This document shows, in pieces, positions 1-28,236 of a DNA stretch of 28,236 nucleotides. The stretch's first letter is position 1. Every line of letters begins with the position of its first letter. The notes under the pieces are model-generated. The model was not told the DNA's origin. It searched no databases and saw nothing but the letters and a program-made list of their open reading frames with translations. The position numbers and the translations under genes were made by a program. This DNA comes from Geodermatophilaceae bacterium (lineage in GTDB: Bacteria; Actinomycetota; Actinomycetes; Mycobacteriales; Geodermatophilaceae). Location: contig JACCUF010000079.1 in assembly GCA_013811975.1 (NCBI GenBank), positions 1 to 28,236 on the forward strand. The letters run 5' to 3'.

Positions 1-37
1 CGCAGAGCCGGAAAGCCACTGGTTTCCCGGCTCTGCG
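1..37. terminator. GC-rich hairpin (possible terminator or REP-like palindrome) upstream of the cupin gene
   Basis: CGCAGAGCCGG (1-11) is the exact reverse complement of CCGGCTCTGCG (27-37). No U-tract follows, and the upstream context is outside the window. Confidence 0.4.
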
Positions 38-44
38 CCGCTGT

Positions 45-1229
45 GTGAAACTCGATCCGGAAACCTTCGCCGCCGACTACTGGTCGCGGCAAGTCCTGCT
101 GTCGCCGGCGTGCACCCTGCCTCGGGACTTCTCCGATCTGCTCGACCTAGATGCGGTCGACGAACTGCTGTCCCGGCGCGGCGTCCGTACGCCGTTCCTG
201 CGGGTGGCCAAGGGCGGTGCCATCCGCCCTGTGGCGAGCTATACCCGAGGCGGCGGGTCCGGCGCCGACATCGGCGACCAGTTGGCCGATGACAAGATTC
301 TCGATCTCTTCGCGGATGGGAACACTCTCGTCCTGCAGGGCCTGCACCGGCTGTGGCCTCCGCTGATCGAATTCGCCACAGCGCTGCGCGCCGAGATCGC
401 TCACCCGGTGCAGGTCAATGCCTACCTGACTCCGCGGAGCTCGCAGGGTTTTGCGCACCACTACGACGTACACGACGTCTTCGTTCTTCAGGTAGCCGGT
501 GCCAAGCGCTGGCAGATCCACCCGCCGGTTCTGGCAGATCCGTTACGGACCCAGCCCTGGACCGATCGTAAGGCTGCCGTGGAGCAGGCCAGCCGACAGC
601 CTCCGCTGATCGACACGGTGCTCGAACAGGGCGACGCGCTGTACCTCCCGCGCGGCTACGTCCACGGCGCGCAGGCGCTGGACGGTGTCAGCGCCCATTT
701 GACGGTCGGCGTGCACTCGGTGACCCGCTTCGCCATCGTCGATGCCCTTCTCGCGGAAGCGGCGACAGACGCTGACCTCCGCGTCAGCCTCCCCCTCGGA
801 ATCGACCTGGCTCATCCCAATGGCGCCTTGGCGGACGAGGTCCGCGCCACCATCGCCGCTCTGCGCAGCTGGCTCGAGCACGCCGAAACCAGTGCGCCCG
901 CAGATCGGTTGCGCCGAGAAGTCTGGGCGCAGACCCGCGCGGCACCGATACCCCCGATCCGAACCGCCATCGCGCTGTCCGCGTTGAATGATCAGAGCGT
1001 GATCGCCCTTCGCCCCTACCTCGACATGCACTGGCGGAGTTCCCCCGATGGGGTGAGAGTCGAGACCGCAACCCACATCCTCGACCTCGACGTGAGCGCC
1101 GCCTCAACTCTTGCCGCGCTCCAAGCCGGTCGAAGCGTCCGGCTGGACGCGATCACCGACCTCGACCCCGAGGCCACCATCGATCTCGCCCGGCAGCTGG
1201 TCCGCAGCGGCGTTGTGGTTCTCGTCTGA
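45..1229 (+). CDS. JmjC/cupin_4 2-oxoglutarate-Fe(II) oxygenase (RoxA/YcfD/NO66-like)
   Basis: 394 aa. Motifs NAYLTP..SQGFAHHYDVHDVFVLQVAGAKRW (HxD iron ligands, 2OG-binding Lys) and GDALYLPRGYVH (distal His). The C-terminal extension is typical of RoxA-like proteins. GTG start. Confidence 0.88.
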   Translation: MKLDPETFAADYWSRQVLLSPACTLPRDFSDLLDLDAVDELLSRRGVRTPFLRVAKGGAIRPVASYTRGGGSGADIGDQLADDKILDLFADGNTLVLQGLHRLWPPLIEFATALRAEIAHPVQVNAYLTPRSSQGFAHHYDVHDVFVLQVAGAKRWQIHPPVLADPLRTQPWTDRKAAVEQASRQPPLIDTVLEQGDALYLPRGYVHGAQALDGVSAHLTVGVHSVTRFAIVDALLAEAATDADLRVSLPLGIDLAHPNGALADEVRATIAALRSWLEHAETSAPADRLRREVWAQTRAAPIPPIRTAIALSALNDQSVIALRPYLDMHWRSSPDGVRVETATHILDLDVSAASTLAALQAGRSVRLDAITDLDPEATIDLARQLVRSGVVVLV

Positions 1230-2194
1230 TGGGAGCGAGCGACCCCGCCCCCACATCCAGCACGGGGCCTCGCCGACCGGTGCCGAAGGTTGACCCTCGA
1301 CGCTGTGCCCCATCCGCTCGTCGCCGACGGGATGCGCTGATGGCTACCGCAGCACCCGCGACCCGCTGGCTGTTGGTGGAACAGCCGGGTCCTTGGGGTC
1401 GGCATGCTCTGCGGGAATCCCTGTTGGCGCCCGAGGTGGCAGCCGGGTTGAAGGAGCTGACCAGCGAACGGGGAGTCCGGATCCAGGTCATCCGCAGGCC
1501 GCCGGATCGTGCCGACCCCGTACGGCCCCGGCGTTGGGCCTATGTCGATTCCGACGCTTCGACCCCGACTAGCTGGTGGGGCGAGTACACCCAGGATGTC
1601 GAGCTTCTCGACCTGTCACTGGACGAGTCGCAGGGCAAACCCAGCACCGAGCCGGTCTTCTTGGTCTGCACCCATGCTCGGCACGACGCGTGTTGCGCTC
1701 TGTTCGGTCGGCCCGCATATTCCGCGCTCGCCCACGCGTACCCGGACAACACATGGGAGACTTCGCATGTCGGCGGGGACAGGTTCGCCGCCAGCCTTGT
1801 GATCCTGCCGGACGGTCGGTATTACGGTGGCCTCGACGGCGACTCCGCGCTACGAGTCATCATCGCGCACGCGGCCGGTCTGATAGAGCCGAAGTACTAC
1901 CGCGGTGCAAGCGTGCAGGCAGCGCCGACCCAGGCCGCGGAGCACTACCTGCGTGCACACCTCGGCGAGCGTCGGATCAGCGCCGTGATCCCGCTTGATC
2001 TGCAACAGGTGGATCTGGCCCGTTGGGTTGCGCGCCTGGCCCACCTCGACGGCACCGAGTTCGCGGTGGAGGTCAGCACGACGCACACCACGGCTCTGAA
2101 CCGACTGACCTGCTCGGCCAGCCATCCGGCGGCAGCCAGGTTGTTCGAATTGATCGGGCTTGAAGAAGTGAACCGCGTTCTGAATCAGGACTGA
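1229..2194 (+). CDS. Sucrase/ferredoxin-like (thioredoxin-like [2Fe-2S], Apd1/Aim32-type) protein
   Basis: Motifs WLLVEQPGPWG, VCTHARHDACCA (C-x8-C) and WETSHVGGDRFA. The ATG overlaps the cupin stop (TGATG), implying translational coupling. Confidence 0.85.
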   Translation: MGASDPAPTSSTGPRRPVPKVDPRRCAPSARRRRDALMATAAPATRWLLVEQPGPWGRHALRESLLAPEVAAGLKELTSERGVRIQVIRRPPDRADPVRPRRWAYVDSDASTPTSWWGEYTQDVELLDLSLDESQGKPSTEPVFLVCTHARHDACCALFGRPAYSALAHAYPDNTWETSHVGGDRFAASLVILPDGRYYGGLDGDSALRVIIAHAAGLIEPKYYRGASVQAAPTQAAEHYLRAHLGERRISAVIPLDLQQVDLARWVARLAHLDGTEFAVEVSTTHTTALNRLTCSASHPAAARLFELIGLEEVNRVLNQD

Positions 2195-2213
2195 GCTGCA
2201 CCCGGGACACCGT

Positions 2214-3446
2214 TCAACTTCGGCCGATGCGTACCGGGACGTCGAGTTCGACATTGGTCAACGAACCGTGGTAGCCGACAAGTGAGTGCGCGCCGGGCTC
2301 GCGACGACTCGCGGTGAAGGCGACACCGCCTCGCGCCCAGGACAGCACATCGCCGATCCGCGCCGCGTGCGCTCTGGTCACCGTGGACCCGAAGAGGCCT
2401 TCGTCGATCGCCTGCTCTCGAGTGAGCACCCAGGCCCGGTCGCCAAGAACCATGGTCCAGGTCGCCGCCACGTCTGCTGTGGCGCCCGGTTGGGTGTAGA
2501 CGTAACGCGCTCGCGGTTCACCGGCGACCAGACGCACCCCGCTCGCCAACGCAACCGCGCCATCGGAACCGGGCTCGTCCTCGGCCGCATCCAGGTCGAT
2601 CTTGTCGCAGTCCTCGACATCGAGCATGCCGTGATCCGCGGTGACGACAAGAGCGGTGTCCGGCCCGATCCCGGACAGGATCGACGCGACTATCGAATCC
2701 ACTTGACCGAGCTCGAACTTCCAGGCGTCACTGGTGCAGCCGCGAATGTGCCCGGTCATGTCGAGGCCACCGTGATACGCGTAGAGCAGCGAAGGCTCGC
2801 CATCTTCGGCGCAACGAACGGCTCGGGCCACCAGATCGCCTGGGCTGACCGCGTCCAGATATCTGGCCCCGCGGTAGGTCGCCTCGGTCAGACCCGACCC
2901 GATGAACCGCGCGGGCCCCGCAGCCTGGACACACACGCCGGCCTTGCGTGCGCGCTCGAATACCGTGGGCGCCGGCTGCCATTCATCCGGGGGTGGGTCG
3001 GTACGCCAGTCGATGTGAGTGAGCAGCCGATCAGTGCCGGGAATGGCGACGGTGAAGCCGACAATGCCGTGCTCGCCCGGTGGCACGCCGGTGCTGAGGG
3101 ACGCCAAACTGACGGGAGTCGTCGACGGGCTCGCGGCCTGGAGTGCCCCGACCGGGCTGGCCAGGGACGTCAAAACCGGGGCGGCGTCGGGGTTCTCAGC
3201 GAGATTGTGCTCCCCCAGCCCGTCTATGAGTAGCAGGACGATATGGCGCACATCGGTCAGCGCCGGGGTCAAACCCAGGACGTCATCGAATCCGGCAACC
3301 CCGAGCCCGGCCATGATGGAGGGCAACAGTTCGGCGAGGCTGCCTTTGCCGTACGCCGGAACTGACAATCCCTCGGGCCTGGCGGTTTTCGGTCCGGTCC
3401 GCACTGAGGGTCCCGGTTGGGCAGCCAGATGCTCCAGTCCGGTCAT
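2214..3446 (-). CDS. Alkaline phosphatase superfamily nucleotide pyrophosphatase/phosphodiesterase
   Basis: Motifs LLIDGLG, SPSTT (Thr nucleophile), LDMTGH, VTADHG and GYHGS give a full metal-ligand set. Start placed at ATG 3446, which forms an ATGA overlap with the upstream methyltransferase stop. Confidence 0.85.
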   Translation of the reverse strand: MTGLEHLAAQPGPSVRTGPKTARPEGLSVPAYGKGSLAELLPSIMAGLGVAGFDDVLGLTPALTDVRHIVLLLIDGLGEHNLAENPDAAPVLTSLASPVGALQAASPSTTPVSLASLSTGVPPGEHGIVGFTVAIPGTDRLLTHIDWRTDPPPDEWQPAPTVFERARKAGVCVQAAGPARFIGSGLTEATYRGARYLDAVSPGDLVARAVRCAEDGEPSLLYAYHGGLDMTGHIRGCTSDAWKFELGQVDSIVASILSGIGPDTALVVTADHGMLDVEDCDKIDLDAAEDEPGSDGAVALASGVRLVAGEPRARYVYTQPGATADVAATWTMVLGDRAWVLTREQAIDEGLFGSTVTRAHAARIGDVLSWARGGVAFTASRREPGAHSLVGYHGSLTNVELDVPVRIGRS

Positions 3447-4165
3447 CGGCGGCACAGCAGGTGCAGGTCGGTCGCTAGATCACGGTAGGGCGAGCGCTCG
3501 GCGAGAACGATCTCGAGTTCTCGTACGGCAGAACTCTGTTCGGCACCTACCTCAGGCGCCGGCAACAGATCGGCGACCACCCGTACCCCGTGCCACAGCT
3601 CGACCGACAACCCTGCCTGCGCGACCAGGCTGTGCAGTTCGTCGATGTCGAAGCGTCGGTGCCGCGTCCCGTCCGACTGCCCATGGAGCAAGGCGAGCGC
3701 CCCCTCGGGGCGGCCGCCGATGGCTCGGGACAGGACCGCGGCCGCCTGGTTGGCCGCGAGCAGGCTGACCCACCCGCCCGTCCGTACACAAGCGGCCAAC
3801 TCAGCGGCGGCCGATGACGGCTCGTCGACGTATTCCAGGACGTGGTGACAGAGCACCAGGTCGGCGCTACCGGCCGACACGACTTCGGCCAGCCGGTCAC
3901 CGTCGCCCTGGATCCCGTTCACCGATCCGGCGACCTCGGCTGCCTGAGCCCGGCGGGCCAGCAGCGCCAGGGCATCTGGACTCGGGTCGACGACGGTGAC
4001 GGTGTGCCCACGCTGGGCAAGGGGTACAGCGAACCCCCCGGTGCCGCCGCCCACATCCAGGACGCGCAGTGGCCCGGCACGCAGAATCGGTTCCAACGCT
4101 GCCCACACTGCCGCCGCCCGCGTCGACCCGGGATCTGGCGGACTTGTTGCTGAAGAGGACATCAT
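3443..4165 (-). CDS. Class I SAM-dependent methyltransferase
   Basis: Motif I VLDVGGGTG, motif II VVDPS, and ADLVLCHHVLEYV. Confidence 0.9.
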   Translation of the reverse strand: MMSSSATSPPDPGSTRAAAVWAALEPILRAGPLRVLDVGGGTGGFAVPLAQRGHTVTVVDPSPDALALLARRAQAAEVAGSVNGIQGDGDRLAEVVSAGSADLVLCHHVLEYVDEPSSAAAELAACVRTGGWVSLLAANQAAAVLSRAIGGRPEGALALLHGQSDGTRHRRFDIDELHSLVAQAGLSVELWHGVRVVADLLPAPEVGAEQSSAVRELEIVLAERSPYRDLATDLHLLCRR

Positions 4166-4174
4166 GGCTCGCCG

Positions 4175-4180
4175 AGACTA
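4175..4180 (-). promoter_or_regulatory. Putative -10 hexamer TAGTCT for the methyltransferase
   Basis: Matches the actinobacterial TANNNT consensus, 9 nt upstream of ATG 4165, with no SD sequence. Confidence 0.4.
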
Positions 4181-4218
4181 TCCGGGCCCGCTGGCCGCTC
4201 GACTGAATCGGGTGCAGC

Positions 4219-7200
4219 TCAGTGGCCGCTGCTGCCCGGGCTGGCGTGCCAGAGCTTGCGGGGTGCGGACTTGGTGTCCTCACCCGGTGGTTTCAGATCG
4301 GAGTATGGCGACATCCGGAAACCGGTGGGGTGCACCAGCACGGGCCGGGCCATCACCGGTCGTGACGAGCGAGCCTGCGCTGCACCCTGGATGGCTTGCT
4401 CGGTGAAGTCCGGCGTCTGGACCATCAGGTCGGCAACCGCATCGATGCCGTCGGAATTCCACGCCTCATACAGCGTCGGCAGCTCCCATGCACCGGTCGC
4501 CCGCAACGAGATCCCCCGCGGTCCGGTCCGGCGTATCTCCCCGCGGATGACCAGCAGCCAGGAGTGGAAGACCGTTGCGGCATATGGTCCCTGGGCGTCC
4601 TCGAAGAAGGTCGCATCCGCGCAACCCGTACCGTCGTCCAGGGTCACGAAGACCACCCGCCGCCCCGAGCGCACCGGCGGGGTCTGGGTGGCCACCTTCA
4701 CCCCGGCCACCAGAACCTCGGACTTGCTCCGGGTGCCCAGCAGGTCCTTGGACCGGATGATGCCGAGTGCGGTGAACAGCGGGGTGTAGAAGTCCACGAC
4801 ATGCTGGCTGGCATCCAGGCCGAGTACTTCCAATTCCGCGCTGACCCTTTCGGCGGCGGTCATCTCCGGCAGTCCACCGGCCGACCCAGCCAGCTCCCGG
4901 TCGTCCGGCGTCGGGAAGTCGAAGACCAGTTGGGTCCCTCCTGCAGCCGCCGAACGCCGCCGGCCGCGTGGGGTGAGTGTCCCGGTGGCCCTCTTGGCAC
5001 CGCGCACCCATTCGTCGAGTTCCTTGCACTGCAGCAGCAGGTCCCGCCGGTTCACCGTTCCCCGCCGGCGTACCGGACTGGCCCGCCCGATCCGGTAGAG
5101 CGAGTCGAATCCACCCGCCACGATCAGCCGCTCCACGATCGGGCGGGAGGCACCGGCCCGGTAGAAGAAGTCCGACAGGCCGGCGTACGGCCGACCAGCC
5201 ACGATGCCGGCCACCTCCGTCTCGTTGATGCCCTTGACGTCGGCCAGGGACAGCCGGATGCCGTACCGGGTGGGGTCGGGCATCCCCGCCGGCAACCACT
5301 CCGGCGGCGCCCAGGTTGTTGTTGCCGTCCGCAGTTCGTCAGGCATTGCTTCGACAGGCATTCGTTCCATTCGGTAGACGCCGTCGGAGACGTTCACGTC
5401 CAAGCCCAGGACCGGGATGCCGAAGTTGCGGGCGTCATCGAGGATCAGCCGCTTGGGATACATCCCGGGATCGTGGGTCAGCACCCCGGCGACGAAGGCC
5501 GCGGTGTGGTGCGCCTTGAGCCAGGCGGACTGGTAGGTCGGCAGCGCGAAAGCAGCGGCATGTGCCTTGCAGAACCCGAACGAGCCAAAGGCCGCCAGCA
5601 CCTCCCAGATCCGTTCGGCATCCGGCAGCGAGTACCCGTTCTTGAGCGCGATCGGCATGAACCATGCCTGCACCTCGGGATGACCGTCCTTGTGCCCCAA
5701 GGCCCGACGCACCTCGTCGGCTTCGGCCAGGGTGACCCCGGTGACCGTGTGCACGATCTCGAGCACTTGCTCGTGGAAGACGACGACGCCTCCGGTCTGC
5801 TCCAGGGAGTACCGCAGGCTCTCGTGGAGGTACGCCGGCTCCGCCCAGCCCTGCCGGGCCATCAGGAACGGGGTGACCATGTCGCTCTTGACCGGGCCGG
5901 GCCGGAACAGCGAGATGTCGATGATGATGTCCTCGAAGCTGCTGGGAGCGAATTTGCCGACCAACTCACGCTGCCCAGGCGACTCGATCTGGAACATCCC
6001 GAGAGTGCGGGTGGACTGGATGAGCTGGTAGGTCGTCGGGTCATCGCGCGGGATGGCGTCGATGTCCACCTGCACCCCGTCGGTCCGGGCGACCTCATCG
6101 ATCGCGTGCGCGATCGCCGACTGCATCCGGATGCCGAGCAGGTCGAGCTTGAGCAGGCCGAGTTCCTCGACGTCGTCCTTGTCGAACTGGCTCATCGGGT
6201 ACCCAAGGAAGCTGCGCTCGACCGGAGTCCGATCGAGCAGAGTGCGGTCGGACAGCAGCACCCCGCAGGGATGCAGGGCGATATGGCGGGGCAGGCCATC
6301 GAGGCTCTCCACCAGGTCGAAGAGCAACTCGAGCTTGGCTTGCGCGATCCCACTGGCCCGCAACTCCGGGAGGTCGCGCAAGGCTGCCCTGGCCTGGTTG
6401 GCCCGGATGTGCGGGAAGGCCTTGGCCAGCGTGTCGATCTCACCCAGCGGCATCCCGAGTGCCGCACCGACGTCGCGGATCGCGTGGCGTACCCGATAGG
6501 TGTCCATCATCGACACGCAGCTGACCCGGTCGTCGCCGTACCGCTCGATCACCGCGTCATAGACCTCCATCCGACGCGCGGACTCCACGTCGATGTCGAT
6601 GTCGGGCAACGCCTTTCGTAGCGGTGACAGGAACCGCTCCATCAGCAGTCGGTAGCGGATCGGATCCACGTCGGAGATCCCCAACAGGTAGGTGACCAGG
6701 CTGCCAGCCCCTGAGCCGCGGGCGGCCGCGCGTACCCCCATCGAGCGGATCAGGTCGGCGACATCGGCGACGGTCAGGAAGTACGACGGATAGCCCATCT
6801 TTCCGATGACAGCCAGCTCGTCGTTCAAACGTCGGCGTACGGCGTCGGTGTCGGCCATTCCACGTTGACCGAATCCTGCCTCACAGCGCTGGGAGAGCAC
6901 TTCTGCTTCGCACAGTCCCGCTTCGCTCGGAGCGCGCACGACATCGAGTTCCGGAAAGTGCACCGTGCCCAGGCCCAGATCCCGCCGCGGGTCGACCGCA
7001 CACTGCTCGGCCAACCGGGAGGTCGCGGTGAGCAACCGAGCGCCGATCTCGTCGTCGGCGAGGTCCGCGGCGATCTCAGCCATCTCCTTGCCGGACTTGA
7101 GATAACCCTCGGCGCTGCGCCGGTCGAGGTGGCGCAGGTCGAGCGGAACCAGCCGCCGGCTCGCGTCAAGGACGTCCGCGGTCGGGGCGTCGAACGGGTC

Positions 7201-7875
7201 GACGTAGCGGACCGCATTGGTGAGCACCATCGGCGCGGCGGTGCGCAGACCGAAGCGGAGCATCGATTCCGCCTTGATTCGATCCCCCTGAGCCCGGTGG
7301 TGGACGACTTCGAGATAGACCTGCTGGGTGCCGAGGCGCTCTCGCCAGGCCTCTAGTTCGGCCTCGGCGAGGTCGGGCCGGCGAGTAGCCAGCGCCCGGC
7401 CGACCGTGGAGTCCGGGCCGAGCAGGGCGACCAGGGCGCCGTCGCGGGCATGCTCGGCCACCAGATCTCGGCTGCTGACCGGCATTCCTCGTTCCCCGGC
7501 CAGATGGGTGGCACTGGTCAGCCGGCACAATGCTCGCCATCCGGTCCCGGCCCGGGCGAGCACGGTGACCCGGGGCAATCGGGCATCCACGCTGGCCCCG
7601 CCGCGGGCCGGGGACTTGCGACCGGGCGGTCGTACGGGTGGCTGTCCGGCCACCGAACCGAGGGCCAGGTCCAGTCCGAAGATCGGCCGGATGGCGGCCT
7701 CGCGGCAAGCCACCGCGAACTTCACCGCACCGGACAGGCCGTCGCGGTCGGTCAGCGCCAGGGCGGTCATCCCGTGGTCGGCAGCACGTTCCACCAGGTC
7801 GGAGGGGTGGTTGGCGCCGTACCGCAGGGAGTAGCCGGATGCGACATGCAGATGGACGTACGGATCACCGCTCAT
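4219..7875 (-). CDS. dnaE2: Error-prone DNA polymerase III alpha subunit (DnaE2-type, divergent actinobacterial second copy)
   Basis: Motifs HLHVASGYS (PHP), RGSGAGS, PDIDID and LKLDLLG (catalytic Asp), GFCKAHA, HhH and OB-fold regions, and a C-terminal KLWHASPGSSG. PHP ligands are degenerate (TDRDG, TNAVRY). A LexA box lies upstream. Start placed at ATG 7875 (MSGDPYVHLH). Confidence 0.9.
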   Translation of the reverse strand: MSGDPYVHLHVASGYSLRYGANHPSDLVERAADHGMTALALTDRDGLSGAVKFAVACREAAIRPIFGLDLALGSVAGQPPVRPPGRKSPARGGASVDARLPRVTVLARAGTGWRALCRLTSATHLAGERGMPVSSRDLVAEHARDGALVALLGPDSTVGRALATRRPDLAEAELEAWRERLGTQQVYLEVVHHRAQGDRIKAESMLRFGLRTAAPMVLTNAVRYVDPFDAPTADVLDASRRLVPLDLRHLDRRSAEGYLKSGKEMAEIAADLADDEIGARLLTATSRLAEQCAVDPRRDLGLGTVHFPELDVVRAPSEAGLCEAEVLSQRCEAGFGQRGMADTDAVRRRLNDELAVIGKMGYPSYFLTVADVADLIRSMGVRAAARGSGAGSLVTYLLGISDVDPIRYRLLMERFLSPLRKALPDIDIDVESARRMEVYDAVIERYGDDRVSCVSMMDTYRVRHAIRDVGAALGMPLGEIDTLAKAFPHIRANQARAALRDLPELRASGIAQAKLELLFDLVESLDGLPRHIALHPCGVLLSDRTLLDRTPVERSFLGYPMSQFDKDDVEELGLLKLDLLGIRMQSAIAHAIDEVARTDGVQVDIDAIPRDDPTTYQLIQSTRTLGMFQIESPGQRELVGKFAPSSFEDIIIDISLFRPGPVKSDMVTPFLMARQGWAEPAYLHESLRYSLEQTGGVVVFHEQVLEIVHTVTGVTLAEADEVRRALGHKDGHPEVQAWFMPIALKNGYSLPDAERIWEVLAAFGSFGFCKAHAAAFALPTYQSAWLKAHHTAAFVAGVLTHDPGMYPKRLILDDARNFGIPVLGLDVNVSDGVYRMERMPVEAMPDELRTATTTWAPPEWLPAGMPDPTRYGIRLSLADVKGINETEVAGIVAGRPYAGLSDFFYRAGASRPIVERLIVAGGFDSLYRIGRASPVRRRGTVNRRDLLLQCKELDEWVRGAKRATGTLTPRGRRRSAAAGGTQLVFDFPTPDDRELAGSAGGLPEMTAAERVSAELEVLGLDASQHVVDFYTPLFTALGIIRSKDLLGTRSKSEVLVAGVKVATQTPPVRSGRRVVFVTLDDGTGCADATFFEDAQGPYAATVFHSWLLVIRGEIRRTGPRGISLRATGAWELPTLYEAWNSDGIDAVADLMVQTPDFTEQAIQGAAQARSSRPVMARPVLVHPTGFRMSPYSDLKPPGEDTKSAPRKLWHASPGSSGH

Positions 7876-7881
7876 CTCAGA

Positions 7882-7917
7882 AACCCAGTTTGGGTGTGAT
7901 GCACCCAATTTGGGTGT
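7882..7917. repeat. Tandem pair of 15-bp palindromic motifs ACCCA(G/A)TTTGGGTGT
   Basis: Copies at 7883-7897 and 7903-7917 (period 20, one mismatch). CACCCAA-T-TTGGGTG (7902-7916) is a perfect odd palindrome. Confidence 0.75.
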
Positions 7918-7919
7918 AG

Positions 7920-8153
7920 ACGCAGGCAGCAGCAGGGGTGTCGCTGTCGGAGTACGTGCTCACCGAGCTGATCCAGGTCGCCGGCCGCTCGACCAACGCC
8001 CAGATACTCCTTCGCGCAGCGCTTCGCCCGGGAAGTTTCAGTCGAGAAGAGATCGAAGCCCTCGACGTACCGTTGGTCACCACCGATGCCCGGCTCGGCC
8101 GCGCGCCCGGTCGCCGATGCGCCGTCGAGGTCTTCGGACAGCCCAGCGACTAA
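7920..8153 (+). pseudogene. Collapsed vapB/vapC toxin-antitoxin remnant (antitoxin C-half fused in frame to the PIN toxin C-terminus)
   Basis: The frame reads QAAAGVSLSEYVLTELIQVAGRSTNAQILLRAA..SREEI, resembling the second helix of a FitA/VapB RHH antitoxin. It runs straight into EALDVPLVTTDARLGRAPGRRCAVEVF, a typical VapC C-terminus. An in-frame TAG lies at 7917-7919, and the RHH N-terminus and most of the PIN domain are absent. Confidence 0.7.
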
Positions 8154-8161
8154 CCGCCCGC

Positions 8162-8212
8162 AGTAACTGGTCACCTGCCGCATATCGCACCTGCGGCAGG
8201 TGACCAATTACT
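8162..8212. repeat. Long inverted repeat (21-bp arms, 1 mismatch, 9-nt loop); REP-like element or terminator
   Basis: AGTAACTGGTCACCTGCCGCA (8162-8182) pairs with TGCGGCAGGTGACCAATTACT (8192-8212). Confidence 0.8.
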
Positions 8213-8226
8213 TGGCGAGGACCTGC

Positions 8227-8658
8227 TCACTCCCTGTCGCCCCCCGTCACCCTTTCCGCGAGGCGGCAGAACGTAGCCACCTCGCGGATCAGGTCATCGG
8301 CCTCCCGGGCAGTCACCGAACCGACGAGTCCGGCCTCGGCAGCGGCCCGCTTACCGGCGCCGGCAGCGAAAAACCCGGCCCACTCCCCCAGCTCCGGAGC
8401 CAACTCGATCAGCAGATCCCAGGCACTGCGCAATCCCCGCCGACGCGGCCGAACCCCCGACTCACTGCGTTGGGCGAGTACCGCTGCAGCGGCCCGCAGA
8501 GCAGCCAGATGTGCTCGGGCATAACGGGGTTCGGGCTCGGGCTCGGTGGCTGCCTCGACCAGTTCGGTCCGCGCCTGAGCCAGTAACGACGCCGCCGAAC
8601 CGCGCGCTTCAGGCCCGGCGCTGGATTGTGCTGTTCTGGCCGGAGAAGAATCAGTCAT
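8227..8658 (-). CDS. SAV_6107-family HEPN-domain protein
   Basis: Motifs LLAQAR..L.EA, RYARAHLAALRAAAAVLA, SAWDLL.ELAPELGEWAGFFAAGA.KRAAAEAG and READDL. Start ATG 8658 overlaps the DUF6504 stop (ATGACTGA). Confidence 0.8.
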   Translation of the reverse strand: MTDSSPARTAQSSAGPEARGSAASLLAQARTELVEAATEPEPEPRYARAHLAALRAAAAVLAQRSESGVRPRRRGLRSAWDLLIELAPELGEWAGFFAAGAGKRAAAEAGLVGSVTAREADDLIREVATFCRLAERVTGGDRE

Positions 8659-8965
8659 GGACACGGGCCAGTACCCACAGGTTGGCCGCCTCGTCCCAGC
8701 ACAGGTCGTAGACTCCGCCGGGAGCACCGCTTGCACCCTGGCCGGGCCGAGTCTCCACTCGCCACCAGTGAAGTTGCACGATCGCCTCGCCGCCGCTGAA
8801 TCGGCGCCACCAGGGACCGGACTCCACCCAGTGATCGAGAACGGCAGCCACGTCGTACAGACGCTCGCGCCACCAAAAACTGTGCGGTGTCACGCTTGAG
8901 TACACCCGGGTGCCCGCTTCCACGTCGATCGGCTCACCCCGACCCGCCTCTGGCAGACGGCTCAT
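8651..8965 (-). CDS. DUF6504-family protein (resembles the ImuB C-terminal domain)
   Basis: 104 aa with EPIDV..P.SFWWR.RLY.V..VLDHWVE.GPWW..WWRVE..GVYDL.WD..WVLARVHD. A clear AGGAGG SD precedes ATG 8965. Confidence 0.75.
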   Translation of the reverse strand: MSRLPEAGRGEPIDVEAGTRVYSSVTPHSFWWRERLYDVAAVLDHWVESGPWWRRFSGGEAIVQLHWWRVETRPGQGASGAPGGVYDLCWDEAANLWVLARVHD

Positions 8966-9014
8966 GAGCGCTAGACCTCCTGCACCTGAAACGACCAGCA
9001 CCAACCACGCCGCC

Positions 9015-9061
9015 ACTGAGCCGGAGCCGATACGGGTCGAGGGCCTCGGCCCCGGCTCAGT
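9015..9061. other. Stable hairpin in the 5' leader of the DUF6504 operon
   Basis: ACTGAGCCGG (9015-9024) pairs with CCGGCTCAGT (9052-9061), plus an inner GCCGA/TCGGC stem. Confidence 0.55.
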
Positions 9062-9094
9062 TCGTTCGGCACTTCTGAAGCAGTGCCCGATCAT

Positions 9095-9110
9095 TCGAAC
9101 ATGTGTTCGA
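9095..9110. promoter_or_regulatory. LexA binding site (actinobacterial SOS box)
   Basis: TCGAAC-ATGT-GTTCGA is an exact match to TCGAAC-N4-GTTCGA. The palindrome extends to 10-bp arms (9091-9114), about 130 bp upstream of the DUF6504-HEPN-dnaE2 cluster. Confidence 0.9.
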
Positions 9111-9190
9111 ATGACGGTCATCAGTGAACAACCTCAACCGCTCGAAGTCAACCCCGGATCTCCACATGGACCGTCACCTAGGCTCGGGGC

Positions 9191-9502
9191 GTGATCATGC
9201 ATCTGGCGACCTTTACCTGGCGTCCCGACGTGACCAACGACGACGTGGTGGCCGTCCTCGAAGGACTGAGCTCGCTGCCCGACCAGATTCCTGAACTGCG
9301 CTCCTACAGTTTCGGCCCGGACCTCGGACTGCGCGACGGCAACGCCGACTTCGCGGTCGCCGCCGTGCTGGACAGTCCGGAGACGCTACCGGCCTACCTG
9401 GACCATCCCGAGCACGTGCGGATCCTCAAGGAAATCATCGCCCCGCTGATCGCGACCCGTCAGGCGGTTCAGATCGAACTTCCTCCGGAGACTGCACCCT
9501 GA
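9191..9502 (+). CDS. Dabb family (stress-responsive alpha/beta barrel) protein
   Basis: Motifs MIMHLATFTW, L..LPDQIPELRSY.FG.DLG, DFAVAAV.DS..L..Y..HPEH. TAGGCT lies 6 nt before the GTG. Confidence 0.85.
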   Translation: MIMHLATFTWRPDVTNDDVVAVLEGLSSLPDQIPELRSYSFGPDLGLRDGNADFAVAAVLDSPETLPAYLDHPEHVRILKEIIAPLIATRQAVQIELPPETAP

Positions 9503-9546
9503 GGGACCGAGCTCAGGGCTAGGCACGGCTCGTCCGCGGCACGTCG

Positions 9547-10791
9547 CTAGGCCGGGCGGGTTTCGGGCATCCTGATCGCCAGCACCACGCCGATCGCTAG
9601 CACTGCCGTCGTCAGCGCGAACCCGGTGGAATAGCCGGCGGCCGGGTTCGACCCCCAGCCTCCACTGTCGACCAACGCCGATGCGGCGAGCGGCCCGATC
9701 ATCGCCCCGACGTCGATAGCCATCTGGTAGAAAGCCACGGCACCGCCGCTCCTGGCCGGGGCCACATCGGCGACAATGGCCGCCGGAGCGACCGCGAGGA
9801 TGCCGGTACCGACTCCGGATACGGCCATCGCGACCAGGAACAGCATCAGATTTGCGGGCGCGATGAGGATCGCCATGCCCGCAGTCGCCGTCGTCGTCCC
9901 GAGGATCATCAGCGGCCTACGCCCCACCCGGTCAGCCCAGCGTCCGGTGGGGAAGAGCGCCACCGCGTTGGCCACTGCGAAGACGCCAAGCCCGATGCCC
10001 GTCCACTCCGTGCCCAACCCCAGCGCCTCTCCGACGAACAGCGGGATCAACGAGAAGCGCACGCCGAAGGCCAACCATCCGATTCCGAGGCTGGCACCGA
10101 TCGCCGCGCGGTAGGCCGGAAGACGCAACATCGATCCGATGCTGGCTGTGCCAGGCGGGCCGTCCTCGATCGAGGCGGACACGTGGACCGGCGGTGGAAG
10201 CCGGCGCAACGCGACGAAAGCGACAACCGTCGCAACGACAAGCAGCGCTCCGTAGATGAAGAACGGCAATCTCAGCGAGATCGCCGCCAGCGGTCCGCCG
10301 ACCACCGGTCCTGCGATCCCCCCGACCAGGAAGCCACCGAAGAACACGCTGTTGGCCCGACCGCGGACCTGCGGAGGTGAGGTTCGGATCAGCAGGACGA
10401 CGGCCGAGACAGTGAACATCGCCGAGCCCAGGCCGCCGAGACCTCGCAGGAACAGCAGTTGCGGGTAGCTCTGCGCGAAGCCGGCCGCACCGCTGGTGAC
10501 GGCGGCCAACCCGATTCCGGTTACCAGGACTGCGGCCTCACCGAACCGGTCTACCAGTCTGCCGGAGAACAGCGCGGACACGATCCGCATCCCGGCGAAG
10601 GCGGTGACCACCAAGGCCGCCAACGTACGGCTGACCCCGAACTCCAGCGCGAAGTCCGGGATGGCCGGGGCGACGATGCCATACCCGATGGCCACGCACC
10701 CAGCCACCAACGCCAGGATCCAGGCCTCGCGGGGCAACTTCGGAGTGCCGTTCGCAGAGCTGCCGGTGGTCTCGTCTCCCCCGGCACTCAC
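9547..10791 (-). CDS. MFS transporter (DHA1-like)
   Basis: 414 aa with about 12 hydrophobic segments and MFS motif A in both halves (GRLVDRFGE, GRWADRVGRR). Confidence 0.88.
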   Translation of the reverse strand: MSAGGDETTGSSANGTPKLPREAWILALVAGCVAIGYGIVAPAIPDFALEFGVSRTLAALVVTAFAGMRIVSALFSGRLVDRFGEAAVLVTGIGLAAVTSGAAGFAQSYPQLLFLRGLGGLGSAMFTVSAVVLLIRTSPPQVRGRANSVFFGGFLVGGIAGPVVGGPLAAISLRLPFFIYGALLVVATVVAFVALRRLPPPVHVSASIEDGPPGTASIGSMLRLPAYRAAIGASLGIGWLAFGVRFSLIPLFVGEALGLGTEWTGIGLGVFAVANAVALFPTGRWADRVGRRPLMILGTTTATAGMAILIAPANLMLFLVAMAVSGVGTGILAVAPAAIVADVAPARSGGAVAFYQMAIDVGAMIGPLAASALVDSGGWGSNPAAGYSTGFALTTAVLAIGVVLAIRMPETRPA

Positions 10792-10812
10792 CCGTGCAGC
10801 ATGCCTGGACCT

Positions 10813-11496
10813 TTAGGAGCGAGCGCCCAGGCCCCTAGCCGCCAGGTACGAGACGAGACCGGCGGGGTTGCGGCTCTGCCCCAGCACCTCGCCGGGACCG
10901 GTGAATTCGAACACCAGCCCCTCGCCGCTCTTGAGCGCAGTCATCGACGACCCGCCCATCCGGCGGGTCGAAACCCCGATCCCGTCGGAGTAGGCGACCA
11001 AGTGACCGGTGTCGAGCACAACGCGCTCGCCAGGACCGAGGCGATGCACATCCAGCGCACCGAAGCACGAGACCAGCAGTTGCCCCTGACCCGTGGCTCG
11101 CATCAAGAAGCCACCCTCACCACCGACGAGATTGCCGAAACCCCCCCACTTGGTGTCGATCGTCACGCTCCATTCACTGGCCAACCAGCAGCCCTTGGAC
11201 AGGTTCCAGGCCCGCTCCGGCGAGGCCGGGAGCGCGACGACGTCACCCGGCAGGTTCGGCGCCACGTCGACCCATCCGCCGTACTGTCCGGCGGTGTAGG
11301 TCGTGATGAACAGCGATTCCCCGCCCAGTGCCCCGCGCGCCAAGGACTTCATCAGCCCGCCCTGCATCTGCGCCTGGACGTTCAGATCGGGCGACATGGC
11401 CGCCATCGCGCCGGCCTCGACCTGCAACGGTTCACCCGGGGCCAGCGTGACCCTGGCCACCGCGAAGCTCGGATTGTGCCTGATTTCCACCTGCAT
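10813..11496 (-). CDS. TIGR00266/AIM24-family protein
   Basis: Motifs L.PGE.L.VEAGAM.AMS, GGESLF, GGEGGF..RATGQG.L..S.FG, VLDTGHLVA and GEGLVFEFTGPG.V..QSRN. Start placed at ATG 11496 (MQVEI). Confidence 0.85.
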   Translation of the reverse strand: MQVEIRHNPSFAVARVTLAPGEPLQVEAGAMAAMSPDLNVQAQMQGGLMKSLARGALGGESLFITTYTAGQYGGWVDVAPNLPGDVVALPASPERAWNLSKGCWLASEWSVTIDTKWGGFGNLVGGEGGFLMRATGQGQLLVSCFGALDVHRLGPGERVVLDTGHLVAYSDGIGVSTRRMGGSSMTALKSGEGLVFEFTGPGEVLGQSRNPAGLVSYLAARGLGARS

Positions 11497-11561
11497 GACG
11501 TCCACCTGCTCTGACGCTGGGGTCCGGACCGAGGAAAAACCGGGATCGGGATACTGGCCGA

Positions 11562-12029
11562 GTGAATCCTAGGGTCGACTCGGTCAACCGCCGGCTGCGC
11601 GATGCCGGTGTCGTCGTTGAGGTTCGCATCCTGGAGTCCAGGGCGCACACCGCAGCCCTGGCCGCTGCCGCGCTGGGCGTCGAGGTCGGCGCCATCGCGA
11701 ACAGCTTGATCTTCGACGCCGGCGGCGTGCCATTGCTGGTGATGACCAGCGGGGGACATCGCGTCGACACGGCCAAGGTCGCCGCGCTTCTCGGCATCGC
11801 CAACCTGCGTCGTGCAGATCCCGATTTCGTACGGACCCACACCGGTCAGGCAATCGGCGGCGTGGCGCCGGTCGGTCATCCGGAGCCGATCGGAACCCTC
11901 GTCGACATCGAACTCGCCCGATATGAGCAGGTGTGGGCGGCGGCCGGCCATCCCTGCACGGTCTTCCCGACCAGCTACGACGAACTGCTCCGGATCACTT
12001 CCGGTACGGCCGCCGAAGTGGGCGACTGA
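11562..12029 (+). CDS. YbaK/EbsC family aminoacyl-tRNA deacylase-like protein
   Basis: Motifs TAALAAAALGVEVGAIANSLIF, ADPDFVR..TGQAIGGVAPVGH and WAAAGHP. Confidence 0.88.
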   Translation: MNPRVDSVNRRLRDAGVVVEVRILESRAHTAALAAAALGVEVGAIANSLIFDAGGVPLLVMTSGGHRVDTAKVAALLGIANLRRADPDFVRTHTGQAIGGVAPVGHPEPIGTLVDIELARYEQVWAAAGHPCTVFPTSYDELLRITSGTAAEVGD

Positions 12030-12070
12030 CCTGATCTGGGACTACCTTCCCGGCTCATGGTGCAACGATC

Positions 12071-12904
12071 ATGACGAACGCGTCGAACTTCACCGCCCTG
12101 CACTACGCGCAACGACCGTTCCTGCTGCCCAACGCCTGGGACGTGGCCTCCGCGGTCCTGCTTGCCGACGCCGGTTTTCCGGCGATCGGCACGACCAGTC
12201 TCGGTGTGACTGCAGCGGCAGGACTGCCGGATGGAGTGGGTGCCGGCCGCGACCTGACCCTGGCTCTGGTGCACGATCTCGTCCGGCGCCTGAGCGTGCC
12301 CCTCACGGTCGACCTCGAGGGCGGCTACTCCGACGATCCGCCGACCGTCGCTGCCCTGGCCACCGAACTTGCCGGACTGGGCGTCGCCGGGATCAACCTG
12401 GAGGACGGCCGCTCCGACGGCGGCCTGCGCCGCGCCGAGGAGCATGCTGCCGTCATAAGCGCAGTCGCCATCGGCGCGCCAGAACTGTTCATCAACGCCC
12501 GGACGGATACCTACTGGCTTAGCGTCGGCCCCGACGATCAGCGCCTCGACGAGACGCTGCGCCGGCTCGCGGCCTACCGCCACGCCGGCGCCACTGGAGT
12601 ATTCATCCCGGGCCTGACCGACTTGGCCGACACCGCGACTGTCGTCAAATCGGTGGCCCTGCCGGTCAACGTGCTCTGCCGTCCCGATGGCGATCTCAGC
12701 GCACTGGCCGCTGTCGGCGTGGCCCGGGTGAGTACGGGGTCTTCGCTGTACCGGCACGCCCTGGCCGCCGCCGTCAGTGTGGCCGACGCCGCGAGGGGCG
12801 GGCGGCGGCTGCAGCGCGCCGAACCGGTGGACTACGCATACCTGCAGAACAGTCTGTCGGCGAGGCGGGAGACGCGCGAGCCCGGAGCATGCGCCGACGG
12901 GTGA
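12071..12904 (+). CDS. Isocitrate lyase/PEP mutase superfamily protein
   Basis: Motifs LPNAWDVASA, GTTSLG, VDLEGGY, NLEDG, FINARTD, GA.GVFIPG and VARVS.G. Confidence 0.85.
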   Translation: MTNASNFTALHYAQRPFLLPNAWDVASAVLLADAGFPAIGTTSLGVTAAAGLPDGVGAGRDLTLALVHDLVRRLSVPLTVDLEGGYSDDPPTVAALATELAGLGVAGINLEDGRSDGGLRRAEEHAAVISAVAIGAPELFINARTDTYWLSVGPDDQRLDETLRRLAAYRHAGATGVFIPGLTDLADTATVVKSVALPVNVLCRPDGDLSALAAVGVARVSTGSSLYRHALAAAVSVADAARGGRRLQRAEPVDYAYLQNSLSARRETREPGACADG

Positions 12905-12997
12905 TGTGTCGCGTTCGAGTCCGGCCGAATCGGCGCTTCACCGGAGCTAGGCTCAGCGGGTGTCTTGCCCCGCTGCATCGAAACGGCGGTCTCCGCG

Positions 12998-13546
12998 GTG
13001 ACCCAACTGCAGCCCGCGCGCATCCTCCGGGTCGACGCGGAATGGATGCGTGAGCATCTGCGCGAAACCCTCGAGATCTACGGCGAGGCCATGGGCTATC
13101 CGGCCTCGGTCGTGGAGGCGCGGTACGGCCACGCCGCCTCGCACACGACGCGGATGGGGTTCGAGGCGGTGGCGGCCTTCGATCCGGCCGAGGCGCTGAT
13201 CGGTTTCGGGTACGGCTACACCACTCGTCCCGGACAATGGTGGTACGACCAAGTCGCCGATGCACTCGGCCGAGCACGGTCCCGGCAGTGGCTCCGGGAC
13301 ACCTTCGAGTTGTGCGAGTTCCACGTTGGGCCTGACCAACAGGGCATGGGAGTCGGGCGCAACCTGCTGCGTACCCTGCTCGGCGGAGTCGCCCATCCTC
13401 ACGTGGTGCTTTCCACACCGGACAGTGACACCCGTGCGTTCCGCCTGTACCGCTCCGAGAGCTTCGTGGATCTGATGAGAAGCCACTACTTCCCTGGCGA
13501 CACCCGACCCTTCGCCATCCTGGGTCTGACCCGGCGCCCGCGATGA
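12998..13546 (+). CDS. GNAT N-acetyltransferase (Rv2170-like)
   Basis: Motifs IYGEAMGY, GFGYGY..PGQWW, FELCEFHV.PDQQGMGVG (acetyl-CoA motif A) and A.RLYR..F.DL. The start is uncertain (TTG 12965 or GTG 12998). Confidence 0.85.
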   Translation: MTQLQPARILRVDAEWMREHLRETLEIYGEAMGYPASVVEARYGHAASHTTRMGFEAVAAFDPAEALIGFGYGYTTRPGQWWYDQVADALGRARSRQWLRDTFELCEFHVGPDQQGMGVGRNLLRTLLGGVAHPHVVLSTPDSDTRAFRLYRSESFVDLMRSHYFPGDTRPFAILGLTRRPR

Positions 13547-13740
13547 GTGAGCTACGGCTTCATCCACTCGCAGACGCCGCCGGGATCACCATGTTCCGAT
13601 TTATCGTCATCGCCACGTTGGAGCTGGCGGGCAGCCGGTGTCCAGGGGTGGTATCTGGGGCTGGGCGGCGGCAGTAGCATCGACGCCGTCCACGGCCCAA
13701 TCGGGGAGTCCTGGCGGCACGCCGGAGGCAGGTGGTCGCA

Positions 13741-15897
13741 ATGCCGGTCGGCTGGACTTTCGCGGGTGAGCCCTCGACATTCGGAGGTGCGGCTGGATCG
13801 GTCACCCTGGTCGAAGGAGCGGCGTTCTGCATCAGCGGGCGCACCGGCGACATCCAGGTCGGCGTCCCCCACGGGCTCTTTTTTCGCGACACTCGCGTGT
13901 TGTCGTGCTGGAAGCTGCTCGTGGATGGCGAACCGCCCGAGGCTCTGGCGACCATCTCGCGCGAGCCCTTCGCAACGACCTTCGTGGGCCGGGCCCGTCC
14001 GGTGCAGGGTCGGGCTGACAGCACCCTCCTCGTGCTCCGGCACCGGTACGTCGGCGGCGGGATGCGCGAGGATCTCGTGCTTCGCAATTTTGGCGACGAG
14101 CCCGCCTCGTGCAGCCTTGAACTCGAGGCGCAGGCGGACTTCGCCGATCTGTTCGAGGTGAAGGAGAGTCGGGTCCGCTTACATGGCCGACATCGGATCG
14201 TGGCTGGCGATGACGGGTTGCGCTTCGATCGGCGATGGCTCGGCGATCTTCGTGGGGTCAGGGTCCACGCCGATGGTTGGTTGGCACGTGACTCAGGTGT
14301 CCTGAGCGTGAAGGTCACCGTGCCGGCTCGCGGCGAATTCATTAGCTGCGTGCAGGTCCACCCTTCCGTCGATGGCGTCGAGAGCCCCCCGCACTACCCC
14401 TCCGACCAATTGGTTGAACTCGCCGAACCGGCTCGAAGGTTACGAGAATGGCGCCACACAAACCCGATCGTTCATACCGAGCACGAGGGCTTCAGCCAGC
14501 TCGTCAGGCGGGCGGCGGAAGATCTCGGCGCGTTGCGCATCGTCGATCCCGAGCACCGAGACCGGATCGCTGTGGCAGCGGGCGCGCCGTGGTTCATGAC
14601 CGTCTTCGGCCGCGACTCACTCCTGACCGCATGGATGGCGTTGCCGCTCGACCAAAGTCTCGCCGTGGGCACGTTGCGCACGCTTGCTCAGTACCAAGGC
14701 AGAGTGGTGGATCTGCGCAGCGACGAAGAGCCCGGCCGGATCCTGCACGAGATGCGCGACGGGATGGACTCCACCCGCGCGCTGGGTGGTGGATCGGTCT
14801 ACTACGGCTCGATTGATTCCACTCCGCTATTCGTGATGCTGCTCGGTGAGATGTACCGGTGGGGTGTGCCGCCGTCCGACCTGGATGAACTGCTGCCGGC
14901 CGCCGACCGGGCGATCGCCTGGATCGAGCAGTACGGGGATCGCGACGGGGACGGCTTCATCGAATACCTGCGCGGATCCGATCAGGGACTGGTCAATCAG
15001 GGCTGGAAGGACTCCTTCGACGGCATCACCTTCGCCGACGGCCGGATTGCCGAGCCTCCACTGGCCCTCGCCGAGGTTCAGGGTTATGCCTACGCGGCCT
15101 ACCTCGCGCGGGCGGAGATCGCCCAACGGATGGGGGACCTGGCGCTCGCACAGCGCTGCGGCGCACGAGCCAGCGCCTTGCGTACCGCCTTCAACGAGGC
15201 GTTCTGGCTGCCCGACCGAGGCTATTTCGCCCTCGCCCTGGACCGCGACAAGCGACCCGTTGACAGCGTCGCGTCCAACATCGGGCACTGCCTGTGGACG
15301 GGCATCGTCGACGAGGACAAGGCAGCCGTCGTCGCGCAGCGCCTGCTCGAGCCTGAGATGTTCACCGGCTGGGGTGTTCGGACGCTGGCCTCGTCCATGG
15401 CCGCCTACAACCCGATGAGCTATCACAACGGTTCGGTATGGCCGCACGACAACGCCATTATCGCGGCTGGACTCATGCGGTACGGGCACGTGGCACAGGC
15501 GCAGGTGGTAGCCCGCGGACTCATCGACGCTGGGGCCGCCTTCGCCGGACGGTTGCCGGAATTGTTCTGCGGCTTCGACCGCAGCGACTTCGACGCGCCG
15601 ATCCCGTATCCCACGTCCTGCTCTCCGCAAGCGTGGGCCGCGGCAAGCCCCTTGCTGCTGCTGCGTTCCATGCTGCGCCTAGACCCGGACGTACCTGATG
15701 GCAGAGTCTGGCTCGCGCCGATGCTGACCTCCGAGCTTGCCGACTTGCGGCTTGACAACGTCCCACTTGCCGGTAGCCGGATCTCAATGTCGGTCAGCAA
15801 CCACGAAGTGGCGGTGACCGGAATGCCGCCAGGCCTGGAGGTGGTCCGGAAGCCTCGGCCCGTCCCGGGGACGAATCCCCGCGGGGCTACACTGTAA
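13741..15897 (+). CDS. Amylo-alpha-1,6-glucosidase / glycogen-debranching-like glycoside hydrolase
   Basis: N-terminal GLFFRDTRVLS region, then AAGAPWFMTVFGRDS, EEPGRILHE, NQGWKDS, YHNGSVWPHDN and LPELFCG. ATG 13741 follows GGAGG/AGGTGG. Confidence 0.85.
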   Translation: MPVGWTFAGEPSTFGGAAGSVTLVEGAAFCISGRTGDIQVGVPHGLFFRDTRVLSCWKLLVDGEPPEALATISREPFATTFVGRARPVQGRADSTLLVLRHRYVGGGMREDLVLRNFGDEPASCSLELEAQADFADLFEVKESRVRLHGRHRIVAGDDGLRFDRRWLGDLRGVRVHADGWLARDSGVLSVKVTVPARGEFISCVQVHPSVDGVESPPHYPSDQLVELAEPARRLREWRHTNPIVHTEHEGFSQLVRRAAEDLGALRIVDPEHRDRIAVAAGAPWFMTVFGRDSLLTAWMALPLDQSLAVGTLRTLAQYQGRVVDLRSDEEPGRILHEMRDGMDSTRALGGGSVYYGSIDSTPLFVMLLGEMYRWGVPPSDLDELLPAADRAIAWIEQYGDRDGDGFIEYLRGSDQGLVNQGWKDSFDGITFADGRIAEPPLALAEVQGYAYAAYLARAEIAQRMGDLALAQRCGARASALRTAFNEAFWLPDRGYFALALDRDKRPVDSVASNIGHCLWTGIVDEDKAAVVAQRLLEPEMFTGWGVRTLASSMAAYNPMSYHNGSVWPHDNAIIAAGLMRYGHVAQAQVVARGLIDAGAAFAGRLPELFCGFDRSDFDAPIPYPTSCSPQAWAAASPLLLLRSMLRLDPDVPDGRVWLAPMLTSELADLRLDNVPLAGSRISMSVSNHEVAVTGMPPGLEVVRKPRPVPGTNPRGATL

Positions 15898-16060
15898 GCA
15901 GATTGTGGTCCGGCTCTCAGCGGTCGGGCCGGAAGCGGGCCGGAAGGTAGCGGCAAGCCTGCCTCCCTCGAAGCGATCAGCGTGGTCAGCCGGGATACCG
16001 GCGCCTCGTGTTCTGCACGCTGGAGGACGGCGCCATAAACAATTTCGGTCGCAGATGCCC

Positions 16061-17191
16061 ATGAAGATCGCAGTGATCGCAGCCCCCTGGTTCACCGTTC
16101 CCCCCCACGGCTACGGCGGGGTCGAGAACGTATGCGCGGATCTGGTAGATGGTTTGTCAGCCCGCGGCCACGCCGTGACGCTGATCGGCGCCGGGGTGAG
16201 CGGGACTCCTGCGCGTTTTGTCGCCACGTATGCCGAACCGCCTAGTTCCAGACTCGGCGAGCCCCTGCCGGAGGTTTTCCATGCGGCCGCGGCGGCCCGG
16301 ATCCTGGACGATCTCGACGTCGATGTCGTGCACGACCACACCCTCGCGGGACCGCTGTTGGCCCGCGGCCGCGACATACCCACCATCGTCACGATGCACG
16401 GCCCGGTGGCCGGCGAGCCGGGTGAGTACTACCGCCTCTTGGGGAACACGATCGAGCTCGTCGCCATCTCGCAGGCGCAGCGTCGCGCCGCTCCCGACCT
16501 TCCCTGGGCTGGGACCGTGCACAACGCAGTCGATGTCACAACCTTCCCGTACCGCGAAGTCAAAGACGACATGCTGCTCTTCCTCGGTCGCCTGCACCCG
16601 GACAAGGCGGCTCACCTCGCAATCGATGCCGCACGGGCTGTCCGACTGCCGATCGTGGTGGCGGGTAAGTGCAGCGAACCGGTGGAAATCGAGTACTTCC
16701 GAAGCCAGATCGAGCCTCGGCTCGGGCCAGACGTGACGATCTTCGGCTCTGCGGATGCCACCGCCAAGCGCGACCTGCTGACCCGCGCTGCTGCCCTAAT
16801 GTTCCCCATCGTGTGGGACGAGCCGTTCGGCATGGTCATGATCGAGGCTATGGCCTGCGGCACGCCGGTCGTTGCGCTGCGCCGGGGCTCGGTCTCGGAG
16901 GTAGTCGTCGACGGCGTGACCGGAGTGATCTGCGATCGCCCGGAACAACTCCCTGACGCCATCCTCACCGCTCGCCGCCTGGATCCTGCAGACTGCCGCG
17001 AGCACGTCTTGACGCGCTTCGATGTTGCGACCATGGCCGAAAAGTACGAAGCGGTGTACCGCGACAGCCTCGCCGCTCGCCGGGCGACGCACGACACGCG
17101 CACTCGAGACACCTACCGCGGGTCGCGCGAGGGCCGTCAGTCCGGCATGAGACACGAGCGGGTCATATCGCCGGTCGGCGCCCGCGCGTAG
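16061..17191 (+). CDS. Glycosyltransferase family 4 (GT-B)
   Basis: Motifs MKIAVIAAPWFTVPP.GYGGVE, FLGRL.PDK and WDEPFGMVMIEAMACGTPVVA. Start placed at ATG 16061. Confidence 0.9.
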   Translation: MKIAVIAAPWFTVPPHGYGGVENVCADLVDGLSARGHAVTLIGAGVSGTPARFVATYAEPPSSRLGEPLPEVFHAAAAARILDDLDVDVVHDHTLAGPLLARGRDIPTIVTMHGPVAGEPGEYYRLLGNTIELVAISQAQRRAAPDLPWAGTVHNAVDVTTFPYREVKDDMLLFLGRLHPDKAAHLAIDAARAVRLPIVVAGKCSEPVEIEYFRSQIEPRLGPDVTIFGSADATAKRDLLTRAAALMFPIVWDEPFGMVMIEAMACGTPVVALRRGSVSEVVVDGVTGVICDRPEQLPDAILTARRLDPADCREHVLTRFDVATMAEKYEAVYRDSLAARRATHDTRTRDTYRGSREGRQSGMRHERVISPVGARA

Positions 17192-17205
17192 GAACGCGCG
17201 CGGGG

Positions 17206-18093
17206 TCAGCCGGTCGGAGCCGTCTGGCGGAGGTTCGCCCAGATCTCGCGGGTCGCGGTGGACCGGTTCAGCGTTATGAAGTGGATGCCGGGCGCGCCCT
17301 CGTCGAGCAACCGCTGGCATAGAGCGCTTGCCTGAGAGACCCCCTGTGCCCGCACGGCGTCCTTGTCCTGCGCGATCGGCTCGAAGGTTGCGGCCAGGGC
17401 CGGGGGGAACGGCGCTCCGGACAGCTTCGGGGCGCGCTCGATGGTGCCCATCGAGGTCACCGGCATGATGCCCGGAATGATCGGGACGTCGCAGCCCAGC
17501 ACCGAGACCCGGTCCCGTAGCCGCAGGTAGTCCTCGGCGTCGAAGAACATCTGGGTGATCGCGAAATCGGCGCCGGCCTGGACTTTCTGGACGAAGTACC
17601 GGGCGTCGCTGTGGATGTCTGCTGAGCGTGGGTGCTTGTACGGGAAGGCGGCCACACCGACACAAAAGTCACCGGCGCGGCGCACGATGCCCACCAACTC
17701 GTCGGCGTACTCGATGCCCTTTGGATGTTTGATCCAAGTAGCCGATGGATCACCTGGCGGATCACCTCGAATCGCCAGGATGTTGCGAACTCCAACGGCC
17801 GCGAATCCTCCGATGACGTTGCGCAGTTCTGCGACGCTGTGATTGACCGCGGTGAGATGAGCCATCGGCAGCATCGTGGTCTGGGTGGCGATCCGTTCGG
17901 TAACCCGAACGGTGCCCTCGCGCGTCGTACCGCCCGCACCGTATGTCACCGACACGAACGAAGGGCGCAGCCGCTCCAGTTCGCGCAGCGTGCGCCACAG
18001 GACCGCTTCGCTGCCCTCATCCTTGGGCGGGAAGAACTCGAAGGAGAAGGTCGGTTCGCCCGCGGCCAACTGATCACGCACGGTCCCGGGCAT
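17206..18093 (-). CDS. metF: 5,10-methylenetetrahydrofolate reductase
   Basis: Motifs [46 protein letters not shown] and GIHFITLN. Confidence 0.95.
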
Positions 18094-18163
18094 GATCCGA
18101 GTTTAGGGGGTCCGGACGCGACCACGAGGGAACCTCTGGGCTCGTGGCCGATACTGCGTAGTC

Positions 18164-19324
18164 GTGACGTCCTCCCCAACGAACCCCACACCTGCCGACC
18201 TGCTGGATCGGAACTCCCTTCGCGAGCGAGTCGAGATCGAACTCGCCGCCTTCCTCGATCGAAAGGTGGCCGATCTCGGCACCATCGATCCCGATCTCAC
18301 GCCGGTCGGCGAGGCGATCTGTGACCTTGTTCTCGAGGGAGGCAAGCGGCTGCGGCCGGCCTTCGTCTACTGGGGGTGGCGCGGTGCGCTCGACGCCGTC
18401 TCCCACGATGACGCGACCGACCGGGCGGCCAACCCCGACCGGGACGACGACACAGTGGTACGGGCGGCTGCATCTCTCGAACTGGTCCAGGCAGGGGCAC
18501 TCATCCACGACGACGTGATGGACCGAGCGTCTACCCGCCGCGGCCAGCCGGCGCTGCACGTGCGGTTCGCCGATATGCACATTGAGAACCGTTGGGCCGG
18601 AACGGCAACCGGCTTCGGCCAGGGTGTGGCCATTATCGCTGGGGACATCGCGTTGACTTGGGCCCAGGAGATGATCCGCACCGCCGGACTCGACGACGCG
18701 GCGATCACCAGGGTCGCCCCTGCCTATGACGCGATGCGCCTGGAAGTCATGGCCGGGCAGTACCTCGACCTAAGGGGACAGGTGGACTCCCGACGTCCTG
18801 ACGCGGAGGCGCTGGCGGCGGCTTGGCGTACGGCTCGGTACAAGTCGGCCTGTTACACCGTGCAGCGCCCACTGCACATCGGCGCACTGATCGGCGGCAC
18901 CCATGCTCCTGAGGGACCGCTGCTCAAGACCTACTCCGAGTACGGGTTCGCCCTGGGTGAGGCATTTCAATTGCGCGATGACGTGCTGGGTGTTTTCGGG
19001 GACCCCGAGCAGACGGGCAAGCCCGCCGGCGACGATCTGCGCGAGGGCAAGCAGACGCTCTTGGTGGTTCTCGCCCGCAAGCGAGCCAGTGCCAACGCGC
19101 GGGATCTGTTCCAGCGGTTGATCGGCCGCCCTGACCTGTCCGGGATGGACATCGACCAGCTCCGCATGGTCATCGAAGGGTCTGGCGCCCTCGCCGAGGT
19201 CGAAGTGCTGATCGCCCAGCGGCTCGACGCCGCGCTGACCGCTTTGGCCGAGGGAGCGGTCGGTGGCGAACCCCGGGAGGTTCTCGAGCAACTGGCCACC
19301 ACACTGACCGCCCGGGACCGGTGA
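18164..19324 (+). CDS. Polyprenyl diphosphate (GGPP) synthase, IdsA-like
   Basis: Motifs GGKRLRP, LIHDDVMD..TRRG (first Asp-rich motif), GQYLD, FQLRDDVLGVFGD (second Asp-rich motif) and GDDLREGK. Confidence 0.92.
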   Translation: MTSSPTNPTPADLLDRNSLRERVEIELAAFLDRKVADLGTIDPDLTPVGEAICDLVLEGGKRLRPAFVYWGWRGALDAVSHDDATDRAANPDRDDDTVVRAAASLELVQAGALIHDDVMDRASTRRGQPALHVRFADMHIENRWAGTATGFGQGVAIIAGDIALTWAQEMIRTAGLDDAAITRVAPAYDAMRLEVMAGQYLDLRGQVDSRRPDAEALAAAWRTARYKSACYTVQRPLHIGALIGGTHAPEGPLLKTYSEYGFALGEAFQLRDDVLGVFGDPEQTGKPAGDDLREGKQTLLVVLARKRASANARDLFQRLIGRPDLSGMDIDQLRMVIEGSGALAEVEVLIAQRLDAALTALAEGAVGGEPREVLEQLATTLTARDR

Positions 19325-19334
19325 TCCGCTGAGG

Positions 19335-19658
19335 CTAGAACGCCATGGCTTGGGCGCGCCGATTCACTTCATGGTGTCGCTTCTCATGCAGGGCGTCGAT
19401 CGGCATGCCCGGCAACGTGTCGTCCTCGGTGAACAGCCACCTGACGGCCTCGGCATCGCTGTAGCCCCCGTCGCGGAGGACGGTCAGGACGCCGCCCAGG
19501 TGGGTGAGGATCCCCTCGTCGTCGAAGAACGCTGCCGGCACGAGGGGAGCCCCCTCGCTCTCCACTGTGGCCAGCACTCGGTCGCGAATGAGCTGGCGCA
19601 CCCGGTTGACCCGGATCCCTAGCCGCTGGGCCACCTCGGGCAGGGTCAACAGATCCAT
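19335..19658 (-). CDS. Rv2175c-family DNA-binding protein
   Basis: N-terminal HTH LTLPEVAQRLG..V.RV.QLIRD, then VPAAFF, L.GVLTVL.DGGYSD.EA..WLFT.DDTL.G.PIDAL and EV.RRAQAMAF. Confidence 0.9.
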   Translation of the reverse strand: MDLLTLPEVAQRLGIRVNRVRQLIRDRVLATVESEGAPLVPAAFFDDEGILTHLGGVLTVLRDGGYSDAEAVRWLFTEDDTLPGMPIDALHEKRHHEVNRRAQAMAF

Positions 19659-19674
19659 AGGCTGCACCCTATGG
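19655..19674. promoter_or_regulatory. Overlapping bidirectional -10 elements for two leaderless divergent genes
   Basis: CCATAGG-CTGCAC-CCTATGG. Plus strand: TAGGCT, 7 nt, ATG 19671. Minus strand: TAGGGT, 7 nt, ATG 19658. Confidence 0.65.
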
Positions 19675-20840
19675 CTGACTCCGAACCGGTTGCCGCCGGA
19701 CTCCCCATCCAGCGCGAAGCAGAGTGCGTCGTCGACGATCTGACCGGAGCCGCTCTCGAAGCCCGTGCCCGCCAGTTGCTCCCGCGCGCGGTCTATGACT
19801 ATTACGCCGGGGGATCAGAGACGGAGACCACGCTGCACGAGGCACCCCTGGCCTGGCACCGGTGGCGACTGCGCCCGCGGATGCTGAGCGGTGTTGCGGC
19901 CCCCGACCTGACCACCACACTCCTCGGGACACCAGTGTCCAGCCCGATCGGCGTACCCCCCTGGGCGCTACAGCGAATGGCGCACCCCGACGGCGAGCTA
20001 GCCACCGCCGCGGCCTGCGCCCGGGCGGGGACGTTGATGACCGTGTCCACGACGGCAACCGTGCCGCTGGCCCAGGTAGCCGCCGTGGCGCCGGACTCCG
20101 CCAAGTGGTTTCAGCTCTACCAGGTGCACGGCCCTGCGTACACCGACGACCTCGTACGCCGTGCCGCAGATGCCGGCTATCGGGCGCTGGTCCTCACCGT
20201 CGACCTCCCGATCCTGGGCCGGCGGCTGCGCGATATCGCGAACGACTTCCAACTCCCCGAGGGTTTGGTGATGGCCAACCACCCCGATCAGGCCGACATA
20301 CGATCAGACGCTGAGATGCCGGCGCCTCCAGTTGTGGGAAGCGGGGTGTCGGTGCGACGGCTGAGCCAGGCTCTGGACTCCGCAGACAAGACCCCGCCCT
20401 GGACCTACGCAGCCGTCGAGCACTTCGCCGGACTCACCGATCTCCCCGTCGTGGTCAAGGGCGTGCTCCGAGGAGACGATGCGGTGGGCTGTCTCGACGC
20501 CGGTGCATCCGCCGTGTGGGTGTCCACGCACGGCGGTCGGCAGGTCGATCGGGCCATCTCCAGTGCCGCGGCCCTGGTCGACGTCGTCTCCGCGGTGAGC
20601 GAGCGGGCCGAGGTCTATGTCGACGGAGGCATTCGATCCGGCACCGACGCCCTGGTCGCCTTGGTGCTGGGCGCCCGAGCGGTCTTCTGTGGTCGTCCGA
20701 TCATCTGGGGTCTGGCCACCGGCGGCGCGGACGGAGTCGCCGCCGTGCTGGCGAGGCTGCGCGCGGAACTCGTGCACTCCATGACGCTGTGCGGCGTCGC
20801 CTCGGTCGAGCGGGTACCCAGGGATTTGGTCACGATATGA
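19671..20840 (+). CDS. FMN-dependent alpha-hydroxy acid oxidase/dehydrogenase
   Basis: Motifs YDYYAGG, HPDGE, WFQLY, LTVD.P, VVKG, VSTHGGRQVD, DGGIRSG.D and GRP..WGLA. Confidence 0.92.
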   Translation: MADSEPVAAGLPIQREAECVVDDLTGAALEARARQLLPRAVYDYYAGGSETETTLHEAPLAWHRWRLRPRMLSGVAAPDLTTTLLGTPVSSPIGVPPWALQRMAHPDGELATAAACARAGTLMTVSTTATVPLAQVAAVAPDSAKWFQLYQVHGPAYTDDLVRRAADAGYRALVLTVDLPILGRRLRDIANDFQLPEGLVMANHPDQADIRSDAEMPAPPVVGSGVSVRRLSQALDSADKTPPWTYAAVEHFAGLTDLPVVVKGVLRGDDAVGCLDAGASAVWVSTHGGRQVDRAISSAAALVDVVSAVSERAEVYVDGGIRSGTDALVALVLGARAVFCGRPIIWGLATGGADGVAAVLARLRAELVHSMTLCGVASVERVPRDLVTI

Positions 20841-20892
20841 CCGAGCGAGTCGCGCAGGGTCCGGTGCCGGATCAGCCGTAAACTGGCTGGTC

Positions 20893-22893
20893 GTGGAGAC
20901 GACGCTGCTGGACCCGGTGGTCGGTCTCGTGCTCGAGGGGCGTTACCGCGTCGAGCGCCGGCTGGCTCGCGGCGGCATGTCCACCGTGTACGAGGGCACC
21001 GATCTCCGCCTGGACCGCCGCGTGGCGATCAAGGTGATGGCCGAGGCCCTGGCCAGCGACCCGTCCTTTCTGGCCAGTTTCAACCGCGAAGCCCGCTCCG
21101 CGGCGCGCCTGTCGCATCTCAATGTCGTCTCGGTCAGCGATCAGGGCGAGGACGACGGCTTCGTCTTTCTCGTCATGGAACTCGTCCGCGGCCAGACGCT
21201 GCGTGAAGTCATCCATCAGAACGGGCGACTGAGTCCCGAACAGGCCTTCGCCGTGCTGGCCCCCACGCTGTCCGGGCTGTCGGCTGCCCATCGGACCGGG
21301 CTGATCCACCGCGATGTCAAGCCGGAGAACATCCTGCTGTCCAGCGACGGCGTGGTGAAGGTAGCTGATTTCGGGCTGGCCAGGGCAGTCGCGGGAACCG
21401 GGACGACATCGGTGACCAGCGGCGTACTACTGGGCACGATCGCCTACCTAGCACCGGAACAGATCGAGCGGGGCAGCGCGGATGCCCGCAGCGACGTGTA
21501 CGCCGCCGGCATCGTCTTGTACGAGATGCTGACCGGGAAGCCGCCTTACTCCGGGGACAGCGCGCTGTCGGTGGCCTACCAGCACGTCAACAACGACGTG
21601 CCGTTGCCCTCGAGCAGGGTGCCGGGCATCCCGGTCGAAATAGACGAGCTGGTCCGCTCGGCGACCCGTCGTGACCCGGCTGCGCGGCCGTTGGATGCCG
21701 GGGCCTTCTTGGCCGAACTCTTCGACGTGAGCACCGATCTGGCAATGACTCGGGTCACCGTGCCGGTCCCTCATCGCGAAAGCCCGCGTCCCGCCCACCC
21801 GGCATCGAATCCGCAGCAGGATCATGGCGATCCTGGCTCCACGAAACCGCACAGCGCGCGAGCCTCTCATACGTACCGGACGGCGGTGCTCGGTACTGCC
21901 ACGGGTCGATCCGCGGCTCAGCGGTCGACGAGCCCGGACACGTCGGTGCAAGGGGTCATGGCTCGGCCGATGACCGGTCGCCGGCCAGGGTCCGATGGGC
22001 CGGCCCGGCGACAACGTCGCAACGGCAGGATCGTCCTGGCCCTGATCCTTGTTCTTGCCGCAATTGCGGGTGGCATCGGCTGGTGGTACGGATCTGGCCG
22101 ATACACCGAGGCCCCGAACGTGGTCGGATTCGCCGAAGCCGCCGCGGTCGATGCAGTTCAGGATGCCGGGCTGGATCCGATCATCACGGAAGTCTTCAGT
22201 GAGACCGTCGCCGACGACAAGGTGATCTCGGCCGATCCCGAAGCGGGGGCCGAGATCATGCGTGGGAGCACGGTCAGCCTCCAGGTTTCCAAAGGCCTGG
22301 AGCGATTCGTCGTGGACGAGGCACTGATCGGCCAGCCCGAGGCTGACGTGAGAGCCGCGCTGGTCGACGTGCCGATCGCCGTCGTTCCAACCGAGGGCTT
22401 CCATGAAGAAGTGCCCGCCGGGTCGGTCTTCGGCTTCGAGCCGCCTGCCGGGACCGAACTTCGTCGTGATGAGCAGGTCACGATGCTCGTCAGCGTCGGC
22501 CCGGAGCCGCGCGCCATCCCCCAAGTCGCCGGTGCAACGCAGGAGGAAGCTCAAGCCGCGTTGGCGGCGTTGGGTTTCGTTGTGGACGTGCGCGAAGAGT
22601 TCAACAGCGATGTAGTCGCGGGTATTGCACTCGGCACCGAGCCTGCGGCTGACGCGGGCCCGCAGGCATTCGGCGCCACGATCGTCCTGGTGGTCTCGAA
22701 GGGACCGGATCTGGTGGCCGTGCCCAACGTCATCGGCAAGGACCGTGACACCGCGATCGCCGAACTGCAGGTTGCTGGATTCGTCGCTGAAGCGACGTCC
22801 TTCCTCGGCGATCGAGTCAGCCAGCAGAGCCCCGGTCCGGACGAGTTGGCCGAGCGTGGTTCGACGGTCAGCATCCTGCTCAGCTTCTTCTGA
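20893..22893 (+). CDS. pknL: Ser/Thr protein kinase with extracellular PASTA domains (PknL/Stk1 family)
   Basis: Motifs LARGGMSTVY, VAIK, HRDVKPEN, DFGLARA and YLAPEQ; one transmembrane segment (IVLALILVLAAIAGGIGWW); about 4 PASTA repeats. Near an Rv2175c-like gene, as for mycobacterial pknL. Confidence 0.85.
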   Translation: METTLLDPVVGLVLEGRYRVERRLARGGMSTVYEGTDLRLDRRVAIKVMAEALASDPSFLASFNREARSAARLSHLNVVSVSDQGEDDGFVFLVMELVRGQTLREVIHQNGRLSPEQAFAVLAPTLSGLSAAHRTGLIHRDVKPENILLSSDGVVKVADFGLARAVAGTGTTSVTSGVLLGTIAYLAPEQIERGSADARSDVYAAGIVLYEMLTGKPPYSGDSALSVAYQHVNNDVPLPSSRVPGIPVEIDELVRSATRRDPAARPLDAGAFLAELFDVSTDLAMTRVTVPVPHRESPRPAHPASNPQQDHGDPGSTKPHSARASHTYRTAVLGTATGRSAAQRSTSPDTSVQGVMARPMTGRRPGSDGPARRQRRNGRIVLALILVLAAIAGGIGWWYGSGRYTEAPNVVGFAEAAAVDAVQDAGLDPIITEVFSETVADDKVISADPEAGAEIMRGSTVSLQVSKGLERFVVDEALIGQPEADVRAALVDVPIAVVPTEGFHEEVPAGSVFGFEPPAGTELRRDEQVTMLVSVGPEPRAIPQVAGATQEEAQAALAALGFVVDVREEFNSDVVAGIALGTEPAADAGPQAFGATIVLVVSKGPDLVAVPNVIGKDRDTAIAELQVAGFVAEATSFLGDRVSQQSPGPDELAERGSTVSILLSFF

Positions 22894-22898
22894 TCGCA

Positions 22899-23053
22899 CG
22901 CGTCAGCGGGCTCGGACTCTTGTCGGAACCCCCACACCCCGACGAAGCGCAACCCGCAACGCTGGCCGGGGAGTACCCGCGTCAGCGGGCTCGGACTCTT
23001 GTCGGAACCCCCACACACCCCGACGAAGCGCAACCCGCAACGCTGGCCGGGGA
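22899..23053. repeat. Tandem direct repeat, two copies of 74 and 76 bp, between convergent genes
   Basis: CGCGTCAGCGGG...GCTGGCCGGGGA at 22899-22972 and 22978-23053. The copies are identical except for a 2-nt insertion in copy 2 and are separated by GTACC. Confidence 0.95.
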
Positions 23054-23062
23054 AGGTGATAG

Positions 23063-25466
<2,404 letters not shown>

Positions 25467-26246
25467 TCAAGCCCCCGGCGGTCGGTAGCTCAGAGCCTGC
25501 GGGAAGGCTCCTCGGGAAAGCAGTTGAGCCGCGCCGTCGCGCAGGGCCGCGGCGGCCATCCCGAGCGAACCGGGACCCACCGAGACGCGGGCCACGCCCA
25601 GTCGAGCGAGTTCGCTCAGCGGGAGTGCTTTCGGCGACCCGATCAACGAGAGCCGGCCTTCGAAGGCCGCGACCAGCGCAGCGACGTCTGCAGAGGTGCC
25701 GGCACCGGGTACGAAGATGCAGTCGGCTCCGGCCTCGAGATAGGCACGTCCGGCTGCAATCGCCCGGCCGAGGTTCTTCTCGCCGAGCAGGTACTCGTCG
25801 GTCCGGGCGTTGATCACGAAGTGGATTCCTGCAGCCTCACCCGCGGCACGAGCGGCAGCGACAGCCCGGGCGTGTTCGGCGGCCGGCAACAAGTGGTCCT
25901 CGAGGTTTCCACCGACCGCGCCTGCCTGGATGGCCGCGGTCACGGTCGCGCCAGCGTCGCCGTACCCGGCCTCCAGGTCCGCAGTGACCGGAAGATCGAC
26001 GACAGCGGCGATCAGCCGGATCGCTGCGATCATCTCCGCAACGGGGATCTGCTCCCCGTCGGCGTACCCGTGGGCGGCCGCAATCGAGTGCGAGGCAGTG
26101 GCGATTGCCTGACAACCAGGCGACTCGGCAACGACACGGGCGCTCCAAGCATCCCAGGTGTTGACCAGGATCAACGGATCACCAGGGCGGTGCGCAGCAA
26201 GCAGCGCGTCCGCCTTGGCAGCAAGGGCAGTGCGATCGGTCGTCAT
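25467..26246 (-). CDS. Isocitrate lyase/PEP mutase superfamily protein (second paralog)
   Basis: Motifs VNTWDAWSA, TASHSIA, TADLEAGYG, GGNLED, INARTD, AGADCIFVPG and GVARVSVGP. Confidence 0.85.
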   Translation of the reverse strand: MTTDRTALAAKADALLAAHRPGDPLILVNTWDAWSARVVAESPGCQAIATASHSIAAAHGYADGEQIPVAEMIAAIRLIAAVVDLPVTADLEAGYGDAGATVTAAIQAGAVGGNLEDHLLPAAEHARAVAAARAAGEAAGIHFVINARTDEYLLGEKNLGRAIAAGRAYLEAGADCIFVPGAGTSADVAALVAAFEGRLSLIGSPKALPLSELARLGVARVSVGPGSLGMAAAALRDGAAQLLSRGAFPQALSYRPPGA

Positions 26247-26337
26247 CTCAGCATCCTCACGATCAGATTTCGGTGATCTTGACTTTATGGTGGTTTCTAG
26301 ACCTCTGACACGGCGTGTCGCCGCAATAAGGTCGAGA

Positions 26338-27267
26338 TCACCACGCGGAGTCGTCCGAGGAGCGGCCAGTGGTGCGCGCGATGCCGTCGATCACAGTCGG
26401 CCAGGTCCACCGGGCCAGGTCATGGCCCATGTCGGCGATCTCGAGCAGTTCCGCGCCCGGGATCGCCGAAGCCGTCGCCCGGCCGCCCGATGGCTGGATG
26501 ATCCGGTCCCGGTCACCGTGGATGACCAGTGCTGGAATCCGCAGTCGCCCGAGGTCGGCCCGGCGGTCGCGCTCGTTGAGAATGGCGGCCAGTTGCCGGC
26601 CGGAGTCGTCGCCTGCGCCACGGCGCATCGACCGGCGTAGGGCGACCCGTACGTCATCGTCGTCCTGCTCGGTACGGCCGATGGAGCCGATCCGCCCGAA
26701 TGCGGCGACCAGTCCCTCCACCGGGTCAGTCGAGGGAGGACGGATGAACTCGACCAGCATCCGCTTGGCGACGGTACCGCTGCGGCCGTCCCCTGGACGG
26801 CCCATGATCGAGACCAGCGAACGGGTACGGGCCGGATGCCTGATCGCGACCTCCTGGGCGATCAGCGAGCCGAGCGAGACCCCGACCACGTGCGCGCCGT
26901 CCGGTGCCACCTGCTCGATCAAGCCTGCCGTGTCGTCGGCCATCTCACCCAGGCTGTACGTCGCGGTAGCGCGCCGGCGCAGGAAGCCCAGCGCTGACAC
27001 GCCCGGACCTGGGACGCGTGTGGAACGCCCTACGTCGCGGTTGTCGAAGCGCACCACCCGCATCCCGCGCCGAACCAGTTCCGTGCAGAAATCGTCGCGC
27101 CACCAGATCATCTGCAAGCCGAGACCCATGATGAGCACAACCGTGTGCTGGGCGTCCGGGTCGCCGATCGCTTCGTAACACAGCGAGATGTCGCCGACCT
27201 GACAGAACTGCTCGCCGGTGGTGGGCACGGCGGTCCGGCCAGACGGGGTCACCTGTAGCGTTCGCAT
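26338..27267 (-). CDS. Alpha/beta fold hydrolase
   Basis: Motifs LIMGLG, RFDNRDVGRS, GVSLG (nucleophile Ser), HGDRD (acid) and MGHDL (His). Start placed at ATG 27267. Confidence 0.88.
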   Translation of the reverse strand: MRTLQVTPSGRTAVPTTGEQFCQVGDISLCYEAIGDPDAQHTVVLIMGLGLQMIWWRDDFCTELVRRGMRVVRFDNRDVGRSTRVPGPGVSALGFLRRRATATYSLGEMADDTAGLIEQVAPDGAHVVGVSLGSLIAQEVAIRHPARTRSLVSIMGRPGDGRSGTVAKRMLVEFIRPPSTDPVEGLVAAFGRIGSIGRTEQDDDDVRVALRRSMRRGAGDDSGRQLAAILNERDRRADLGRLRIPALVIHGDRDRIIQPSGGRATASAIPGAELLEIADMGHDLARWTWPTVIDGIARTTGRSSDDSAW

Positions 27268-27370
27268 CGAGGGCCGACTGGGTTCGCGCTCGAGACCGGT
27301 CAAGCTGGCAGCGGCGCTGGCCGTCCAGCGCTGCCCGCCGGGAACGCCATCTATCAACGCACGCCCAGCA

Positions 27371-28236
27371 CTACGGGGCTGGTCCGGCGCTTGCTCCGGG
27401 TGGCCAGTCGTGTCGGGGTCGGGGTGGTCGATGGGTCAGGTTGATCCTGGGCCGTCGGTTAGGTTCTATTCGGGCCGGTGGTCGGAGCCAGATCCGGCCG
27501 CGGTGGTGGAAGGCTTCCCATTCGCCGTGTTCGATCTCGCGGTGGCGGTGCCAGCGAACAGGCCCCCGTTTGCCTGATCCGTGCGGGCTCCACGCACCAC
27601 GGGAGAAGGTATGTATCTGGCACCAGGCTGTGGGGCGTCCGCATCCCGGCCAGACACACCCACCGTCCCGGATCTCGATCACCGTGCGGGGTCCTCCGGT
27701 GAACAGGCGGCGTTCCCGGCCCAGATCTAGGGGTTGGCCGTGACCGTCCAGGACGGCGGGGATGATCCCGGCATCACAGGCCAGCATTCGCGCCAAGGTG
27801 GGTGAGATCTCCGCCCCATCGTCCAGCACGCCAACGCCGATGCGGTCCGCCAGGTGATTGCAGGGGGATGGGACCCGGATCTGGACCTTCCCACCGGACC
27901 CGTAGGGGTCCGGGCTCAGGGTGAACTCGCGCTTGCCGAAGGCTTTGGCCTGATGGTCACGGATCTTGGCCTCGTCCCGGGTCTGCACCCCGTCGGGATC
28001 TAGCAGCTCTTCCAGGCGGCGGCCGAGCCGGCCGAGGCCGACCGGGTCCAGGGAAGCGCATTCCGCGATCAGCGTGGCCTCCCCTCGGCACGCTGGGCGG
28101 GGTCAATCTCCGGCGAGAGGTCTTTCAGTGAGTCCACAATCACCTCGGCCTGGGACAAGTGCACCAGGCCGTCAGTCACGGCCTGGGCGGTGGCCGGCAG
28201 CTGCTCGCGCAACGCGCGGGCTGTGCGGACCAACCG
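27371..28236 (-). pseudogene. DUF222/HNH endonuclease (REP13E12/Rv1128c-like) pseudogene, 5' end outside the window
   Basis: Motifs LACDAGIIPAVL.G.GQPLDLGRERRLF and RDGGCVWPGC.RP.AWC. The HNH part (PW / GARTDQANGGL / WHRHREIEHGEW) is spread over three frames. A frameshift near 28080 separates LVRTARALREQLP..AEG from EATLIAECASLDP. Confidence 0.82.

Follow-up and report, generated by a model that had tools for sequence, protein, structure and literature searches.

A probable LexA-boxed translesion-synthesis operon of the DnaE2B/free-standing ImuB-C type in a Geodermatophilaceae genome

How could a damage-induced DnaE2 polymerase work if neither ImuA nor ImuB is encoded beside it? The question is raised by a stretch of 28,236 nt (the window; contig JACCUF010000079.1 of assembly GCA_013811975.1, a MAG of a Geodermatophilaceae bacterium), in which an SOS box is followed on the minus strand by a DUF6504 gene, an overlapping HEPN_SAV_6107 gene and the gene of a DnaE-family polymerase (Table 1). 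An earlier note had read this arrangement as a LexA-controlled, candidate minimal mutasome independent of ImuAB. According to our analysis, the locus is very likely an actinobacterial operon for translesion synthesis, repressed by LexA and of the DnaE2B/free-standing ImuB-C type, which works without ImuA'/ImuB. The idea of such a system is not new. This operon type, in which DnaE2 is combined with a free-standing ImuB C-terminal domain replacing ImuA/ImuB, is already catalogued in Actinobacteria: solo ImuB-C with DnaE2 in the absence of ImuA/ImuB was described in 2013 (PMC3765255) and 2019 (PMC6511836), and DnaE2B-ImuBC and DnaE2B-PolY-ImuBC-RecA modules, confined to Actinobacteria, were modelled as confident AlphaFold complexes in 2026 (PMC12926913). 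Only two parts of the operon, a HEPN-fold gene and a leader hairpin, both of them conserved, are undescribed; no description of either was found in the searchable literature, and the hairpin has no match in Rfam.

Table 1. Coordinates of the features in the window
Feature	Position	Strand	Remarks
SAM-dependent methyltransferase	3443-4165	-	Pfam methyltransferase domains
dnaE2, ImuB-C-linked (DnaE2B-type) clade, 1219 aa	4219-7878	-	PHP, polymerase core, finger, HhH and OB domains
Two CACCCAAAnTGGGT-type palindromes	7882-7917	no strand	Just upstream of the vapB remnant; read from the sequence
Decayed toxin-antitoxin module	7920-8153	+	One frame in which the 5' part of a vapB-type antitoxin is joined to the final ~30 codons of vapC (PIN domain)
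Inverted repeat, 21-bp stem	8162-8212	no strand	3' boundary of the vapBC remnant; -47.6 kcal/mol, z -7.8
HEPN_SAV_6107 family protein, 143 aa	8227-8658	-	Four-helix HEPN fold; PF18726, E 8.3e-34
imuB-C, DUF6504 protein (C-terminal domain of ImuB as a separate protein), 104 aa	8651-8965	-	PF20114, E 2.4e-15
Leader hairpin, 16-18 bp stem	9015-9061	-	Loop with conserved CUCGACC; between SOS box and imuB-C start codon
LexA (SOS) box, TCGAAC-N4-GTTCGA	9095-9110	no strand	Perfect palindrome; TCGAACATGTGTTCGA

Predicted SOS control and the leader of the operon

The SOS box is perfect, as the earlier note had stated. It is an actinobacterial palindrome, and even when two mismatches are tolerated, nothing else in the window matches. 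Seven perfect boxes occur in the whole MAG, whereas its base composition would predict 0.08; besides the box studied here, they precede uvrA, two DUF222 genes, a radical-SAM gene and dinB. In the vicinity of the box, promoter prediction yielded nothing of the sigma-70 type. For comparison, 40 loci across the class were sampled by means of HEPN and 30 loci by means of DUF6504. With at most one mismatch, an SOS box precedes the first gene in 39 and 29 of these loci, respectively. Pfam matches and coordinates confirmed the proposed same-strand order of DUF6504, overlapping HEPN and dnaE2; the first two genes share 8 nt (ATGACTGA). The LexA control postulated in the note is backed by the conserved box. 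The cluster is not contiguous: approximately 350 bp lie between the HEPN gene and dnaE2.

The leader hairpin is conserved in relatives, where 96% of the cells are paired and nine of ten pairs show compensatory changes. Its covariation score was reached by none of 500 shuffles, and the CUCGACC motif of the loop is invariant. The copy in the window is matched weakly by the covariance model (9020-9056; 19 bits), because its loop is enlarged.

Motif and conservation suggest that DNA damage would lead to RecA-stimulated cleavage of LexA, which would free the SOS box. The transcript would then cross the structured leader and allow for expression of imuB-C together with the HEPN gene, which is translationally coupled to it; ancestrally, transcription would have continued into dnaE2, the methyltransferase gene and dinB. 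Neither recA nor lexA was found in the MAG, which is 82% complete and consists of 476 contigs; both genes are assumed to lie within its unassembled part.

ImuB-C and DnaE2 in place of ImuA'/ImuB

The resemblance between DUF6504 and the C-terminal module of ImuB, proposed in the earlier note, is supported by structure prediction. The protein has a predicted six-stranded all-beta fold (AlphaFold pLDDT 82), and Foldseek identified Caulobacter ImuB (Q9A3J2) as the top and only real match of the model in Swiss-Prot (probability 1.00, TM 0.61, query residues 8-104). Furthermore, it shares its sequence pattern (FLWRGR, HWVE, WW, WRVE, GV(Y/F)DL, terminal D) with the ImuB-C proteins that the supplement of PMC12926913 lists. 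When the alignment of stand-alone DUF6504 proteins was compared, profile against profile, with the C-termini of actinobacterial ImuB, no significant similarity was obtained. [quoted passage not shown]

With the NCBIfam models of replicative DnaE and of "error-prone DNA polymerase", the polymerase reaches neither cut-off. It falls into a clade of its own with about 30% identity to the DnaE1 of the MAG, to ImuB-linked DnaE2 and to DnaE2 linked to iPolY, an inactive Y-family polymerase. In the tree, a clade with 100/100 support joins it with the polymerases of DUF6504-HEPN loci. The catalytic aspartates (DxD and D) are retained and the frame is open over 1219 codons, and the metal site of the PHP domain is degenerate (HLHVASGYS..RYG versus HLHVHTEYSMLDG in DnaE1). 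The C-terminal tail is PRKLWHASPGSSG. An internal, clamp-like QLVFDF corresponds to a QLxLxL motif that, in comparison with DnaE1 of the MAG and other DnaE2 types, occurs only in this clade; ImuB is therefore not needed for supplying clamp binding. Judged by these motifs, DnaE2 would be catalytically intact, would lack a proofreading-competent PHP site and would reach the sliding clamp on its own. Published AlphaFold models of homologous pairs suggest its PHP domain as the docking site for the ImuB-C beta-barrel. The polymerase is probably a back-up, error-prone enzyme.

It is unlikely that the enzyme is not a mutagenic translesion polymerase and has another damage-related role, e.g. in gap filling or repair synthesis. 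Such a role would be in line with a score that is slightly better for the replicative DnaE model than for the error-prone one, with the polymerase having a clamp motif of its own, and with the dnaE2 mutant of Streptomyces coelicolor, which affects a different DnaE2B subtype and has neither a UV nor a mutagenesis phenotype (PMC3919608). In contrast, SOS control, the degenerate PHP site and the linkage to ImuB-C and DinB are hallmarks of translesion cassettes. Moreover, the SOS-induced ImuY-ImuB-C-DnaE2 cassette of Deinococcus, the only split-ImuB cassette with genetics, is required for UV mutagenesis, for which both imuY and dnaE2 are needed (PMC8072749). It likewise contains a stand-alone ImuB-C in the operon, but differs in its inactive Y-family ImuY, the presence of lexA in the operon and the lack of a HEPN gene. 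It comes from a different phylum, and its polymerase is assigned to a different group of DnaE2 (DnaE2X).

As the earlier note had stated, the 28-kb window contains neither a Y-family nor a RecA-like gene. The genome-wide search that it had suggested detected dinB on contig C273; ImuB and ImuA' of a same-order genome yielded no matches in the MAG. As an 82%-complete MAG in which even recA and lexA are missing provides weak evidence for the absence of imuAB, independence of ImuAB is backed by relatives rather than by the MAG itself. In five complete operon-bearing genomes no ImuB was found, and all Y-family matches were full-length and of the catalytic type. Across the class, ImuB occurs in approximately 31 of 121 genomes, with a single overlap (G044) with the DUF6504-positive ones. 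It is thus extremely improbable that DnaE2 is served by a canonical LexA-regulated imuA'-imuB pair hidden in the ~18% of the MAG that is not assembled, as in the split cassette of mycobacteria, although the fragmentary assembly and the ImuA'-ImuB of same-order genomes (genus g2) would agree with it. The polymerase itself also argues against a hidden pair: ImuB-linked DnaE2 ends with SRDFR and lacks QLxLxL, whereas the DnaE2 studied here has the ImuB-C-type tail and the motif.

The preferred reading of an operon working without ImuA'/ImuB can be compared with the ImuA'-ImuB-DnaE2 system of Mycobacterium tuberculosis. Both have SOS control, DnaE2 as catalytic subunit and ImuB-C as the proposed contact to DnaE2 (PHP domain). 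Here, however, ImuA' and the inactive Y-family body are missing, the clamp motif appears to reside in DnaE2 (QLVFDF) and not in ImuB, and the tail of DnaE2, which is about 31% identical to ImuB-linked DnaE2, reads PRKLWHSSPGSSG instead of SRDF[H/R].

The term "minimal" does not fit. In 26 of the 40 HEPN-sampled loci, the SOS box is followed by DUF6504, HEPN, DnaE2 and then DinB, and in all 26 the downstream dinB is catalytic. The catalytic dinB of the MAG has a perfect SOS box of its own; its product contains a clamp-like QMLLG motif and a candidate C-terminal motif resembling the N-terminus of RecA, and probably joins the complex together with RecA. With the putative DnaE2B-PolY-ImuBC-RecA mutasome of Tessaracoccus lapidicaptus (PMC12926913), the system shares a free-standing ImuB-C adjoining a DnaE2 of non-ImuAB type, a Y-family polymerase of the catalytic type that bears clamp and RecA-NT-like motifs, a genome without ImuA or ImuB, and the confinement to Actinobacteria. 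In contrast to this module, dinB is located outside the operon on another contig, a vapBC remnant interrupts the operon, and HEPN_SAV_6107, present in 30 of 30 sampled loci, is not listed in the published version, nor is the leader hairpin. If dinB is ignored, the window resembles the DnaE2B-ImuBC dimer of Arthrobacter alpinus (PMC12926913), in which ImuB-C is adjacent to DnaE2B, but the HEPN gene and the LexA-boxed dinB elsewhere in the MAG distinguish it. The true two-gene form, devoid of an SOS box and of an adjacent HEPN gene, is found in genomes of family f5 (L198, L199).

The HEPN_SAV_6107 protein

The HEPN gene is present, about single-copy, in 230 of 301 genomes of the class. All 30 DUF6504-sampled loci have the order DUF6504, HEPN, DnaE2, with HEPN between imuB-C and dnaE2. 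The best PDB matches of the predicted structure (AlphaFold pLDDT 88) are the HEPN proteins 2hsb, 1wol, 1ufb and 8xeh.

HEPN proteins are often RNase toxins. DUF6504 and HEPN might accordingly constitute a toxin-antitoxin or stress module under SOS induction, in which HEPN is the RNase toxin and which is located upstream of dnaE2 without contributing to the polymerase; two small overlapping genes, one of HEPN fold, the occurrence of HEPN_SAV_6107 in the absence of DnaE2 and a conserved R-x4-H (RYAxAH) would be compatible with this. We consider it very unlikely. In the alignment, the conserved R-x4-H is located in helix 2, whereas the canonical Rx4-6H is absent from the C-terminal helix, its site in HEPN RNases, and a table in PMC3710099 lists the motif of this family as not conserved. 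Although the four-helix fold is common to HEPN-MNT toxin-antitoxin systems (HepT/MntA; PDB 8xeh, 5yep, 7bxo), neither an MNT (nucleotidyltransferase antitoxin) partner nor a PADLOC match was found, and the gene, unlike mobile modules, appears to be vertically conserved and LexA-controlled. Furthermore, DUF6504 is an ImuB-C domain that accompanies DnaE2 without HEPN in some lineages, and HEPN also occurs without DUF6504.

HEPN_SAV_6107 is most likely a non-catalytic, strongly conserved SOS protein acting as adaptor or regulator of the polymerase set. The more specific role of a DnaE2 accessory subunit, as put forward in the earlier note, is hypothetical: the family is also found alone, beside dinB only, beside imuB-dnaE2 and in genomes with ImuA'/ImuB.

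A decayed vapBC module between the HEPN gene and dnaE2

The gap of ~350 bp (7879-8226) contains, in opposite orientation, a vapB'-'vapC fusion ORF, as well as the 21-bp-stem hairpin. The N-terminal ~58% of the fusion are 83-100% identical to 76-aa "plasmid stability" antitoxins (PF22513), and the C-terminal ~38% are 83-97% identical to the ends of 127-133-aa VapC toxins (PF01850). No second copy of the insert was found in the MAG. The two palindromes preceding the vapB remnant are, by their position, most simply regarded as operator/promoter of the inserted module. None of 200 shuffles folded as well as the inverted repeat, which is a possible bidirectional terminator or barrier.

A decayed vapBC cassette would have been inserted between HEPN and dnaE2, leaving the hairpin and 350 bp ahead of dnaE2. 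The insert removed about 20 codons from the 3' end of the HEPN gene and may weaken the damage induction of dnaE2 in this genome. It is possible, though doubtful, that the operon is decaying here, i.e. that the insertion has cut dnaE2 off from the SOS promoter and shortened HEPN. The three genes would then not form a joint damage-induced unit, and dnaE2 would be silent, weakly constitutive or dependent on read-through alone. Several observations point in this direction: the two genes abut or nearly so in 30 of 30 sampled relatives and in the closest named one (L087), the strong hairpin lies between them, the gap lacks an SOS-like box even with two mismatches, the conserved HEPN tail LGLxHQPxLP is missing, and dinB has its own box on a separate contig. 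On the other hand, the open dnaE2 frame retains all catalytic motifs, and the hairpin has no U-tract and hence need not act as a terminator. According to the alignment, which shows the invariant residues, the tail of HEPN is also missing in at least one natural relative (L033). The core of the protein is intact. Downstream of dnaE2, the methyltransferase gene is syntenic with the gene located between dnaE2 and dinB in relatives, and is 49% identical to one of them (L007, 12269-13105).

Operon anatomy and predicted SOS control

The operon in the window, with its LexA box, is real and of the DnaE2B/ImuB-C type known from the literature; an inserted vapBC sequence has damaged it. The earlier note had described an SOS box followed on one strand by a DUF6504 gene, an overlapping HEPN gene and dnaE2, and this observation was confirmed by the sequence, Pfam and a box search. 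The reading frames of imuB-C (DUF6504) and HEPN share 8 nt (ATGACTGA). Between HEPN and dnaE2, 350 bp lie outside both genes, and imuB-C is located 773 bp upstream of dnaE2 on the same strand.

Features of the operon and its surroundings
Feature	Coordinates	Strand	Remarks
Methyltransferase gene	3443-4165		3' of dnaE2
dnaE2, 1219 aa	4219-7878	minus	Pfam: PHP, polymerase core, finger, HhH, OB (full DnaE set)
Two operator-like palindromes	7882-7917		
Decayed vapB-vapC fusion ORF, 71-77 codons	7920-8153	opposite to operon	
Hairpin, 21-bp stem	8162-8212		-47.6 kcal/mol, z -7.8
HEPN_SAV_6107, 143 aa	8227-8658	minus	PF18726, E 8.3e-34 (Pfam)
imuB-C (DUF6504), 104 aa	8651-8965	minus	PF20114, E 2.4e-15 (Pfam)
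Leader, 130 nt	between SOS box and 104-aa ORF	minus	
Leader hairpin, window copy	9015-9061		stem of 16-18 bp
SOS box, perfect palindrome	9095-9110		TCGAACATGTGTTCGA, read from sequence
Dabb (stress-responsive A/B barrel) gene	9191-9502	plus	96 nt from SOS box
MFS transporter gene	9547-10791	minus	next after Dabb gene

The SOS box is the sole match in the window, even if two mismatches are tolerated. In the whole MAG, seven perfect boxes were found versus 0.08 predicted by base composition, which corresponds to an enrichment of about 90-fold. The six other boxes precede uvrA, two DUF222 (13E12-type) genes, a radical-SAM gene, dinB and family-less ORF(s); besides the window contig C328 and the dinB contig C273, perfect boxes are located on contigs C71, C322, C127, C358 and C361. 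Judged by sequence, this set matches the look of an actinobacterial LexA regulon. Moreover, the TCGAAC-N4-GTTCGA element in the promoter region is kept in orthologous loci: a box with at most one mismatch lies immediately 5' of the first gene at 39 of 40 loci sampled by HEPN, and 29 of the 30 best-scoring loci sampled by DUF6504 have an SOS box. A promoter scan did not predict a promoter. The SOS-box region is shared with the divergent Dabb gene, which is followed on the opposite strand by the MFS transporter gene.

The HEPN gene of the window differs at its 3' end from that of the Frankiales MAG L087, the closest relative that is named, in which THQPVLP forms part of the HEPN tail and only a few bases separate HEPN from dnaE2. 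The window protein departs from this sequence past RLAERV and then stops. Over its first 58% or so, the fusion ORF matches PF22513 antitoxins of 76 aa at 83-100% identity, and its last 38% or so (about 30 codons) is 83-97% identical to the C-termini of PIN-domain VapC toxins of about 130 aa. The segment 7879-8226 is thus an internally deleted vapBC cassette that was inserted between HEPN and dnaE2, whereby HEPN lost about 20 codons. The closest intact homologues of the remnant (83-100% identity) include proteins from Actinomycetota and Geodermatophilaceae MAGs. That the 350-bp insert is a repeated mobile element was considered and rejected, as it is not repeated elsewhere in the MAG. No SOS-like box was found in the HEPN-dnaE2 gap with two mismatches allowed, and Rfam contains no family for the insert.

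Polymerase, ImuB-C and Y-family partner

Mutasomes built on DnaE2 are drivers of mutation after DNA damage; in mycobacteria, this includes mutations to drug resistance. In NCBIfam, the window polymerase falls under "DNA polymerase III subunit alpha" and "error-prone DNA polymerase", in both cases below the cut-off. It clades with the polymerases of DUF6504-HEPN loci (support 100/100, identity 57-64%) and is about 30% identical to the replicative DnaE1 of the MAG, to ImuB-linked DnaE2 and to DnaE2 linked to an inactive Y-family polymerase (iPolY). An alignment with the MAG's own DnaE1 demonstrated that the palm aspartates of an active polymerase (PDIDID, K-x-D-x-LG) are kept in PDIDIDVES and LKLDLLGI. 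The PHP metal site is degenerate, with HLHVASGYSLRYG versus HLHVHTEYSMLDG in DnaE1, and does not contain the HxHxH..LDG signature of proofreading. The DnaE1 gene, with an intact PHP motif, is located on contig C341. An internal clamp motif of the QLxLxL type (QLVFDF) is present in the window DnaE2 and missing from ImuB-linked and iPolY-linked DnaE2. The C-termini differ as well: the SRDF[H/R] motif marks DnaE2 of the canonical cassette (PMC3919608), and the ImuB-linked and iPolY-linked DnaE2 proteins of our sample end in SRDFR, whereas the window DnaE2 ends in PRKLWHASPGSSGH.

The earlier note had likened the stand-alone DUF6504 protein to the C-terminal module of ImuB. The AlphaFold model of imuB-C (pLDDT 82) contains six strands, and a Foldseek comparison with Swiss-Prot models yielded one real match, ImuB from Caulobacter (probability 1.00, TM 0.61, query residues 8-104). 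A comparison with the PDB gave no match, in agreement with the novel fold that has been ascribed to ImuB-C (PMC12926913). Furthermore, the motifs of the DUF6504 alignment recur in the stand-alone ImuB-C sequences of the supplement of that study. When profiles of 24 stand-alone DUF6504 sequences and of the C-termini of 23 actinobacterial ImuB proteins were compared by hhalign, no significant match resulted (probability below 1%; both profiles are shallow), and PF20114 misses these ImuB2 C-termini. The case for homology is thus made by Pfam and the fold match, by which DUF6504 is identified as the ImuB-C domain.

The MAG comprises 2.65 Mb in 476 contigs and is 82% complete. No match for imuA or imuB was obtained in it with the IMS family or with two queries from a genome of the same order, namely ImuB (528 aa, with a weak match to IMS) and its neighbour ImuA'. 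recA and lexA were likewise not found in the MAG. The absence of imuAB therefore says little, and the relatives have to decide the question. ImuB proper and DUF6504 are near-exclusive across the class, co-occurring only in genome G044. In five complete operon-bearing genomes, all Y-family hits are full-length and of the catalytic type, and the weak partial IMS hits that are the mark of ImuB were not found.

The sole Y-family gene of the MAG is dinB (430 aa; L001, the dinB locus, 751-2043, minus strand) on the 3.7-kb contig C273. Its product retains the catalytic motifs DMDAFF and SLDEAF and gives a full-length IMS match (E 5e-50); by eye, its C-terminus AAVRFGRGAV appears RecA-NT-like. The start of this ORF is overlapped by a perfect SOS box (L001 2025-2040). 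Each of the 26 related operons has dinB 3' of dnaE2; the location of dinB on a separate contig in the MAG therefore indicates a rearrangement or an assembly break. With respect to METHYLTRANSFERASE and dinB, the methyltransferase encoded 3' of the window dnaE2 is 49% identical to its counterpart in the related locus L007, and synteny thus reaches that gene; beyond it, the window has a phosphodiesterase gene in place of dinB. The operon most likely belongs to the PolY-containing kind, and the description of the system as "minimal" in the earlier note has to be abandoned.

The proposal of an ImuAB-independent DnaE2 system was right in substance, but it had been published before. A 2013 study (PMC3765255) reported solo ImuB-C genes beside DnaE2, "with an inactive DinB or without it", and variants without ImuA were discussed in 2019 (PMC6511836). 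In 2026, DnaE2 was divided into groups A, B and X, and two modules confined to actinobacteria were described, DnaE2B-ImuBC (Arthrobacter alpinus) and DnaE2B-PolY-ImuBC-RecA (Tessaracoccus lapidicaptus), both with confident AlphaFold complexes and from genomes without imuA and imuB (PMC12926913). The published AlphaFold-Multimer models represent complexes of homologues of the window proteins (PMC12926913). The stand-alone ImuB-C gene beside dnaE2 is common to the DnaE2B-[ImuB-C](-PolY-RecA) module and the window. In contrast, the canonical cassette combines ImuB, a dead Y-family protein, and the RecA-like ImuA with DnaE2, whereas the MAG yielded a catalytic DinB only. The basic concept gains nothing from the window locus.

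To our knowledge, the actinobacterial versions that are free of ImuA and ImuB have been described from genome analysis and AlphaFold models alone.

HEPN_SAV_6107 and its genomic partners

HEPN_SAV_6107 was found in 230 of 301 class genomes sampled, almost always as a single copy, DUF6504 in 89 of 151 genomes (sampling by DUF6504) and ImuB proper in about 31 of 121 class genomes; up to four of the genomes counted are unpublished (G006, G031, G035, G042), whereas all fetched loci come from other genomes and no specific claim rests on these four. The surroundings (16.5 kb) of 40 HEPN genes from many families were scored with iterated profiles. The most frequent arrangement, seen in 26 loci, is SOS box, DUF6504, HEPN, DnaE2 and a catalytic-type DinB, often with a methyltransferase gene between the two polymerases. 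HEPN stands alone in six loci, is combined with iPolY (a weak Y-family protein) and DnaE2 in four and with DinB in three, and follows imuB-dnaE2 in one. The order DUF6504, HEPN, DnaE2 occurs in all 30 best-scoring DUF6504 loci, and by coordinates HEPN lies immediately 3' of DUF6504 in at least 54 published genomes. Operons with SOS box, DUF6504, DnaE2 and DinB without HEPN were found in small genomes (about 1.5 Mb) of family f41 and in one genome of family f12. Family f5 has a bare DUF6504-DnaE2 pair and HEPN at another place in the genome. A search with the HEPN alignment returned mostly Streptomyces; the nearest relatives named are the Frankiales MAG and a Nanopelagicales MAG.

The HEPN protein is modelled (pLDDT 88) as a bundle of four helices, and HEPN proteins are its best matches in the PDB (Foldseek: 2hsb with probability 1.00 and TM 0.58/0.64, 1wol, 1ufb). 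Mean column identity of the family is 46%, and H50, R55, W80, W93, R104, E108 and G110 are invariant. The combination that marks a HEPN RNase toxin, a catalytic Rx4-6H where the last core helix begins plus a cognate MNT or other antitoxin, was not found: the C-terminal helix does not contain Rx4-6H, the C-terminal half reads KRAAAEAG and READDL with zero histidine, and no MNT antitoxin neighbours HEPN in the window or in related loci. Likewise, Rx4-6H has been listed as not conserved in HEPN_SAV_6107, with no genomic context given (Anantharaman et al., PMC3710099). PADLOC gave no match for the three small proteins, and NCBIfam none for DUF6504, HEPN or the vapBC-remnant ORF.

A role of HEPN as replacement of ImuA was rejected, because HEPN persists alone, with DinB only, and alongside ImuA'/ImuB. 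Nor is the protein restricted to the ImuB-C system. Its steadiest companion outside Streptomyces is the SOS box, and this HEPN-fold protein, predicted to be under SOS control, is retained even where genomes use ImuA'/ImuB. In genus g36 (locus L008 of G030; contig C74 of G115), a canonical imuB-dnaE2 pair is immediately followed by HEPN, which has an SOS box and a hairpin of its own; the DnaE2 architectures to which HEPN is linked are thus three in number. In Streptomyces and relatives (L088-L166), HEPN stands alone, and 75 of 78 loci have no SOS box within 1.5 kb.

DnaE2 C-termini were compared for L007-L043, L087, L097 and L197-L202. Every ImuB-C-type DnaE2 from genomes bearing HEPN_SAV_6107 shares the C-terminal tail of the window protein, [RK]LWH[SA]SxGSxG, regardless of whether HEPN is adjacent or elsewhere, and the two HEPN-less lineages (L197, L202) have a DnaE2 without that tail. 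This pattern, which comprises two independent losses only, suggests that DnaE2 tail and HEPN co-vary. The HQPxLP in the tail of HEPN was considered as a clamp-binding motif and dropped: it fits QLxLF poorly and is absent from several relatives.

The leader hairpin and a candidate SOS module

In most loci, the SOS box is followed on its 3' side by a long GC-rich hairpin, whose loop contains an invariant CUCGACC. Among 28 leaders picked for a stem of at least 6 bp around this motif, the median stem is 16 bp versus 5 in shuffles, and the stem beats all 200 shuffles in 24. RNAalifold found only four pairs in a MAFFT alignment of the leaders, because the stems are out of register; instead, nine hairpins without gaps served to build a covariance model. 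The model locates the hairpin behind the box in DUF6504 operons and also matches the HEPN-only loci L009, L020, L026 and L044, the HEPN-DinB locus L015 and the ImuB-adjacent L008. It found nothing in four HEPN-less loci, four iPolY loci, the MAG's other SOS-box contigs and 62 loci, nearly all from Streptomyces. With the scarcity of boxes in Streptomyces, this indicates that SOS control of HEPN was lost or never gained in that lineage. In an alignment of 37 distinct hits, which is fitted to the model and favours structure, 96% of cells are paired (shuffles: 58%; after sliding: 37-51%), compensatory changes occur in nine of ten pairs, and the covariation score is 0.94 versus 0.22, matched by none of 500 shuffles. 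Sense-strand G-U pairs point to a structure at the RNA level. The window copy has kept its stem; its loop is enlarged and its score weak (19 bits). Rfam has no family for the hairpin.

In the literature searched, the HEPN gene and the leader hairpin, each conserved across much of the class, are the undescribed parts: a HEPN protein is not mentioned in PMC3765255, PMC6511836 or PMC12926913, and the searchable literature contains no paper with both "HEPN" and "dnaE2" and none naming DUF6504. The commonest operon form in the class sample thus has two parts that searchable published descriptions omit, a HEPN gene under predicted SOS control and a covarying leader hairpin. With rather more doubt than confidence, we propose that HEPN_SAV_6107 and the CUCGACC hairpin constitute an undescribed class-wide SOS module, in which a non-catalytic HEPN protein would regulate or adapt damage-induced translesion polymerases. 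One possible target of HEPN is its own leader RNA, another the PRKLWHSSPGSSG tail carried by DnaE2 of the ImuB-C type. If this module exists, actinobacterial mutasomes hold one conserved component beyond any published model, and if HEPN is a regulator or subunit of the polymerase, models of recruitment and restraint in Actinobacteria need revision. Both HEPN and the hairpin are open to direct test in culturable relatives; the window organism is a poor model for this purpose, because its operon copy is naturally disrupted.

Many leaders of related loci (for example L169, L174, L176, L181, L186, L188, L190, L195 and L087) contain a second hairpin with the loop GUGGGGAAGCG. Further 3' lies CCUUCCCCC, which is complementary to this loop, and a pseudoknot or alternative pairing between the two elements is conceivable. 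Of the second hairpin, the window has kept only the degenerate remnant GCGTGGTTGGTGC.
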